In this document: piece by piece, positions 1-64,000 of the stretch
Numbering within the stretch: the first letter of the stretch is position 1
How the letters are laid out: each line of letters begins with the position of its first letter
Assembly: GCA_044432745.1 (NCBI GenBank)
Contig: JAWXUH010000001.1
Location: 114,760 to 178,759, forward strand
Origin: a bacterium
Lineage (GTDB): Bacteria; Bacillota_I; Bacilli_A; RF39; UBA660
DNA length: 64,000 nucleotides
Direction of reading: 5' to 3'
The notes under the pieces: generated by a model
What the model was told of the DNA's origin: nothing
What the model saw: only the letters and a program-made list of their open reading frames with translations
Databases searched by the model: none
Program-made: the position numbers and the translations under genes

Positions 1-705
1 AAAATATTTTTGAGATTTACTCATAATTATAATCATTAACGCAAATCCCATTACTGTAGATAACACTGCTGTTATTGTCAATGTTACATTTGTAATTGAC
101 ATCATCAATAACGATCCGAAGAACAATGTCATAGAAGATACTAATATACCTATACTATTATTTAATGATTGACTTACAGTGTCAACATCATTTGTTACTC
201 TTGATAATACATCTCCAGTAGAAGTTCTTCCAAAATAACTCATTGGAAGTTTATTTATTTTATTTGTTATATCAGTTCTCATTTGTTTTGTTACTTTTTG
301 AGTAACTGTTGCCATAACAAAGCCTTGAAATATCGATAATACATAACTTAGTGCATATATTATCATTAATGTAAATGCTATACTTCCTATTTGTTCTAAA
401 TCTATCGAGATAGATAAACCACTTGTATTCATTTGATTTGCTATAGCAACATTTGCTGCGTATATGTATTCTGATACTCCTGCTGTTATCAATTCAGTTA
501 TACTTGATATTTTATCAGGTCCACTTAATGTACATATTGTTCCTACGAAAGCACTTATTATAGCTATAACTACCCATATTCTATATCTCTTAGAATAGTT
601 CATTAATTTTTTTAAAGTTCCTTTGAAATCATTAGCTTTTTCAAAACCACCTGCGCCAGGTCTACCGGCTGGAGACGAACTTCTCATTCCTGGTTTATTA
701 TTCAT
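1..705 (-). CDS. ABC transporter permease/ATP-binding protein (N-terminal transmembrane part; 3' end truncated by window edge)
   Basis: Reverse-strand ORF starting at the ATG whose complement lies at 703-705. It translates to MNNKPGMRSS... followed by hydrophobic TM helices typical of the ABC exporter transmembrane domain. It overlaps the upstream ABC gene by 8 nt, as expected for a heterodimeric pair. Confidence 0.65.
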   Translation of the reverse strand, partial: MNNKPGMRSSSPAGRPGAGGFEKANDFKGTLKKLMNYSKRYRIWVVIAIISAFVGTICTLSGPDKISSITELITAGVSEYIYAANVAIANQMNTSGLSISIDLEQIGSIAFTLMIIYALSYVLSIFQGFVMATVTQKVTKQMRTDITNKINKLPMSYFGRTSTGDVLSRVTNDVDTVSQSLNNSIGILVSSMTLFFGSLLMMSITNVTLTITAVLSTVMGFALMIIIMSKSQKYF

Positions 706-2458
706 TTTCTAGTTCCTCCTTTGATAATTGTGAAAGAGCTATTTCTTTATATACTTCACATTTCTTTAACAAATCTTTGTGTTTTCCTATACCTACAATT
801 TCACCGTTTTCAAGTACTATTATTTGATCTGCATTTTTAATTGTACCTATTCTTTGAGCTACTATTATTCTAGTACTATCACTACAATTTTCGTTTAAAG
901 CATTTCTTAAATTTCTATCTGTTTTATAATCTAATGCAGAAAATGAATCATCAAATATAAAAATATCTGGTTTTCTATTAATAGCTCTTGCAATACTAAT
1001 TCTTTGTTTTTGTCCACCAGATAAATTTCCACCAGCTTGAGCTATATGCCCATTATACTTATCTTCTAAACCTTCAACAAAATCTTTTGCTTGCGCTATT
1101 TCTATTGATTTTTTTAAATCATTTTTTTCACTTTCTTTTCCATTACATCCGTATGATACATTTGATTCAATTGTACCTGAGAATAATGTTGCTTTCTGTG
1201 ATATATATCCTATTTTATTTCTTAAATCTGATAATTTGTATTCAGTTATATTAATACCTTCTACTAAAACTTCTCCTTTATTAGGATCAAAGAACCTAGG
1301 TATCAAATTAACTATTGTACTTTTACCACAACCAGTTGCACCTATAAAGGCAATTACTTCACCTTTTTTAGCTTTAAATGATATATCTTTTAGTATATAA
1401 TCTTTTCCATCTGGATATTTAAATGAAACATTTTTAAATTCTATTTCACCTTTTTTATCTTTATTACCTTCTGTTCCTTTTCCATCTACGATTGAAACTT
1501 CAGTACATAATACTTCATTTATTCTTTTAGCTGATACTGCTGATCTAGGTAACATAATAAATACCATTACTAGTATCATAAATGATATTATAATTTGCAT
1601 TCCATATGACGTAAATACGATCATATCTGAAAATAATACTTCAACTGTTGTTAAATTTGCATTACTTATTAAATATGCACCAATGAAATATATTGATAAT
1701 ACTAAGAAACTATTTACTGCTTGTATACTAGGCATAATTACAGATAACGTTCTATTTGCAAACAAATTTGTAGACGTTAAATTATTATTACATTCTAAGA
1801 ATTTGTTATATTGATATTCTTCTGCATTATATGCTCTAATAACACTTAATCCTGTTAAATGCTCTCTTGTTACTCTATTTATATCATCAGTAAGTGCTTG
1901 TATTTTTTTAAATTTTGGTATTACTAAGAATAAACATACTCCAACTATTGTTAATAATACTAATACTGATACTCCAACGGCACCAGACCATGTTAAATTT
2001 TTATTTAGTATTTTACTTACAGCCCAAATTGACATTGTTGGTGCCTTTATCATAGCTTGTAATCCCATTATAATTAATATTTGAACTTGTGTAACGTCGT
2101 TAGTTGTTCTTGTTATTAAACTTGACGTTGAAAACTTATTAATCTCTGCATTAGAAAATGATTGTACTTTTTCAAATATTTCTTTTCTTAATCTTGCAGA
2201 AAAATTAGATGCAATCTTAGCTGCTATTACTGATACAAATACCGCTAGAATTAAACTAGCCACTGCACAACCTATCATCTTACTTCCTGCTAACATTACT
2301 TCATTTAATGCATCCGAACCACTACTAATTAGCATAGTTATTTCAGACATATAATCAGGTAATAATAATTCTAAATGTACTTGAAACATTATTAATACAA
2401 CAACTATTAAAGATAATAACCATTCTGTTTTAGTTAGATATTTTAATATTTTAATCAT
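698..2458 (-). CDS. ABC transporter ATP-binding/permease protein (exporter type, TMD-NBD fusion)
   Basis: 586 aa. N-terminal six TM helices. Walker A GATGCGKST, ABC signature LSGGQKQR and Walker B IFIFDD are all present. Confidence 0.85.
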   Translation of the reverse strand: MIKILKYLTKTEWLLSLIVVVLIMFQVHLELLLPDYMSEITMLISSGSDALNEVMLAGSKMIGCAVASLILAVFVSVIAAKIASNFSARLRKEIFEKVQSFSNAEINKFSTSSLITRTTNDVTQVQILIIMGLQAMIKAPTMSIWAVSKILNKNLTWSGAVGVSVLVLLTIVGVCLFLVIPKFKKIQALTDDINRVTREHLTGLSVIRAYNAEEYQYNKFLECNNNLTSTNLFANRTLSVIMPSIQAVNSFLVLSIYFIGAYLISNANLTTVEVLFSDMIVFTSYGMQIIISFMILVMVFIMLPRSAVSAKRINEVLCTEVSIVDGKGTEGNKDKKGEIEFKNVSFKYPDGKDYILKDISFKAKKGEVIAFIGATGCGKSTIVNLIPRFFDPNKGEVLVEGINITEYKLSDLRNKIGYISQKATLFSGTIESNVSYGCNGKESEKNDLKKSIEIAQAKDFVEGLEDKYNGHIAQAGGNLSGGQKQRISIARAINRKPDIFIFDDSFSALDYKTDRNLRNALNENCSDSTRIIVAQRIGTIKNADQIIVLENGEIVGIGKHKDLLKKCEVYKEIALSQLSKEELENE

Positions 2459-3926
2459 TTAGACTCTCCTTCTTTTTTTCTTCTTTTTCTTTAACTTTTA
2501 ATGACTCTTTAATTTTTCTTTTTGCATAACTAGTATGTGCTTTTTCTATCCATTCTTTTTTATCAATGTTGGAATCATCTGTTACAATTTTTATTCTATC
2601 CTTATTTTTAAGAACATAGTCAATATCTACTGGATGATCATTTACAACTGCAGATACCATCTTAGTTCCAATTTCTGTATGCATCTTGAACGCAAAATCA
2701 ATTGGTGTAGATCCTTTTGGAAGTTCTACTATTTCTCCAGATGGTGAATAAACATATATCTTATCATTAAGAACTTCATCTTTTACCAAATTTACAAATT
2801 GGTAATTATCTCCAAATGCATTGTCTAAATCCTCTAATACACTAAAGAATTGATAATTTTCTATTAAGTCTTTTTGCATTAAGTTAGTTGCTTTGTTTTT
2901 ATTTCTTTCCCAGTATGATACTAAACCATAACAATCTGTCATATCCATTTCAAATGTACGTATTTGTACTTGCATTAAGTATCCGTCCATCCCAAATATT
3001 GTTGTATGTAAAGATTTATACATATTTGTTTTTGGATTAGAGATATAATCTTTGAATTTATGATTAACTGGATAGTATACACTATGAATTGTTCCTAATG
3101 CCTTATAACAATCCATTATAGTTGGCACTGTTACTACAAGTGATCTTATATTATGTATCTCTTCAAATTTGTAACCTTTATTTAACCTCTTATTTATACC
3201 CGTTAAACTAAGTTCTCTTATAACTAATTTAAATTTTATTTTTTCTGCTTTTAATTTATTTCCTATAGTATTTGTTATAAGTTCAATATTTTCGGCATTC
3301 TTTTCAAAAGATTCATTTTTTAAATCTTTTATTTTTTTATATTTTTCTTTATCTAAATACTTGAAAGAAAGATCTTCTAGTTCTTCTTTTATTAAATATG
3401 CTCCTATATGATATGCTAGTGGTACAAATATTTCCATTGTCTCTACTGCATTTTTCACTTGTTTCTCCGGCTTTTTAAACTCTAAAGTTTTCATATTATG
3501 AAGTCTATCAGCAAGTTTAATAACTATTATCCTTATATCATTTTTAATACTAGTTATAATCTTTCTAGTATTTTCCATTATAATATCTTCTTCATTTACA
3601 AAGTGAATATTACTTATTTTTGTTACACCTAATACCAAATTACATACTTCTTCTCCAAACTCGGCTGTTAGTTCTTCTTTCGTAACTGGAGTATCCTCTA
3701 GAACATCATGCAGCAACCCTGCACACACTGTCTTCTCATCAGCCTTCATAGTTGCTAGTATGTACGCTACATTTAGCGGATGAATTATATATTCTTCTCC
3801 ACTTTGCCTTTTTTGGCCTTCATGAAATTTTTCTGCATAAAAATACGCTTTCTTTATTATATCCTTATTTCTTTTATTGTATTTATTAATTTCTTTTAAT
3901 AAATCTTCTAACTTTAACTCATTCAT
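2451..3926 (-). CDS. rel: RelA/SpoT-family (p)ppGpp hydrolase/synthetase homolog, short form (HD + synthetase-like + TGS, no ACT/zinc-finger C-terminal region)
   Basis: 491 aa. HD motif HPLNVAYIL...LLHDVLEDT. Synthetase-like region DYISNPKTNMYKSLHTTIFG...QVQIRTFEMD. TGS-like IYVYSPSGEIVELPKGSTPIDFAF. The protein ends ~60 aa after the TGS domain. Confidence 0.8.
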   Translation of the reverse strand: MNELKLEDLLKEINKYNKRNKDIIKKAYFYAEKFHEGQKRQSGEEYIIHPLNVAYILATMKADEKTVCAGLLHDVLEDTPVTKEELTAEFGEEVCNLVLGVTKISNIHFVNEEDIIMENTRKIITSIKNDIRIIVIKLADRLHNMKTLEFKKPEKQVKNAVETMEIFVPLAYHIGAYLIKEELEDLSFKYLDKEKYKKIKDLKNESFEKNAENIELITNTIGNKLKAEKIKFKLVIRELSLTGINKRLNKGYKFEEIHNIRSLVVTVPTIMDCYKALGTIHSVYYPVNHKFKDYISNPKTNMYKSLHTTIFGMDGYLMQVQIRTFEMDMTDCYGLVSYWERNKNKATNLMQKDLIENYQFFSVLEDLDNAFGDNYQFVNLVKDEVLNDKIYVYSPSGEIVELPKGSTPIDFAFKMHTEIGTKMVSAVVNDHPVDIDYVLKNKDRIKIVTDDSNIDKKEWIEKAHTSYAKRKIKESLKVKEKEEKKKESLND

Positions 3927-3946
3927 TAAATTTCCACCCTTTTCAC

Positions 3947-4666
3947 TTAATCTAATGTAAATTCATAATAATCTTCTGGAAATACCATAAAATCTATATT
4001 ATTATCTTTTGCATACTCTCTTGTTAAATCCCTTATGTGAGTAGCTACCATTTGTTTTTTATATTTTTCATACAATATTTTATTTGTATCTATTCCCATA
4101 TGCGTTTTTGATTCATTTATATGAGAACAATCCGTTATAATTACTTTTGAATTTTCTACTATTTTTTCAACCCCTTGACAAAGGGTTGCATCACCTGTAA
4201 CCCCTAATTTATTGTTAATTACATATCCATTACATGGTTCTTCTTTCCCGTGTAATACTTTATATGCTTTTATTTTATAATCATGAACTATAACTTCTTC
4301 TTCGTCTGCTAATTCAGTTATTTTTATATTATACTTTTCTAAATAATCTCCTTGTTTTATAAAATTAAATGCATTTTCTATTTCTATTATTTTTGAAGAT
4401 ATACCAACTGGACCTATTATATTTATTTTTTTATTCAATCTTAGGTATATATTTATATATACCAAGAAAAACAATATATCTGCTGTATGGTCACCATGCA
4501 TATGAGTTATAATAATCGTTTCTATTTTATTAATGTCATTTCCATTTCTTAAAAACTGCTTTAATGCTCCATTTGGTGTATCTATGATTATTTTCTCATC
4601 TACTAATACAGATGCACTATTATATATAGTATATACTGCACCAGTACCTAACATTTTTACCTTCAT
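3947..4666 (-). CDS. MBL-fold metallo-hydrolase
   Basis: 239 aa with metallo-beta-lactamase motif ITHMHGDHTADI (HxHxDH). Confidence 0.7.
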   Translation of the reverse strand: MKVKMLGTGAVYTIYNSASVLVDEKIIIDTPNGALKQFLRNGNDINKIETIIITHMHGDHTADILFFLVYINIYLRLNKKINIIGPVGISSKIIEIENAFNFIKQGDYLEKYNIKITELADEEEVIVHDYKIKAYKVLHGKEEPCNGYVINNKLGVTGDATLCQGVEKIVENSKVIITDCSHINESKTHMGIDTNKILYEKYKKQMVATHIRDLTREYAKDNNIDFMVFPEDYYEFTLD

Positions 4667-4690
4667 TTTTTTAACTTCCTTGGATATTTA

Positions 4691-5869
4691 TTATAAAGCA
4701 TTAGTTATTATATTTATAATATCATCTCTATCTAATTTCTTTACTGTTCCTATAGTTACATTATTGTAATTTGTAGCTTTATCTGCCATTAATATTATTT
4801 CTTCTTCACTAGGTTTTACTCCTAATTTTTTTATTGTTATAGGCATTTCTATTTCTTCAAAGAATTTTTCTATCTCATCTATTGCTAAATTAGCATTTTT
4901 AAGTTGATCTCCTGTATCTTTAATATCTAGTACTGTTAAACCCATTTTTTCAAATCTATGAGGTATAACTTCTACTACATATCTTGCCCATGATGCCCAA
5001 ACTGCTGCCAAACCTGCTCCATGCGCAACATCATATAGTCCACCTATTTCGTGTTCTATTTTGTGAGTTGACCAATCTCCTTTGTTATTTCCACAATTCA
5101 TTAAACCATTATGTGATAAACTACCTGCCCACATAATATTCCATCTTGCTTCCATATTGTTAGTATCACTTTTTAGAACTTTTCCGTATTTAATTACTGT
5201 TCTTAAAAGACCTTCTGCTAACGCATCTGTTAGTTCTAAATTTTCAACTGTATTGAAATATCTTTCCATTGTGTGCATCATTATATCAGTAACTCCACAA
5301 AATGTTTGATAATCTGGAAGCGATAACGTTAATGATGGATCTAATATAGAAAATTTACATATTGCTCCTTCAAAATTTATACTTCTTTTTAATAATGATT
5401 CATCATGAGTTATTACCGAAGATGTACTCATTTCACTTCCTGCTGCTGGTATTGTTAATATACAACCTACCGGTATACATGCTTCTATTGTTCTTTTTCC
5501 TTCAAAGAAATCCCAAACATCTCCTCCAGCTTTTATACCAACTCCAATAGCCTTAGCAGTATCTATAACACTACCTCCACCTATTGCTAATATAAAGTCA
5601 ATTTCTTCTTTTTTTCCTAATTCTATTCCTTCATTAACTTTGGATAATAATGGATTTGGCACTACTCCACTTAACATGCAATATTCTATTTCTGCTTTTT
5701 CTATATATTCAACTGCTTTATATAGTAAACCAGATTTTTCAGCACTTTTACCTCCATAAACTATTAATATTTTTTTACAATTTTGTTCTTTTAATGCTTT
5801 TTCTAAATGGATTATTCCATTTTCTTCAAATATAACCTTTGTCGGATTATTATATATAAATGAATTCAT
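4691..5869 (-). CDS. iron-containing alcohol dehydrogenase
   Basis: 392 aa. Fe-ADH family signatures GGGSVIDTAKAIG, plus a NAD-binding GGKS motif near the N-terminus. Confidence 0.8.
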   Translation of the reverse strand: MNSFIYNNPTKVIFEENGIIHLEKALKEQNCKKILIVYGGKSAEKSGLLYKAVEYIEKAEIEYCMLSGVVPNPLLSKVNEGIELGKKEEIDFILAIGGGSVIDTAKAIGVGIKAGGDVWDFFEGKRTIEACIPVGCILTIPAAGSEMSTSSVITHDESLLKRSINFEGAICKFSILDPSLTLSLPDYQTFCGVTDIMMHTMERYFNTVENLELTDALAEGLLRTVIKYGKVLKSDTNNMEARWNIMWAGSLSHNGLMNCGNNKGDWSTHKIEHEIGGLYDVAHGAGLAAVWASWARYVVEVIPHRFEKMGLTVLDIKDTGDQLKNANLAIDEIEKFFEEIEMPITIKKLGVKPSEEEIILMADKATNYNNVTIGTVKKLDRDDIINIITNAL

Positions 5870-6021
5870 TTTTACTCTCTCTTTCCTTTTTTAATTATAG
5901 CATATATAAAATTTTTTTTCATTGCATTTACTTTAACATTGACAAAAGAAAATTAATATTTTATTTTTTTTACTATGTTTTTTATAACAACAATAATACT
6001 GTTCTTATTAAAGAATATAGC

Positions 6022-6052
6022 ATAAAAATAACATTATAATAATTATAATGTT
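6022..6052 (-). terminator. putative rho-independent terminator after gatB (perfect 23-bp AT-rich palindrome followed by a T-tract on the minus strand)
   Basis: aacattataat-a-attataatgtt is a perfect inverted repeat at 6030-6052. The minus strand continues with ATTTTTAT. Confidence 0.4.
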
Positions 6053-6061
6053 ACTTCTTTT

Positions 6062-7519
6062 TTATCTTATATCAAGATTTTTTTGTAATAATTCTTTTGT
6101 TAAAACTGGACTTGCTTTACCTCTTGATTCTTTCATTACTTGTCCTACAAAGTAATCGAATAAATTAGTTTTTCCATTTTTATATGCTTCTATTTGACCT
6201 GCATTATTGTCTAAAATACTTATTATTAGTTTTTCTATTTCATCTTCATCTGTTATTTGTCTATTATTACTATCAATAAATGATGTTGGATTTTTTTCTT
6301 CTTCTAAAACTTTTATAAATATCTCTTTTGCTTGTTTAGTTGATATAGTACTATTTTCTATATTATCTATTATTACTTTTAAGTATTCTGGTGTAAGATA
6401 CATATCTTTTATATTTACTCCAGTTTTATTTAAGTATCCTAATATTTGAGTTAGTACCCAATTACAAGCAACATTTGGTTTAATACCTTTATCAATACAC
6501 ATTTCAAAATAATCAGATACATCTTTTTCTCTTACTAGACTAGTTGCATCTTTAATATTAAATTTATAATCCTCTATATATTTTTTCATTCTTTCATTTG
6601 GAAGAACTGGTATCTCTTTTCTAATATTTTCTATAAATTCGTCTGTTAACTTAATTTTTGGAATATTTGGATCTACAAAATATTTATAATCTATTGCATC
6701 AACTTTTCCACGCATATAAACTGTAGTTCCACTTTCTTCATCCCATCTTCTTGTTTGTTGTTCTATTTGGTCATATGTTCCATCTTCTTTAGCAACTAAC
6801 TGTCTTTTTATTTCATAATTTATACAGTCTCTTACTGCTCCAAATGAATTTACATTTTTTATCTCAACTTTAGTTCCCCAATTACTTGGATTATCTAAAT
6901 CAACACCTATTGGTGCAAGTGATATATTAACGTCACATCTAACTTGACCTTTTTTACTATCTGCTTCACTTATATCTGCATATTGATATATTCTTCTCAT
7001 AGTTTCTAGAAAACTCACTGCTTCTTCTGCATTTCTAAAATCTGGTTCTGTAACTAACTCAAGTAAAGGAACTCCTGCTCTATTATAATCAATTAAACTA
7101 GAATCATCAAAATGATCTAATGATGCTGAATCTTCTTCTAAGTGAATATTATTTATTCTAACTTTTTTCATTTCATTATCACAGTCATATTCTAGTAAAC
7201 CATAAATTCCTACTGGTGCTGGTTTAGTTTCTTGTGTTATTTGATAACCTTTTGGTAAATCTGGATAATAGTAATTTTTACGTTCAAAATATAAAAATTC
7301 TGGTAATTTACATCCTATTATCATACTAGCTTTTAAAGACTTTCTTACTGCCTCTTTATTAACTACTGGAAGTGTTCCTGGAAATGCCATATCAAGTGGT
7401 CTTATATTTGTATTTGCTACATCACTAAAATCATTTGATGCTGAAGAAAATACCTTTGTGTTAGTTTCACTTATTTCACAGTGCATCTCAAGACCAATCA
7501 TTACTGTATATTTATCCAT
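6062..7519 (-). CDS. gatB: Asp-tRNA(Asn)/Glu-tRNA(Gln) amidotransferase subunit B
   Basis: 485 aa. The gatC-gatA-gatB order has abutting/overlapping coordinates. Conserved GatB N-terminus MIGLEMHCEI and a C-terminal YqeY-like tail. Confidence 0.9.
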   Translation of the reverse strand: MDKYTVMIGLEMHCEISETNTKVFSSASNDFSDVANTNIRPLDMAFPGTLPVVNKEAVRKSLKASMIIGCKLPEFLYFERKNYYYPDLPKGYQITQETKPAPVGIYGLLEYDCDNEMKKVRINNIHLEEDSASLDHFDDSSLIDYNRAGVPLLELVTEPDFRNAEEAVSFLETMRRIYQYADISEADSKKGQVRCDVNISLAPIGVDLDNPSNWGTKVEIKNVNSFGAVRDCINYEIKRQLVAKEDGTYDQIEQQTRRWDEESGTTVYMRGKVDAIDYKYFVDPNIPKIKLTDEFIENIRKEIPVLPNERMKKYIEDYKFNIKDATSLVREKDVSDYFEMCIDKGIKPNVACNWVLTQILGYLNKTGVNIKDMYLTPEYLKVIIDNIENSTISTKQAKEIFIKVLEEEKNPTSFIDSNNRQITDEDEIEKLIISILDNNAGQIEAYKNGKTNLFDYFVGQVMKESRGKASPVLTKELLQKNLDIR

Positions 7520-8976
7520 TATTCACTCACCTTTGCTATTTGGTTTTTATAATCCATTTTACTTTCTAATGCCAATGCTAAATTTAATGCAGTGCTATCT
7601 TCATAACAATTACATGTTATGTTAATACCTACTGGCATATTATCAATAAAACCATTTGGTATTGTTATAGATGGAAAACCACCAAAATTACCAATTTGTA
7701 AATGTTCTTCTAATGCAAGTGATGACTTATCTTTTAAATCACTACATTCATTTAATTTTTTTGCTGGTCCACTTGATACAGGTAAAACTACTGCATCATA
7801 TTTATCGTAAAGTTTTTTCCAATTATCTACTAATAATCTTCTTACTCTTTGTGCATTATGGAAATATTTTTCCTTATTTTTAGCTTGAAGTACATACGAA
7901 CCTATTACGAATCTTCTTTTTATTAATGGCGAAAAACCTTTTGTTCTATAGTCTTTCATCATATCAATGTAATTTTCACTTTCGCTTCTTGGTCCAAAAG
8001 ATATACCTGTTAAATTAGACATATTACTTGTAGCCTCAGCACAACTTATTACTGAATATACACTACTTACTGCATTTAATAATTTCATATCTACTGTTTC
8101 TTCTACTACTGTGATACCCAAGTTTCTATAAATATCTAAAGTTTTATGGAAATTTTCTAAATGTTCTATTAAATTTTTATCAGCATTATCATAATTAGAT
8201 ATATCACACAATTCTTTTATATAACAAATTTTCTTTGTACTTACTTCAGTACTAAGCTCTTTATATAAATTCATTTCTGAACTATCATAACTAGTCATAT
8301 CTAGAGGATCTATACCTTTCATAGCATCAACTACAATAGCTGCATCTTCTACGTTTCTAGTAAAAACTCCTAACGTATCTAAACTAGATGCAAAGGCAAA
8401 TAATCCATGTCTTGAAATCAAACCATATGTAGGTTTGTATCCAACTATACCACAATATGCTGCGGGTTTTCTTATAGAGTCTCCTGTATCTGATCCAGTT
8501 GCAAATGGATATACTCCAGCTGCTACTGCTGCTGCAGAACCTGCTGATGAACCTGCACACATGTATTCAGTATTCCAAGGATTTTTCACACTACCTGTGT
8601 GACCTGTTGTTCCTGTTCCACCCATTCCAAATTCGTCCATTACTGTTTTATTTACATATACAGCTCCTGCTTTTTTTAAATTACTTACACTAGTAGCATC
8701 AAAAAATGGTACATAATCTTTTAATGTATTTGATGAACCTGTACTAAGAACACCTTTTGTACTATAATTATCTTTTAAACCATAAGGAATTCCAGATAAT
8801 AAACTTTCTACTACCGGAACTTCTTTTGCATCTTCACATATAGTTACGAATGCGTTACATTTCTCATTAACAATTTTACTCATTTCTAGAGATTCTTTTA
8901 TTAAGTCTTGAGAAGATACTTCCTTTTTATTTAATAATTCATGAAGCTCTACTATACTTTTATTCATATATTTCAT
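7519..8976 (-). CDS. gatA: Asp-tRNA(Asn)/Glu-tRNA(Gln) amidotransferase subunit A (amidase signature family)
   Basis: 485 aa. Amidase signature GGSSGGS-like stretch AGSSAGSAAAVAAG, with catalytic Ser/Lys context. Located between gatC and gatB. Confidence 0.9.
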   Translation of the reverse strand: MKYMNKSIVELHELLNKKEVSSQDLIKESLEMSKIVNEKCNAFVTICEDAKEVPVVESLLSGIPYGLKDNYSTKGVLSTGSSNTLKDYVPFFDATSVSNLKKAGAVYVNKTVMDEFGMGGTGTTGHTGSVKNPWNTEYMCAGSSAGSAAAVAAGVYPFATGSDTGDSIRKPAAYCGIVGYKPTYGLISRHGLFAFASSLDTLGVFTRNVEDAAIVVDAMKGIDPLDMTSYDSSEMNLYKELSTEVSTKKICYIKELCDISNYDNADKNLIEHLENFHKTLDIYRNLGITVVEETVDMKLLNAVSSVYSVISCAEATSNMSNLTGISFGPRSESENYIDMMKDYRTKGFSPLIKRRFVIGSYVLQAKNKEKYFHNAQRVRRLLVDNWKKLYDKYDAVVLPVSSGPAKKLNECSDLKDKSSLALEEHLQIGNFGGFPSITIPNGFIDNMPVGINITCNCYEDSTALNLALALESKMDYKNQIAKVSE

Positions 8977-9269
8977 TATTGAACCACCTTTGGAACTTCT
9001 ACTTCCCTTGCACTATAACAATCACAATTACTTAAAAGTTCATCTATTTCTATTGATGTCTCTATTACATCTTCTCTTAATTCACATGAGAAATTATCAA
9101 TTGGATGAGTCATTGGAATTACTTCACTCAAATTTTCTATATTATTTATAATGTCAATATTTTGATCTATTATATTAAACTCATCTAATACCATTTTATT
9201 TTCTTCTTCTGATAAACCTATTAATAATTTTTCTGCATAATCATCTACCATTTCTTTAGTAAATTTCAT
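8976..9269 (-). CDS. gatC: Asp-tRNA(Asn)/Glu-tRNA(Gln) amidotransferase subunit C
   Basis: 97 aa acidic small protein immediately upstream of gatA, sharing a stop/start base with it. Confidence 0.75.
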   Translation of the reverse strand: MKFTKEMVDDYAEKLLIGLSEEENKMVLDEFNIIDQNIDIINNIENLSEVIPMTHPIDNFSCELREDVIETSIEIDELLSNCDCYSAREVEVPKVVQ

Positions 9270-9286
9270 ATTTTATTCTTCCTTCC

Positions 9287-10537
9287 TTACATTTTTTCGT
9301 ATAAATATTCTAAAACTTCACTTTCGTCTACTTTTTCTTCTGTTTTTAATAAATTATCCTTGATTGTAACAAGACCTTTTTTTAAATCTTCATCATTTAA
9401 TAATATTAAGAAATCTGATCCTAATTTATCAGCCATTTTAAATTGAGATTTTAAACTTGCTTCATTGAAGCACATTTCACTACCAACTCCACATTCTCTT
9501 AAATTGTGAAGTAATTTTAAACCAAAAAACTTTTCTTCTGAACTAATTGCCAATATGAATGTTTCTAATTTATTTACTTCTGCTAATTCTTGTTCTTTTA
9601 TTTTAATAATTAATCTTTCAATTCCAAGGGCATATCCAGTAGCTGGCATTTGTGGTCCACCTAGATTTTCAACTAAATTGTCGTATCTACCTCCACCACC
9701 TAAAACTAGGCCATCTTCTGTAGTAAATTCATATACAAAGTCTGTATAATAATCTAATCCTCTTACTATATTAGTATCTACTATAAAATCTACTTCTAAT
9801 TCAGTTAAGTAATTTTTTAAATTATTAAATCTTATTTTAGCATTTTCACTTAGATAATCATTTATGTTTGGTAAACCTTTGAACACTTCACTATCCTTGT
9901 CTACTTTGCAATCTAATATTCTTAATGGATTATTTTCAAATCTTTTTTGACAATCACTACATAAATCATTTAAAAATGGTTTGATGTATTCTTTTAGTGC
10001 TGCTATATATTTTTCTCTTGTTTCACTATCACCTAGCGTATTAAGTCTTACAGTTGCATCTATTCTTAAGTCATTAAGTATTTTTGCTCCACTTGCTATA
10101 ACTTCAGCATCTACTAGTTCATTACTACAATTAAACACTTCTAAACCAAACTGAGTAAATTCTCTATTTCTTCCAGTTTGAGGTCTTTCATATCTATACA
10201 TTGTTCCAAAATAATACAATTTAACACTATTTGTCTCGTTTGCATAAATTTTGTTTTCTATTAAGCTTCTTACTATACTTGCTGTATTTTCTGGTCTTAA
10301 CGTTAACTTCCTATCTGATCTATCTGTAAAATCGTAAGTTTCCTTTGAAACTATATCACTTGTTTCACCTACTGATCTGTGAAATAGCTCACTTGCCTCA
10401 AATATTGGTGTACGTATATACGATGCATTCATCAATTCCATATTATTATTTATTATATTTTGTATTGTAATATATATTTTTGAATCTTCACCATAAACGT
10501 CATAACATCCTTTTGGTTTAGTTATCATAATTATCAT
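9287..10537 (-). CDS. hisS: histidine--tRNA ligase
   Basis: 416 aa class II aaRS. Motif 3 GGGGRYDNL is present, with a C-terminal anticodon-binding domain. Ends 17 nt before gatC. Confidence 0.85.
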   Translation of the reverse strand: MIIMITKPKGCYDVYGEDSKIYITIQNIINNNMELMNASYIRTPIFEASELFHRSVGETSDIVSKETYDFTDRSDRKLTLRPENTASIVRSLIENKIYANETNSVKLYYFGTMYRYERPQTGRNREFTQFGLEVFNCSNELVDAEVIASGAKILNDLRIDATVRLNTLGDSETREKYIAALKEYIKPFLNDLCSDCQKRFENNPLRILDCKVDKDSEVFKGLPNINDYLSENAKIRFNNLKNYLTELEVDFIVDTNIVRGLDYYTDFVYEFTTEDGLVLGGGGRYDNLVENLGGPQMPATGYALGIERLIIKIKEQELAEVNKLETFILAISSEEKFFGLKLLHNLRECGVGSEMCFNEASLKSQFKMADKLGSDFLILLNDEDLKKGLVTIKDNLLKTEEKVDESEVLEYLYEKM

Positions 10538-10594
10538 TTCCTTCCTTATTTAAACTATAAGTATATTACCATAAAAAAAAAGTTTTATAAAGTA

Positions 10595-10620
10595 AAAAAC
10601 TCTAAAATAGAGTTTTTTTT
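10595..10620 (-). terminator. putative stem-loop/terminator at 3' end of greA
   Basis: aaaaactcta-aaa-tagagttttt forms a 10-bp stem overlapping the greA stop codon. The T-tract is displaced by ~13 nt, so it is non-canonical. Confidence 0.3.
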
Positions 10621-11083
10621 ATGCAACTTTTGTAATTTCTACACTATATATTCCATTTGGACTTTCAATATTAACATTGTCTCCTACTTTGTGATTTAAT
10701 AATGCACTTCCTAGTGGTGATTCGTTTGATATTTTGTTATTAAATAGATCAGTTTCTACTGAACTTACTATTTTATATTCTTCTTCTTCTCCATCTTCAT
10801 ATTTTATGCCTACTATTGATCCTAGACCAACTTTACCTGTATTTTTTACTGATTTTGCAATTTCACAATGATCTAATTTATATTCTAAATCTTTTATTTT
10901 AGCTTCAATTCTAGCTTGTTCATTTCTTGCTGCATCATAATCAGCGTTTTCCGATAAATCTCCCATTGCTCTTGCTTCTTTCAATGCAATGATAACTTCA
11001 GGTCTTCTTATTGTTTTAAGTTCATTTAATTCTGCTTCAAGTTCTAAAAAACCTTCAGATGTTAATACACATTTATCTTTCAT
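10619..11083 (-). CDS. greA: transcription elongation factor GreA
   Basis: 154 aa. N-terminal coiled-coil with acidic tip (MGDLSENADYDAA), and a C-terminal FKBP-like domain. Confidence 0.85.
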   Translation of the reverse strand: MKDKCVLTSEGFLELEAELNELKTIRRPEVIIALKEARAMGDLSENADYDAARNEQARIEAKIKDLEYKLDHCEIAKSVKNTGKVGLGSIVGIKYEDGEEEEYKIVSSVETDLFNNKISNESPLGSALLNHKVGDNVNIESPNGIYSVEITKVA

Positions 11084-11124
11084 ATTAATTTTCTCCTTTT
11101 TTGGTTATATTTTATAACGATATA

Positions 11125-11153
11125 AATTTTACTACAAAATGGTTTTTATGTCA
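11125..11153 (-). promoter_or_regulatory. sigma-A-type promoter for greA (TTGACA-17-TAAAAT)
   Basis: Minus-strand reading: TTGACA, then a 17-nt spacer, then TAAAAT. It lies ~40 nt upstream of the greA RBS AAAAAAGGAGAAA. Confidence 0.45.
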
Positions 11154-11178
11154 AATTTTATTTATAACTTTATTTTAT

Positions 11179-11946
11179 TTACTTTTTTTTAGTATATAAT
11201 GTATTTTCTAATTCTTGATTAATTATATTTAATTTTTCTTCGAATTCATCTAACTTTCCTTCTACATATAATCTAATACAAATATTCATTACAACTGAAT
11301 ATAATTGCATCTTATTTCTTTCTAATATTTTTGCTATTTTTGCAATAACTTCTTTTGTAATAAGTACAGAATTATATTCAAAATCTATATGATACTTTAC
11401 TTTTGTTTCATATGCAGTTTCATTTTTATTAAAACAACTTTCGTATGTGGCATTAGTAGCATACTTTATCTCACCTAAATAAGATACTAATATTTCTGTA
11501 TTTTCTATTTCCATTTTCAATAACAATTCTTCAATTTTTTTTCTAAACTCTGTTTTTCTTGTTAAATTAATACCATGAACTTTTAATTTATCTATGTCTC
11601 CATTATAAATTGTTATGTATTTTATTGGTAAATATTTATATATTAATACAATTAATTCTTCTTCACTCATTTTTTCTTTATTTTCTTCTAATATTCTTAT
11701 TAATAAATCAAATTGTTGTTTTGTATCATCGTATCTTTCTAATACCTTTTCTTCACTCAATATTCTTATTTGCTCAGTTATCTGCGGTTCTTCAGTTTTT
11801 AAAAATCTTAACATTCCTTCAAAACTTTTCTTTGTTATATTATGTTCTTCACAAAAATCTTCAATATATAGGTAGTCTCCTTTAATATATTCTAATCCCA
11901 TTTTTTTTCTATTCAATCTTTTGATATTTTTACTATTTCCTTGCAT
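11179..11946 (-). CDS. hypothetical protein, tandem paralog 1 (all-helical; possible N-terminal HTH-like segment)
   Basis: 255 aa. Shares clear motifs with the adjacent 252-aa ORF: YLYxExFC...NI, RYDDxK, LxVLI, GINLxRKTExxxKIEELxxKMExEN, KEVI and YxEGxL. Confidence 0.5.
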   Translation of the reverse strand: MQGNSKNIKRLNRKKMGLEYIKGDYLYIEDFCEEHNITKKSFEGMLRFLKTEEPQITEQIRILSEEKVLERYDDTKQQFDLLIRILEENKEKMSEEELIVLIYKYLPIKYITIYNGDIDKLKVHGINLTRKTEFRKKIEELLLKMEIENTEILVSYLGEIKYATNATYESCFNKNETAYETKVKYHIDFEYNSVLITKEVIAKIAKILERNKMQLYSVVMNICIRLYVEGKLDEFEEKLNIINQELENTLYTKKK

Positions 11947-11966
11947 TATTTTATTTCTCTTTTCTT

Positions 11967-12725
11967 CTATCTTTCTTTACCTTGTTCATTACTTTCTATT
12001 ATAAAGAAGGTTTCTTTGTATTTTTCTAAATTTCCCTCCGCATATATATTAATCAATAATCTTACAATATATAGATTCATTGGAATTTTTGCTTCATTAC
12101 AAAAATCTAAAACATTTTTTATTACTTCCTTATTTATTAAAATATTATTTAATTCGTAATCGTAAATTAAAGAACTTATTAATAAGTGTTTATTATTTGG
12201 TTTTTCCATATTCATTCCAACTATTAACGAAGAAGTAAAGTTATTTTCGTATAAAAAATTCATTAATATAGAATAATTTTCCAATTCCATTTTTTTTACT
12301 AACTCTTCTATCTTTTCTTTTATTTCTGTTTTTCTTTCTAAATTTATTCCATATTCCTTTAATAATATAATATCTTCACAATACTTAAATACGTAATTCA
12401 TTGGCATTTTTTTTATTATCAATACCAATAACTCATTTGTAGTTAATATATCTTCTTGTTCTTTTATTATATTTATTATTTGATAAAATTTATTTTTGGC
12501 ATCATCGTATCTTGATAATATTTCTTTTCTATTTTTTTCTTCTAATGATTTTATAATGTCTGAATTTCTCTTCTTTAATGCAGATATTATTACTGACATT
12601 TTTTGTTTTTCTATATTTTTATTACAACAAAATTCTTCTAAATATAAATATTGACTATTTATATATTCTTGTATCATTTCTTCTTGTTCTTCCCTTGTTA
12701 ACTTCTGATTCATTTTTGTACTCAC
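11967..12725 (-). CDS. hypothetical protein, tandem paralog 2
   Basis: 252 aa. Paralog of the 11179..11946 ORF, separated from it by 20 nt; roughly 35-45% identity by eye. Confidence 0.5.
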   Translation of the reverse strand: MSTKMNQKLTREEQEEMIQEYINSQYLYLEEFCCNKNIEKQKMSVIISALKKRNSDIIKSLEEKNRKEILSRYDDAKNKFYQIINIIKEQEDILTTNELLVLIIKKMPMNYVFKYCEDIILLKEYGINLERKTEIKEKIEELVKKMELENYSILMNFLYENNFTSSLIVGMNMEKPNNKHLLISSLIYDYELNNILINKEVIKNVLDFCNEAKIPMNLYIVRLLINIYAEGNLEKYKETFFIIESNEQGKER

Positions 12726-12837
12726 TTCTCTTCCTTTTTAAGTATTAGTTACATTACATTACATTTTTTTATATGTCAAGTTAAAATATGTAAAGAATAT
12801 GTTAAAAAAGGGTTTTTGTTTTTTTTTACTTAATTTA

Positions 12838-12848
12838 CATGATATAAT
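12838..12848 (+). promoter_or_regulatory. extended -10 promoter (TGaTATAAT) upstream of the Hpt-REC gene
   Basis: TGATATAAT lies 24 nt upstream of the ATG, followed by the RBS AAAGGTAGGAA. The -35 element is weak. Confidence 0.3.
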
Positions 12849-12871
12849 TGTTCTAAAGGTAGGAATGAATA

Positions 12872-13618
12872 ATGAAAAATATTAATTTTTTAAAAGATCA
12901 CGGAGTTGATGTTGAAAAAAGTATCGAATTATTTGGTGATATCGAACTTTATAATAGTACTATAGAAGATTTCTTAGACGGGATAGATGTTAAAATAGAA
13001 AGACTTAAAACTTTTAAAGGTAATAGTGAAATAGCTAACTATGCTATATTTGCTCACTCTGTTAAAAGTGATGCTAGATATTTAGGTTTTGATTCAGTAG
13101 CTGCTATTGCACTAGAACATGAACTTGCAGGTAAAGATGGTAATGAAAAATTCATTAATGAAAATTACGATAATTTTTGTGAAGCAATTAATCAAATGAT
13201 TAAAGTTTCATCTGATTATTTAAATGATAATGATTGCGAAGATAATATTATTAAGAAAAACATAGTTGTAGTTGATGATGCACCTTTAATAACTAATATT
13301 GTAAAAAATTCATTAGAATCGAAATTTAATTTAGTTATTTTTAATAACTCTAAAGAAGCAGCTGATTATATACTTAATAATAAAGATAACATTGATGTGC
13401 TATTATTAGATTTAAATATGCCAGAACTTGATGGTTTTGATATTTTAAAACTTATGCATACTAATAATCTTTTCCAAAATATTAAAGTATCAATTATCAC
13501 TGGTGATGAAAGTAAAGAAACTATAGATAAGGCATTCATGTATCCTATTATAGATATGTTAAATAAACCGTTTAGTGTAGAAAATCTTAAAACTGTTATT
13601 GATAAAACATTACAATAA
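12872..13618 (+). CDS. Hpt-domain / CheY-like receiver fusion protein (phosphorelay protein without an output domain)
   Basis: 248 aa. The N-terminus carries an Hpt-like four-helix motif FAHSVKSDARYLGFDSVAAIALEHELAGK. The C-terminal REC domain has VVVDD, LLLDLNMP, SIITG and NKPF. Confidence 0.7.
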   Translation: MKNINFLKDHGVDVEKSIELFGDIELYNSTIEDFLDGIDVKIERLKTFKGNSEIANYAIFAHSVKSDARYLGFDSVAAIALEHELAGKDGNEKFINENYDNFCEAINQMIKVSSDYLNDNDCEDNIIKKNIVVVDDAPLITNIVKNSLESKFNLVIFNNSKEAADYILNNKDNIDVLLLDLNMPELDGFDILKLMHTNNLFQNIKVSIITGDESKETIDKAFMYPIIDMLNKPFSVENLKTVIDKTLQ

Positions 13619-13654
13619 AAAAAAGTAATTCTTTAAAAATATTACTTTTTTTTA
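13619..13654. terminator. bidirectional rho-independent terminator between convergent genes
   Basis: aaaaaagtaat ... attactttttt forms a perfect 11-bp stem, flanked by A/T runs on both sides. It sits between the plus-gene stop (13618) and the minus-gene stop (13652). Confidence 0.5.
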
Positions 13655-14824
13655 TTGTATAGATATTCTCATAAAATCATTTTCTTTTAATTCGAAATCT
13701 ACTTTTACTTTTATTATCATTTTAGGATGATTTGCTATTTCAATTAAATTATCATCTTTATCAAATATTTCATTTACGGTATATTCATTTATTTCAAATT
13801 TTGGATTAAAGAATTGAACTTTATCTCCTTTTTTAAAATAATTTCTTTGTTCTAATGTAACCATACCTGAATCTTTATCATATTCTTTTACTATTGCAAG
13901 AAAATCCTTATTAGTTTCTTCTGTTCTACCAAAGAAATACTGATCTGTTTCATCTGGTAAATTATTAAAAAATTGAGCTTTAGATTCTCTATTTGCTACC
14001 CTATTTAATATCTTTAAGAAATATTCTTGATCTTCTTTAGTTAATTTATTTTCACTTACTAAATCAAAGATTTTTCTATATACTCCTACTACTGTAGCTA
14101 AATAATATACAGATCTCATTCTTCCTTCTATTTTATAAGATACAACTCCTAAAGAAAACATTTCTTGAATATTTTCAATCATGTTTAAATCTTTACTCAT
14201 CATTGAAAATTCAGGATTTTCTTTATTTTTAAAACACCATCTACATACCTGTGCACATCCGCCTCTATTTGCGTCTCTAAGCGTTGTTTTATTTGATAAT
14301 AAACATTTACCCGAAAAACTTGTGCACATTGCTCCATGAACAAATACTTCTGCTTCTACTCCAGTATTTTCTATTACCCTTTTTATTTCTTCTTTGTCAC
14401 ATTCTCTTCCTAGCACGACTCTCTTAACTCCAAGAGATTGCCAGAATGCCACGTTGTATTCATTTATTGAACTAGCTTGAGTAGATAATACTATAAATAA
14501 ATCTAGTTCATTTTCTTTTATCATATCTACTACTGCTATATCACTTACTATAACACCATCTATTTTTATTTCTTCTAAATACTTTAAATATTCTAATAAA
14601 CCTTCAAAATCTTCATCATGAAATACTATATTTACTGTTATATATACTTTCTTATTAAGTGCGTGTGCAAAATCTACTGCTTCTTTTAATTCTTCTAAAG
14701 AAAAATTTGTAGCATTTGCTCTTAGAGAAAAATTTCTTCCACCTATATATACTGCATCTGCTCCATATAGCAATGCTATTTTTAATTTTTCTAGATCTTT
14801 TGCAGGTGCTAACAATTCTCTCAT
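13652..14824 (-). CDS. peptidase U32 family protein (YrrO/TrhP-like, tRNA U34 5-hydroxylation-associated)
   Basis: 390 aa. U32 N-terminal motif LEKLKIALLYGADAVYIGG. Contains the Cys-rich segment CAQVCRWC. Synteny with the B. subtilis yrrM-yrrN-yrrO cluster. Confidence 0.8.
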   Translation of the reverse strand: MRELLAPAKDLEKLKIALLYGADAVYIGGRNFSLRANATNFSLEELKEAVDFAHALNKKVYITVNIVFHDEDFEGLLEYLKYLEEIKIDGVIVSDIAVVDMIKENELDLFIVLSTQASSINEYNVAFWQSLGVKRVVLGRECDKEEIKRVIENTGVEAEVFVHGAMCTSFSGKCLLSNKTTLRDANRGGCAQVCRWCFKNKENPEFSMMSKDLNMIENIQEMFSLGVVSYKIEGRMRSVYYLATVVGVYRKIFDLVSENKLTKEDQEYFLKILNRVANRESKAQFFNNLPDETDQYFFGRTEETNKDFLAIVKEYDKDSGMVTLEQRNYFKKGDKVQFFNPKFEINEYTVNEIFDKDDNLIEIANHPKMIIKVKVDFELKENDFMRISIQ

Positions 14825-15594
14825 TTAACATCACCACCCTTTACTTTATAAAATGTTTTTCTACTTAAGAAACTATCTGTTGTTTCATAGTCATTGTTAA
14901 AAAATTTCTCTGCTCCTATTTCAAATAAATTAATAATCATATATTTAAATTCTTTTTCAAATTTTAGTTCTAAACATGAAAATATATCTTTGTCGTAAAT
15001 AACTGTTCCATATTCATTTTCATTTACTATAAATTTAAAATTTGTATTTTCTATATTTAAATTATTTTCAAAATTTATTTTGTAATTTGTAGCGTAATTT
15101 GTATTTAACAACCTTCTTGAATAAGATAGTGGCATATGTCCAAAAGCATGGATACATATTTCTTTATCTGCTTTATTTAATATGTTGTCTATTTCTTCTT
15201 TTGTTATATCACTTGACAATGCGCATGAATCAAAATACCTTAAATAAGTATTTATACTCTTTGAACTTGTTAAAATATGACTCGATGAAAATATTTTTTC
15301 GATATTAATATTTTTTGTTATTTCATATATTCCTAAATCTTCAAATATAATCCCAACAATGTTTGATGGTAAATTTAACAATAATATTTTTAACTGATCC
15401 AAATCACTAGAAGTAAGCAACCTATTTATATATAAATATGAGTTAGGTGTAGTAATATCATCTATTTCAAAATAAGAATTGAAACCAACAGAAAAAAACT
15501 TAATAGGATATAAAATTTTGCATCCTTTAAGTTTCTCTAAATCTTTATTATCATTTGGTATAAATATATAATTATTCATTTGTCTTTCTTTCAC
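14821..15594 (-). CDS. peptidase U32-related protein (YrrN-like partner, degenerate)
   Basis: 257 aa. Weak U32-like N-terminus DLEKLKGCKILY. ATGA overlap with the downstream U32 gene. Positional equivalence to yrrN. Confidence 0.45.
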   Translation of the reverse strand: MKERQMNNYIFIPNDNKDLEKLKGCKILYPIKFFSVGFNSYFEIDDITTPNSYLYINRLLTSSDLDQLKILLLNLPSNIVGIIFEDLGIYEITKNINIEKIFSSSHILTSSKSINTYLRYFDSCALSSDITKEEIDNILNKADKEICIHAFGHMPLSYSRRLLNTNYATNYKINFENNLNIENTNFKFIVNENEYGTVIYDKDIFSCLELKFEKEFKYMIINLFEIGAEKFFNNDYETTDSFLSRKTFYKVKGGDVK

Positions 15595-16168
15595 TTACTG
15601 AAATTCCATCTCCAATATTATAAAATTCAGTATTAAATGTTGGATTATCTTTTAAAAATTCAATATATCTTTCTAATTTTTCAACTAAACCTCTAAGATT
15701 TTTACTTTCTATACTTTTTGAATTACCTGTATATCCATGGAATTTTATATTATCAGATACTATAACTCCACCAGGTGCCAAGAAATGTTGAAATTTTTCA
15801 AAGAAATTTACGTATTGTCCTTTTGCTGCATCTATAAATATTAAATCATATTTAATATCTTCAGATAAATTTATTTCTAATGCATCTTGATATACTACAT
15901 TTATCTTACTTTCTAAACCACATTTTTTAACATTTTTTAGACACTCCATATATCTTACTTCGTCTCTTTCAATTGTTGTTACATTAGTTTCTTTATTACT
16001 ACTTGCCATTAATATAGCTGAGTAACCTATTGCACTTCCTATTTCTAAAATATTTTTTACATTTTTTGTCTTTATGTACTTCATTAGAAAAGTGATTGAC
16101 TCCTTTTCTATTATAGGTACATTTTTAAGGGAGGCATACTCCTCCATTTCCATTATTAATTCTTTCAT
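15572..16168 (-). CDS. trmR: class I SAM-dependent O-methyltransferase (COMT family; TrmR/YrrM-like tRNA 5-hydroxyuridine methyltransferase)
   Basis: 198 aa. SAM motif I ILEIGSAIGYSAILMA and an acidic motif IFIDAAK. Sits between mltG and the U32 genes, as in B. subtilis. Confidence 0.65.
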   Translation of the reverse strand: MKELIMEMEEYASLKNVPIIEKESITFLMKYIKTKNVKNILEIGSAIGYSAILMASSNKETNVTTIERDEVRYMECLKNVKKCGLESKINVVYQDALEINLSEDIKYDLIFIDAAKGQYVNFFEKFQHFLAPGGVIVSDNIKFHGYTGNSKSIESKNLRGLVEKLERYIEFLKDNPTFNTEFYNIGDGISVSERKTNE

Positions 16169-16184
16169 TTTTTACTTCTCCTTT

Positions 16185-17225
16185 TTAACTATGTTTAAAA
16201 TCCAGAAAATCAGCGTATGTAGTGAAAAAATACACTACACCTGTTTCCTCACATGCAATGAAATACACGTAATCATTTTCTCCTGGATATATTGCTGCTT
16301 CTATTGACTCAAGTGATGGATTACATATAGCTCCTACTGGTAATCCAAAGAATGTTGATATACGCGTGTTATATCCATTTTCGTCAGCAAGGCCATTATC
16401 ATAAGTGATTTCCTCGCTCATGTCAAGTTGCGCACCATAATATGATGTTACATCCATCCCTAAAGTCATATTTATTTCAAGTCTTGTATATACAACTTGA
16501 GCTACATCTTCTCTATCTTCTTTACTGTTAGCTTCAAGCTCACTTATCGATGCTAGAGTTATTATTTCATGCATTGTGTGTCCAGTTGCTTCTATAGCTG
16601 GTATATGTTCTAATAATTTTTTATTAGTATTTTCTACCATTTTTTCAATAATTGTTTCTATCGATGCATCTTTATAAAAACTATATGTGTCTGGAAATAA
16701 ATATCCTTCCAAGGCATAATATATGTCTTCACCTAGTATTTCATCTGTTAGTATTTCATATTTATCAATTAAATAATTTAAAAATTCAGTATCATTTATA
16801 ACTTCTATTACTTCATCATATTCATAACCAAAATTATTGGCAATTACTCTTGCATATTCTGTAACTCTTTTTCCTTCTATAAATGTAACTGATGCCGTAT
16901 CATTTATAGAATTTCCTTGTTGTATTTCTCCTATTATGTCTACTGCGCTCATTGATCTATCTAGTTCATAGTAACCTGCCATTAAGTCAGCACTATAATC
17001 TAAGTATAAATAAACTTTTAACGATAAACTATTTTTTATTATACCTGCTTCATATAAATTTTCTATTATCTGAACTTTACCTGTTCCTTCAGTTACTGTA
17101 AATCCAACTATGTCTTTCTCATCACTTACTGGTTTTAATCCCAAAATAAGATAAACAACTATTGATAATATAATTATGAATGTAATGATTACTAACCCCA
17201 CTAAATATCTCATTATTTTTTTCAT
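16185..17225 (-). CDS. mltG: endolytic murein transglycosylase MltG (YceG family)
   Basis: 346 aa. N-terminal TM helix followed by a YceG-like domain. Conserved yrzB-yrrL neighbourhood. Confidence 0.85.
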   Translation of the reverse strand: MKKIMRYLVGLVIITFIIILSIVVYLILGLKPVSDEKDIVGFTVTEGTGKVQIIENLYEAGIIKNSLSLKVYLYLDYSADLMAGYYELDRSMSAVDIIGEIQQGNSINDTASVTFIEGKRVTEYARVIANNFGYEYDEVIEVINDTEFLNYLIDKYEILTDEILGEDIYYALEGYLFPDTYSFYKDASIETIIEKMVENTNKKLLEHIPAIEATGHTMHEIITLASISELEANSKEDREDVAQVVYTRLEINMTLGMDVTSYYGAQLDMSEEITYDNGLADENGYNTRISTFFGLPVGAICNPSLESIEAAIYPGENDYVYFIACEETGVVYFFTTYADFLDFKHS

Positions 17226-17467
17226 TATTTACTTCGAAACTTACTTAATATAAGCTTTAAACCTTCTTCCTCTTTTTTATTTACGTTTTTGAATATAGAA
17301 CTTCCAACTTCATATTTACCAAAATATGAAATCAATGCCCCATCACTGTCTTTTTTATTATTAGTATATATCACATACTCAAAATTATCAGAACTTATCG
17401 TCATTAGTACATCATAAACTGTTTTTTTACCATTTTCGTTTTTTAAAGTTATATTATTTTTGCTCAT
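17225..17467 (-). CDS. DUF1292 family small protein (YrzB-like)
   Basis: 80 aa ORF between ruvX and mltG; the conserved position supports a YrzB-like identity. Confidence 0.45.
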   Translation of the reverse strand: MSKNNITLKNENGKKTVYDVLMTISSDNFEYVIYTNNKKDSDGALISYFGKYEVGSSIFKNVNKKEEEGLKLILSKFRSK

Positions 17468-17879
17468 TTGACTTTCTCCTTAAAAAAGTTTCTAAAATCA
17501 AACATGCTGATAATGTATCTACCATTTTTTTACTATCTCTAGTACTTTTTCCATTACCTTCTAAAATTTTATTTGCAAATACACTTGTAAGTCTTTCATC
17601 TACAAATTCAACATCTATTTCAAGTTCTTTAAATTTGGATACTATATAATCGCTTCTATTAGTCGCAAATCCACTACTTCCATCCATATTTAAAGGCTTA
17701 CCTATAACTATTGTTGTTATTTTTTCTTCTTCTATTATTTTTTCTAATTGATTATATAAATATTCATAATCTTCTGTTCTAAATCTAATTGTTTTATAAG
17801 GACATGCTAGTATATTGCTTCTATCTGTTAGCGCAATACCACAAGTTTTTGTCCCTAAATCTAGTGCCATGTATCTCAT
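17454..17879 (-). CDS. ruvX: Holliday junction resolvase-like RNase RuvX (YqgF)
   Basis: 141 aa. N-terminal motif MALDLGTKTCGIALTD matches the YqgF/RuvX family. Confidence 0.85.
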   Translation of the reverse strand: MRYMALDLGTKTCGIALTDRSNILACPYKTIRFRTEDYEYLYNQLEKIIEEEKITTIVIGKPLNMDGSSGFATNRSDYIVSKFKELEIDVEFVDERLTSVFANKILEGNGKSTRDSKKMVDTLSACLILETFLRRKSNEQK

Positions 17880-18145
17880 TATTTACTTAAACTTCCTTTA
17901 ACTATTACCGATAATAAATCAGACTTATTATACTTATTAATTAAATTTCTTGCATTATTATGACTTGTTATATATCCGTCATCGTCTGTTAATAGGTATC
18001 CAACTATTTGAGTAACTGGATCATAACCCTTTTCTTCAAGTGCAAGTGATATTTCTTTTAATTCATATAAAATGATTTCATTAAACAACACTTCTCTAAA
18101 TTCTTCTGCTTTAAATAAGCTAGTTTTATCCATAAAACACCTCAA
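17879..18145 (-). CDS. ireB: IreB family regulatory phosphoprotein (UPF0297/YrzL)
   Basis: 88 aa. Motif GYDPVTQIVGYLLTDDDGYITSHNNARNLI. Sits immediately upstream of ruvX. Confidence 0.7.
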   Translation of the reverse strand: MRCFMDKTSLFKAEEFREVLFNEIILYELKEISLALEEKGYDPVTQIVGYLLTDDDGYITSHNNARNLINKYNKSDLLSVIVKGSLSK

Positions 18146-18211
18146 ATACTTTTATATTTTATCATTTTTTGTCAATTTAATCAACCTATAGACATTTTTA
18201 TCTGTATACAA

Positions 18212-18239
18212 ATAAAAAAGAAAGTATTTATATACTTTC
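18212..18239 (-). terminator. rho-independent terminator of typA
   Basis: Minus-strand GAAAGTAT-ATAA-ATACTTTC forms a perfect 8-bp stem followed by TTTTTT. It overlaps the typA stop codon. Confidence 0.5.
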
Positions 18240-20059
18240 TAGTTATGTTTCTTATTTCTTGAATCAAATTTCTTTCTTTCATCAGTATTAAGTATTTTTT
18301 TACGTAATCTTAAATTTTCTGGTGTGATTTCAACTAATTCATCACTATTTATAAATTCTAGCGCATATTCTAATGTTATTGGTCTAGGTCTTTTTAACAC
18401 TACAGTTTTATCACTTGATGATGCTCTTGTATTTGTTAATTGTTTACCTTTTACAATATTTACTGCTAAATCATTGTCTTTATTACATTCTCCAACGATC
18501 ATACCTTCATAAACTTCTGCTCCTGGTTCAAGGAATAATATTCCACGATCTTCTAAAGCTTGTGACGCATATGATGTAGCCTTACCATTTTCCATAGATA
18601 CAAGTACACCAAGTTTACGTTCTGCAAGAACTCCTGATGCTACTGGTTTATAATCACTAAACGTATGATTCATAATACCATAACCTTTTGTAAGTGTCAT
18701 GAACTCTGTATTAAATCCAATTAAACCTCTTGATGGTATTTCGTATGAAATTCTGTTTAATTCATTGATTTTAGAGATATTAAGTAAATTACCACCTCTA
18801 AGTCCCATTGATTCAATTACAGAACCCATATTTTCATCATTAACTTCGATTTGAACATCTTCAAATGGTTCAGATTTAACTCCGTCAATTTCTTTTACAA
18901 TAACTTCAGGTTTTGATACTTGAAGCTCATATCCTTCTCTTCTCATATTTTCTAGTAAGATAGATAAATGTAATTCTCCTCTACCTGATACTATCCATGA
19001 ATCATTTCCAGATTTTTCAACTTTTAAAGATACATCTTTTTGAGTTTCACGATTAAGTCTTTCATCAATTTTTGAACTTGTAACAAATTTTCCTTCTTTA
19101 CCAACGAATGGTGAATTATTTGTCATAAATGTCATTTTTAATGTTGGTTCATCTATTCTTAATATTGGAAGTACATCATCTTTACCTGGTAAACATAATG
19201 TTTCTCCTACGAATAAATCTTCTAAACCTGCTATTGCAACAATATCTCCTGCTTGAGCAGTTTCAATTAAAGTTCTTTTAAGTCCAAAGAAACCAAAAAG
19301 TTTTTGAATTCTAAATTCTTTTTTACTTCCATCAAGTCTTATACATGTTACTCTATCGTTTACGCTGATTTTTCCACTTTTGATTCTTCCGATACCAATT
19401 CTTCCTACGAAATCATTGTAATCTAATAATGCTGGTTGGAATTGGAAATCTTTATCTAAATTTACATTTGGAACTGGAATTTCAGATAAAACCATATCAA
19501 ATAATGGTGTATAATCTTCTTGTTGATCATTTACATCACTTGATAAACTACATGTTCCGTTAATTGCTGATACGTATACAACTTTAAAATCAAGTTGATC
19601 GTCTGTTGCATTTAATTCCATAAATAATTCTAAAACTTCATCTTGAACGTGTTCAACTCTTGCAGTTGGTTTATCAACTTTGTTTATTACTACTATTGGT
19701 TTAATTCCAGCTTCTAATGCTTTTTTAAGAACAAATCTTGTTTGAGGCATTGGACCTTCATAAGCATCTACTACTAGAAGTACTCCATCAACCATGTTCA
19801 TTATTCTTTCAACTTCTCCACCGAAATCTGCATGTCCTGGTGTATCTAAAATATTAATTCTATGATCTTTGTGAGTAAGTGCAGTTGTTTTTGCAAGGAT
19901 TGTAATCCCTCTTTCTCTTTCAATATCATTTGAATCCATTGCTCTTTCATCTACATTTTCATTTTCTCTAAATGTATCTGATTTTTTTAACAATTGATCA
20001 ACTAGTGTTGTTTTACCATGGTCTACATGGGCTATAATTGCTATATTTCTTATTTTCAT
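18239..20059 (-). CDS. typA: translational GTPase TypA/BipA
   Basis: The start is placed at the ATG (MKIRNIAIIAHVDHGKTTL) preceded by the RBS AAAGAGG, rather than at the upstream GTG-initiated ORF end (20086). G-domain motifs AHVDHGKTT and DTPGH, plus EF-G-like domains. Confidence 0.9.
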   Translation of the reverse strand: MKIRNIAIIAHVDHGKTTLVDQLLKKSDTFRENENVDERAMDSNDIERERGITILAKTTALTHKDHRINILDTPGHADFGGEVERIMNMVDGVLLVVDAYEGPMPQTRFVLKKALEAGIKPIVVINKVDKPTARVEHVQDEVLELFMELNATDDQLDFKVVYVSAINGTCSLSSDVNDQQEDYTPLFDMVLSEIPVPNVNLDKDFQFQPALLDYNDFVGRIGIGRIKSGKISVNDRVTCIRLDGSKKEFRIQKLFGFFGLKRTLIETAQAGDIVAIAGLEDLFVGETLCLPGKDDVLPILRIDEPTLKMTFMTNNSPFVGKEGKFVTSSKIDERLNRETQKDVSLKVEKSGNDSWIVSGRGELHLSILLENMRREGYELQVSKPEVIVKEIDGVKSEPFEDVQIEVNDENMGSVIESMGLRGGNLLNISKINELNRISYEIPSRGLIGFNTEFMTLTKGYGIMNHTFSDYKPVASGVLAERKLGVLVSMENGKATSYASQALEDRGILFLEPGAEVYEGMIVGECNKDNDLAVNIVKGKQLTNTRASSSDKTVVLKRPRPITLEYALEFINSDELVEITPENLRLRKKILNTDERKKFDSRNKKHN

Positions 20060-20202
20060 AAAATACCTCTTTCTTTGATTTTTCACACATTTAACATTAT
20101 AACATATAAATGATTAATTTTTTAAAAAAATCTTTTTCTTTTATACTATACAATAAAAAAAAAGAAAAAACAAGTTTTTATGTAACATTTGAATTACTAA
20201 AC

Positions 20203-21333
20203 TTATTTTTCTATTACTAAATATTCTTTGTTTTCTAAAAAATGTAAAATTATTACTTTTAATATAGCTAATATCGGTGTAGAGAATATCATTCCCATTA
20301 TTCCAAAAAAATATCCAAAAATTAGAAGTGATAACATAATTATAATAGGATGAATATTTGTAACCTTACTCATAATTATTGGTTGAAACATATAATTTTC
20401 TATAAATTGTACTAATATAGATATTATTAATACTCCTGTTCCTATAACTACACTTTGCGAAAACCCTACTGTAATAGCTATTCCGCAACCAATCCATGGA
20501 CCTACGTAAGGGATTATATTACAAACACCACATATGAGTCCTATCAATAATGCAGCTTCTAAACCTATTATAGTAAATCCTATTGTGTTACAAACAAATA
20601 CCATAGTAGCTATTAAAAATATTCCGTTTACTGTTTTTCTTGTTTCAGTACTTATTTTAGTTGATAATAGATTTACTTGATCTATATACTTTTTAGGTAC
20701 TAATGTAGAAAAACCATTTTTTATACTATTAAAATCAATTAATATATATAAACCTAATATCAAGCTGAATAACAAATCAAATAAACCTGTACCTAGTATT
20801 GATACTGCATTCATTATATATCTTGGTAGACTAGATGTTATTTCACTAATAATTAATATTACATTATCATTTATACCTTGACTAATAGAACTTACATCCG
20901 TTCCTGATGCACTTAAGTCATTTAATATATTATTGTTGAAGAAATTTACAACACTATTTCCAATTACAGGCATGTATGCAATTAATTCTGCTATCTGACT
21001 TGCCATTACAGGTATGAATAATCTAAAAAATATAGATATACAAATCATTAGTCCCATATATACTATTAAAGAACTTCCAATTCTTCCTAGAGATTTTTGC
21101 TCTAATTTATCTACAAATGGATTAAGTAACCATGCGATTATACATCCTAGAAAAAGTGGCATCATTATGTCTAATATAGTTTTTAAAAAAATAAAAATTC
21201 CTAATTCACTTCCTACATATAGTAAACCTATAACTATAAGCATTATCAATAATATCTGAACTAACTTTAATATCTTTTTACCAAGTATTAATACTTCATT
21301 AAGTGCTTCATTATCTATCTGTATTTTTTTCAT
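20203..21333 (-). CDS. AI-2E family transporter (PerM/UPF0118)
   Basis: 376 aa polytopic membrane protein with the typical AI-2E N-terminal region ...LLNPFVDKLEQKSLGRIG.... Confidence 0.75.
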   Translation of the reverse strand: MKKIQIDNEALNEVLILGKKILKLVQILLIMLIVIGLLYVGSELGIFIFLKTILDIMMPLFLGCIIAWLLNPFVDKLEQKSLGRIGSSLIVYMGLMICISIFFRLFIPVMASQIAELIAYMPVIGNSVVNFFNNNILNDLSASGTDVSSISQGINDNVILIISEITSSLPRYIMNAVSILGTGLFDLLFSLILGLYILIDFNSIKNGFSTLVPKKYIDQVNLLSTKISTETRKTVNGIFLIATMVFVCNTIGFTIIGLEAALLIGLICGVCNIIPYVGPWIGCGIAITVGFSQSVVIGTGVLIISILVQFIENYMFQPIIMSKVTNIHPIIIMLSLLIFGYFFGIMGMIFSTPILAILKVIILHFLENKEYLVIEK

Positions 21334-21430
21334 TTTATTACCTCTTTAAATAATTATACAATAAAATATACAAATTAACCACATTAGTTATATATAAACA
21401 AAATTTTCAATAAAAAAACAAAATACCAAA

Positions 21431-21955
21431 CTATGATATTTTATTTTCTTTTTTCTTTTGTGTACTTTTATGCAATTCATAACAATAAAATTGAAATTTT
21501 CTTCTTTCAATATATGGCATTACCGCTATATACATAGAAACTTCATTGTAATTTTCTTCTAATAATGCTAATTTAAAGTTGTTAGCATCAAATCCTTCTA
21601 TATTCTTCATATATGTTTGATATATGTTGTATATAGAATTCATTAAATTTTTATTATCTATATTTGTATAAATAAAATCATTTATCTCAAATTCTATAAA
21701 TGTATTGTTTAATACTACTGGATATTTATGTTTTCTGTTATCAACAATACATAATTCTCCATTTAAATATTCTTCTGTTAATATATTACTATTTCTTATA
21801 ACTTGCATTAAACTTTCATTTGAATGTTTAGTTGTAAAAATGTCAATTGATTCCAAACTAGAGTCTATTAATTCTGAATCTAATGCCATAATATCTATTG
21901 GCATCGGACTTTTTCTATCGACAATGAACACTAAATTGTATATTATATTTTCCAA
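21431..21955 (-). CDS. hypothetical protein
   Basis: 174 aa ORF. No recognisable motif. Divergent from the 22055 ORF. Confidence 0.35.
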   Translation of the reverse strand: MENIIYNLVFIVDRKSPMPIDIMALDSELIDSSLESIDIFTTKHSNESLMQVIRNSNILTEEYLNGELCIVDNRKHKYPVVLNNTFIEFEINDFIYTNIDNKNLMNSIYNIYQTYMKNIEGFDANNFKLALLEENYNEVSMYIAVMPYIERRKFQFYCYELHKSTQKKKENKIS

Positions 21956-22054
21956 TTTAAATCCCTTCCTTTGATTTGTACTATGTATTATACCATATTA
22001 TTTAAAAAAATGTATATAAATATCTTTTTTTTCATATAATTTATTGGTGATAAT

Positions 22055-23653
<1,599 letters not shown>

Positions 23654-23680
23654 TTATATATAATAACATAAAACCAGAAA

Positions 23681-24523
23681 TTAACGAATACCTAAACGTA
23701 ATTTGTCGTAATCATCTAATTCACATTTTTCATTACTGTTTGGATTCCATACACCATATTTTTCAAATAAATAATTTGGCGTATCTTTATATAATGCTAA
23801 ATAACTATTTTCTTCTCCACATATTTTTGCAGCATTAACTCTTTGATTTTGTATATAATTCATTTTTATATCAAATAATTTATCTATAGCCTCATCTGCT
23901 ACTTCAGTATATATTGGAGATATTTTTTTAAATGCATATTCAAAAGAATCTATCTCAGCTACTCTCTTGTGTAATTCATCACATTCAGATTTTTTTGTTG
24001 AAAAATATAAATAATTTAATATATCATTTTCTGGATCTTCCACTTTTAGTTTACTTCTTAATGACGTAATAATACCCATTAATTCTGTTGAACCATATTT
24101 ATCTTTTCTGCATTTATCGTAATACGTTATCTCTCCAACATGTGAAAATTTTAAATATTTAGATATATCTGTATTAGGATTTTCTACTAAATTTTTAGTT
24201 TGTACTGCATACTGTAATACATAAATTAAATTTAATAGAATAAAGTTCATATTAATTTCAAATACAGATTTACCATAATAATGAATTTCAGTTCCTATAC
24301 GTTCAAGTAATAAATAATAATTTACTTCAATTTTTTTCTTAAAATATATATATTTTGTTAGTTCATTACTTTTATTTTTATCACTTACAAAATTTACATT
24401 TGTACAATATGATGCAATATCCATATCTTCTACTAAAAAACTTATTATATATTCTATTTCTTCAATAGATAAAATTTGATTTTTCTTACTTATCTCTTCT
24501 ATCATTTTTAAAACATTTTCCAT
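23681..24523 (-). CDS. hypothetical protein in the rpmA-obg interval (position occupied by spo0B in Bacillus)
   Basis: 280 aa ORF with no recognisable motif; notable only for its position. Confidence 0.4.
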   Translation of the reverse strand: MENVLKMIEEISKKNQILSIEEIEYIISFLVEDMDIASYCTNVNFVSDKNKSNELTKYIYFKKKIEVNYYLLLERIGTEIHYYGKSVFEINMNFILLNLIYVLQYAVQTKNLVENPNTDISKYLKFSHVGEITYYDKCRKDKYGSTELMGIITSLRSKLKVEDPENDILNYLYFSTKKSECDELHKRVAEIDSFEYAFKKISPIYTEVADEAIDKLFDIKMNYIQNQRVNAAKICGEENSYLALYKDTPNYLFEKYGVWNPNSNEKCELDDYDKLRLGIR

Positions 24524-24595
24524 CTAATAATCCCCCTTTAGAAATCGTCTTGATATTATAACATTTGTATCACAATATTGCAATAAAAAAAGCGC

Positions 24596-24883
24596 TTACG
24601 CAACTTCGTAAACACTTACTTTTTTCTTACTTCTTCCACTTCTTTCGTATTTTACTGTACCGTTAACAAGTGCAAATAAAGTATGATCTTTTCCCATTCC
24701 AACATTTTTACCAGGATAAATTCTAGTACCCCTTTGACGATAAATGATTGCTCCTGCTTTTGCATTTTGACCATCAGCAAGTTTTGCTCCTAGTCTACGA
24801 CCAGCAGAATCACGTCCGTTATCTGTTGAAGATTGTCCTTTTTTATGGGCAAATCTTTGGATATTTAAATTAATAAACAACAT
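24596..24883 (-). CDS. rpmA: 50S ribosomal protein L27 with cleavable N-terminal propeptide
   Basis: 95 aa. [11 protein letters not shown]|[21 protein letters not shown] is a Firmicutes-type N-terminal extension ending in F-A ahead of the conserved (A/S)HKKG. Confidence 0.9.
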
Positions 24884-24895
24884 AACAATTCTCCT

Positions 24896-25183
24896 TTACT
24901 TAATTATTTTTAAATTTTTAGGATATTCTCTTTCTAATTCTTCAAGTAAATTAAACATATTTTGTATTAAAACTTCTACTTCTTTAGTATTTTTTTTAAT
25001 CCTTATTTCCATATGTTTATTATCAATAAATTCAATTGATTTACTATCAAATGAAAGAATCCCGTTTACCGAAGTATATATAATACTTGACACACTTGCA
25101 CATACTATATCTTTTCCAAAATCATCATACATAGCGTGGCCATTTATTTTTATTACTTCTTTTTCTTTTTCGATTAAAATCAT
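24896..25183 (-). CDS. prp: ribosomal-processing cysteine protease Prp (DUF464/YsxB)
   Basis: 95 aa between rplU and rpmA. Candidate catalytic His/Cys pair (GHAMYDDFGKDIVCASVS). Confidence 0.8.
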   Translation of the reverse strand: MILIEKEKEVIKINGHAMYDDFGKDIVCASVSSIIYTSVNGILSFDSKSIEFIDNKHMEIRIKKNTKEVEVLIQNMFNLLEELEREYPKNLKIIK

Positions 25184-25187
25184 ACTA

Positions 25188-25487
25188 CTATCCGTTAATT
25201 TTTTTAACTTCTAGACATGTATATGGTTGACGATGCCCTTGAGTCTTACGATATTTTTTCTTAGCTTTATATTTAAATACCTTAATTTTTTTAGCACGCC
25301 CATTTTTTACAACAGTACAAACAACTGTAGCACCTTTTACAAAAGGAACTCCTGTTTTGTCTCCTACTAATAATACTTCATCAAAAGTAACATCAGCACC
25401 TGCTTCTACTTCAAGTTTTTCAACATATATTTTGTCTCCTTCAGAAACTAGATATTGCTTACCACCTGTTTTAAAAATAGCTTTCAT
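25188..25487 (-). CDS. rplU: 50S ribosomal protein L21
   Basis: 99 aa. The N-terminus [25 protein letters not shown] is typical of L21. Confidence 0.9.
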
Positions 25488-25597
25488 TTCATACCTCCTT
25501 AATTTTTAATTAAAAGTCTCGCCTGTAAGGTGGAAAATATAATTTTCTCTTCTAACCTTCTTAGTGCGGTTTTATCAAAATGACTTAAAACATTAAT
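25488..25597 (-). ncRNA. candidate ribosomal protein L21 leader (cis-regulatory 5' UTR of the rplU-prp-rpmA operon)
   Basis: A ~110-nt transcribed leader lies between a near-consensus promoter and the rplU RBS AAGGAGG. Its position matches the Firmicutes L21 leader. Not verified by covariance model. Confidence 0.3.
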
Positions 25598-25626
25598 AGT
25601 CTATCAAATATTGACCTCGATGTCAA
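25598..25626 (-). promoter_or_regulatory. sigma-A-type promoter of the rplU operon (TTGACA-17-TGaTAGACT)
   Basis: Minus-strand reading: TTGACA, a 17-nt spacer, then an extended -10 TGATAGACT. Confidence 0.5.
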
Positions 25627-25659
25627 GTTTATATATCAAAAGATTACAATAATATCTAT

Positions 25660-26526
25660 TTATATTTTATTTATTTTTTTTCTTATTCTTTTATGTATAT
25701 CCTCTGGTATTAATTTTTCTATATTTTTATGATTAATTTTATTTTTATACGTAATATAAAACATTAGGACTTCCTTTAAATTTTCTTTATTTCTATCTAA
25801 GACTAATTCTGATAAGTCAAATGGAAATGTTGAATTTTCACTTAACTGCTCTATATCATCTTTACCTTCTAAAGCAGACATGTATAACCTTAATATGTAA
25901 GCACCTTCTAACAAGTCTTTTATTGTTTTTATATATTCTTTATTATTATGAATAGATAATATTTTTAAATCATCTATCATTATGTCAATTGCGTTATCAT
26001 ACATATCGATTAATAAATCTTCGTCTGTTGATAACTCAGTTTGTTGAATATATTTTGTATAATCCTCAAGATCTATAGGTTGAGAAAAACTATAACTTTC
26101 TATTTTGTCATACTTTTTTATTTCTTCTAAAAAATCTGGTATAGGATATAAGTATATTAAACTTTTTTCAACTTCTGTTAATTCTGACATTGTTATACTA
26201 TATATTATTAAGTTTAATAAAAATTCACTATCTATTTCTATCATTTTGTATAAATCTTCTATACTACTTATCTTATTTATTTTTTCTATATTACTTTGTA
26301 AATGATCATAACAAGATATTTTTATATAATCACTATATGCTATATATAGGTACTCTTTAAATGTTGGATTTGAAAAGAAATCAAGTAATAATTCTTTTTC
26401 TTCCATACTTTTTTCTAATATGTATTTTAAATTTTTTCTTAATTGATTATAAATATTTAACATGTATATATTCCCAAATTGGATTGCATCTCTGTTCATA
26501 ACGGACCTCCTAATAAATTGCTGCAT
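25660..26526 (-). CDS. hypothetical protein
   Basis: 288 aa ORF rich in acidic and helical segments; no recognisable motif. Confidence 0.4.
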   Translation of the reverse strand: MQQFIRRSVMNRDAIQFGNIYMLNIYNQLRKNLKYILEKSMEEKELLLDFFSNPTFKEYLYIAYSDYIKISCYDHLQSNIEKINKISSIEDLYKMIEIDSEFLLNLIIYSITMSELTEVEKSLIYLYPIPDFLEEIKKYDKIESYSFSQPIDLEDYTKYIQQTELSTDEDLLIDMYDNAIDIMIDDLKILSIHNNKEYIKTIKDLLEGAYILRLYMSALEGKDDIEQLSENSTFPFDLSELVLDRNKENLKEVLMFYITYKNKINHKNIEKLIPEDIHKRIRKKINKI

Positions 26527-26564
26527 TAATCATTCTACCAAAATATTACCGTTATGTCTATTAA

Positions 26565-26990
26565 TTAGACTACTTTGTTTATTACCTTATCTAACCAAAA
26601 ATAATCTTTATTTTCAAAATCACATACAAACATATTATCGTTTATGTGAACTTTCTTAAATACTTCCTTTTTATTTACATTCGTCTTTAATGACAAATAT
26701 GCTAAATGAGTTTCTATCACTGTGTTTTCATCTCTGTACTTATTATATATCTTATGGGTATTTCTATTTTTTGTATAAAAATCATTATCTTCGTGATTCT
26801 TGTATATAAATTGATTTAATTTCTCTCTATCAAATGGAATTGCTACTTGCTCAAATAAGTTTGCACCTACTGACAAATCGTGTTTGTCTAAATAATATAT
26901 TGTTTCCATAGTTTTAAATAAATTATACGGATTACTTCTTGCTAATACTTTAAATTCATTATTTATATAAAATATATAAAATGTTCTCAT
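26565..26990 (-). CDS. hypothetical protein
   Basis: 141 aa ORF; no recognisable motif. Confidence 0.4.
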   Translation of the reverse strand: MRTFYIFYINNEFKVLARSNPYNLFKTMETIYYLDKHDLSVGANLFEQVAIPFDREKLNQFIYKNHEDNDFYTKNRNTHKIYNKYRDENTVIETHLAYLSLKTNVNKKEVFKKVHINDNMFVCDFENKDYFWLDKVINKVV

Positions 26991-27042
26991 CCTTTATCCA
27001 CCTCACAAATATAATATCAATTTTTTTTATAAATATTTGTCG

Positions 27043-27068
27043 AAAAAAAAAGCTATAAGCTTTTTTTA
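27043..27068 (-). terminator. rho-independent terminator after the transketolase-like gene
   Basis: aaaaaaaaagct-ata-agcttttttt is a short stem flanked by A and T tracts, immediately after the stop at 27069. Confidence 0.4.
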
Positions 27069-28601
27069 TTATGAATAAAATTCTTCTTTTATTCTTTCTT
27101 TTACTTTATCTAGACCTAAATCTGATGATATTAAACAGTAATTTGAACTAGTAAACTTATTATTTATAACAGATAAGTTTTTATCTAATGCAAATATTTT
27201 AACACTTCTTAATAACAATTCTTTTTCATACTTAACTTGTTTTAATAATAAATTTGGACAAGGTACTGTTACAACTCTCATAAAAATATTTTCTTTTTCT
27301 AAAAGTCCGGCAACACCTAGCGCTAATTTAACTTCTTCTCCACTTGCTATAATTATACCATTTAAAACTTCTTTTTCTTTTTTAATCATGTATGCACCAT
27401 ATTTAACGTACTTAAGATTAGTATTTTTTATCAATGTTGTTTCTTTATCACTTAATATCATTAATGATGTTATATCTTGTTTTATTATAGAAGACCATGA
27501 TCCTATAACTTCATGCATATCACTTGGATAAAAAACATTCAAATTATTTGCGTAAACTTCTGATGTTGTATCATGCAGTAGATAATTTACAGGAAGCTCG
27601 TATTGCTGACATCTATTTATTATATCCGACACATTTAAGAAATTGGTAATTGGAACACTTGGTTTCATTCCTGATAATGACAAACCACACGCTATGTTAG
27701 AAGCTAATCTTTCATCTTTTATATTAACCAATGTTATATATTTACTTTTTTTAAGCAAAATACTAAAGATTTTATCACTACTTTTTATTATAGTATTTTC
27801 ATAGTTTGTATCTAGCTTAAATTCCGTATTTTCTAGATCAATAGCTATTCTTAAAGATTTTAAATAATTTATTATATCAAGTGTATTTTGCTCTCTTGAA
27901 TCTATTATTTTGTCATACTCTAATAACCATTTTTTATATACTTCATTAGTTCTTGTCCTAACTTCTATTTCTAAATCTATAGGTTCAGAATTTTTTTCTA
28001 TTTCTAAATCTACACAATTAACTATTATCAATAAAGGATTTTTTTGTTTTTTAGTTTCCTTTAATGCATCTGTTATCGTTCTTATTTTATTATTTTTTAT
28101 ATTAGTTACATCAAATCCCATTTCCTCGTATATTGAAGCTATAGTAGTATTTTTTTCTTCGCTATGTTTTATAGCTACAACTACTAAATTATCTATATCT
28201 TTGTCTTTAGTGTATAATGCACTATTTAAATAATCTCCTGTTGTTAACTTTTCAAAATCACATACGACGTAACTTTTATACGTAAGTATATTGTTTTTCT
28301 TTATATTTTCTTTAATAAATCCTGATATTTTATTACAACCCATTGATAATCCAATAGCTGCACTCAATGGTAAATTATAAGACTTATTCTTTTCTATTTT
28401 TAGTATTTTGTTAAATGCTAATATCATTTCTTCATTATCACAAAATAATCTATCTTTATTTATCCAACTACTATCAGTGTAGGAAAAATTAAAAAAGTCA
28501 CTATAAAGTGCATATAGCACATTAGCATAGCCACTATCTATCTTTTTTTTCTTTCCAAATATTTTTGTTAATTCCCCTAATATATATCCTTCTTTTTTCA
28601 T
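27069..28601 (-). CDS. transketolase-like protein lacking thiamine-diphosphate/catalytic motifs (probable pseudoenzyme)
   Basis: 510 aa. Transketolase-like segments: N-terminal SGYANVLYALYSDFF...WINKDRLFCD; Pyr-domain-like ASNIACGLSLSGMKPSVPITNFLNV...LLHDTTSE; C-terminal GAYMIKKE...NGIIIASGEEVKLALGVAGLL...RVVTVPCPNLL. The GDG...N metal/TPP motif and the GEDGPTHQ His cluster are absent. Confidence 0.5.
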   Translation of the reverse strand: MKKEGYILGELTKIFGKKKKIDSGYANVLYALYSDFFNFSYTDSSWINKDRLFCDNEEMILAFNKILKIEKNKSYNLPLSAAIGLSMGCNKISGFIKENIKKNNILTYKSYVVCDFEKLTTGDYLNSALYTKDKDIDNLVVVAIKHSEEKNTTIASIYEEMGFDVTNIKNNKIRTITDALKETKKQKNPLLIIVNCVDLEIEKNSEPIDLEIEVRTRTNEVYKKWLLEYDKIIDSREQNTLDIINYLKSLRIAIDLENTEFKLDTNYENTIIKSSDKIFSILLKKSKYITLVNIKDERLASNIACGLSLSGMKPSVPITNFLNVSDIINRCQQYELPVNYLLHDTTSEVYANNLNVFYPSDMHEVIGSWSSIIKQDITSLMILSDKETTLIKNTNLKYVKYGAYMIKKEKEVLNGIIIASGEEVKLALGVAGLLEKENIFMRVVTVPCPNLLLKQVKYEKELLLRSVKIFALDKNLSVINNKFTSSNYCLISSDLGLDKVKERIKEEFYS

Positions 28602-28605
28602 TGTT

Positions 28606-29223
28606 TTATTCTATAACCTCCAAAAATTCTACCGTTGATATTTTAATTGTTTCCAGTGGATAGTCTGCGTCATCAGTTTCAACTGATGCTATTTTTTCTA
28701 CAACATCCATACCTTCAATAACTTTTCCAAATGCTGCATAATCTCCATCTAAGTGCGAGCAACTAGTGTTTGTTAAACATATGAAAAATTGACCTGATGC
28801 CGAGTCCATATCACTTGTTCTTGCCATAGAGACTGTTCCTTCTATATGATTAATTTCATTAGTATATCCATTTGAAGCAAATTCTCCTACTATACTATCT
28901 GTTGTTTCTCCATTACCACCTTGAACCATAAATCCATCTATAATTCTGTGAAACTCTACATCATCATAATAATTATTAGATACTAATTTTTTAAAATTTT
29001 CTACTGTTATAGGCGCTTCATCTTCATATAATTCTATAATAATAGTACCTTCTCCGTTTACTACCATTTTTATTAAATTAGTTTCTTCAGTACTAACTGT
29101 AGAATATTTTTCTGTTATTTCATTTTCATTTGATATATCAAACACTGGTTCTTCCACGCTACATAACATAAATGCCACTGCTATTAATACTATTGCTACA
29201 AACAATCCAAATTTCTTTTCCAT
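28606..29223 (-). CDS. peptidyl-prolyl cis-trans isomerase, cyclophilin type, membrane-anchored/secreted
   Basis: 205 aa. N-terminal hydrophobic anchor. Cyclophilin motifs FHRIIDGFMVQGG and QFFICL. Confidence 0.85.
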   Translation of the reverse strand: MEKKFGLFVAIVLIAVAFMLCSVEEPVFDISNENEITEKYSTVSTEETNLIKMVVNGEGTIIIELYEDEAPITVENFKKLVSNNYYDDVEFHRIIDGFMVQGGNGETTDSIVGEFASNGYTNEINHIEGTVSMARTSDMDSASGQFFICLTNTSCSHLDGDYAAFGKVIEGMDVVEKIASVETDDADYPLETIKISTVEFLEVIE

Positions 29224-29360
29224 ATAATCCTCATTTCTATATTAATATTAACAAATTTTTTTATAGATGTCCATTATTTCATTCAAAAATTTAGACATGG
29301 TATTTTTTGGACTTAAATATTTTCTTGATATATTGTATAATTACTATACGGAGGACTAAT

Positions 29361-30605
29361 ATGAGAAGTATTTTGTGTATAGATATTAAAAGTTTCTTTG
29401 CAAGTTGTGAGTGCTTACTTTTGAATAAAGATCCCTTTACTACCCCTCTTATTGTTGCTAGTCAAGCACAAAAAGATGGAGCAATTACACTTGCTATCAC
29501 ACCTTATATGAAATCACTTGGTGTTAAATCTAGATGTAGAGTTTACGAAATTCCAAGAAATATTAAATATATTTTAAAAGAACCTAAAATGTCTTTTTAT
29601 CAAAAAATGAGTAAAGAAGTTATTTCTATTTATTTAGATTTTGTATCTAAAGAAGACATACATGTTTATTCTATAGATGAAGCTTTCCTTGATGTAACTA
29701 ATTATCTAAATTATTACAATATGACTGACTATGAACTTGCTCAAGAAATAATGAATACCGTTTTTAAAAAAACAGGTTTATACGCATCTTGTGGAATTGG
29801 TGAAAATATGTTTATTGCTAAAAGTGCCATGGATATTGATGCTAAACAAAATAAAGATAACATTGCTAAATGGTCTATGGAAGAAGCAAAAATTAAACTA
29901 AAAAAAATTACTAAATTAACAGATATGTGGGGAATTGGTCCTAATACAGCTAGAAAATTAAATAGTGTTGGTATCTTTTCAATTAAAGATTTAGCCGAAT
30001 ATGATAAAGATAAATTGATTAAAAAATTTGGTATTATAGGAGAAGAACTTTGGTCTCATGCTAATGGTCAAGATGATGCTATTATAAGTGATAACACCTC
30101 TTTAACAAAAAATCTAAGTTATGGAACTAGTCAAATGCTTTTTAAAGATTATGATATAGATAGTATTCAAATAATATTAAAAGAGTCTATAAATACTCTC
30201 GTAGCACGTCTTAGAACTAACAATAAAATGTGTAAACGTATAAGTGTCGGTATTGGATATACTAAATCACTTAATAAAGGTTTTTACCACTCTATTACAA
30301 TGGATAATTACACTAGAGATTCTAATAAAATTTTCGAGTATTCTATGTTCATAATTAAAGAACATATTGAAGATTATCCTATAAGAAAAATATCTATTTC
30401 TTTTGGAACAATAATATCACAAAATTCAGTTCAACATTCATTATTTGATACTAAAAATTCAGTTATAAAAAATGATAATCTAAATACTCATATAGATTCA
30501 ATACATTCAAAGTATGGTAAAAATTCAGTTATAAATGCAGCAGCATTACTCGAAGATTCTACACTTATAGAAAGAAATAAAAAGATTGGAGGACATAAAG
30601 CATGA
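29361..30605 (+). CDS. Y-family DNA polymerase (DinB/UmuC/UvrX-like translesion polymerase)
   Basis: Start chosen at the ATG preceded by the RBS GGAGG (the ORF track begins earlier, at 29307). Motifs ILCIDIKSFFASCE and SIDEAFLDVT carry the catalytic Asp/Glu. HhH region GIGPNTARKL. Confidence 0.8.
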   Translation: MRSILCIDIKSFFASCECLLLNKDPFTTPLIVASQAQKDGAITLAITPYMKSLGVKSRCRVYEIPRNIKYILKEPKMSFYQKMSKEVISIYLDFVSKEDIHVYSIDEAFLDVTNYLNYYNMTDYELAQEIMNTVFKKTGLYASCGIGENMFIAKSAMDIDAKQNKDNIAKWSMEEAKIKLKKITKLTDMWGIGPNTARKLNSVGIFSIKDLAEYDKDKLIKKFGIIGEELWSHANGQDDAIISDNTSLTKNLSYGTSQMLFKDYDIDSIQIILKESINTLVARLRTNNKMCKRISVGIGYTKSLNKGFYHSITMDNYTRDSNKIFEYSMFIIKEHIEDYPIRKISISFGTIISQNSVQHSLFDTKNSVIKNDNLNTHIDSIHSKYGKNSVINAAALLEDSTLIERNKKIGGHKA

Positions 30606-30916
30606 GCGATAGAAAAATGACAAAATGGAAAGCATTTGACGCAGTTATAAATTCTCAAAAAATTTTGAACGAACTTAGTTTAGAAAAAGAAGTTTCTAGT
30701 ATGCCAATACTAAGTGAAGATGATTATATTGAAATAGAAAAAAATATTTTAATGGCTTTTAATTCAAAAGAAAAAATAACTATAAGTTATTTTGAAAACG
30801 GCAAAATTAAATCTACTTCCTCTACTATATTAAGAATAAACAAATATTCTAAGGAAATTATATTAGAAAATAAAGTTAAAATTACTTTTGATCAAATTAC
30901 AAATACTAACCTTTAG
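30602..30916 (+). CDS. YolD-like protein (accessory partner of Y-family polymerases)
   Basis: 104 aa. ATGA start/stop overlap with the polymerase gene. N-terminal MTKWKAFDAV matches the YolD-like W-x-P/A-F pattern. Confidence 0.5.
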   Translation: MSDRKMTKWKAFDAVINSQKILNELSLEKEVSSMPILSEDDYIEIEKNILMAFNSKEKITISYFENGKIKSTSSTILRINKYSKEIILENKVKITFDQITNTNL

Positions 30917-32255
30917 TATTTGTTTTTTTATTGTTTAATAAATTTTCAGGATTTCCTGCATAACATTTTAATATTTTTTCTAGATGATTTAAACTTCCAT
31001 ATGTATCAAATTCCCAATTTATATATTCTTCACAAGTAAGTTTGTTTGCTTCTTGTACTTCTATTGAACAAGTGCTTGGATATGCTTTAGGGTTAGAATA
31101 TACTAATTCTACTTCTTTTATGAAAAAATCATAACTATTAATGTTTAATATTTCTTCTCTTGTCATGCTATTTTTTTCAGATAATTTATCTATTATAATA
31201 TTTGCTGTTCCAGGCCCCATATTATACGCAATACAAGTTAAAAATGTATTACTATTATATAACGAATTTAACTTGGAGTACATCATAATTGCGCATTTAA
31301 CATTCAATATTGGATCTGTTATATTTTCAACTGATATTGTTTCTTTTTCTATAGTATTTGTAATTAAATCAAGAACTTCTAATTCCGTTCCTATATTTAC
31401 ATTTTCTATTTGAAAAGCTCCATATGCGTAACCATTAAATCTTTCTCCACCTGGCAATGTTTCTTCATGATCAAGCGATGATTCTGCTATTGCAAGTGAT
31501 ATTAATAAATTATAATCTAAATTATATTTTATGGAGCACTCTATTAATATTTTTCCCGCATCAGTATTCAAAAATCTAGTTACTTTATGATATACGTATT
31601 CATTATATTCTGATCCTACGCTTATATCTCCAAATACTTCTTCATCTAAATAAGTATTATATTCAAATTTTCTGGTATTTATTATTTCTTCAACAATATG
31701 ATTTATATCAAAATCATATTTTTCATTGTCTTCTTCACAGAATACTTTTAACATTTCTTTCTCAGTTTTTATATCAATGTCACTATTCATTATGTATTCA
31801 TTTTTTTCTTGTATATCAATACTTTTCTTATATGCTCCGGTTACAACAACTGTACAAAGAGATAAACTTATTATTTTTTTTAAATTTTTTTTAGTTAAAT
31901 TTTTATAAAATCTGTAATTTGATAAAAATTTTTGCAATTCTTCATATTTTTTTTCATCAAGTTTATTTGAGGTATTTTCATCAATTTTTGAATCAATCAA
32001 ATGATCAAGATTTCTATTAAATCTTAAATATTTTTCTTCATTCAATACTTTATTATTTATAACACATGAAAAATTTTCAAAAACTAAAAAATCATGTTCA
32101 TTTCTTTGACTACTTACTAATTGATTATCTTCCATTATCATGGATAAATATAATATTATATCTGCTCCACCACTTATAGTTTTTACTTGTTTTTCTATTT
32201 CACTTACTACATCAGCATGTATGCCTTTGTAATTTTCATATATATATATTTTCAT
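30906..32255 (-). CDS. lytic transglycosylase (SLT) domain protein with unknown N-terminal cytoplasmic domain and one TM segment
   Basis: 449 aa. TM helix IISLSLCTVVVTGAY. SLT catalytic motif LLISLAIAESSLDHEE...GAYGAFQI (E-S ... GAxGxxQ). Confidence 0.6.
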   Translation of the reverse strand: MKIYIYENYKGIHADVVSEIEKQVKTISGGADIILYLSMIMEDNQLVSSQRNEHDFLVFENFSCVINNKVLNEEKYLRFNRNLDHLIDSKIDENTSNKLDEKKYEELQKFLSNYRFYKNLTKKNLKKIISLSLCTVVVTGAYKKSIDIQEKNEYIMNSDIDIKTEKEMLKVFCEEDNEKYDFDINHIVEEIINTRKFEYNTYLDEEVFGDISVGSEYNEYVYHKVTRFLNTDAGKILIECSIKYNLDYNLLISLAIAESSLDHEETLPGGERFNGYAYGAFQIENVNIGTELEVLDLITNTIEKETISVENITDPILNVKCAIMMYSKLNSLYNSNTFLTCIAYNMGPGTANIIIDKLSEKNSMTREEILNINSYDFFIKEVELVYSNPKAYPSTCSIEVQEANKLTCEEYINWEFDTYGSLNHLEKILKCYAGNPENLLNNKKTNTKG

Positions 32256-32340
32256 AAAAGCATTTCCTATCTTAGGAAAATTATATCATATTTTTCACTT
32301 TTATTCTAGAAAAAAAAAATAAAAAATGTTAAAACATTTT

Positions 32341-35300
32341 TTATTCTTCTGTACTAATTACTTCTTCTTTTTCAATAAAGTTTTTTTCTAATGCTGAATC
32401 TACTTCATCATCTAAAAATTCTTTTTCTAAATCAAAAGATATATCTGAATATTCTTTAGCACCTGTACCAGCTGGTATTAATTTACCAATGATAACATTT
32501 TCCTTAAGACCTTTTAAGTGATCTACTTTACTACGTATTGCAGCATCTGTAAGAACTCTTGTTGTTTCTTGGAAACTTGCTGCTGATAAGAATGAATCAG
32601 TTTCAAGAGAAGATTTTGTAATACCAAGCATTATAGGATTTCCTGTTGCTGGTATTTTACCTTCCATTATTACTGGTTTATTACCTTCACTAAATTCACG
32701 TAACGAAATAGCTAAACCTTCTACAAATGGAGAATCTCCTCCGTTTGTAATTCTGATTTTATTAATCATTCTCTTAACTATTATTTCAATGTGTTTATCA
32801 TTAATATCAACACCTTGAAGTTTATATACTTTTTGTACTTCTTTTAGTATATATTCTTGTGCACGTAGTGGATTAGTATATGCAAGTAATTCTTTTGGTG
32901 AAATAACACCATTTGTTAGAACATCTCCTGCTTCTACTTCATCTCCAACTTCTACTTTCACTGATGAATTATAGTTTGTTGTAATTTCTGTAATTCCTGA
33001 TGCATTTTCGATTGCAATATCATGTTTACCATTATTTTCAGTTATTTTAACTATTTGACCTGTTACTTCAGCAAGTGTTGCTTTAATTTTAGGTATTCTA
33101 GCTTCAAATAATTCTTCAACTCTTGGTAACCCTTGAGTGATATCGTCATCCCCTGCAACTCCACCTGTATGGAATGTTCTCATTGTAAGCTGTGTTCCTG
33201 GTTCCCCAATTGATTGTGCAGCCATTATACCTACAGCTTCACCTGTTTCAACTAAATTATTAGTTGCTAGGTTACGACCATAACATTTTTGACATACTCC
33301 ACCATCACATTTACAAGTAAGTACACTTCTTATTTCTACACGTTTAATATCTGCTGCTACTATTTTAGACACAATACTTTCAGTGATCATTTCACCAGCA
33401 TTTAATATCAATTCTTTAGTTTCTGGATGTATAATTTTCTTAGATGAAAATCTTCCTAATATACGTTCACCTAATGTTTCAATAATCGAATTATCTTTTT
33501 CATTTAGTAAATCGTATGTCATGATACCTTGAGAAGTACCACAATCATGTTCACGTATAAGTATATCTTGTGCAACGTCAACTAATCTTCTTGTTAAGTA
33601 ACCTGAATCGGCTGTACGAAGTGCTGTATCTGCTGAACCTTTTCTTGAACCATGAGTTGACAAGAAGAATTCTGATACGCTTAATCCTTCAATAAATGAT
33701 GATGTAATTGGAATTTCTTCCGTTTCACCACTTGGTTTAGCCATTAATCCACGCATACCTGCAAGCTGTGTAAAGTTTGAGATCTTACCACGGGCACCAG
33801 AGTTCATCATCATGAATAACGGATTATCAAAATCATTTTCAGACAATTCACGAAGTTCTTTTTTAACTTCATCTGTTGCTCCAGACCAAACATCTATAAC
33901 TGATTGATATCTTTCACCTTCAGTTATCATACCTCTTTGGTATTGTTTATTAATTTTATCTACTTTTTCTTTTGCTTTTAAAATTATTTCATCTTTATTA
34001 TTACTTGTAACAATATCAGAAATTGATACAGTTATACCTGCTTTTGTTGAATATTTAAATCCAAGATTTTTTAAATTATCAAGCATTATTGATGTTTCAG
34101 TTGTATGATATCTCTTAAATACTTGAGCAATTATTAGTGATAAATCTTTTTGAATAAATGGTTTATTCACTGGAAGTTTATCAACAAATTCAATAATATT
34201 TTCTCCCATTTCAATAAAATATTGACTTGGTGTAATACCTTCGATATTTTCAATACTAGCTTCATTTATATATGGAAGCGTATCTGGAAGAACTTCATTG
34301 AATTTAATTTTCCCAACTGTTGTTACGAAATATTTATCCATTACATCTGGTGAAAACAATTTATGTTTAAACGAATTTACTGGAATAACTATTCTAGTAT
34401 GAAGATTTAAATCTCCTCTTTCGTATGCCATGCATGCTTCATTTACATCTTTATATACGTGACCTTCTTTTTTATGACCTCTTTTTTCCATTGTTAAATA
34501 ACAATTTCCAAGTACCATATCTTGTGAAGGTGTAACGATTGGTTTACCATCTTTTGGATTCAAGATATTATTTGCACCTATCATTAAAATTCTAGCTTCT
34601 GCTTTTGCTTCTTCTGATAATGGAACATGTACTGCCATTTGATCTCCATCGAAATCGGCATTAAATGCTGTACAAACAAGTGGATGTAATCTAATAGCTT
34701 TTCCACCAATTAACTTAGGTTCAAACGCTTGAATACCAAGTCTATGTAGTGTCGGTGCACGGTTAAGCATTACTGGGTATTCAGTTATTACATCTTCTAC
34801 AATATCCCATACTTTTTCATCACGTGCGTCAATTAATTTTTTAGCACCTTTAATGTTATGAGCTAAACCACGTTCAACTATACCATTAATAATATGCGGT
34901 TTAAATAGTTCAATTGCCATTTCTTTTGGAAGACCACATTGATACATTTTAAGATTTGGTCCAACAACAATTACTGAACGTCCAGAATAATCTACACGTT
35001 TACCTAGTAAGTTTTGTCTAAATCTACCTTGTTTACCTTTAAGCATTGATGATAAACTCTTAAGTGGTCTAGCATTTGCACTTGTTACACTTCTTCCACG
35101 TCTACCGTTATCAAATAACGAATCAACTGCTTCTTGAAGCATTCTTTTTTCATTTTGTACAATAATCGCTGGTGCTCCTAGTTCAAGTAATTTCTTTAAA
35201 CGAGTATTTCTGTTAATTATTCTTCTATACAAATCATTTAAATCACTTGTTGCAAATCTACCACCATCAAGTTGAATCATAGGTCTAAGTTCTGGTGGAA

Positions 35301-36000
35301 TAACTGGAACTACATCTAATACCATCCACTCAGGTTTATTATCACTATCTTCAAAAGCACATAAACAATCTAATCTTTTTACTAATCTTACTCGTCTTTG
35401 GCTTGTTGCTGTTTCAAGTTCTCTTCTAACTTCAACCAATTCTTCTTGGATATTTACATCTTTAAGTAGTTGTTGGATAGCTTCCGCACCTTTTCCTACT
35501 TTAAAATCATTTCCGTATGTTTCATAATATGTACGATATTCTTTATCAGTTAATATTTGTTTTTTAAGTAATGGTGATTTACCAGGATCAACTACTACAT
35601 AACTAACAAAATATAAAACTTCTTCAAGATTTCTTGGTGACATATCAAGTACTAATCCCATTTTAGATGGAACTCCTTTAAAGAACCAAATGTGAGAACA
35701 AGGAGCAGCAAGTTCAATGTGCCCCATTCTTTCTCTTCTTACATTTGATCTAGTAACTTCTACACCACATCTATCACATATTATACTTTTATATCTTAAT
35801 CTTTTGTATTTACCACATGAACATTCATAATCTTTAGAAGGTCCAAATATTTTTTCACAAAATAACCCATCTTTTTCAGGTTTTAGCGTACGATAATTTA
35901 TTGTTTCAGGTTTTTTAACCTCACCGTATGACCAACTTCTTATTTTATCAGGACTAGCTATACCAATTTTTATTCCTTTAAATTTTCTAACATCAATCAT
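32341..36000 (-). CDS. rpoC: DNA-directed RNA polymerase subunit beta'
   Basis: 1219 aa. Zn-finger CxxC...CxxC near the N-terminus. Catalytic NADFDGDQM. Trigger loop and C-terminal regions conserved. Confidence 0.95.
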
Positions 36001-36007
36001 CGTTTAC

Positions 36008-39000
36008 TTACTCCCTTTCTTTTTCTTCGTCTTCAAGTAGTATATCACCAGGGAACTCAAGTTCATCAAGTTCATCTACAAATTTTTCTTCTACTTCTTC
36101 CAACGATTCTTCTTCTTTTTCAGAAGTTTCTTCTTTTGTAACATTTTCAGTTTTAAGATCTATTTCATCAATTTTGAAACTTTCTTCAACTTCTTCTTCT
36201 TCCATATCGCTAAATTCACAAACTTCATCGTCTTGATTAATTACTTGTAAATCAAGTCCTAATGCTTCTAATTCTTTAACTAATACTCTGAAACTTTCTG
36301 GTACACCAGCTTGATTAATAACTCTACCTTTTACTAGAGATTCGTAAACTTTAACACGTCCTACAATATCATCTGACTTAACAGTTAAAATTTCTTGAAG
36401 TATATGAGCTGCTCCATATGCATATAATGCCCAAACTTCCATTTCACCAAATCTTTGTCCACCAAATTGTGCTTTACCACCTAATGGTTGTTGAGTTACT
36501 AATGAATAAGGTCCTGTAGCACGAGCATGAAGTTTATCATCTACCATGTGGTGTAATTTAACCATGTACATTACCCCAACAGTTACTTTATGATCGAATT
36601 TTTCACCTGTTCTACCGTCTGTTAATACTACTTTAGCATCTTCATCCATACCAGCTTCTGCTATTTCTTCTTTTATATCATCCCATGATGCTGAATCAAA
36701 TACGCTTGTTGCATAATGAACACCCATTTTTTTACCAGCCATACCTAGATGTACTTCTAATATTTGTCCAATATTCATACGTGATGGAACCCCAAGTGGA
36801 TTAAGCATTATATCTACTGGTCTACCATCTGGCATATATGGCATATCTTCTGCAGGTAATACTAAAGATATTACCCCTTTATTACCATGTCTACCTGACA
36901 TTTTGTCCCCAACTTGCATTTTACGTTTTTGTATTATATATACTCTTATTATTTTTGTTACTCCTGGTGAAAGTTCATCAGAATTTTCTTTTGTATATAT
37001 TTTAATATCATGTATTATACCAGCTGCTCCGTGTTCAACTTTTAATGAAGTATCTCTAACTTCACGAGCTTTTTCACCAAAAATAGCATGTAATAATTTT
37101 TCTTCACTAGTAAGTTCTTGTACACCTTTTGGAGTTATTTTACCAACTAGTATGTCACCTTCTTCTACTTCAGTACCAATTCTTACAATACCTTCAGCAT
37201 CAAGATTTTTACGCGCTTCTTCTCCAACATTTGGAATATCACGAGTAATTTCTTCTGGCCCAAGTTTCGTTTCACGACACTCTATATCATAGTGACTTAT
37301 ATGTAATGATGTATAAACATCATCTTTAACTAAATTTTCATTTAATATAACAGCATCTTCATAGTTATATCCATCAAATGTCATGAATGCTACTGTCATA
37401 TTTTTTCCAAGTGCAAGTTCCCCTTGATCAGTAGATGGTCCGTCTGCAAGTATTTGATTTGCTTTAACTTTATCACCTTTTTTTACTAGAGGTCTATGAT
37501 TTATACAACTCTCTGCATTACTTCTTTCGAATGATGCTAAGAAATATACATCTTCACCTTTTGCTACTTTTACTTTTATTTTTAAACTATCTGCATAAGT
37601 TACTATACCATCTGCTTTACAAACTACACATGAACCTGAGTCTCTTGCAGCTATATATTCTACACCTGTTCCTACTATTGGTGCTGCTGTTTCAAGTAGT
37701 GGTACTGCTTGACGTTGCATATTTGCTCCCATTAGTGTTCTATTGGCATCATCGAATTCCAAGAATGGAATACAACTTGCAGTTATTGATACAACTTGAC
37801 TAGTTGCTACATCCATAAAGTTAACTTTATTTTTGTCAATTCTTACTGTATCACCATCGATACGAGCAATTACTTCTTCATCAACTAATTCATTTTTATC
37901 ATTTAATTTTGTTGTTGCTTGTGATATATAATATCCAATTTCTTCATCTGCTGTTAAATAATGAATATCTTCTGTAACGATACCATTTTCTACTTTTCTA
38001 TATGGAGTCATTATAAACCCATATTCGTTAATTTTAGCATAACCAGCTAATGATGTAATAAGACCGATATTTTGTCCTTCAGGTGATTCTATTGGACAGA
38101 TTCTTCCGTAATGTGATGCATTAACGTCACGTACGTCCATTCCTGCACGTTCACGAGAAAGTCCTCCTGGCCCTAGAGATGATAAACGTCTTTTGTCAGT
38201 AAGCTCTGCTATAGGATTTATTTGATCCATGAATTTTGATAATTGCGATGAACCAAAGAATTCTTTAAGCGATGCTGTAACTGGTCTAATATTTATAAGT
38301 GTTTTTGGAGTTGCGTTTTCAATTTCTTGAGTTGTCATTCTTTCACGAATAACACGTTCCATTCTTGTTACACCGATTCTAAATTGTCCTGCTACTAATT
38401 CTCCTACTTGTCTAACACGTCTATTACCTAAATGATCTATTTCATCTGTTGAACCTATATTTGAATGTAATCCTAAATAATATGATACTGATGCATATAC
38501 ATCTGGTATTGTAAGTCTTCTTACGTCTAACGATGTATCTACACCTACTAATGAAATTATTTTTTCTTCATTTGTTGGATCAATTACTTTTACAACTTGA
38601 ATATTCTTATACTCGTCTAATTCCTCATTTATTGGGCAATCACACATGTTAATACCTTTTTCAAAAACAGGTCTTAACTCTTCTATAATTTCTTTAGTTA
38701 CTTTTGTACCTTTTTCACAAATTACTTTTTCTTCAAACATTATATCTTCAGCAAGCGTTAAACCTAATAATCTATCTACTACGTTTAATTTTTTATTGAA
38801 TTTATAACGACCAACTTTTGCTAAATCATATCTAAATCTATCAAAGAATCTAGTGATAATTTGATTTTTAGCTGATTCAAGTGTTGCTGGTTCTCCTGGT
38901 CTTAATTTTTCATAGATTTCTATTAATGCTTCATCAGTTGTTTTAGATGAATCTTTTTCAAGTGTTGCTTGAATAAATTCATTATCACCAAATAATGAAA

Positions 39001-39643
39001 TCATATCTGCATCATTTTCTAAACCAAGCGCTCTTAAGAATGTTGTAATTGTTACTTTTCTTGTACGATCAATTCTTACGTATATTACGTTTTTAACATC
39101 TGTTTCATACTCAAGCCATGTTCCTTTATTAGGAATTACTTCTGCACTAACAATTCTTCTACCATTTTTATCTATTTCTCTTTTGCAGTAAATAGATGGA
39201 CTTCTTAAAAGTTGAGATACTATAACACGTTCAGCTCCATTTATTATAAATGTTCCTGCTTCTGTCATTAAAGGTAAGTCACCTAAAAATATTGTTTGTT
39301 CAGTTACTTTTTCTTTTACTTCTCCGCTTTCTTGAACGAATAATCTAGCTTGCACTTTTAATGGTGCTGCATAGTTAACCATTCTTTCTTTAGCTTCTTT
39401 TATAGAATACCTAGGTTCATCAAAATAATAATCACCAAATTCTAATGAAATATTACCTGTGAAACTTTCCACTGGAAACAAATCGTCAAAAACTTCTTTA
39501 ATTCCATTTTCTAAAAAGTCTTGATACGATTTTTTTTGTATATCTAATAGATTACTTAATTCCAGAGTATTTTTGGTTCTAGCGAAACTTCTCCTTTCGC
39601 GGTAGTCTCCAATTTTTTTTAATTTATATGCCACGAATATCAC
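36008..39643 (-). CDS. rpoB: DNA-directed RNA polymerase subunit beta (GTG start; long acidic C-terminal tail)
   Basis: 1211 aa. N-terminal RERRSFAR. Rif-cluster region ...GSSQLSQFMDQ... and fork/catalytic motifs conserved. ~70-aa Glu/Asp-rich C-terminal extension. Confidence 0.95.
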
Positions 39644-39671
39644 CCCAAACCTTTGTTTTAAGACATAATTT

Positions 39672-39689
39672 CCGTCTTTAGAGAAAGAC
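39672..39689 (-). other. stem-loop in the rpoB 5' UTR
   Basis: cgtcttt-agag-aaagacg is a perfect 7-bp stem ~25 nt upstream of the rpoB GTG, downstream of the predicted transcription start. Confidence 0.4.
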
Positions 39690-39705
39690 GAGTTACCAAT
39701 TAAAA

Positions 39706-39734
39706 ATTATACTAGCAAAACGAATCAATGTCAA
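39706..39734 (-). promoter_or_regulatory. consensus sigma-A promoter for rpoB (TTGACA-17-TATAAT)
   Basis: Minus-strand TTGACATTGATTCGTTTTGCTAGTATAAT has perfect -35 and -10 hexamers with 17-nt spacing. Confidence 0.55.
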
Positions 39735-39919
39735 TAAAATTCATTAAATAATGATAAAAAGATATAACTTTCATTATATCTCTATATTAATTAAAAAATT
39801 TTATGTTATTAATATCGTTCAAATTATATACAATCCTCTCGGTAAAACTGTTACTAGTATATCATAGTTATTCATAAAAATAAATACTTTCGACAAATAT
39901 ATTTTTATCTTTCTTTTTA

Positions 39920-40414
39920 TTAAAATTTAATTCTTTTTAATACTCTTTCAGTTATTATACTATTTTTGTCATTTACTTTTGTAGTATCTTCAATTATATT
40001 TATTTCATTTGTATTATCTACTTTACTTTCATTTTCTATAATAGATTTTTGATCTTCTATTATTTCAATGGTTTTATTTTCTTCTTTATTTAGATTTTCT
40101 TCTTCTTTTGAATAATCTTTTATTTCTTCAGTAACTAGACAAGCTAAATATTTACCAAAAATCAAACTTTCTAATTTATCACAAATACGTTGCAAATCGT
40201 ATTGTATCATTGCAACTTCATTTTCAATTACGTTTTCAACTTTTAATTTATTAATCAACTCTAATAATGTATTATCTATATCTTTTAATAAATTAATATC
40301 AAATTCATAATTTTTTATTTCAGTAACTTTATCACTTTTTATTACATATTGTATTAACTTTCTATAATAATTTACTTTTATAGAAAACTTCTTCATAACA
40401 TCTTCTTTATTCAT
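39920..40414 (-). CDS. hypothetical protein
   Basis: ORF 39920..40462, trimmed to the ATG (MNKEDVMKK) preceded by AGGGGTG. Helical and acidic; no motif. Confidence 0.35.
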   Translation of the reverse strand: MNKEDVMKKFSIKVNYYRKLIQYVIKSDKVTEIKNYEFDINLLKDIDNTLLELINKLKVENVIENEVAMIQYDLQRICDKLESLIFGKYLACLVTEEIKDYSKEEENLNKEENKTIEIIEDQKSIIENESKVDNTNEINIIEDTTKVNDKNSIITERVLKRIKF

Positions 40415-40481
40415 AAAACACCCCTGTTTAAAAATTGTATCACAAAAACAACAAAAATGCAACTAATTTGTTACATTTTCA

Positions 40482-41342
40482 TTATTTTTCCCACCTTGTT
40501 GTTACTCCACAAGGAAGTATTAAATCTTTTTTCTCAACTTTAAGACCTATTTCGTTTACAGTTATTTTTCCAGGTATATTAATATTATTTTTTATTAAAT
40601 TTTCTATTATTATTCCCGAATATCCTGCACTATACGAATTTACTATATAAAATATAGCATCATCACTTAAAAGTTCACTCGTTAATTCTATTAACTCTTT
40701 TATATTATTTTCAAATGTCCAAACTTCTCCGCCTGCTCCTCTTCCATAACTTGGTGGATCCATAACGATTCCGTCGTACTTATTTCCTCTTCTTATTTCT
40801 CTTTTTACAAATTTAAGAACATCGTCTGTTAGATATCTTATATCAGATGATTCTAAGGAATTAAGTGCTACATTTTCCTTACACCATTCATTCATCCCTT
40901 TAGATGAATCAACATGTACTACACTTGCTCCCGCAGATAAAGCAGCTACTGTCGCTGCTCCAGTATATCCAAATAAATTAAGTACCTTACATTTTTTTGA
41001 ACTTTCTTGTATTTTATTTATCATAAAATCCCAATTAACTGCTTGCTCTGGAAATAAACCAGTATGTTTAAATCCCATTTGTTTTAAATTAAACTTCAGA
41101 TTTTTATAATTTATAATCCATCTGTCTGGTACATCTTTTAAATTATTCCAAGATCCTCCACCAGAATTACTTCTGTTGTATACAGCATCTATAGATTCTT
41201 TATATTCATAATATAATTCTCTATCATCCCATATTACTTCTGGAGATGGTCTTAACAATGTTACACCTGACCAAGTTTCAATTTTTTCTTTATTTGATGC
41301 ATCAATTATTTTATATTCTTCCCAATCACTTGCTACTAACAT
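40482..41342 (-). CDS. class I SAM-dependent methyltransferase (RlmI/RlmKL-like rRNA methyltransferase catalytic domain, no PUA domain)
   Basis: 286 aa. SAM motif VLNLFGYTGAATVAALSAGASVVHVDSS and motif IV IVMDPPSYG. Confidence 0.6.
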   Translation of the reverse strand: MLVASDWEEYKIIDASNKEKIETWSGVTLLRPSPEVIWDDRELYYEYKESIDAVYNRSNSGGGSWNNLKDVPDRWIINYKNLKFNLKQMGFKHTGLFPEQAVNWDFMINKIQESSKKCKVLNLFGYTGAATVAALSAGASVVHVDSSKGMNEWCKENVALNSLESSDIRYLTDDVLKFVKREIRRGNKYDGIVMDPPSYGRGAGGEVWTFENNIKELIELTSELLSDDAIFYIVNSYSAGYSGIIIENLIKNNINIPGKITVNEIGLKVEKKDLILPCGVTTRWEK

Positions 41343-42646
41343 TATTTATCATCCTTATTTTTGAATTGAAGCACAATAGGAGCTCCTGTTAAATCAAAAT
41401 TTTCTCTTATTTTATTTTCTAAATATCTGTAGTAACTAAAATGCACTAATGATTTACTATTAACTTCTAAAGTTATTTTAATAGGCGCATTTCCTGTTTG
41501 ATGTACATAAAATATTTTTAATCTCTTACCTTTATAAGAAGGTGCTGGATGCAACGAATACGCATCATCTATTACTTTATTTAATACTGAAGATTTAAGC
41601 TCAATTTGACTTGATTCATACGCTTTTATTATTTCAGGCATTAATGTATGCATTCTTTTTTTAGTTAATGCAGATACATATACATGATTAACGTATGATA
41701 CAAATTTAAACTCTTCTGCTAATAACATATTCCAGTGTTTTATTTCTGTATTTGGATCTTTTATAAAATCCCATTTATTTACACATATAACTACTGATTT
41801 ACCTGCTTCTATTGCATATGACACTATATGTTTATCATGTTCTATTATACCTTCTTCAGCATTTACTACTACTACACATACATCACTTCGTTCAATTGAT
41901 TTCATACTTCTAAGTAAACTGTATTTTTCTATATTTTCATATATTTTACCTTTTTTACGCATTCCTGCAGTATCTATCATTGTATAAGTTTCACCATTGT
42001 ATTTAAAATCTGTATCTACTGCATCACGAGTTGTTCCTGCAACATCAGATACTATTACTCTTTCCTCATTTAAAAGAGCATTTACTAAACTACTTTTCCC
42101 AACGTTAGGTCTTCCTATGAAACTAAATGCTAAATTATCGTGTTCTTCTTTTTCATAATCTGGCATATCTTCAATAATTATTTTAAATAATTCATCAAAA
42201 CCAATATTATGTTCTCCTGAAACTCCAACTAAAACTGGAAATCCTAATTCATAATAATTATATATATTTTCACTACGTGTCTTATTATCTAATTTATTTA
42301 CTACAACTATTACTTTTTTATTAGATTTTAATAACATATCTCTTACGTAATAATCTTCTGAATTTAAATCACTTAATCCATCTACTACAAATAGTATTAT
42401 ATCTGCTTCATCAACACCTAGTTGTGCTTGCATTTTTATATCTTCATCTATTGATCCATTACCAAGAGAAATACCTCCTGTATCAATTAAATGAAATCTC
42501 TTTGCCATATAATTTACTGTACCATATACTCTGTCTCTTGTTATACCAGGCGTATCTAGTATGATTGATTTCTTTTCTTTTATCAATCTATTAAAAATTG
42601 TTGATTTACCTACATTTGGTTTACCAACTAAACATACTGTTAACAT
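41342..42646 (-). CDS. der: ribosome biogenesis GTPase Der (EngA)
   Basis: 434 aa. Two tandem G domains (GKPNVGKSTIFNRL and GRPNVGKSSLVNALL) plus a C-terminal KH-like domain. Confidence 0.9.
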   Translation of the reverse strand: MLTVCLVGKPNVGKSTIFNRLIKEKKSIILDTPGITRDRVYGTVNYMAKRFHLIDTGGISLGNGSIDEDIKMQAQLGVDEADIILFVVDGLSDLNSEDYYVRDMLLKSNKKVIVVVNKLDNKTRSENIYNYYELGFPVLVGVSGEHNIGFDELFKIIIEDMPDYEKEEHDNLAFSFIGRPNVGKSSLVNALLNEERVIVSDVAGTTRDAVDTDFKYNGETYTMIDTAGMRKKGKIYENIEKYSLLRSMKSIERSDVCVVVVNAEEGIIEHDKHIVSYAIEAGKSVVICVNKWDFIKDPNTEIKHWNMLLAEEFKFVSYVNHVYVSALTKKRMHTLMPEIIKAYESSQIELKSSVLNKVIDDAYSLHPAPSYKGKRLKIFYVHQTGNAPIKITLEVNSKSLVHFSYYRYLENKIRENFDLTGAPIVLQFKNKDDK

Positions 42647-42649
42647 AAT

Positions 42650-43228
42650 TTATCCTCTTAGTGACTGCTCTATTTCACTATGCACTTCACTTTTTCCTTT
42701 TTTTGTCATTATTGAAAATGGTATAAAATCTTCTATTCCTAAAGCTTCTTTTATTACTTTATCTTGCTTACATCTTCCATTTTTTGTTATCTTATCATAT
42801 TTCGTTGTTATAATTATAACTTTTTTATTGTAATATCTTAAAAAATTATACATTAAAACATCATCTTCTGTAGGTTTATGTCTATAATCTACTAATAAGA
42901 ATACTTTTTCTAAATTTGGTCTGTTTTTTAAATAATCTTCAATCATTAAACCATATTTTTTTCTATCCATTTTACTTGTACATGCATAACCATAACCTGG
43001 TACATCTACTATATAAAAATCTTCATTTATTAAATAGAAATTCAATGTTTGAGTTTTACCTGGTTTCGAAGATGTTCTTGCGAAATTTTTTCTTTCAATT
43101 ATTGTATTGATAAAACTACTTTTTCCTACATTACTTCTTCCTAAAAGTAAAAACTCTTTTTTATTGTCATCTGGATATTGACTTAACCTTACCGCAATGT
43201 GCGGATCTTCCACTTTATTTATTTGCAT
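42650..43228 (-). CDS. engB: ribosome biogenesis GTPase YihA/EngB
   Basis: Start placed at the ATG (MQINKV...) preceded by GGTGGTG; the ORF track extends to 43255. G1 motif GRSNVGKSSFIN. Confidence 0.85.
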   Translation of the reverse strand: MQINKVEDPHIAVRLSQYPDDNKKEFLLLGRSNVGKSSFINTIIERKNFARTSSKPGKTQTLNFYLINEDFYIVDVPGYGYACTSKMDRKKYGLMIEDYLKNRPNLEKVFLLVDYRHKPTEDDVLMYNFLRYYNKKVIIITTKYDKITKNGRCKQDKVIKEALGIEDFIPFSIMTKKGKSEVHSEIEQSLRG

Positions 43229-43364
43229 AATTTCTTCACCACCGGTATTATACATCTAAAACACAAAAAATGCAAACTTGCTTCTTTATATTATTTATTA
43301 TATATTTGTTTTAAATATATTAATATATAGACTATTTTATCAAAATTAAATACTTGTTAGTTTT

Positions 43365-43399
43365 AAAAGAAAAAAACATTAAATTATAATTCAATGTTT
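43365..43399 (-). terminator. rho-independent terminator of the dnaK operon (after dnaJ)
   Basis: Minus-strand AAACATTgaatt-ata-atttAATGTTT stem followed by TTTTTTCTTTT. Lies directly after the dnaJ stop. Confidence 0.5.
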
Positions 43400-43406
43400 A
43401 TATTTT

Positions 43407-44543
43407 TTATTTTAAATATTTATTAAATTCTTTAAATTCTTTAGAATCAGATATTCCTGTTTTTTCTATTTCTTTAAATAAATCTTTTTGTTTTTTAGAT
43501 AATTTTGCAGGTGTTATTATATTTAAAACTGCGTACATATCTCCTTTTGATGAACCTCTTACACTTTTTACACCTTTTGATTTTAATTTTATTTTAGTAT
43601 AATTTTGAGATCCAGCTTCAATTGTTATTGTTTCATTTCCCCAAAGTGTTGGTATTTCTTTTTTCGCACCTAATGCAGCTTCACTGAAACTTACTGGCAC
43701 TTCTATATAAATATCATTTCCATCTCTTTCATATAAATCATGTTCTCTTACATGGAATCTTAAATATATATCACCACTTGGTCCTCCGTTGTATCCAACT
43801 TCACCTTTTCCTGTCATTTTTAATTCATATCCTGTATATGTTCCCTCTGGAACTGTTACTACAAGATTTTTTGTTTTTTTCTTTCTTCCTGAACCTTTAC
43901 ATTCGTTACATTTAGATTCATAAGATTTACCTTTACCTTGACACGTAGGACATGTTTTTTGAGATTGCATTATTCCAAATATTGTTCTTTGTTCTTCTAA
44001 TACAATACCTGCTCCACCACAAGTAGAACATTTCTTTTCTCCAAAACCACCTTTTCCAGAACATTTCTCACATTCTGCATCTAAATCAAGCGATAGTTCC
44101 TTTTTCATTCCATATACTGCGTCTTCAAATGACATTTCTATTTCAACTCTTAAATCTGATCCTCTTCTTGCTCTATTTGTAGATGCTCCAGATCTAGATG
44201 AACTTGTTCTTGCAGAACCTCCGAAACCTCCTCCGAAGAAATCTCTTAATACTGAATCTAAATCTATATCTCCAGCATCAAATCCTCCGAAACCTCCGTA
44301 AGCCCCAGCTCCTGATGCTCCACCAAAATCTGCTGATCCATATTGATCATAATTCCTTTTTTTAGTTTCATCTGATAATACTGAATAAGCTTCACCAATT
44401 TCTTTAAATTTTGCTTCTGCTCCTTCACTTTTATTTTTATCTGGATGATATTCTTTTGCTAATTTTCTAAATGCACTTTTAATTTCTGCATCACTTGCTG
44501 TTTTTGAAACACCAAGCGTATCATAATAATCTTTCTTATTCAT
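43407..44543 (-). CDS. dnaJ: molecular chaperone DnaJ
   Basis: 378 aa. J domain with the HPD motif (YHPDKN). G/F-rich region. Four CxxCxGxG zinc-finger repeats. Confidence 0.9.
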
Positions 44544-46342
44544 TATTCTTCATCCTCACTATTATATATTTTTTTAAATTCTTCTATTACTTCATTATAA
44601 ATTTCAAATGCCTTATCGTAATTTTTCATATCAAGCATATTTACTCCCGCTATTTTCAAAGACTCTACTGGATCTTTAGTTGATCCTAACTTTAAAAATT
44701 CCATGTAATTTTTTAATGCTTCTTTTGAACCGGAGTATATTTCATTTGCTATTAAAAAAGCTGCTACAAAACCTGTTGAATACTGATATACATAAAAATC
44801 ATAATAAAAGTGTGGTACTCTTGACCATTCATACATTATTTCTTTATCTATTTTAACTTCTGATCCCATGTACTTACTTACTAAATTAATATATTCCTTA
44901 TTTAAATAATCACTTGTTATTATTTCTCCACTAAGTTCATAATCATATATATTCTTTTCAAATTCAGCAAACATTGTTTGTCTACCTACTGTTGATCTAA
45001 AATCTATTAAAATTTGGTTTAACAAAAATAATTTTTCCTCTTTTTCTTTAGATTTTTCTAACATATATTTTATCAACAATATTTCATTAACTTGACTTGC
45101 TACCTCTGCTACAAAAATTGAATAGTGATAATCTGTAAAACTATTATTTTTTTGAGCATAGTAATATTGCATAGCGTGACCTAATTCATGTGTTATTGTA
45201 GACACATTATCATAATTTTCTTCATAATTTAATAAGACATAAGGATGCGTTGCATAACAACATGTACAGTATGCTCCACTCGTTTTATTATCATTAGGCA
45301 TAACATCGATCCAATTTTCTTCAAAAGATTGCTTTATTACTTTTACATAATCTTCACCTAATGGCTTTAATGATTCTATAACTAATACTTTAGCTTCCTC
45401 ATATTTATATTTTTTTTCATATTCCTTTACTATAGGAGCAGACAAATCATATAAATGCAATTCATCTAATTTTAATACTTCTTTTCTAATTTGAAATTGT
45501 TTTTGTAAAAAATGTAAATTATTATTTACAGAACTTATTAAATTACTATATATACTTTTATCTACATTATTAGTAGATAAAGATTTATCATACAGTGAAT
45601 CATATTTTTTTATCTTTGCATATGTATTTTTGTTTCTAACGTGACTTGCAAGTGCCTCAGATGCAGTTTCATTTATTTCTTTATATGATTTATAAAAAGT
45701 CTCAAATGCTTTTTTTCTTACTTCTCTTGATTTTGATTGTGCGTAATTTTGATAATTAGAATTTGTTAATTTTACTTCCTTACCTTCTTCATCCTCAATT
45801 GTACCAAATGTCATATCTACATTAGTTAATTTAGATATTATTTCACTTGGAACTCTTAATAAATCAGACATCTGCGCTAAAATTTTAGATTCATTCCCAG
45901 ATAATATATGTTCTTTTTCTCTATAAATTTCTAATAATAAATTTTCATATTTTTTTAATGATGTATTTTTTGAAATTAAATTTTTTATATAATCTATATC
46001 TTTTGTTATAATTTCTGGAATAATAAAAGAAGATAATTTAGAATACTTATTATATAACTTTAAGGCTTTTCCATACTTTTCATTTGATTTACTATTTGCT
46101 AAATCAAAATCGTTAGTAAGATTTGCATAAACATAGATTTTTTCTAACTTTATAGATATTTCTTCATCTAGTTCTAATAAATTATACAAAGATGTTTGAT
46201 CTTCATATATATTTTCGTTAAATTCACTAATTTTTTCAATGTATTTATCTAAATATGTATACTCTTTTTCAAATTCTTTATCGTTTTCAAATAAATCTTT
46301 TGTATTTATTTTATATTTTTTTTCTATATTATCTCTATTCAT
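44543..46342 (-). CDS. pepF: oligoendopeptidase F (M3B family)
   Basis: 599 aa with the zinc motif HELGHAMQ (HEXXH). Located between dnaK and dnaJ. Confidence 0.85.
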
Positions 46343-46354
46343 TTTTCTTCCTTT

Positions 46355-46380
46355 AGATAAAACTTCTATTTCTAGAAGCT
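46355..46380 (-). other. intra-operon stem-loop between dnaK and pepF
   Basis: CTTCTA-tttc-TAGAAG forms a 6-bp stem with a downstream T-rich tract on the minus strand. A possible attenuator or processing site. Confidence 0.3.
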
Positions 46381-46402
46381 TTATCTTTCTTTATATTATA
46401 AA

Positions 46403-48214
46403 TTATTTTTCTTCAACTTCTGCTTCTGCTTCAGTTGTTTCATCTACAGATTGACCTTCAGTTTCTGCTTCTGCATTTTTTGCTGCTTCTTCATAAACTT
46501 TTCCAGCTAAATCCATCGCAATTGTATTAAGTTCTTCGGCTTTAGTTTTGATTAATTCAACATCTTCACCTTCTAGAGCTTCTTTTACTTCTGCTATTTT
46601 TTCTTCTGCTTTCACTTTTTCTTCATCAGTAATTTTACCTTCTAAATCTTTAAGTGCTTTTTCAGTTGTGAATACAGCATTATCAGCATCATTTCTAATA
46701 TCTACTGCTTCTTTTCTTTTTTCATCAGCTTCTTTATTTTCTTCAGCTTCTTTCATCATTTTTTCTACTTCTTCATCTGTAAGATTTGTAGACGCTGTGA
46801 TTGTAATAGTCGCTTCTTTATTAGTTCCTAAATCTTTAGCTGTTACATTAACTATACCATTTGCATCTATATCAAATTTAACTTCAATTTGAGGCACTCC
46901 ACGACGAGCTGGTAAAATATTTCCAAGTTGGAAGTTACCTAGTGACTTATTATCAGCTGCCATAGGTCTTTCACCTTGTAATACGTGTACATCTACTGCT
47001 GGTTGATTATCTACTGCAGTTGAGAATACTTGACTCTTAGAAGTTGGAATTGTTGTATTTCTTGGAATTAATACTGTCATTACATTTCCTAAAGTTTCAA
47101 GTCCTAGTGATAATGGTGTTACATCAAGTAATACAATATCATCTACTTCTCCTGTTAAAACTCCACCTTGTATTGCAGCTCCCATTGCTACTACTTCATC
47201 AGGGTTTACACCTTTAGATGGTTCTTGACCTAATTCTTTTTTAACTAATTCTTGAATATATGGAATACGAGTAGATCCTCCTACTAATATAACTTTATCA
47301 ATATCTTTACCACTTAATTTAGAATCTTTTAATGCTTTTTTAACTGGTTCAATTGTTGAATCAAATAAATCTTTACATAAATTTTCAAATTTAGCTTTTG
47401 TTAAATTTATATCTAAATGTACTGGTGATCCATCAACTTGTGTAATAAATGGTAGACTTATTTGTGTTGAACTCATACCTGATAAATCTTTTTTAGCTTT
47501 TTCAGCTGCATCTTTAATTCTTTGCATTGCCATTGGATCTTTTGATAAATCAACGCTATTTTCTTTTTTAAATTCTGCTACTAAATGTTCGCATACTGCG
47601 TTATCAAAATCATCTCCACCAAGTTTATTGTTACCACTTGTTGCTTTAACTTCAAATACACCATCACCAAGTTCAAGAATTGAAACGTCGAATGTTCCTC
47701 CTCCTAAATCGTATACTAAAATAGTATGTGACTTATCTTGTTTATCAAGTCCATACGCAAGAGCTGCTGCTGTTGGTTCATTTATAATTCTTTCTACTTC
47801 AAGACCTGCAATTTTACCTGCATTTTTAGTAGCTTGACGTTCTGAATCATTAAAGTATGCTGGTACTGTTATTACAGCCTTAGTTACTTTTTCTCCTAAA
47901 TAAGCCTCTGCATCTGCTTTTAATTTTGTTAAAATTTTAGCACTAATTTCTTCTGGTGAATACTTTTTATCATTAGCATCTACTTTTTTATCTGTTCCCA
48001 TTAATCTTTTTACTGATGATACAGTATTTTTTACATTGGTTACCGCTCCACGTTTTGCAGTTTCACCTACTAATTCTTCTCCATTTTTGAATGCTACAAC
48101 TGATGGAGTTGTTCTATTTCCCTCAGCATTTGGGATAACTTTTGCTTCTCCACCTTCTAATACTGAAACACAACTATTTGTTGTACCTAAATCTATTCCT
48201 ATTATTTTACTCAT
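46403..48214 (-). CDS. dnaK: molecular chaperone DnaK (Hsp70)
   Basis: 603 aa. N-terminal motif [14 protein letters not shown], Hsp70 signature DLGGGTFD, and a substrate-binding domain with an acidic tail. Confidence 0.95.
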
Positions 48215-48235
48215 AATTTTATCTCTCTTTCTTTT

Positions 48236-48748
48236 TTATTCACTTACTTTTACCATTGCTGGTCTTATAACTTTACCATTATATGTATATCCTTTTTGAA
48301 GAACATCTATTACTACTCCTGGTAATATATCATCTTTCTTTTCTGTCAATACAGCCATAGCTATATTTGGATCAAATTCTGTATTTATACATACTATTTC
48401 TTCAACATTTTTTGATTTTAATATACCAATTAATGCTGCATATATCATTTCAAATCCATCTAAGAATTTTTTTACATCATCACTAATCTCTCCATTAATT
48501 AACAATGCTCTTTCAAAATCATCACTTATTGATAAAAGTTCAGTTATTATAGCTTCTCCTTCAAATTTACGAAGTTTACTTATTTCTTCTTCACTTCTTC
48601 TTTTAACATTTTGCATTTCTGCCATAACTCTCAAAAACTTTTCATTAAGTTCATCATAATTTTTTTTAGCTTTTTCTAATTCTAAATTTTTCTTAGGTTT
48701 TGCTTTTTTTACAGGTTCTACCTTTTTTTCTGTTTTTTTATCTTCCAT
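48236..48748 (-). CDS. grpE: nucleotide exchange factor GrpE
   Basis: Start placed at the ATG (MEDKKTEKK) preceded by AAAGGA, 2 nt after the hrcA stop; the ORF track extends to 48778 inside hrcA. Coiled-coil followed by a C-terminal beta domain. Confidence 0.85.
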   Translation of the reverse strand: MEDKKTEKKVEPVKKAKPKKNLELEKAKKNYDELNEKFLRVMAEMQNVKRRSEEEISKLRKFEGEAIITELLSISDDFERALLINGEISDDVKKFLDGFEMIYAALIGILKSKNVEEIVCINTEFDPNIAMAVLTEKKDDILPGVVIDVLQKGYTYNGKVIRPAMVKVSE

Positions 48749-48749
48749 T

Positions 48750-49760
48750 TTATTCATCCTTTCTCTCAAGCTTATCATCTACATACTGAAGTAAACTTAC
48801 AATTTTTTTATAGTCCATTCTCGTTGGACCGATGATTGCTATTGTTCCCTCTTCACCATCATGTTTAAAATTCTTTTTAATCACAGTTACATCAGGATCA
48901 ACATCATTATCATTTCCAATAAAAATTTTAACATCTTCTGCAGAATCTTTATCTAATTTTTTTAAACTTTCTACGTCATCTAGCTTATATGCTAGTTTTT
49001 TTAAATCTTCGACATTTTGATACTCTGGTTGACTTAGTATATTTGATTTTCCAGCTACATGCACTGATGTATTTCCTGCAAAATCACTAAATGCACTATA
49101 GAATATGTTGTATATAGTTTCGTACTGCATTACTTCTTTTACTATAATTGGCTTAATTTCAAACTCTAATCTTTCACTCGCCATATTTATCGGAGTTCCT
49201 ATTAAGAATTTATTTATAATCTCACTTATTTTGACAATCTCTTTTATGTCAGTACCTTCCGGTAGTATAAACTTTTTATTTTCTACTATTCCCTTATCCG
49301 TACAAACAAGTGCTACTATACTATTTTCATTAAGAGAAATTATATCTAATTTTTGAAGTAAATTATCACTACTACTTTTTCCTAAAACTACACTCGCATA
49401 ATTAGTTAAATCACTAATTATTTCCATACACTGTGTTATGGTATCATTTATTACAAGCGTATTGTTAGAGAAAATTTTTTGTAGCTTTAAAACATCTTTA
49501 CCTGTTAATTTTTCAGGTTCCATAATATTATCAACGTAATATTTATAACCTTTTTCACTCGGTATTCTACCTGATGATATATGATTTTTTTCTATATATC
49601 CTAAACTTTCAAGAACACTCATTTCATTTCTGATAGTTGCACTTGAAAATCCAAGTTTATTACATAATGATTTAGATCCAACAGGTCTAACTGTTTTAAT
49701 ATAACTTTCTACAATTTCCTTTAGCAAGGTTTCTTTTCTATTATCCACCTTATGTATCAC
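48750..49760 (-). CDS. hrcA: heat-inducible transcription repressor HrcA (apparent GTG start; exact start uncertain)
   Basis: 336 aa. N-terminal winged-helix ETLLKEIVESYIKTVRPVGSKSL. Sits upstream of grpE-dnaK. A CIRCE element lies directly 5'. Confidence 0.85.
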   Translation of the reverse strand: MIHKVDNRKETLLKEIVESYIKTVRPVGSKSLCNKLGFSSATIRNEMSVLESLGYIEKNHISSGRIPSEKGYKYYVDNIMEPEKLTGKDVLKLQKIFSNNTLVINDTITQCMEIISDLTNYASVVLGKSSSDNLLQKLDIISLNENSIVALVCTDKGIVENKKFILPEGTDIKEIVKISEIINKFLIGTPINMASERLEFEIKPIIVKEVMQYETIYNIFYSAFSDFAGNTSVHVAGKSNILSQPEYQNVEDLKKLAYKLDDVESLKKLDKDSAEDVKIFIGNDNDVDPDVTVIKKNFKHDGEEGTIAIIGPTRMDYKKIVSLLQYVDDKLERKDE

Positions 49761-49764
49761 CGTC

Positions 49765-49791
49765 CTGGCACTCTTTTTTCTAAAGTGCTAA
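49765..49791 (-). promoter_or_regulatory. CIRCE operator (HrcA binding site) of the hrcA-grpE-dnaK operon
   Basis: cTGGCACTC-ttttttcta-AAGTGCTAA matches TTAGCACTC-N9-GAGTGCTAA with imperfect outer positions. It lies between the promoter and the hrcA start. Confidence 0.7.
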
Positions 49792-49795
49792 AACC

Positions 49796-49824
49796 ATTAT
49801 AATATTATGATTAGCACTTGTCAA
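49796..49824 (-). promoter_or_regulatory. consensus sigma-A promoter of the hrcA operon (TTGACA-17-TATAAT)
   Basis: Minus-strand TTGACAAGTGCTAATCATAATATTATAAT has perfect hexamers with a 17-nt spacer. The spacer itself contains a CIRCE-like half site AGTGCTAA. Confidence 0.6.
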
Positions 49825-49855
49825 TATATAACTGCTAATTTTACATTTTTGTTAT

Positions 49856-50494
49856 TTAATTTTTATTTATTATAAATAATTTTTTTTCTTTATAAAAGGC
49901 ATAGAAAATTTCATTCATATTTAAATTTTTTTTCTCTAATTCCCTATTTAACCATAATTTATTTTTTCTTATTTTTTTTAAAGTTTCTTCTATTACTTCT
50001 CCATCTAATATAACTGGCATAGGATATATACCTAACTTGTTATCATCTTCATATTTAAATATAGATAACTTCCCATTTTTTTCTAAAAAAGCATATTCTA
50101 CTTCCTCTAATGACTTAATACTTATTTGCCTTAACGATAATAATAAATCATCAAGAGAATACCTTTGTCTTATCATTTCTTTGTAATTAACTTTACCACT
50201 ACATACTATTAAGGAATTTTTTCCTTCAATTAACTTTCTTATTTTTTTTGATTTCATAGAAATATAAGCAAAAACTATCTCTAAACACATTAAAACTAAT
50301 ATCGGAATAATTGTTAACACTATACTTTGATCGTAATTTTCTATACTTATTGCTACTAACTCAGCTATTAGTATTGAAACTATTAAATCTATTACACCTA
50401 ATTGTCCTATTTCTCTTTTTCCCATAACCCTGTACACAATTACTATAAAAAAATAAAAAAATAAAGTTCTAGTAACTATTAAAAATAACATCAA
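49856..50494 (-). CDS. DUF421 domain membrane protein (YetF-like)
   Basis: 212 aa. N-terminal TM helices. C-terminal motif RYSLDDLLLSLRQISIKSLEEVEYAFLEKNGKLSIFK is typical of DUF421. Confidence 0.6.
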   Translation of the reverse strand: MMLFLIVTRTLFFYFFIVIVYRVMGKREIGQLGVIDLIVSILIAELVAISIENYDQSIVLTIIPILVLMCLEIVFAYISMKSKKIRKLIEGKNSLIVCSGKVNYKEMIRQRYSLDDLLLSLRQISIKSLEEVEYAFLEKNGKLSIFKYEDDNKLGIYPMPVILDGEVIEETLKKIRKNKLWLNRELEKKNLNMNEIFYAFYKEKKLFIINKN

Positions 50495-50566
50495 TTTATA
50501 TCACCATATATATAATGTTTAAATAATATTTTTTTTATTCATGAATATATTTAATTAGGTGATTAA

Positions 50567-50938
50567 ATGAAAAAATATAATTTTTTTATAAAAAACTTCA
50601 GTCTTTTTTTAACACTTGAACTTTTTCTAATTATAATATTTAGCTTGTGCAATCTTTTTGGAATGAATACTAGCATTAGCTCTATTTTAATTTTTATATT
50701 TAACATCATCCTTTTTATCGTATTTGGCTATATACACGGCAAACATTCTAATAAAAAAGGATATGTGTCTGGTTTTTTAAACGGTGTTTTTCTTAGTATA
50801 ATAATGATACTTCTTAACATATCTTTTTTTAAAGCTGATTTTAAAATAAACGTATTACTTTATTATTTTTTACTTATCTTATCTTCAACTCTTGGAGCTA
50901 TGATAGGTAAAGCAAAAAAAATAGATGAAAAAGAATAA
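50567..50938 (+). CDS. hypothetical small integral membrane protein
   Basis: 123 aa with four predicted TM segments. RBS AGGTGA. Confidence 0.4.
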   Translation: MKKYNFFIKNFSLFLTLELFLIIIFSLCNLFGMNTSISSILIFIFNIILFIVFGYIHGKHSNKKGYVSGFLNGVFLSIIMILLNISFFKADFKINVLLYYFLLILSSTLGAMIGKAKKIDEKE

Positions 50939-50958
50939 TTTACAATAAAAAAAGTTTG

Positions 50959-53414
<2,456 letters not shown>

Positions 53415-53506
53415 TTGCTTTCACTCATTTCTTATTTCATTATATAATTTTTTATTAATGTTTTCAATATTATTTTTATTACTAACAACTTTTTATTTAT
53501 TTTTTT

Positions 53507-54139
53507 CTATCTATCATCTCTATTAATAGATATTTTTTCATATTTTTTTATTTCACTATCATAAAACAATATTGGTATAATACCTGTATTTTCAGTTTCA
53601 CCATCTATATAATAATGATTTTTACCATCATAATAAATATCACCTTTTTCAATATAAGAATTTTCTTTTGCAGCAATTTCAAGTACTGATATATGGCCCG
53701 CTATTATATCTTTATAAAATTCTCCAGTTGTATGTGGATACTTATTACAAAAATTATAATCTTCTACCCCAAACATCCAATATTCACCAGCATCTTCATC
53801 TATTCCAGCATGAACATAAATTTGAGTATCTGTTTCATAATAGTATGGTAATTTTTTGGTCCAATTAATAATATCAGAGTTAATGTTTATTTTTTTGTTT
53901 TTAAAGTCTTCAAGTAAATATAATTCATGGTTGCCCATAAGAGCAATAACTCTATCTTTATATTTTTTTTGAAGATCAATAATTAATTTTATAATTCTTA
54001 CATCCTCGTAATTAAAACGATTTAAATAATCTCCTAGTAAAATCAATTTTGTTTCTTCATCATCTAAATTAATTAAATCAAGATTTTTTTCAAATTCCTC
54101 TATATTTCCATGTATATCACTCATTGCAAATATTTTCAT
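53507..54139 (-). CDS. metallophosphoesterase (calcineurin-like; PrpE/ApaH-type Ser/Thr phosphatase family)
   Basis: 210 aa. Metallophosphoesterase motifs AMSDIHGN, LLGDYLNR and GNHE. Confidence 0.75.
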   Translation of the reverse strand: MKIFAMSDIHGNIEEFEKNLDLINLDDEETKLILLGDYLNRFNYEDVRIIKLIIDLQKKYKDRVIALMGNHELYLLEDFKNKKININSDIINWTKKLPYYYETDTQIYVHAGIDEDAGEYWMFGVEDYNFCNKYPHTTGEFYKDIIAGHISVLEIAAKENSYIEKGDIYYDGKNHYYIDGETENTGIIPILFYDSEIKKYEKISINRDDR

Positions 54140-54392
54140 ATGTTCTCACGTTCCTTTAAAATTTTCCTATATTTTTTAATCATTAAAAAATCAATGACTA
54201 AATAAATATTTCTATTAATTTTGCACCTTAATTATTACATTAACACTTACTAAAGGCAAGTTTTATGACATACTTTCTTCTTTTAATAATTCATCCATAA
54301 GAAGTTTTTCTTCTTCTGTTTCTACATAATTTGATTTACTTCTTGCAGTATTGCTAAGTTCATGCTGCAATTTTTTACACAAATGTTTTATT

Positions 54393-55520
54393 TTATCTTT
54401 TTCTTACTCTTACTCTTTCTTCTTGATATTTATTTTCTAATTCTTCTGAAAGAGACATAAATTTACCATTAAATTCATCTTCTTTATATAAATAATCTAT
54501 ATCTAGCACTACACACTTACCTCTACTTAATTCAGTTTTATTATTTTCTTCTAAACCATTATTTCTTTGGTCTATTTTAGTCATTTTACCTTTATAATAA
54601 CTATAATTAGGTTTAATTAATCTTCCTACATTAAAACTTTTTGCATCATTCCATATAATACCTTGATCTCTTAAATTAGAATATAATTCATATACTTCTG
54701 CACTTCTTATCTCTTTTGTATCAACGTATTCCTCTAATTCTACTATACCTATTTTTTCTCCTATAGAATTTTTTAATTCAAATCTAAAAAAAGGTTGTAG
54801 GATAAATTCGCTATTTGGTGAAATGAATTTCTCTTTTAATTTTCCAACTTTTAATATTTTTTCTCCTATTTGATATACTGTACAATATGCTCCTGTATTT
54901 AACATTTTTATATCTGAAAATTCTAACATCTCATCCTTTAGTATTTCTTCTAGTAATTTTGTAAAAAAATATACATTTATTTCATCTAAATCTTCTTTCT
55001 TAAAGTTATCATCATGTTTTTTTAGCGTAGGTAATATAAAATTCCTAACTACTTGTTCTTTGTTACTTTCGTAATATTCTGTCATATATTTTCTTATGTC
55101 ATTTAAATCTTTAAAACCAAAATTTAGTGAATTATCATTTAATATAAATATTTCTAAATTTTTATAGAAATATCCCATGTAATTAGAAGTTAATTCTAGT
55201 ATTTCTTCTTTTTTAAACTTCATTTTACCTATATATCTTAAGAAAAGATTATAACTAAAATAACTTTCCTCTTCTATTATTTTTTTACATATTAAATCAT
55301 GTTTGACATAGAAAAATTTCCTAAGTTCTTTGTATTCATACATAAATATAAAAAAATCATTTAATTCTTCTTTATCTAGAGAATCAATAATTAAATCAAT
55401 ATTTGTTTCTATTTCTTTTATTCTCTTTTTTTTAAAAAATTTTGATGCTACTATATACTCTCTTAAATTATATAAAAGTACATTATCTTTTTTTGCATTT
55501 ATTATTTCTTCCACTTTCAT
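54393..55520 (-). CDS. atypical protein-kinase-like (PKL) protein with unknown N-terminal helical domain
   Basis: 375 aa. C-terminal ~170 aa carries a Gly-loop-like NTGAYCTVYQI, a beta3 Lys ILKVGK, a catalytic loop IIWNDAKSFNVG (D-x-K-x-x-N) and a DFG-like VVLDIDYLY. The protein ends shortly after, with no activation-loop lobe. Confidence 0.45.
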   Translation of the reverse strand: MKVEEIINAKKDNVLLYNLREYIVASKFFKKKRIKEIETNIDLIIDSLDKEELNDFFIFMYEYKELRKFFYVKHDLICKKIIEEESYFSYNLFLRYIGKMKFKKEEILELTSNYMGYFYKNLEIFILNDNSLNFGFKDLNDIRKYMTEYYESNKEQVVRNFILPTLKKHDDNFKKEDLDEINVYFFTKLLEEILKDEMLEFSDIKMLNTGAYCTVYQIGEKILKVGKLKEKFISPNSEFILQPFFRFELKNSIGEKIGIVELEEYVDTKEIRSAEVYELYSNLRDQGIIWNDAKSFNVGRLIKPNYSYYKGKMTKIDQRNNGLEENNKTELSRGKCVVLDIDYLYKEDEFNGKFMSLSEELENKYQEERVRVRKR

Positions 55521-55638
55521 TTTTTTATTACACCCCTAATTGAAATGTTATTATACACTATTTCTGTAATTTTGCAACATTTTAGTAACAAAAATGTTAT
55601 TTTATATCAATTTAAAAAAATAGAATTACATCTATTTT

Positions 55639-56214
55639 TTAATAATTTATAAATTCTCTGATTTTTTTTTGAACTATATCTTTATCTTCCGAGTTATTCA
55701 AATCAAGTACATTTATGTTCTTGTAATTTCCCTTTATTTCATCACTCATTTGTTGATAAATTTCTTCTTGTTTCACGCTATTTTCTACTGAAAATGCAGC
55801 ATACTTAACATTTGCTTTATCTTCTCTTAATAGCCTTTTTTTGTAATCTTCTTTCTCATTTAAATATAAATTTATATAATAAATTTCAAAATCCAAATTA
55901 TTAAACTCTTTTAACAATTCTTCGTACACATCTGTAAAAATATAATCTTTCTTTCCTAATCTACAGTAATTTTCTTCTGTAAAAAATGTTCTATCAAAAA
56001 CTAAATTTATACTTTTATTTTCTAAACCTTTAGTATATCCCATTAAATGTTCATACATATCTTTTGCTTTTTGTTTACCTGTTGGTGTACTATCACTTGT
56101 TCCACTTAATCTGTATAAATTTGTTCCCGCTAGAGTATTTCTTAGAAAATCTGTTACTGTTGTTTTACCTACACCTTGCGGTCCTTCTACTATAATTAAT
56201 TTTGAATTTGCCAT
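55639..56214 (-). CDS. P-loop NTPase, small nucleoside/nucleotide-kinase-like protein
   Basis: 191 aa. Walker A IIVEGPQGVGKTT. A DR(T/S) motif VFDRTFFTE resembles deoxynucleoside kinases. Confidence 0.45.
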   Translation of the reverse strand: MANSKLIIVEGPQGVGKTTVTDFLRNTLAGTNLYRLSGTSDSTPTGKQKAKDMYEHLMGYTKGLENKSINLVFDRTFFTEENYCRLGKKDYIFTDVYEELLKEFNNLDFEIYYINLYLNEKEDYKKRLLREDKANVKYAAFSVENSVKQEEIYQQMSDEIKGNYKNINVLDLNNSEDKDIVQKKIREFINY

Positions 56215-56224
56215 TTTATTTCTC

Positions 56225-57448
56225 CTAAAAATTTATTGGGAAATTTGATGTTAATTCCACTACACTTTCACTTAATTCTTTTAAGATTTTTTCGTCATCT
56301 TTATTTTTTAATGCTTCTGATATAGCTGCTGCTACAAAATTAAATTCTTTAGTTGTAAATCCTCTTGTAGTCATTGCTGCTGTTCCTACTCTGATACCAC
56401 TTGTAACCATTGGAGAAAGTGGATCATTTGGTATAGTATTTTTATTTACCGTAATATGTATTGCATCAAGTACTGCTTCTGCTTCCTTTCCAGTTATTCC
56501 ATACGTAGTATATGTATCAATTAACATTAAATGATTATCTGTTCCAGAAGATACAATTTTAAAATTTTCTTTTTCTAAAGCTTTTGCAAATGAACTTGCA
56601 TTTTTAACTACGTTCTCTATATATGCTTTGAACTCAGGTTGAAGAGCTTCATAAAAACATTGTGCTTTTGCACCTATTACGTGCATTAAAGGTCCACCTT
56701 GTATACCAGGGAATACCATTTTATTTATTTTTGTCATTATTTCTTCATCATTTGATAAAATTAAACCACCTCTAGGACCTCTTAGCGTTTTATGAGTTGT
56801 ACTTGTTACTACATCTGCATATAAACAAGGATTCATATGTTCTCCTACTGCTACTAATCCAGCAATATGTGCCATATCAACCATTAATATAGCTCCACAT
56901 TCATTTGCTATATCTTTAAATTTTTTAAAATCTATTTTTCTAGAATAAGCTGATGCTCCTGCTATTATCATTTTTGGTTGTTCTTTTTTTGCTATTTCCA
57001 TTAATTTATCATAATCTATTAATTCTGTTTCTAAATTTATATCATATGATATTATTTCGTAATCTTGTCCACTAAAAGACATCCTATGTCCGTGTGTTAA
57101 ATGACCACCATTAGATAAATTCATTCCCATTACTTTATCACCATGATTAAGAAGCGCTCTATATACTGCCATATTTGCACTTGATCCACTATGCGGTTGA
57201 ACATTTGCATATTTAACATCAAATAATTTACAAGCATATTCTACTGCTAAATTTTCAATAATATCTATATATTCACATCCACCATAATATCTTTTTGATG
57301 AATATCCTTCAGCGTATTTGTTTGTTAATATACTACCTTGTAAATTAAGTACTTCATTTGAAACATAATTTTCAGATGCTATAAGTTCAATATTTTCACT
57401 TTGTCTTTTTGTTTCTAATTCTAATGCTTTTTTTATTTCTTTATCCAT
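56225..57448 (-). CDS. glyA: serine hydroxymethyltransferase
   Basis: 407 aa. PLP-binding region TTHKTLRGPRGG. Confidence 0.9.
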   Translation of the reverse strand: MDKEIKKALELETKRQSENIELIASENYVSNEVLNLQGSILTNKYAEGYSSKRYYGGCEYIDIIENLAVEYACKLFDVKYANVQPHSGSSANMAVYRALLNHGDKVMGMNLSNGGHLTHGHRMSFSGQDYEIISYDINLETELIDYDKLMEIAKKEQPKMIIAGASAYSRKIDFKKFKDIANECGAILMVDMAHIAGLVAVGEHMNPCLYADVVTSTTHKTLRGPRGGLILSNDEEIMTKINKMVFPGIQGGPLMHVIGAKAQCFYEALQPEFKAYIENVVKNASSFAKALEKENFKIVSSGTDNHLMLIDTYTTYGITGKEAEAVLDAIHITVNKNTIPNDPLSPMVTSGIRVGTAAMTTRGFTTKEFNFVAAAISEALKNKDDEKILKELSESVVELTSNFPINF

Positions 57449-57449
57449 T

Positions 57450-58280
57450 TTATTTCCTTCTTTCTATATGACACGTAAGTGTGTTTTCCATTATTGATGC
57501 TACTGTCATCGGCCCAACCCCACCAGGCACAGGTGTTATAAATGATGCTTTTTGACTAACAGATTCAAAGTCAACATCTCCACACATTCCATTATTTGTT
57601 CTGTTAATTCCAACATCTATAACAATAACGCCTTCATTAACCATATATCCTTTTAATAACTCAGGAATTCCACAAGCCATTACAATAATATCTGCGCGCT
57701 CGGTATACGTTCCTATAAAATCCGTTTTACTATGACATAAACTCACTGTTGCACCCCTATTTTCTAGTGCATGAAACAAAGGTTTTCCTACTAAATTACT
57801 TCTTCCTACTATACATACATTTTTTCCTGTTAAATCTATATCGTAATAATCAAATATTTTTATTATTCCCTTAACCGTACATGGTAATAAACCAGGTAAA
57901 TTCATATAATTATTATATACACTTTCCTTTGTTACTCCATCTATGTCTTTCTTAGGATCTAAATATGATATACATTTATTAAAATCTATTCCTTTTGGAA
58001 GAGGACTTTGAAGTATTATTCCGTCAATATCTTCATTATCATTTAGCTCTTTTATCAAATTTATTACTTCTTTTTCTGTTACATCTTTTAATTTGTGAAT
58101 TACACATTTAATTCCTACCAATTCGCAAGAAACCTTTTTTTTGTTTACATATATATCACTTGCATAATCATCCCCTACAACTATTATTGCTAATGTTACT
58201 TCGTATTTATTTTTCTTTATTACTTCACTAACATAATATAATGTCTCTTCTCCTATTTTTTTTCCATCAATTATTTCCAT
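57450..58280 (-). CDS. folD: bifunctional methylenetetrahydrofolate dehydrogenase/methenyl-THF cyclohydrolase
   Basis: 276 aa. Motifs IIDGKKIGEE..., GRSNLVGKP and PVPGGVGPMT. Confidence 0.9.
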   Translation of the reverse strand: MEIIDGKKIGEETLYYVSEVIKKNKYEVTLAIIVVGDDYASDIYVNKKKVSCELVGIKCVIHKLKDVTEKEVINLIKELNDNEDIDGIILQSPLPKGIDFNKCISYLDPKKDIDGVTKESVYNNYMNLPGLLPCTVKGIIKIFDYYDIDLTGKNVCIVGRSNLVGKPLFHALENRGATVSLCHSKTDFIGTYTERADIIVMACGIPELLKGYMVNEGVIVIDVGINRTNNGMCGDVDFESVSQKASFITPVPGGVGPMTVASIMENTLTCHIERRK

Positions 58281-59232
58281 CTATCTCATCCTTTTTCGTT
58301 ATTACTTTATTCACTTTTAATAAAGCTATTCTTCCTCTTAATGTTCTTCTTATATAATTTGACTGTATTAAAAACGGTTCTATTACATCTTCAATAGTCG
58401 ATATATCTTCATTCATAACTTTACTTATTGACTCTATACCAACTGGTCCACCTTTGAAGTTTATTACTAATACCTCTAAATAAAATATATCTAGTGCATT
58501 TAATCCATTTTTATTTACTTCTAATTTTTTTAATGAATCTCTAACTAATATTGGAGTTATTTTGTTTTGATTATTTACACATGCATAATCTCTTATTCTT
58601 TTTAATAAATTATTTGCTATTCTAGGTGTTTTCCTACTACTTAAAGCTATTATTTTTTCTGCATTTTCTACTATATCAATACCTAAAACATCGCTGGTTC
58701 TTAGTATAATATTACCTAATTCGTCATTATTATAGAAATTAAATTTAAATGTAATTGCAAATCTACTTCTAAGCGGTGATGTTAAATTACCTATCTTTGT
58801 GGTAGCACCTATCAATGTAAATGGTGGTAAATCTATTTTTATAGATTTACTTTTTCCTTCATTTGAAATTATTATGTCAAACTCATAATCTTCTAATGCA
58901 GGATATAACATTTCTTCTATAAATTTAGGTATCCTATGTATTTCATCTATAAATAATATGTCACCTTCTTCCAGTGCACTTAGTACTGCCGCTAGATCTC
59001 CTATTTTTTCAAAACTAGGACCACTACAAACTTTTATATTTGTATTCATTTCATTTGCTATTATATGTGCAAGTGTTGTTTTGCCAAGACCTGGAGGTCC
59101 ATATAAAAGTATATGATCTAAACACTCATCTCTCATTTTTGCAGCTTTAATAAAGACTGATAAATTTTCCTTTATTGTATTTTGTCCTATATAATCATCA
59201 ATATTGATTGGCCTTATATTCTTATCGTTCAT
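58267..59232 (-). CDS. ruvB: Holliday junction branch migration ATPase RuvB
   Basis: 321 aa. Walker A GPPGLGKTTLA and Walker B ILFIDEIHR. Overlaps folD by 14 nt. Confidence 0.9.
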   Translation of the reverse strand: MNDKNIRPINIDDYIGQNTIKENLSVFIKAAKMRDECLDHILLYGPPGLGKTTLAHIIANEMNTNIKVCSGPSFEKIGDLAAVLSALEEGDILFIDEIHRIPKFIEEMLYPALEDYEFDIIISNEGKSKSIKIDLPPFTLIGATTKIGNLTSPLRSRFAITFKFNFYNNDELGNIILRTSDVLGIDIVENAEKIIALSSRKTPRIANNLLKRIRDYACVNNQNKITPILVRDSLKKLEVNKNGLNALDIFYLEVLVINFKGGPVGIESISKVMNEDISTIEDVIEPFLIQSNYIRRTLRGRIALLKVNKVITKKDEIDGNN

Positions 59233-59468
59233 ACACGAAAATCCTTTCTTTCAAAACCTTCCTATACTAATCAATAATATTTTCAAACCTTCAACATATT
59301 TAAATTATATACAAATAAATTAAAAGTTGCAAGCTTATCTACCATTTTTTATTTTTATTTTTTTACTACTGAATTTGTATACATTTTTTTAAAACAAATG
59401 TATCATTCTTGACATATTGTATTTTTTATGATACAATAATATCAGTTTATTATGAGGGGGAAATAATA

Positions 59469-60296
59469 ATGAATAAAAAAATAAATAAAAATTTAATTAA
59501 TGGTGTGTTACTTACTACTTGTTGTGCTACTGTTTTATCAGTATCTAAATTTAATGATTTAAAAGATACTAATATAACTACTATTAAAGACGAGTCTATT
59601 GTTACGAAAAGTAATGCTAACTTAATGTCTTTTGAACAAGAAACAATTAATGAAATAGCTAAGGTATATAATTTAGATTATAATATAGTGTATTCTATTA
59701 TAAGTAAATCTACTAATAACTTTAACGATGAAACATATATTAATAATAATATAATTCCTTTAGGATTACAGTGTAATACTTATGATTTAGGTAATAAAGC
59801 TGCTGCTATTATGGATGCAGTGAAAAATATTTATTTATATCCAGAAGCTTTTGGTTATACTTTAGAAGAAATAACTACTAAAGATAAATTTGTTAGTGAA
59901 TTATCTCAATCAGAACAAATAAAAAAATATAGTGAAATGACTAATACAGATCATTTAACTGCTCAAACTTTAACACAATATTATACTAATATTGATTCTA
60001 CTACATTTACTGAAAAAAACAATGTTCTAGGATTTGTTCAATCAGAAATTGTTGAGGATAAAAATGGAAATTTATCTTTAAGTACTGATGTTATAACTTA
60101 TCCATCAAGTGAAGCTGGTTTTATTGATTTAAGTTTATATTTACTAGAAAATAATATTAATGGGAATTATAGTTTCGAAGAATTAGAAATGAATCTTCCT
60201 ATTAACTCTAACGTTGATTTAAATTTATCACCAGTTGATGAATTAAATAATATTTATTCTGAATTAAGTGAAAAAGAAAATAATAATATTAGATAA
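59469..60296 (+). CDS. hypothetical secreted/membrane-anchored protein
   Basis: Start at the ATG (MNKKINKNLINGVLLTTCCATVLSVS) preceded by GAGGGGG; the ORF track begins at 59409. N-terminal signal/anchor; Asn/Ser/Thr-rich mature part. Confidence 0.4.
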   Translation: MNKKINKNLINGVLLTTCCATVLSVSKFNDLKDTNITTIKDESIVTKSNANLMSFEQETINEIAKVYNLDYNIVYSIISKSTNNFNDETYINNNIIPLGLQCNTYDLGNKAAAIMDAVKNIYLYPEAFGYTLEEITTKDKFVSELSQSEQIKKYSEMTNTDHLTAQTLTQYYTNIDSTTFTEKNNVLGFVQSEIVEDKNGNLSLSTDVITYPSSEAGFIDLSLYLLENNINGNYSFEELEMNLPINSNVDLNLSPVDELNNIYSELSEKENNNIR

Positions 60297-60379
60297 TAAT
60301 ATTTAAAACAAAAAAAGAATGCTACTTATAATATATAGGAAACATTCTTTTTTACTTTTTTATATTTAATAAGCAAATT

Positions 60380-60417
60380 AAAAACTGCATTCTATTATAT
60401 AGACATACAGTTTTTTT
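60380..60417. terminator. bidirectional terminator between the convergent secreted-protein gene and cotJC
   Basis: aaaaactg...(inner tctat-ata-ataga)...cagttttttt is a nested hairpin flanked by A and T tracts. Confidence 0.4.
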
Positions 60418-60425
60418 ATAATATT

Positions 60426-60983
60426 TTAATATCCCTTTGTTTTATATATATTATATAACTCTTCGAATCTATTGAAATGCACGACTTCTCTTTGTCTTAA
60501 AAATAATAATACATTTATTAGATCCTCATCTTCTGTAAGCTCAATTAAATTTTCATATGTTACTCTAGCCTTAGATTCAGCTGCCATATCTTCAACTAAA
60601 TCAGCTATAGGGTCACCTGTAACTTGAAAATATGCTGCTGTAAATGGTGAACCTGATGCATCAACCGGAAAAATACCTTTTCTATGATCTGTAAAATATC
60701 CAGAAAGTCCTGCTTCTTTTATTTCATCTTTTGTTGCTCCAGATAATAACTGATGAATCATTGTAGATATCATTTCAACATGTCCTAACTCTTCTGTTGC
60801 TATATCATTTAAAAGCGCTCTTCCTCTATCACATGGCATTGTATATTTTTGAGAAAAATATCTAAGCGCTGCTCCTAATTCTCCATTTGCTCCACCTAAC
60901 TGAGATAATAAGCATTTAGCCATATTAACATCTTTTTTCTTTATATCTACTGGAAATGATAAAATCTTTTGATATTTATACAT
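60426..60983 (-). CDS. cotJC: spore coat protein CotJC (manganese catalase family, ferritin-like)
   Basis: Start at the ATG (MYKYQKIL) with RBS GGAGGA; the ORF track extends to 61010. Mn-catalase/CotJC motifs ...ATEELGHVEMISTMI.... Confidence 0.8.
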   Translation of the reverse strand: MYKYQKILSFPVDIKKKDVNMAKCLLSQLGGANGELGAALRYFSQKYTMPCDRGRALLNDIATEELGHVEMISTMIHQLLSGATKDEIKEAGLSGYFTDHRKGIFPVDASGSPFTAAYFQVTGDPIADLVEDMAAESKARVTYENLIELTEDEDLINVLLFLRQREVVHFNRFEELYNIYKTKGY

Positions 60984-61398
60984 ATTTAGAATCCTCCTTT
61001 TCCCAAGCATTATTGCCTAACCATAAATTCTTATCAAACACATTTTCACATACCTCAAGTGGTCCATAATTTTTTACGTAATCTTCTTCACATTTTATTA
61101 ATTTATGTATATACTCTTTTAATATATTAAAAACTTTTTCATCATCAGGATGGATATCTAACCATAAATTCAAATCGTTTATAGCAAAATTCAACTCCAT
61201 TATTCTATAAAGTTTGGCATTTTTTTCACAAGTAGTTCTAGGCATCTTAGGTCTATACTCTTTATATTTTGAATATTCTTTTTCAAACATATTACCTTTC
61301 ACAAATCCAGTAGTTGAATCATACAACTCATTTGTACTTTCTTTTTCTTCACTTAATCCCATAAATGATAGAAAATTAAAATCATTTTCAAATAACAT
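60976..61398 (-). CDS. cotJB: spore coat protein CotJB with N-terminal CotJA-like segment (apparent CotJA-CotJB fusion)
   Basis: 140 aa. The C-terminal half matches CotJB (ELNFAINDLNLWLDIHPDDEKV...YGPLEV). The N-terminal part has a CotJA-like G(T/N)(L/M)F...Y..Y segment (GNMFEKEYSKYKEY). 8-nt overlap with cotJC. Confidence 0.6.
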   Translation of the reverse strand: MLFENDFNFLSFMGLSEEKESTNELYDSTTGFVKGNMFEKEYSKYKEYRPKMPRTTCEKNAKLYRIMELNFAINDLNLWLDIHPDDEKVFNILKEYIHKLIKCEEDYVKNYGPLEVCENVFDKNLWLGNNAWEKEDSKYV

Positions 61399-61418
61399 TT
61401 TTATTTCCTCCTACAAAT

Positions 61419-61455
61419 AAAGTATGTTACTAGATTTTTTAATGAAGTACTTTCA
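61419..61455 (-). promoter_or_regulatory. candidate mother-cell sporulation (sigma-E/sigma-K-type) promoter of the cotJ operon
   Basis: Minus-strand CATACTTT lies ~20 nt upstream of RBS GGAGGAA and resembles the sigma-E/K -10 CATAC/CATA---TA. An upstream TTCATTA is a weak -35-like element. Confidence 0.25.
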
Positions 61456-61533
61456 CCCATATAATAAAAATATGTTTTTTTTCTAGTTTTTTTAGTTTTT
61501 TTCTAGTATAATCATTTATAGGGTGAATTATAT

Positions 61534-63867
61534 ATGGCAAAAAAGAAAAAATCAAAAAATAGTAAAGGAGCCGTTACATACAACATTGAATTAACTGGAC
61601 TTATACTTATATTAATAGGTATTTTAGGATTTGGATTTGGTGTTGCAGGTACTTTATTTAAAAAATTCTCTTTATTTTTAGGTGGAAGTTATTGGTTTTT
61701 ATTATTAATAGCACTACTTTATATAGGTAGTTATATGTTAGTAAAAAGAAGTACTCCAGAATTTGCTTCCTCTAGATTAATAGGATTTTATATAGTGTTA
61801 GTAGTCGTACTTTCTAGTGCACACTATGAAATACTTGCTCAGGAAGTAGATGTTAATAACATATTTATGACAACTTATGATAACTATGTTAAAAGAATGA
61901 ATACAATAAATTCTAATAATGCACTAGGTTTTAGCGGTACTGGTGACATTGGTGGTGGTTTGATTGGATGTATATTTATATCAATATTTGGATTTATTGG
62001 TGGTGTTATCGGTTCTAAAATAATACTATTTATATTATTTATATTTGGTACTGTTTTATTATTTGATTTAAATATTTCTGAAATATTAGAAAACTTCTTT
62101 GTTAGACTTAAAAATACATTTGCATTCTTAAAACCAAGCGGAGAAAGTACTCGTGGTAAAGAAAAAGTTAAGGTTATTAAAAAAGAAGAAATTATTGAAG
62201 AACCTATCGAAGATGAACAAACTAATTTTGAAGAAGATTACAACGATTATCCTGCTCCTATTCCTGTTGAAGAAGTAGAAGAAAAGATTATTGTATCTTC
62301 TATTGACGATATTAAAAATCGCAAGCCAGAAGTATCTCAAATAAATGAAGCTTATGATGAAGAATCTTTTTCTTCAGAAGAAGAATATAATAATAGTGAA
62401 ATTGAACAAAAAGAAGAAGAAATTATTGATGAAACTGGATACAAACTTCCTACTGCGTCTATTTTAAATCCAGTACAAATTAAAAAAACTACATCTGCTA
62501 ACAATGCAGAAATTAATAACAAGAAAAAATTACTTAAAGGAGTATGCTCTGATTTTGGTTTAAATATAACAATTAAATCAACGAATGTTGCTCCCGCTGT
62601 TACTCAATTTGAAGTAACTGTTCCTCAAGGTACTAAAGTAAATAAAATTGTAAGTATTAATAAAGAAATAGCACTTGCTATGGCAGCAAAAGATGTTCGT
62701 ATACAAGCTCCTATTCCAGGAAAAAGTACTATAGGTATTGAAATACCAAATGATAGTATTACTGCTGTTGGATTTAGAGAAGTACTCGAAGATGAAATAG
62801 GAAAACATGATGATAAATTATTTGTAGCTTTAGGTAGAGATTTAATGGGTAAATGCGTTGTAGAAGATTTAACTAAAACTCCCCATTTACTTGTTGCAGG
62901 TTCTACTGGTTCTGGTAAATCAGTATGTATTAATACAATGATTATCTCAATACTTATGCGTTACAAACCAAGTGAAGTTAGACTTGTTATGGTGGATCCA
63001 AAAAAAGTTGAACTTACAAATTATAATGGTATTCCTCACCTACTATGTCCTGTAGTAAGTGATCCTAAAAAAGCAAGTTTAACACTTCAAAAAATAGTTT
63101 CTGAAATGGAAAAAAGATATGATACATTTAGTGATAATGTAGTTAAAAATATTAGTGGTTACAATGAAATGATTGATAAACACAATAAGAAAAATCCTGA
63201 TAATATTCAACCTAGAATGCCTTATATTCTAGTAATAATAGATGAACTTGCAGACTTGATGCTTGTTGCTTCTAAGGAAGTTGAAGATTCAATTGCTAGA
63301 ATTACACAAATGGCACGTGCTGCAGGTATACATTTAATTGTTGCAACACAAAGACCTTCTACTGATGTAATTACAGGTTTAATTAAAAATAATATACCTT
63401 CTAGAATAGCTTTCTCAGTGTCTTCTGCAATAGATTCTAGAACTATACTTGATTCATCTGGTGCAGAAAAACTACTTGGTAAAGGAGATATGCTTTATCT
63501 TCCAATGGGAGAAAGTACTTCAAGACGTGTTCAAGGATGTTTTATATCAGATGATGAAATTAAAAATGTTATTGATCACTGTAAAAATCAAATGAGTGCT
63601 AAATATGATGAAACACTTGTTTCAGCTGAACCTGTTATTAGTGCAAGTGGTACTGGTAATAGCGAAGGTGGAGATGATCCAATGTATGATGAAATTGTTG
63701 ATTTTGCTATGGAAACTGGTAAAATTAGTGCTTCTTTAATACAAAGAAGATTTAGATTTGGTTATAATAGAGCTGCAAGAATGATGGATTTATTAGAATC
63801 TAGAGGCATTGTTGGAGAACAGAACGGTTCAAAACCTCGTGAAGTAATTAAAAGAAATGAAGAATAA
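61534..63867 (+). CDS. ftsK: DNA translocase FtsK/SpoIIIE
   Basis: 777 aa. N-terminal TM helices and an acidic linker. Motor domain with Walker A GSTGSGKS and Walker B VIIDELAD. C-terminal gamma winged-helix ASLIQRRFRFGYNRAARMMD. Confidence 0.9.
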   Translation: MAKKKKSKNSKGAVTYNIELTGLILILIGILGFGFGVAGTLFKKFSLFLGGSYWFLLLIALLYIGSYMLVKRSTPEFASSRLIGFYIVLVVVLSSAHYEILAQEVDVNNIFMTTYDNYVKRMNTINSNNALGFSGTGDIGGGLIGCIFISIFGFIGGVIGSKIILFILFIFGTVLLFDLNISEILENFFVRLKNTFAFLKPSGESTRGKEKVKVIKKEEIIEEPIEDEQTNFEEDYNDYPAPIPVEEVEEKIIVSSIDDIKNRKPEVSQINEAYDEESFSSEEEYNNSEIEQKEEEIIDETGYKLPTASILNPVQIKKTTSANNAEINNKKKLLKGVCSDFGLNITIKSTNVAPAVTQFEVTVPQGTKVNKIVSINKEIALAMAAKDVRIQAPIPGKSTIGIEIPNDSITAVGFREVLEDEIGKHDDKLFVALGRDLMGKCVVEDLTKTPHLLVAGSTGSGKSVCINTMIISILMRYKPSEVRLVMVDPKKVELTNYNGIPHLLCPVVSDPKKASLTLQKIVSEMEKRYDTFSDNVVKNISGYNEMIDKHNKKNPDNIQPRMPYILVIIDELADLMLVASKEVEDSIARITQMARAAGIHLIVATQRPSTDVITGLIKNNIPSRIAFSVSSAIDSRTILDSSGAEKLLGKGDMLYLPMGESTSRRVQGCFISDDEIKNVIDHCKNQMSAKYDETLVSAEPVISASGTGNSEGGDDPMYDEIVDFAMETGKISASLIQRRFRFGYNRAARMMDLLESRGIVGEQNGSKPREVIKRNEE

Positions 63868-63949
63868 GAATTTATTTCTTTTTTTTTTGAATAACTATTC
63901 TTTATAATTAAATAATGTGATACAATTATATTGAAAGGTGAATTAATTA

Positions 63950-64000
63950 TGAATGAAAATAGTGAGACAAGAAAAATACCACCAATTAATTATTTAATAT
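63950..64000 (+). CDS. start of an unidentified CDS (truncated by window end)
   Basis: ATG preceded by AAGGTGA, with an open frame to the window edge (MNENSETRKIPPINYLI...). Confidence 0.25.

Follow-up and report, generated by a model that had tools for sequence, protein, structure and literature searches.

A near-orphan tandem gene pair within a lineage-specific insertion at the U32 peptidase-greA junction of an uncultured gut bacterium

Two adjacent genes of this genome are true tandem paralogs that constitute, together with one distant relative, an extremely lineage-specific near-orphan family of three members. They lie beside a divergently oriented Hpt-REC gene, with which they share a 2.5-kb lineage-specific insertion into conserved synteny, at a junction between a U32 peptidase gene and greA that is a hotspot for accessory genes. 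We tentatively read the paralogs as an accessory pair of dimer-forming DNA-binding regulators, a possibility that we favor with considerable reservation.

Both genes occupy the minus strand of the window (the whole 64,000-nucleotide stretch of DNA analysed), 20 nt apart, as the first-pass annotation had described them. Paralog 1 (11179-11946; 255 aa from an ATG start; MFI3260210.1, deposited as 'hypothetical protein R3Y13_00625') is the downstream gene of the pair and paralog 2 (11967-12725; MFI3260211.1) the upstream gene, each encoding a protein of ~30 kDa with a pI of 5.3-6.1, that is, acidic to neutral. The start of paralog 2 is ambiguous: ATG 12713, which gives 248 aa, is the start in NCBI and Logan records, and GTG 12725, which gives 252 aa, is better placed behind AAGGAAG and produces an end-to-end alignment with paralog 1. 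The 20-nt spacer between the genes (11947-11966, minus strand) contains no promoter or terminator, no terminator-like site was found anywhere in 10400-13800, and the two paralogs are probably carried on one transcript. Composition-adjusted BLASTP aligns the two proteins over 235 residues with 0 gaps, at 34% identity and 57% positives (E 5e-40), slightly lower than the 35-45% identity previously estimated by eye, and their Smith-Waterman score of 386 compares with 60 +/- 10 for shuffled sequences (n=300; z 33). Given these shuffles and the composition-adjusted score, the similarity is real and not compositional, the alternative that the pairwise alignment had been proposed to address. The blocks said to be shared, namely YLY.E.FC...NI, RYDD.K, L.VLI.K.P..Y, GINL.RKTE...KIEEL..KME.EN..IL, KEVI and Y.EG.L, all occur in both paralogs and in the order claimed.

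The family is remarkably small by every search that we applied. Full-length paralogs and fragments matched nothing above cut-off in Pfam, NCBIfam, PHROGs and PADLOC, in agreement with the earlier failure to place them in a recognisable family, and no housekeeping family was matched. PDB sequence searches with single sequences and with whole, N-terminal and C-terminal profiles returned noise only, such as matches to a designed miniprotein and to a helix of a prephenate dehydrogenase. An exhaustive profile search against 1.84 billion representative proteins recovered, beyond the paralogs themselves, a single distant 373-aa relative, which comes from the same sample series; with three word-indexed searches added, the yield was this relative plus two frameshift fragments. 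Pattern scans of GTDB species genomes, IMG/VR and JGI metagenomes detected no relatives, and neither the window nor 93 retrieved loci contain extra family copies. The exact paralog 1 protein is found on 9 contigs of a public collection, and the gene for the distant relative occurs singly, flanked by gpsA and a ThiF-type gene. Literature searches on the CD3324 family and on RF39 signalling gave nothing relevant.

The insertion is defined by comparison with ~74 related gut Bacilli/Tenericutes-type MAG species, in about 70 of which the U32 peptidase gene directly adjoins greA across a gap of 63-148 bp; the end of the U32 gene and the greA promoter overlap in close relatives. Here the U32 gene is of the yrrO type and the gap measures 2572 bp, containing the Hpt-REC gene and both paralogs, which are missing from all close relatives. 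The junction is filled in only 4 of the ~74 species, and as the three others carry unrelated cargo at this same site (Fic/DOC with HTH_17, Amidoligase_2, or uncharacterised small ORFs), the junction is an accessory-gene hotspot. An assignment of the cargo at one locus (L078) as AbiQ/ToxN-like was dropped for lack of Pfam support. An AT-rich palindrome between the stop codons of the convergently oriented Hpt-REC and U32 genes (13611-13659; 24+24 nt, 92% complementary) resembles a bidirectional terminator and marks the left junction of the insertion. An imperfect 20-nt direct repeat, with one copy at the right junction (TTACTTTTTTTTAGTATATA, 11179-11198) and a partner of 90% identity at 13642-13661 (TTACTTTTTTTTATTGTATA), brackets the inserted 2.46 kb, though repeats of similar quality are common in this AT-rich DNA and only the position of this pair is notable.

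Our reading of the paralogs as regulators begins with their N-terminal region, where the most conserved block is a helix-turn-helix (HTH)-like stretch at residues 25-50 of paralog 1 (YLYIEDFCEEHNITKKSFEGMLRFLK; 11797-11874, minus strand), with its counterpart in paralog 2 at 12573-12650 (minus strand). The earlier suggestion of an HTH-like N-terminus is weakly supported by matches to HTH families, among them CD3324_fam (E 0.002), YlxM/UPF0122 (~0.009), Sta1 (0.007) and Lrs14 (0.04), all of which fall below threshold (18 bits against a cut-off of 65 for CD3324_fam, 16 against 80 for YlxM and 16.7 against 22.7 for UPF0122). An hhalign comparison with SpoIIID was not significant (Prob 0.2%), and a SpoIIID fold match failed to recur with the paralog 2 model. 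Compared with HTH proteins of the SpoIIID, YlxM and sigma-70 region 4 type, whose curated cut-offs the sequence matches do not reach, the paralogs are nearly three times longer, and in paralog 2 and the distant relative, two of the family's three members, the HTH-like segment is acidic, which is unusual for DNA binders.

At the C-terminus, a candidate ribbon-helix-helix (RHH) unit spans residues 193-227 of paralog 1 (SVLITKEVIAKIAKILERNKMQLYSVVMNICIRLY; 11266-11370, minus strand) and 12042-12146 (minus strand) in paralog 2. In a comparison picked by eye before being tested, hhalign matched this unit to Arc/Mnt/CopG over 35 columns with the strand, helix A and helix B in register (Prob 55%, P 1.2e-4); none of 200 column shuffles reached that score and other parts of the protein scored at background. 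For calibration, a pair of genuine RHH sets matched in depth scored lower against each other (score 20.4, Prob 28%). A second RHH set (NikR/ParD/CcdA/FitA/MetJ) gave no match by hhalign, and neither HMMER against PDB nor Pfam detected an RHH family. When the C-termini of the three family members are aligned, six residues are invariant and four of these (I, K, V, I) fall inside the matched block, and the hydrophobic core pattern of these 35 residues, as we read the alignment, matches that of Arc/Mnt/CopG. Unlike Arc, CopG, NikR and ParD, in which the RHH is N-terminal or makes up the whole protein, the candidate unit here sits behind a ~190-aa helical region; it has no basic residue at the position of Arc R13, and the usual RHH loop Gly is absent in the paralogs. 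Structure prediction bears on this in part: AF2 models of both paralogs are poor (pLDDT 55 and 53), and Foldseek searches with these low-confidence models found nothing. In the paralog 2 model, a strand (191-193) is followed by two helices (195-207 and 214-225) at a pLDDT of about 60, and in the paralog 1 model the same region is a coil followed by two helices at about 50. The two proteins had been predicted to be all-helical, which holds for residues 1-160; residues 160-195 come out as undefined or beta in these low-confidence models.

Taken together, these features suggest an architecture in which an N-terminal three-helix HTH-like unit and subsequent long helices would occupy residues 1-160, followed by a poorly conserved linker (160-190) and a C-terminal strand-helix-helix resembling the Arc/Mnt/CopG RHH. 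Since RHH domains fold only as dimers, the paralogs would be expected to pair, as homodimers or as a heterodimer, and the paired proteins may act as an accessory DNA-binding regulator. A possible target is their own promoter, which lies in the 146-bp divergent control region (12726-12871) between the paralog operon and the Hpt-REC gene. There, on the minus strand, we read a candidate promoter element TTGACA (12779-12774) for the paralog operon and a triple TGTAA repeat (TGTAATGTAATGTAA, 12763-12749) that overlaps the promoter spacer/-10 zone and is a candidate operator; the repeat occurs once in the window, yet it is not rarer than chance, and no motif shared with the promoter of the distant relative is evident. 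A candidate extended -10 element for the Hpt-REC gene (TGATATAAT, 12840-12848) was read on the plus strand. Neither a ribosome-binding site nor a signal-peptide-like start could be read for the sole small intergenic ORF (28 aa, 12799-12885, plus strand), which begins upstream of the candidate Hpt-REC -10 element.

An alternative that we consider unlikely is that a mobile or conflict island with a defence, toxin-antitoxin-like or addiction function carries the paralogs as cargo, and that they are not a housekeeping regulator. They would then serve as the island's regulators or as components of its immunity, or else as novel effectors; there is some overlap between this explanation and the regulator pair proposed above. 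The heterogeneous cargo at the same site in three other species, the flanking direct repeat and the absence of the paralogs from all close relatives are consistent with such an origin, as are the homopolymer frameshift in one public assembly (described below) and the candidate RHH, since RHH modules are typical of antitoxins. The locus likewise resembles variable defence or toxin-antitoxin hotspots in being a fixed core junction that is mostly empty and holds unrelated cargo in a few species. Unlike those hotspots, however, only 4 of ~74 species are filled here and the cassette carries no recombinase or recognisable defence gene: its 2.5 kb contain neither a toxin-like or enzymatic domain nor an integrase or transposase, PADLOC defence models matched neither the paralogs nor Hpt-REC at E up to 1, and the paralogs have no PHROG match. 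Their third-position GC, moreover, is like that of host genes, and the distant relative stands as a lone gene in its gpsA/ThiF-type context.

The neighboring Hpt-REC gene (12872-13618, plus strand; 248 aa; MFI3260212.1, 'response regulator') raises a further alternative, that the paralogs are helical adaptors or connectors that do not bind DNA and instead partner the output-less Hpt-REC protein, for instance by docking to its phosphorylated receiver or modulating phosphotransfer. Hpt-REC clearly has a REC domain (Pfam E 4e-20), with CheY-type PDB matches to residues 126-247 and, as we read the sequence, the DD...D...S/T...K residues. The protein's Hpt match lies below the Pfam cut-off (E 0.002, 18.7 bits against 24.6), and we read an H-x-x-K-S motif (AHSVKSDARYLG) in its sequence; PDB sequence searches gave no match to the N-terminal half. 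The first-pass annotation had proposed that the pair and the phosphorelay gene form a lineage-specific regulatory module, and they do share a lineage-specific insertion, but the case for a dedicated module is one of adjacency, which breaks down from both sides: no relative of the paralogs lies within 6 kb of a 45%-identical Hpt-REC in another organism, and no Hpt-REC gene neighbors the distant family member. Within the proteins themselves, the three family members share no invariant His, with E29 and D117 the only invariant acidic residues, and the paralogs match neither the two-component phosphotransfer domains HisKA, HATPase, Hpt and REC (Pfam/NCBIfam) nor Spo0B or Rap-type families. These observations make an adaptor role quite improbable. 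We regard as very unlikely a more ambitious version of the regulator pair, in which the N-terminal HTH-like and C-terminal RHH units would define a previously unseen regulator class that acts as a heterodimer and supplies the DNA-binding output of an output-less Hpt-REC. If true, this would describe a self-contained, horizontally portable phosphorelay-to-transcription cassette in a genome-reduced, uncultured gut bacterium.

We also weighed whether the ORFs could be decaying or functionless, for example as remnants of an old insertion, a view that the near absence of relatives would favor. An A8 homopolymer in paralog 2 (12290-12297, minus strand) reads A9 in one public assembly, splitting the gene into ORFs of 157 and 107 aa, and the remaining public assemblies with the pair represent the same clone and so provide no population evidence of constraint. 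Nevertheless, both ~250-aa ORFs are intact in DNA of 20-22% GC, where stop codons are frequent, their gapless alignment over 235 residues implies that both copies have long been under constraint, and a comparison of two strains for the gene of the distant relative shows 5 synonymous against 3 non-synonymous changes. From these intact frames, the gapless alignment and the synonymous excess in the relative, we conclude that the paralogs are real coding genes, and decay is a highly improbable explanation. Finally, the earlier suggestion of RNPP/Rgg-type peptide-sensing quorum regulators, which the paralogs resemble in being cytoplasmic and mostly helical, in having a possible N-terminal HTH and in belonging to a low-GC Gram-positive-type bacterium, is almost certainly wrong, as full proteins and N-terminal fragments gave no HTH_3/XRE match in Pfam or NCBIfam at E up to 10, no TPR family was matched and TPR matches in fold searches with the low-confidence models were at noise level (E > 1), the ~250-aa paralogs are shorter than RNPP proteins, and the search for nearby peptide genes returned only the 28-aa ORF, which is not a credible candidate.

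If our reading of the paralogs as a dimer-forming regulator pair holds, they would represent a new architecture of bacterial DNA-binding protein, known to date from one clone and a single distant relative. The carrier of that architecture would be a small cassette inserted at a junction between conserved core genes in genome-reduced gut Bacilli. The importance of the family is otherwise limited, as it is tiny, belongs to an uncultured organism and implies no phenotype. Probably more useful are two results that are independent of this reading: the U32-greA junction serves as a hotspot for accessory genes in an uncultured lineage, and the insertion described here provides a clean example of the entry of orphan genes into a rigid, reduced genome.

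The two adjacent minus-strand genes, paralog 1 (11179-11946, 255 aa, ATG start) and paralog 2 (11967-12725, 252 aa, GTG start), separated by a 20-nt spacer, form a true tandem paralog pair. Under compositional adjustment in BLASTP, the proteins share 34% identity and 57% positives over 235 residues without a gap (E 5e-40), and their Smith-Waterman score is 386 versus 60 +/- 10 when one partner is shuffled (z 33; 300 shuffles). Every shared block listed in the first-pass annotation was recovered in its original order, which, together with these scores, establishes real homology rather than a common K/E/I-rich composition. The start of paralog 2 is ambiguous between GTG 12725 (252 aa), which has the better placed AAGGAAG and permits end-to-end alignment with paralog 1, and ATG 12713 (248 aa), where public annotations begin the gene. 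In NCBI the two genes carry the locus tags R3Y13_00625 and R3Y13_00630, and each product is annotated 'hypothetical protein', with 'MAG: bacterium' as the source. The GC content of the paralogs is 20-22%, that of the divergent Hpt-REC neighbour (12872-13618, plus strand, 248 aa) 24.5% and that of neighbouring genes 22-30%; third-position GC of all three genes is similar to that of their neighbours.

The family is a near-orphan. Neither paralog has an above-threshold match in Pfam, NCBIfam, PHROGs, PADLOC or PDB sequences, and a two-paralog profile run against all 1.84 billion representative proteins returned four sequences: paralog 1, paralog 2 in two fragments, which come from a frameshifted assembly, and P0004, a distant relative of 373 aa (E 1e-10) with an additional N-terminal region of ~130 aa. 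Pattern scans of 185,579 GTDB species genomes, IMG/VR and JGI metagenomes revealed no further relatives, and a three-member profile found no other copies in the window or any fetched locus.

As our best explanation, held tentatively, we propose that the paralogs may be accessory DNA-binding regulators with a helix-turn-helix (HTH)-like N-terminus and a ribbon-helix-helix (RHH)-like C-terminus; the latter would oblige the proteins to dimerise, perhaps paralog 1 with paralog 2. The likeness of SVLITKEVIAKIAKILERNKMQLYSVVMNICIRLY to Arc and CopG was first seen by eye and tested afterwards, using Arc, Mnt and CopG sequences verified against the PDB. In hhalign, a three-member C-terminal alignment matched this set (Prob 55%, P 1.2e-4), with the strand and both helices in register throughout the 35 aligned columns, and scored 24.5 versus 8.3 +/- 1.6 (maximum 14.6) for 200 column shuffles, while all other parts of the protein scored 9-10. 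The C-terminal alignment did not match a second verified RHH set (NikR, ParD, CcdA, FitA, MetJ), a negative of little power, since the two genuine RHH sets matched each other at only Prob 28% (score 20.4). HMMER and Pfam did not detect RHH in the paralogs, and the proteins pass no family membership test.

AlphaFold2 models, built from alignments of two and three sequences, were poor (pLDDT 55 and 53). Both place eight helices in residues 1-160, followed by an ill-defined, poorly conserved stretch (160-190), after which the paralog 2 model has a short strand (191-193) and helices at 195-207 and 214-225. The best-predicted part is residues 10-70 of paralog 1 (pLDDT 71-86), where helices 28-34 and 39-52 span the conserved YLYIEDFCEEHNITKKSFEGMLRFLK block; Foldseek found no match in the PDB, and an hhalign comparison of the N-terminus with the SpoIIID sequence was not significant. 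The N-terminus may be HTH-like, as suggested earlier: N-terminal fragments matched HTH families exclusively, but always below threshold (CD3324_fam, E 0.002; Sta1, 0.007; YlxM/UPF0122, 0.009; Lrs14, 0.04). Counting against DNA binding are the acidic to neutral pI of the proteins (5.3-6.1) and the acidic character of the HTH-like segment in two of three family members. We describe each paralog as a putative regulator that would bind DNA and has an architecture not seen before.

On one side of the three genes lie gatCAB, hisS and greA, and on the other two U32 peptidase genes, an O-methyltransferase gene, yceG/mltG, a small ORF, ruvX and ireB, the Firmicute block that bears the name yrzL-yrrK-yrzB-yrrL-yrrM-yrrN-yrrO-udk-greA in Bacillus subtilis. 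With GreA as probe we fetched 80 species-representative loci (best GreA identity 75%), gut MAGs titled Bacilli, Tenericutes or Mycoplasma sp. CAG:776. The loci with the closest GreA (68-75%; L007, L008, L009, L011, L015, L016) are titled 'uncultured Muribaculaceae bacterium' and carry the Firmicute-type yceG-yrrM-U32-greA block where the contig reaches far enough; these titles are very likely mislabelled taxonomy.

Of the 74 loci having both genes, about 70 have a gap of 63-148 bp from the second U32 gene to greA, and the greA promoter (TTTGACAAAAA...TAGTAATAT) of the closest relatives overlaps the end of the U32 gene. In the window organism this gap is 2572 bp and contains Hpt-REC and both paralogs, none of which has a tblastn match (E <= 1e-3) in any of the 80 loci; the three genes thus entered a conserved junction as a lineage-specific insertion, and the earlier description of the pair as lineage-specific stands. 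Unrelated cargo occupies the same junction in three other species: an unknown 291-aa protein with an Amidoligase_2 protein (L030:7947-9865), a small membrane protein with an HTH_17-Fic/DOC protein (L058:8640-9880), and two small unknown ORFs (L078:9197-9664). The U32-greA junction is therefore an accessory-gene hotspot in this lineage. That the paralogs are conflict- or mobile-island cargo of unspecified role is somewhat unlikely, and this reading is partly compatible with the regulator proposed here.

Exactly at both ends of the 2.46-kb insertion sit the copies of an imperfect direct repeat of 20 nt (11179-11198 and 13642-13661; 18/20 matching, with a T8 run on the plus strand). It may be a scar of the insertion or, in AT-rich DNA, a product of chance; we place little weight on it because this DNA has many repeats as good. 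At the left end of the insertion, between the stop codons of the convergent Hpt-REC and U32 peptidase genes, an AT-rich palindrome (13611-13659; 24+24 nt, 1-nt loop, 92% complementary) looks like a bidirectional terminator, and a G+C-based terminator scan made no call there.

The first-pass annotation had joined the pair to its phosphorelay neighbour as a regulatory module, a proposal that proved not demonstrable. In Hpt-REC the receiver domain is clear (Pfam E 4e-20; CheY-type PDB hits), the Hpt match is sub-threshold (E 0.002), and the motif AHSVKSDARYLG is present on reading of the sequence. A full-length relative of 270 aa, 45% identical, lies on JGI contig Ga0247611_10000678 (L089:6001-6813) in an organism related to ours (Obg 56% identical), where its neighbours are yebC and, on the opposite side, obg plus an unknown ORF of 244 aa, and where the paralogs have no relative within 6 kb. 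Hpt-REC is therefore an older and more widespread gene than the paralog family, and in that organism it occupies another place in the chromosome. Conversely, P0004 and its variant P0008 stand alone, flanked by gpsA and by a ThiF-type gene, without Hpt-REC. Linkage is thus conserved in neither direction, and coupling comes down to the shared 146-bp divergent control region of one genome. The family has no invariant histidine, and among its acidic residues only E29 and D117 are invariant. We accordingly regard helical adaptors of Hpt-REC as an unlikely identity for the paralogs.

One exceptional assembly aside, public contigs with the pair show 100% identity over up to 8.5 kb and therefore represent one clone. 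In SRR26879373 (L087:3425), otherwise identical over 6.4 kb, the A8 run at 12290-12297 in paralog 2 is A9, splitting the gene into ORFs of 157 and 107 aa, either through slipped-strand phase variation or through assembly error. Between two strains (L006:2062-3183 and L088:3545-4666), the distant relative's gene has eight differences, five synonymous and three non-synonymous, while the adjacent gpsA (966 nt) is identical, a pattern compatible with constraint on a protein whose evolution outpaces that of its neighbour, and suggestive of recombination or of locally faster substitution at this gene. That the paralogs are decaying ORFs is very improbable.

In the control region, a putative paralog promoter has a TTGACA box (12779-12774, minus strand) followed by TGTAATGTAATGTAA, a run of three tandem TGTAA units (12749-12763, minus strand) that overlaps the spacer/-10 zone of this promoter. 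It is a candidate operator, but such a triple repeat is no rarer in the window than chance would produce. Hpt-REC has a putative extended -10 element, TGATATAAT (12840-12848). The peptide-sensing RNPP/Rgg identity raised earlier has almost no probability left. We found no credible signalling-peptide gene; the sole small intergenic ORF (28 aa, 12799-12885) has no ribosome-binding site.

Elsewhere in the window, a ribosomal protein L21 leader (25505-25581, minus strand; RF00559, 41.7 bits) is the sole Rfam match at gathering threshold. GC skew changes sign between bins 60001-62000 and 62001-64000, and long ORFs begin to occur on the plus strand from 59409, having been nearly all on the minus strand before; this switch, at about 59000-64000, could mark a replication origin or terminus.

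Whatever probability the readings considered here leave over belongs to something else. Orphan gene pairs are common in uncultured AT-rich MAGs, and the facts established for this pair imply no surprising mechanism.

Follow-up and report, generated by a model that had tools for sequence, protein, structure and literature searches.

The protein encoded at positions 12872-13618 of the window (the whole 64 kb stretch of DNA analyzed here) is composed of an Hpt domain followed by a receiver, and probably provides the last two modules, centred on His62 and Asp180, of a four-step His-Asp-His-Asp phosphorelay split over two genes. The other gene would encode a membrane hybrid kinase, containing HisKA, HATPase_c and at least one C-terminal receiver, called REC1, and no Hpt, within which phosphate would pass from the kinase His to the REC1 Asp. 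From REC1 it would be transferred to His62 of the Hpt domain and then, inside the same polypeptide, from His62 to Asp180 of the fused receiver, called REC_T. Since no output domain accompanies REC_T, this receiver would act like a single-domain response regulator, via phosphorylation-dependent contacts, or set the lifetime of the signal. We infer the direction of the flow, the existence of the kinase elsewhere in this genome and the nature of the output. A role in a phosphorelay had already been proposed from the letters of the DNA alone (the sequence-only reading), and this proposal stands: both domains are present, all phosphotransfer residues are intact and a kinase family is operon-linked to the gene in relatives.

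The ORF, which begins with an ATG, was confirmed as real from the sequence and the ORF list, and its product is labelled 'response regulator' by the NCBI annotation pipeline. The protein (P0001) was found, 100% identical, on 10 contigs; the four of them which are shown come from four different samples. The coding sequence and the elements recognized within it are listed below, with the evidence for each.

12872-13618, plus strand: coding sequence of the 248-aa Hpt-REC protein, stop codon included (ORF list, sequence)
12872-13225, plus strand: Hpt domain, residues 1-118 (Pfam in 35 of 36 family members, CheA P1 profile, AF2 model, Foldseek)
13055-13057, plus strand: CAC codon of His62, the predicted phospho-accepting His, in the motif HSxKSDARYxGF (invariant; CheA P1 alignment)
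13226-13258, plus strand: short acidic inter-domain linker, residues 119-129 (AF2 model, alignment gaps)
13259-13615, plus strand: receiver REC_T, residues 130-248, with a (beta-alpha)5 fold (PF00072, PDB profiles, Foldseek, invariant columns)
13409-13411, plus strand: GAT codon of Asp180, the predicted phospho-accepting Asp, in LLLDLNMP (sequence; invariant in 36 of 36 homologs)

The G+C content of the window is about 26% and nearly all of its genes lie on the minus strand, the Hpt-REC gene being among the few on the plus strand. Its surroundings form a housekeeping block, made up of gatCAB, hisS, greA, two paralogous genes, the Hpt-REC gene itself, two U32 peptidase genes, an O-methyltransferase gene, mltG, ruvX and ireB. 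In such AT-rich DNA, at 24% G+C, a generic promoter scan was uninformative, as it returned 10 sites against 10.1 expected. The following signals are found at the borders of the gene.

12840-12848, plus strand: TGATATAAT, an extended -10-like element, candidate only, 24 nt 5' of the start codon (sequence)
12856-12864, plus strand: AAGGTAGGA, purine-rich and Shine-Dalgarno-like (sequence)
13611-13659, no strand assigned: perfect 19-bp A/U-rich hairpin, covering the stop codons of the Hpt-REC gene and of the convergent U32 peptidase gene (RNA folding)

The hairpin has a predicted folding energy of -17.4 kcal/mol (z=-6.97), and none of 200 shuffled sequences folds as well; it is likely to be a bidirectional terminator, serving both the Hpt-REC and the U32 peptidase genes. 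It was seen by direct folding and missed by a G+C-based terminator scan, which reported no terminators. The gene thus has a promoter-like element and a terminator hairpin of its own, and these, with the identity of the protein on 10 contigs, count as local indications that it functions.

The N-terminal half is, judging from family membership, profile comparison and predicted fold, an Hpt domain. The sequence-only reading had pointed to a textbook Hpt motif, AHSVKSDARYLGF, with a candidate phospho-His which corresponds to His62; the motif is indeed present, and this residue is invariant in all 36 aligned homologs. The suggested comparison with Pfam gave a divided answer: on its own the window protein matches PF01627 over residues 32-100 at E=0.0021 and 18.7 bits, below the 24.6-bit cut-off, but 35 of the 36 aligned family members, scanned singly, match the same model at E<=0.01, the best of them at E=3.1e-8. 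A precomputed PF01627 match is also carried by most of the best 120 homologs, out of at least 316 cluster representatives. When a profile of the N-terminal 122 residues was compared with solved structures, the P1 domain of Thermotoga maritima CheA was found (2ld6, E=2.3e-5; 1tqg, E=6.7e-4), and in the resulting alignment His62, Lys65 (at +3) and Glu84 (at +22) fall on His45, Lys48 and Glu67 of CheA, the phospho-His of that protein and its hydrogen-bond partners.

Structure prediction led to the same assignment. The domain was modelled separately for its fold match, Foldseek having returned receivers only when supplied with the full-length model. The AF2 model of residues 1-122 alone (pLDDT 94.6, pTM 0.86) has two short helices followed by a four-helix bundle (24-50, 54-71, 74-88 and 92-117), with His62 placed within helix 54-71, the second of the four. 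This is the bundle that had been anticipated, and its best PDB matches are solved Hpt domains: the top one, with TM 0.79/0.84 and an rmsd of 1.7 A, comes from a hybrid kinase of Shewanella (3myf); HptB (0.76/0.80), ArcB, Ypd1, plant AHPs and BarA come next, and nearly all of the top 35 or so are Hpt structures. The full-length model (pLDDT 91.4) gives no confident docking of Hpt and receiver onto each other (pTM 0.51). The linker between them has pLDDT values below 50 at residues 121-126 and is among the shortest in the aligned family; homologs contain up to about 50 extra residues at this place, and two variants of 402-438 aa (P0254, P0256) about 180.

The C-terminal half had been described as a complete CheY-like receiver, and this description is borne out, the segments VVVDD (Asp135 and Asp136), LLLDLNMP (Asp180), SIITG and NKPF (Lys232) being all in place. 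PF00072 is matched by residues 131-243 at E=4e-20 and 72.5 bits, against a cut-off of 30.2, and by all 36 aligned family members. A profile of REC_T detects CheY, RR468 and Spo0F in the PDB at 1e-13 to 1e-17, and the AF2 model consists of five beta-alpha units, with Foldseek TM values to known receivers of 0.8-0.9. In NCBIfam only partial receiver matches were obtained, and no match, to an equivalog or otherwise, reached its cut-off. According to Pfam the protein contains Hpt and receiver only, as had also been stated for the output domain, which is missing. The catalytic quintet is conserved and comprises Asp135, Asp136, Asp180, Thr210 (Thr or Ser in all of the 36 homologs) and Lys232-Pro233; the conserved receiver hydroxyl is Thr210, not Ser207, which is a family-specific invariant residue.

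The switch position, three residues before Lys232, is occupied by Met229, nearly invariant in the family and not aromatic. An aromatic switch residue in beta5 (Tyr or Phe, engaged in Y-T coupling) is typical of allosteric terminal receivers (PMC9981736). The methionine bears on the mechanism of activation only and not on membership in the receiver family. Met229 is unusual for a terminal allosteric receiver, a point against the relay, and is compatible with a passive role.

A search over 5.8 billion proteins returned at least 316 cluster representatives, the best 120 of which are all 244-292 aa long, and conservation was evaluated on an alignment of 36 homologs, 42-65% identical to the window protein. 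Invariant positions are His62, Ser63, Lys65, Asp67, Gly72, His83 and Glu84 in the first domain, and Asp135, Asp136, Asp180, Ser207, Gly211, Lys232 and Pro233 in the second. Longer homologs ending in an output domain, which would have suggested that a C-terminal part had been lost here, were not seen among these 120, so the gene is taken to be untruncated; nothing in the comparison points to truncation or decay.

A scan of species-representative genomes placed relatives in at least 564 species-level genomes, so that the earlier statement that Hpt domains are rare in this phylum fails for this lineage. The carriers are uncultured gut MAGs labelled Bacilli, Tenericutes, Mollicutes, Mycoplasma or Erysipelotrichaceae, along with Coprobacillus sp. 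CAG:605; some carrier MAGs are evidently mislabelled as Muribaculaceae. A literature search found no paper describing the Hpt-REC architecture or this family.

No histidine kinase was found in the 64 kb by motif scan. An unfiltered hmmsearch with a HisKA+HATPase+REC profile, run on all six-frame ORFs of the same DNA, matched the receiver of the Hpt-REC protein only, and neither a kinase nor another receiver or Hpt was present in the 64 kb or in about 2.4 kb of added flank, of which roughly 1.7 kb lies to the left and 0.7 kb to the right. Nor was a kinase seen in L005-L013, the nine closest species (51-59% identity), where flanks of up to 10 kb, or less at contig ends, were covered, and none of the 120 kinase homologs listed, out of at least 8000, lies on the contig of the window. 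The gene had been presented as having no kinase in sight, which is true of the 64 kb but not of the family, as the neighbourhood analysis revealed.

In that analysis the best 80 species-level loci were taken with flanks of up to 10 kb, their ORFs were clustered and the neighbours of the Hpt-REC gene were mapped. In 21 of the 80 a hybrid kinase gene lies directly upstream on the same strand, at distances of 9-158 bp (median 43), and in two further loci (L019 and L066) it is found within 6 kb, with other genes inserted before Hpt-REC. The partner kinase, about 605 aa long, has according to Pfam a multi-pass hydrophobic N-terminus, HisKA at 237-301, HATPase_c at 349-461, Response_reg at 490-601 and no Hpt; the H-box His, the N, G1 and G2 boxes and the Asp, Thr and Lys of its receiver are invariant. 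A hybrid kinase lacking Hpt, together with an Hpt-REC gene, makes up a full set of parts for a His-Asp-His-Asp relay.

The kinase family was then used as a query, and the 120 best matches to its alignment, out of at least 8000, were dissected. Proteins of 617-624 aa have the order TM-HisKA-HATPase-REC, those of 741-779 aa contain two receivers, and those of 861-991 aa end in an Hpt placed after two or three receivers. This C-terminal domain belongs, in 42 of the 120, to the same Hpt family as that of the window protein, with E values of 1e-36 to 1e-48 against the family profile. The receivers of ten dissected kinases are all of the REC1 type, scoring 149-218 bits against a REC1 profile and 21-50 bits against that of REC_T, which argues that REC_T is a separate, downstream class of receivers. 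An exhaustive profile search over 1.84 billion representatives retrieved 853 sequences at E<=1e-30; the top 150 include 62 Hpt-REC_T proteins, 21 proteins ending in REC1-Hpt, some soluble and others with a kinase upstream, a few stand-alone Hpt domains and more distant HK-REC-Hpt-REC fusions. The REC1-Hpt and HK-REC-Hpt-REC fusions place the Hpt between REC1 and REC_T, and across architectures it appears that the gene boundary alone varies, the position of the Hpt between the two receivers being constant. Operon adjacency and fusions taken together indicate that the Hpt is functionally coupled to the hybrid kinase family.

A different use of the terminal receiver would be that of a phosphate sink or timer: a separate response regulator, likewise supplied by the Hpt, would be the true output, and REC_T would only drain phosphate from the Hpt and shape the duration of the signal. 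Sink receivers are known in some chemotaxis and hybrid-kinase systems. The lack of an output domain and the methionine in place of an aromatic switch residue would suit such a role, and kinases which end in Hpt with no REC_T nearby (L087, L088) show that the Hpt family can serve acceptors encoded elsewhere. Intermediary and sink receivers are described as passive, undergoing no allosteric change (PMC9981736). On the other hand, no second response regulator adjoins the gene in any of the more than 80 loci, and REC_T is conserved at least as well as the Hpt, including the alpha4-beta5 region (A221, Y224, I226, D228, M229, L230, K232), a pattern fitting a partner-binding surface, though the positions are partly structural. 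This explanation is judged rather unlikely. In none of the contexts examined does the Hpt-REC gene adjoin a conserved candidate target or a DNA-binding regulator.

The genes found next to the kinase offer a hint about what might be sensed. An AMP-binding acyl ligase gene precedes the kinase gene in seven of the 21 adjacent cases, and also in L086 and L088, and a PlsC-type acyltransferase gene does so once (L087); a multi-pass sensor beside lipid-activating enzymes suggests membrane or fatty-acid sensing. From this repeated co-occurrence of the multi-pass kinase with an acyl ligase or an acyltransferase, a family-wide and hitherto unrecognised relay for membrane-lipid sensing was proposed. It was considered together with another speculative reading, according to which the protein, in this lineage and perhaps in one other clade (the 'obg-unk230' clade described below), would be a self-contained His/Asp phosphate buffer with no dedicated kinase; charged by acetyl phosphate or another metabolic donor, such a buffer would report the energy or lipid-metabolic state of a reduced gut bacterium. 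That one or the other of these holds is improbable.

The absence of a kinase near the gene is best followed on the phylogeny of the family. In a neighbour-joining tree of 81 proteins, kinase adjacency is scattered over several sub-clades and is missing in two groups, one being the clade of the window protein itself (the window and L005-L013) and the other the 'obg-unk230' clade, in which the gene order is rplU-ysxB-rpmA-obg-unk230-HptREC-unk112-yebC. Both groups appear to have lost the adjacency, and L019 and L066 to represent intermediate states. In the window, obg (22364-23638, minus strand) and a homolog of unk112 (22040-22390, plus strand; E=2.3e-14) are directly convergent, and the Hpt-REC gene, which lies between the two in the obg clade, is found 9 kb away and inverted. 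With obg and unk112 joined and Hpt-REC displaced and turned around, a lineage-specific relocation is indicated, and to this the local absence of the kinase is attributed.

The same facts could be read as signs of a protein which works independently of any kinase, Asp180 being charged by a donor of the acetyl phosphate type and phosphate possibly running backwards to His62, or of a decaying remnant. Neither the 64 kb nor the loci of the nine closest species contain a kinase, and the gene, no longer in its ancestral obg/unk112 surroundings, has an orientation opposite to that of nearly all other genes. Against this, the phosphotransfer residues are intact over kinase-less clades which have diverged to 50-65% identity, and the sequence is identical on every contig on which it was found; from this intactness and from the identity on ten contigs it is argued that a phosphodonor persists. 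Kinases which are not adjacent to their partners are moreover common in two-component systems. Independence or decay is regarded as quite improbable.

A link with sporulation was also considered, in which the protein would be a compact stand-in for Spo0F and Spo0B, passing phosphate on to Spo0A in a reduced, Bacillus-like spore-former. Such a stand-in would follow the same His-Asp-His-Asp logic, cotJB and cotJC are present in the window at about 60426-61398, and the receiver profile matches Spo0F at E~4e-13. That match, however, is no better than those to CheY or RR468, and Foldseek identifies the N-terminal domain as a monomeric Hpt bundle and not as the dimeric domain of the Spo0B type. In relatives the gene shares its operon with a hybrid kinase gene, whose neighbours are often AMP-binding ligase or acyltransferase genes and not sporulation genes, and MAGs bearing the labels Tenericutes, Mollicutes and Mycoplasma are among the carriers of the family; spo0A is missing from some related orders (PMC10868615). 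A function of this kind is held to be very improbable, and identity with the Spo0F/Spo0B relay was rejected on domain content, given the Hpt-type bundle and the lack of preference for Spo0F.

Upstream of the Hpt-REC gene lie the two paralogous genes of the housekeeping block.

11967-12725, minus strand: tandem paralog, 252 aa
11179-11946, minus strand: tandem paralog, 255 aa

Divergent transcription from these two genes had been noticed and is confirmed, both being on the minus strand and their products 34% identical to each other (E=7e-37). Neither matches a Pfam or NCBIfam model, and no homolog of either occurs within 10 kb of Hpt-REC in the loci of the 80 other species. Paralog B (locus tag R3Y13_00625) matched only itself among 5.8 billion proteins, and in strain L002, where Hpt-REC is intact, two shorter ORFs (107 and 157 aa) are called in place of paralog A. 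From these comparisons, both are lineage-specific ORFans with no sign of belonging to a signalling system. It is thus scarcely credible that the three genes make up a single signalling unit in which the paralogs would be the sensors or outputs: the 146-bp divergent intergenic region, an arrangement kept in four strain-level contigs, and a vague likeness of the N-termini to small helix-turn-helix-like proteins (of the CD3324 family, at E=0.11 and well short of the threshold) are outweighed by the absence of the paralog family near Hpt-REC in all 80 other species, by the lack of relatives of B and of any Pfam or NCBIfam match and by the split of A in L002, so that the three-gene module of the sequence-only reading failed its own co-occurrence check and is largely refuted at the level of the family.

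The preferred reading, the two final modules of a split four-step relay, would reveal an uncharacterized two-gene phosphorelay, made up of a membrane hybrid kinase and an Hpt-REC protein, in at least 564 species of gut Bacilli, uncultured and with reduced genomes, whose signalling is, to our knowledge, almost wholly unexplored. The shifting gene boundaries (HK-REC with Hpt-REC, HK-REC-REC-Hpt, REC-Hpt and Hpt alone) would then reflect domain shuffling within one pathway, from which the order of phosphate flow can be predicted directly. No principle of two-component signalling is changed by this; the protein would be an ordinary, if uncharacterized, piece of a relay, and not a kinase-less oddity.

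Relays in which a hybrid kinase, a separate Hpt protein and a response regulator cooperate include RcsC-RcsD-RcsB, LuxQ-LuxU-LuxO, ShkA-ShpA-TacA and Sln1-Ypd1-Ssk1. With these the proposed system shares the His-Asp-His-Asp logic, a hybrid kinase lacking Hpt, an Hpt built as a four-helix bundle with Lys at +3 from the His, and a terminal receiver with a full catalytic set; a general account of multi-step phosphorelays is available (PMC9981736). It differs from them in that the Hpt of the window is fused N-terminally to the terminal receiver, which has no output domain, and in that the kinase gene is not adjacent here. Unorthodox kinases, such as ArcB, BarA, BvgS and TorS, have the layout HK-REC-Hpt. 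Close relatives of the partner kinase are built in exactly this way and end in an Hpt of the same family, and the fold of the window Hpt matches the Hpt domains of ArcB and BarA; unlike in these kinases, the gene boundary in the window precedes the Hpt instead of following it, which joins the Hpt to its acceptor and separates it from its donor.

CheA P1 is the best sequence match of the N-terminal domain among solved structures (2ld6). Identity with CheA was rejected, as beyond the P1-like Hpt the protein consists of a receiver, and P3, P4 (HATPase) and P5 are missing; indeed the window protein lacks all of P2-P5. As the gene shares its operon in relatives with that of a hybrid kinase of the HisKA type, the expected donor would be an aspartyl-phosphate, and not ATP bound at a catalytic domain of the CheA type. 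Finally, single-domain response regulators, such as CheY, DivK, CpdR and Spo0F, resemble REC_T in being complete receivers with no effector domain, but REC_T is tethered to its own phosphodonor and has a Met at the switch position, where CheY has a Tyr.

The site from which the gene encoding the Hpt-receiver protein (Hpt-REC) moved is still recognizable in the window, where the following two convergent genes overlap by about 27 bp:

22040-22390, plus strand: unk112, a conserved gene for a 112-aa unknown protein
22364-23638, minus strand: obg

Between obg and unk112, more than 20 related species carry the Hpt-REC gene, often together with a gene for a 230-aa unknown protein carrying a GxGxG-like motif, and this placement marks the obg/unk112 junction as the ancestral site that the Hpt-REC gene left.

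At its present location, the gene is accompanied by two tandem ORFan paralogs and by an inverted repeat:

11179-11946, minus strand: paralog of 255 aa
11967-12725, minus strand: paralog of 252 aa
13611-13659: A/U-rich perfect inverted repeat (19 bp) that takes in both stop codons of a convergent gene pair

The two paralogs share 34% identity and neither is matched in Pfam or NCBIfam; a search of 5.8 billion proteins returned, for one of them, paralog B, no match except itself. The other, paralog A, appears in the gene calls of the strain-level contig L002 as a pair of ORFs, 107 and 157 aa long (6851-7598), which suggests a frameshift or a pseudogene. The inverted repeat (-17.4 kcal/mol, z=-6.97) is likely a bidirectional terminator; it escapes G+C-based terminator scans, and the surrounding region has 24% G+C.

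The title 'uncultured Muribaculaceae bacterium' stands on many of the GTDB representative MAGs that carry the Hpt-REC gene, a gene of low-G+C Bacilli (related loci L005-L013, L021, L029, L032, L050, L074), and 'Candidatus Scybalousia' is filed under Bacteroidales by NCBI taxonomy. Both are apparent taxonomic mislabels in public records.

Elsewhere in the window, the following genes were found:

2451-4666, minus strand: metallo-beta-lactamase-fold gene, directly followed by a RelA/SpoT-family gene (491 aa)
60426-61398, minus strand: cotJC (Mn-catalase family, 194-aa ORF) and cotJB (140-aa ORF)
61534-63867: FtsK/SpoIIIE gene, adjoining cotJC and cotJB

The presence of cotJC and cotJB beside FtsK/SpoIIIE fits a spore-forming, or formerly spore-forming, reduced member of the Bacilli. 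The metallo-beta-lactamase-fold product matches the Pfam Anti-Pycsar_Apyc1 family and is probably a housekeeping hydrolase of this fold, not an anti-defence protein. Strand bias is extreme: counting ORFs of 120 aa or longer across the whole window, about 48 of 53 are on the minus strand. GC skew stays at about -0.2 to -0.35 up to about 60 kb and then flips to +0.05; there may be a replication-related switch near the right end.

In related loci, the gene for the partner hybrid kinase is repeatedly preceded by an AMP-binding (acyl-CoA/ACP ligase-like) gene of about 600-630 aa (L014, L025, L044, L050, L055, L075, L081, L086, L088) and once by a PlsC-type acyltransferase gene (L087), the gap ranging from a few bp to about 25 bp; this arrangement hints that the relay is tied to fatty-acid or membrane-lipid metabolism. 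In L081 a single Hpt-REC gene is flanked by two kinase genes. Among the kinase-family members P0121-P0240, the receiver (REC1) is duplicated stepwise, with one, two or three tandem domains, and a terminal Hpt is present in some and absent in others, as exemplified by P0197, P0123, P0191 and P0121.

Follow-up and report, generated by a model that had tools for sequence, protein, structure and literature searches.

The R3Y13_00840 gene encodes a 375-residue bacterial protein that carries kinase-like motifs and ends soon after the last of them, which raises the question of whether so short a domain can be a working kinase and what it would act upon. A first-pass annotation had described a minimal, atypical protein-kinase-like domain behind a helical N-terminal part, and had proposed that it pairs with the phosphatase encoded next to it, perhaps in sporulation. 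We examined the gene within its window (the whole 64 kb stretch of DNA that was analysed). [quoted passage not shown]

Gene product and protein family

The features of the gene product at the level of its domains are as follows.

54393–55520, minus strand: whole gene R3Y13_00840, from the open-reading-frame list (ATG start, 375 residues plus stop)
54984–55520, minus strand: N-terminal all-α domain, residues 1–179, stacked helices in the AlphaFold2 model
54396–54983, minus strand: minimal protein-kinase-like domain, residues 180–375 (αN, β1–β5, helix, catalytic loop, insert, DxD, helix)

The product is identical to an NCBI entry (P0001) named 'MAG: hypothetical protein R3Y13_00840 [bacterium]'. 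Re-translation recovers the open reading frame and every motif string quoted in the first-pass annotation, each in its place: NTGAYCTVYQI (residues 208–218), ILKVGK (222–227), IIWNDAKSFNVG (288–299) and VVLDIDYLY (337–345). The protein stops 30 residues past the last of these strings, 33 residues past Asp342. The G+C content of the gene (21.3%) is the lowest in the window (mean 26.9 ± 3.2%) and its GC3 of 10.9% is ordinary. Recent horizontal transfer was considered as the source of the low G+C and was ruled out because of the ordinary GC3; an amino-acid composition rich in Lys, Glu, Ile and Asn accounts for it.

Single-sequence searches with R3Y13_00840 against Pfam, NCBIfam and the PDB gave nothing relevant, and a word-indexed search of 5.8 billion proteins returned the protein itself and one relative, P0002, which is 29% identical and retains GKGEYS, VLKLGK, DIKKEN and LDTD. 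An exhaustive HMMER search seeded with the aligned C-terminal halves of these two proteins yielded 786 cluster representatives at E ≤ 1e-3, 577 at E ≤ 1e-10 and 97 at E ≤ 1e-30. All of the matches cover a single C-terminal region of ∼190–220 residues, and the part ahead of it ranges in length from 0 to about 485 residues. The word-indexed search gave 26 unnamed metagenomic proteins when repeated with a 40-member domain alignment, and three matches with a 133-member full-length alignment, where candidates were swamped by low-complexity words. R3Y13_00840 forms a subfamily with P0027, P0051 and P0065 (33–36% identity over the full length).

Family members come almost wholly from metagenome assemblies. 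A profile scan of GTDB species-representative contigs with the four-member subfamily alignment located seven loci, all in MAGs from gut data sets labelled uncultured Clostridia, Clostridium sp. or 'bacterium', and every family locus compared is AT-rich (24–31% G+C). R3Y13_00840 is the sole copy found in a search of the 64 kb window; elsewhere in this MAG, in a different gene context, is the paralog P0065 (R3Y13_04285), with 33% identity. Tandem paralog pairs occur at L010–L013, L014/L015 and L021. No relatives were found among viral contigs (IMG/VR), and a membrane-like hydrophobic stretch is absent from all 170 members scanned. As part of the likely reading given above, the family is lineage-restricted, multi-copy, fast-diverging and uncatalogued, and is carried by uncultured low-GC gut-type Firmicutes, with at least two paralogs in the source MAG.

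When 40 family domains were scanned singly against Pfam, none was assigned to a family; the sub-threshold matches were to Pox_ser-thr_kin (8.9e-5, one member) and Pkinase (0.09, another). R3Y13_00840 does not match Pkinase (PF00069) at E ≤ 1, and the best member reaches E = 0.005 with 16.7 bits, below the gathering threshold of 31.7 bits. Neither R3Y13_00840 nor the scanned members match the Pfam models RIO1 (PF01163), Kdo/WaaP (PF06293), APH (PF01636) or choline kinase (PF01633). NCBIfam gave nothing for the family, PADLOC and PHROGs gave isolated matches with E > 0.002 among 40 members, and any member to which its source gives a name is called a 'hypothetical protein'.

Predicted overall structure

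The AlphaFold2 model of full-length R3Y13_00840, calculated with the 133-sequence alignment, has a pLDDT of 91.4 and a pTM of 0.86; for the domain alone, with 40 sequences, the values are 95.9 and 0.89. In a Foldseek comparison with the PDB, 49 of the 50 top matches are protein kinases (JNK3, PKR, p38 and ERK2 among them), with probabilities of up to 0.99 and weak E-values (0.012 or above). A profile of the family domain matches CK2α in the PDB (E values of 0.0018 and 0.018), and the two are in register at the Gly-rich loop, the β3 lysine and the catalytic loop, with GIIWTDIKKENV aligned to GIMHRDVKPHNV (the CK2α loop is RDVKPHN). A profile of the full-length protein instead retrieved helical-repeat and de novo designed proteins that match the N-terminus; these matches were rejected as spurious, and the domain-only profile is needed. 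The predicted fold is therefore that of a kinase, as the first-pass annotation had expected, and not a non-kinase fold. The model is bilobal, as in the PKL superfamily, with an N-lobe β-sheet and a helical C-lobe core, and the β3 Lys, catalytic Asp, Mg-binding Asn and DFG-type Asp follow one another in the superfamily order. The elements of the catalytic domain, with boundaries from the AlphaFold2 model, are as follows.

Residues 180–196: helix αN
Residues 205–209: strand β1
Residues 213–218: strand β2
Residues 221–226: strand β3
Residues 227–244: non-helical, strongly conserved segment
Residues 245–250: strand β4
Residues 256–264: strand β5
Residues 273–285: lone helix ahead of the catalytic loop
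Residues 290–297: catalytic loop
Residues 298–300: strand past the catalytic loop
Residues ∼305–335: hairpin-plus-turn insert between the catalytic loop and DxD, 25–35 residues, variable in length
Residues 336–338: strand β8
Residues 340–342: Asp340-Ile-Asp342
Residues 344–346: strand past DxD
Residues 356–374: long helix, followed by the C-terminus

Between β3 and β4 no αC helix is predicted, despite a pLDDT of about 95 or more, and the family consensus of this segment, IPNHRRILQP, is without an acidic residue. Glu192 is located on the helix that precedes β1, inside the conserved domain, and may replace the αC glutamate as the partner of Lys224; an obvious Lys–Glu ion pair is not predicted. 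The activation segment, the APE motif and helices αF–αI are absent: one strand and one helix follow DxD, and the C-lobe retains just two helices. The loss of the activation segment and of the substrate-binding lobe, which had been remarked upon in this one protein, is thus a family feature, truncation occurring past the DFG-like motif.

Residues 1–179 are helical throughout, and no relative of them could be detected beyond the family, in agreement with the earlier description of some 200 helical, unassignable residues. N-termini vary across the family, and a local iterative search of about 110 N-termini (60 residues or longer) found a homologous module, sometimes repeated, in 43 members. Ten long members (586–706 residues) were scanned for fused domains and gave one weak TetR_C_4 and one weak Pkinase match, nothing informative. 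We propose that the N-terminal domain may serve as a recognition module for a partner or a substrate.

Conserved motifs

Conservation was counted over 139 aligned family domains and is given in R3Y13_00840 numbering.

54945–54947, minus strand: Glu192 in helix αN, before β1 (Glu in 122/139), candidate partner of Lys224
54882–54899, minus strand: Gly-rich loop NTGAYC, residues 208–213 (family consensus G-x-G-x-Y-S)
54849–54851, minus strand: Lys224, the β3 ('VAIK') lysine in ILKVGK (Lys in 137/139), aligned with the β3 lysine of CK2α
54630–54647, minus strand: catalytic loop Asp292-Ala-Lys294-Ser-Phe-Asn297, D-x-K-x-x-N (Asp292 and Asn297 each in 139/139)
54495–54503, minus strand: Asp340-Ile-Asp342, metal-binding DFG equivalent (Asp340 in 139/139, Asp342 in 137/139)
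54399–54455, minus strand: single C-terminal helix of the AlphaFold2 model, residues 356–374, with conserved [FY]-E-x-[RK]-Y-x-x-E

The Lys, Asp, Asn and Asp residues on which the kinase assignment had been based are thus invariant or nearly so among the homologs. Position 294 is Lys in 92 members and Arg in 31, so that 123 of the 139 (88%) have a basic residue there. The catalytic aspartate is preceded by Trp290-Asn in place of His-Arg (Trp290 in 123/139), which makes this a non-RD loop. In the Gly-rich loop, Gly210 (138/139), Tyr/Phe212 (129/139), Ser213 (114/139) and Gly208 (90/139) are the conserved residues, followed by Gly219 (137/139). The string first quoted as 'Gly-rich loop-like' does occupy this place in R3Y13_00840 and keeps Gly210, but it is degenerate, with Asn208 for the first glycine and Cys213 for the serine. 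Further conserved positions are Glu261 (136/139), Arg284 (135/139), Asn305 (138/139) and Gly334 (131/139) and, in the C-terminal helix, Glu362 (114/139), Tyr365 (122/139) and Glu368 (115/139); R3Y13_00840 has Leu361 at the first position of the helix motif. Nearly all family matches begin inside or ahead of the helix that bears Glu192.

The family consensus begins with G-x-G-x-Y-S ... V-L-K-x-G ... I-P-N-H-R-R-I-L-Q-P ... I-E and continues, after a gap, with L-Y-x-I-Y-K-E-L-R-x-x-G-I-I-W-T-D-x-K-x-E-N-V-G-R-L ... V-I-I-D-T-D-Y-I-Y ... F-E-x-R-Y. R3Y13_00840 departs from it at G208N, S213C, R229K, H237S, R238E and R239F, the last four of which fall in the conserved β3–β4 segment; the pattern is shared with P0027, P0051 and P0065 and, judged by sequence, makes the protein a somewhat deviant member. 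That the motifs are not a product of chance follows from their retention in P0002 and from the invariance or near-invariance of Lys224, Asp292, Asn297, Asp340 and Asp342 in the 139 members. The predicted fold and the conserved residues agree with one another and with the kinase-like domain originally suggested, and it is very likely that R3Y13_00840 adopts a kinase fold and that its catalytic set is intact.

Comparison with known kinase families

The closest likeness is to the Hanks-type Ser/Thr kinases (PF00069; CK2α, PknB, PKR and CaMKI), with which the family shares the N-lobe β-sheet, the G-x-G-x-[YF]-S loop, the β3 'V-L-K' lysine, the hinge glutamate (Glu261 in R3Y13_00840), the D-x-K-x-x-N catalytic loop (DAKSFN in R3Y13_00840) and the metal-binding aspartate. 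It differs from them in having no predicted αC between β3 and β4 and no αD, in having W-x-D for H-R-D and D-x-D for D-F-G, and in the 25–35-residue insert between the catalytic loop and DxD. The Hanks-type activation segment (DFG...APE) and subdomains IX–XI (αF–αI) are missing from R3Y13_00840 and, with the APE motif, from the family, in which the domain measures ∼190 residues compared with ∼260.

RIO (Rio1/Rio2), Bud32, NleH/OspG and HopBF1 likewise have kinase folds without an activation loop or substrate-binding subdomains, and the OspG/NleH domain is similar in size to that of the present family. RIO kinases possess an αC helix, a RIO-specific N-terminal helix and a loop, H-x-D-L-S-x-x-N, in which the lysine is lacking; RIO1 is not matched by the family at the sequence level, and RIO does not outscore ordinary kinases. 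The effector kinases NleH/OspG and HopBF1 come from Gram-negative pathogens, whereas the present family is chromosomal, multi-copy and from Firmicutes. The D-x-K-x-x-N loop is the Ser/Thr protein-kinase form, and its lysine is lacking in the RIO, Bud32, APH, choline and Kdo kinases.

By the measure of these searches, the family is a new, uncatalogued and pared-down member of the PKL superfamily that the Pfam, NCBIfam, PHROGs and PADLOC models do not cover. Structure-based mining still yields new kinase-like families, as in KINtaro (PMC10870513) and an oral-microbiome PKL survey (bioRxiv 10.64898/2026.09.18.752743). The orphan families of these two studies are likewise divergent kinase folds missed by Pfam and recognized by structure prediction and K/D/N/D motifs, and the comparison made here with the present family is by description. 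'Clostridia' does not occur in the preprint text and 'minimal' occurs neither there nor in the KINtaro paper; no description of the family was found in the literature covered.

Genomic context

The gene next downstream of R3Y13_00840, on the same strand and separated from it by 253 bp, encodes a metallophosphoesterase.

53507–54139, minus strand: PPP/ApaH-like metallophosphoesterase, 210 residues (Pfam Metallophos, 1.4e-13; MSDIHGN and GNHE)

Its best relatives of known structure are PP2A-C (6.6e-6), ApaH (3e-4), calcineurin and λ phosphatase (0.0095), and the earlier description of a calcineurin-like, PrpE/ApaH-type gene, for which 'PPP/ApaH/PrpE-like' is a fair label, holds on the Metallophos and PP2A-C/ApaH matches. 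The genes cotJB and cotJC lie ∼5 kb from R3Y13_00840, past ruvB, folD, glyA and a P-loop gene. Family loci in general are flanked by chromosomal housekeeping genes, which differ from locus to locus.

Window (R3Y13_00840): glyA upstream, queA downstream
L010 and L018: dnaE
L014: tig
L001 and L016: pyruvate kinase (pyk)
L017: DnaD/DnaB-like and DnaI-like genes, read from translations

Homologs of the metallophosphoesterase, P-loop protein, glyA, folD, ruvB, queA and tgt of the window were not detected near other members (6–8 kb or the whole of shorter contigs) at E ≤ 1e-5 or at E ≤ 0.5. An all-against-all comparison of flanking open reading frames at 12 loci found as shared neighbours the family itself and local synteny among near-identical organisms.

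Proposed function

The domain retains all the residues that ATP-dependent phosphoryl transfer requires, and the protein is most likely a minimal phosphotransferase of the PKL superfamily that uses ATP. In the proposed mechanism, the Gly-rich loop would cover the ATP phosphates through Gly210, Lys224 would orient them, Asp292 would act as the base, Lys294 would contact the γ-phosphate as in Ser/Thr protein kinases, and Asn297 and Asp340, together with Asp342, would bind Mg2+. With a loop of the W-x-D type and the activation segment missing, the enzyme would most likely be constitutively competent rather than switched by loop phosphorylation. As the substrate-binding C-lobe is missing, the choice of substrate would most likely come from the variable helical N-terminal domain, to which the 25–35-residue insert between the catalytic loop and DxD may contribute. 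Protein Ser/Thr residues are favoured as substrates since 88% of members have Lys or Arg two residues past the catalytic Asp.

We judge the odds to be about even that R3Y13_00840 truly acts as a protein kinase and not as an ATPase or a small-molecule kinase. The latter taken as a rival explanation, in which the kinase fold serves as a RIO/Bud32-like ATP-driven switch or phosphorylates a metabolite, antibiotic, lipid or sugar in the manner of APH, choline or Kdo kinases, seems unlikely. An acidic residue two positions past the DFG-Asp is reminiscent of small-molecule kinases, and Asp342 (137/139) is such a residue; against this, 123 of the 139 members have Lys or Arg at position 294, the significant sequence matches are to protein kinases only (CK2α, Pkinase and Pox_ser-thr_kin), and no member matches Pfam RIO1, APH, Kdo or Choline_kinase. 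A pseudokinase that acts solely as a scaffold is the least probable of the alternatives. It would fit the degenerate Gly-rich loop of R3Y13_00840 (Asn208, Cys213) and the prediction of neither an αC helix nor a Lys–Glu pair, but Asp292, Asn297 and Asp340 are invariant, and Lys224 and Asp342 nearly so, in 139 members that are otherwise just 20–40% identical, a pattern that marks selection on catalysis.

The first-pass annotation had favoured a dedicated kinase and phosphatase acting on one substrate, perhaps in sporulation. The two genes are indeed adjacent on one strand, the neighbour resembles PPP Ser/Thr phosphatases (PP2A-C, calcineurin, λ phosphatase) and cotJB/cotJC fall within the same 64 kb. 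The 253 bp gap, however, gives no sign of co-transcription, and the adjacency is not repeated elsewhere: no metallophosphoesterase was found at 13 of 13 other distinct family loci, including those of the same-MAG paralog R3Y13_04285 and of the closest relative (L017), within 6–8 kb or the whole of shorter contigs (tblastn, E ≤ 0.5), nor is there any Metallophos annotation by Pfam on the annotated contigs. No neighbour of any sort is widely shared among 12 loci, and the cotJ genes, which stand behind housekeeping genes, are not near other members; the spore link, too, is without support. As a conserved system the pair is largely refuted, and as an explanation of this locus it is very improbable; any functional tie to the adjoining phosphatase is scarcely more credible. 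Since none of these 13 loci has a metallophosphoesterase nearby, the adjacency is most simply a coincidence. Slightly better placed, though still improbable, is a conflict system, in which a toxin, abortive-infection or anti-phage kinase would sense an invader through its variable N-terminal domain. In its favour are the lineage restriction, multiple copies and high divergence of the family (33% identity between same-genome paralogs), the tandem duplicates, the variable N-termini and the G+C of R3Y13_00840, which at 21.3% is the lowest in the window, where the mean is 26.9%. Against it stand the lack of PADLOC/PHROGs matches in 40 members, the viral contigs without relatives, the absence of a conserved partner or antitoxin gene, the housekeeping flanks (glyA, queA, dnaE, tig, pyk) and the normal GC3, by which the low G+C reflects amino-acid composition and not recent transfer.

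With the reading of an active, minimal kinase-like enzyme retained, a bolder version of it can be stated, which we regard as speculative and rather unlikely. The family would be a hitherto unrecognized, 'ultra-minimal' kinase class of ∼190 residues with a rearranged N-lobe, in which the canonical αC between β3 and β4 has given way to the conserved, proline-flanked IPNHRRILQP loop and its role, with that of the glutamate paired to the catalytic lysine, has passed to the Glu192 helix before β1. An N-terminal domain of helical repeats, itself diversifying rapidly, would direct the constitutively active core to different targets, either in the cell or in an invader. A core aimed in this way would account for the lineage-specific expansion of the family in uncultured gut Firmicutes, with its multiple copies and tandem duplications.

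If the family is active, the signalling or modifying enzymes of the abundant uncultured gut-type Firmicutes would grow by several hundred sequence clusters, which are invisible to Pfam and NCBIfam annotation; a profile built from the family alignment would let annotators recognize these proteins. With no αC at its usual site, an activation segment missing and a C-lobe of two helices, the predicted structure would push down the bound on how small a working kinase core can be, and could reveal which elements of the kinase fold are truly indispensable. For the field, the advance is incremental unless the substrate or chemistry proves unusual, as new kinase-like families are regularly reported (PMC10870513; bioRxiv 10.64898/2026.09.18.752743).

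Expression signals

Neither R3Y13_00840 nor its two flanking intergenic regions have a match in an Rfam scan. A plausible ribosome-binding site, AGGGGTG, is located ∼10 nt upstream of the start, and a consensus scan gave a promoter candidate farther upstream.

55550–55577, minus strand: candidate σ70-like promoter, TTGCAA-16-TATAAT (10 of 12 consensus matches), upstream of R3Y13_00840

Shuffling predicts as many such sites as this AT-rich region contains, and the candidate (55577–55550) is weak evidence of a promoter. The 253 nt spacer below the gene folds just marginally better than shuffled sequences (z = −1.9).

Genes flanking the kinase-like gene

The kinase-like gene lies among the following features of the window.

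54140–54392 (−): intergenic spacer separating the kinase-like and phosphoesterase genes, 253 nt
55639–56214 (−): P-loop protein gene directly upstream of the kinase-like gene, 191 aa, Walker A GPQGVGKTT
60426–61398 (−): cotJB/cotJC pair, Mn-catalase type

The spacer contains an AT-rich hairpin whose stem is 12 bp long (UCAUUGAUUUUUUAAUGAUU region); its folding has only a slight advantage over shuffled sequences (z = −1.9), and an Rfam search of it returned no match. The P-loop protein matches only families of nucleoside/nucleotide-kinase type, all below threshold (AAA_18, Thymidylate_kin and dNK; dTMP kinase at E = 6.5e-4). No relative of solved structure was found for it, and no homolog of its gene was found beside the family members at the other loci. 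The host organism is probably spore-forming, as the window carries cotJB and cotJC; a tie between this pair and the kinase-like gene was looked for and none was found.

Further copies of the family

Family members also occur as paralogs within one genome and as tandem or split genes on other contigs.

L024 4920–6083: paralog P0065 (R3Y13_04285), 387 aa, same organism, separate contig
L010 6688–9197: tandem paralogs
L014 6738–8903: tandem paralogs
L021 4085–6594: tandem paralogs
L016 7502–8864: gene present as two adjacent ORFs
L018 5472–6756: gene present as two adjacent ORFs

P0065 is 33% identical to the kinase-like protein of the same MAG and is preceded by several unannotated genes (487, 293, 441 and 172 aa) and followed by a Sua5/YciO/YrdC gene. 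The tandem pairs, found in other MAGs, have copies of 433 + 398 aa and 367 + 300 aa, and a 46 aa ORF bridges the two copies on L014. Each split gene may reflect a frameshift, a pseudogene or an error in the assembly.

One further family locus (L017, CAYJBC010000002.1) is titled 'uncultured Muribaculaceae bacterium' in its record. Its G+C content is 26.6% and, in our reading of the ORF translations, it carries genes of Firmicutes type, namely DnaD/DnaB-like and DnaI-like genes, a prepilin-like ORF and a Cys-rich spore-coat-like ORF. The Muribaculaceae label looks wrong or the bin contaminated.
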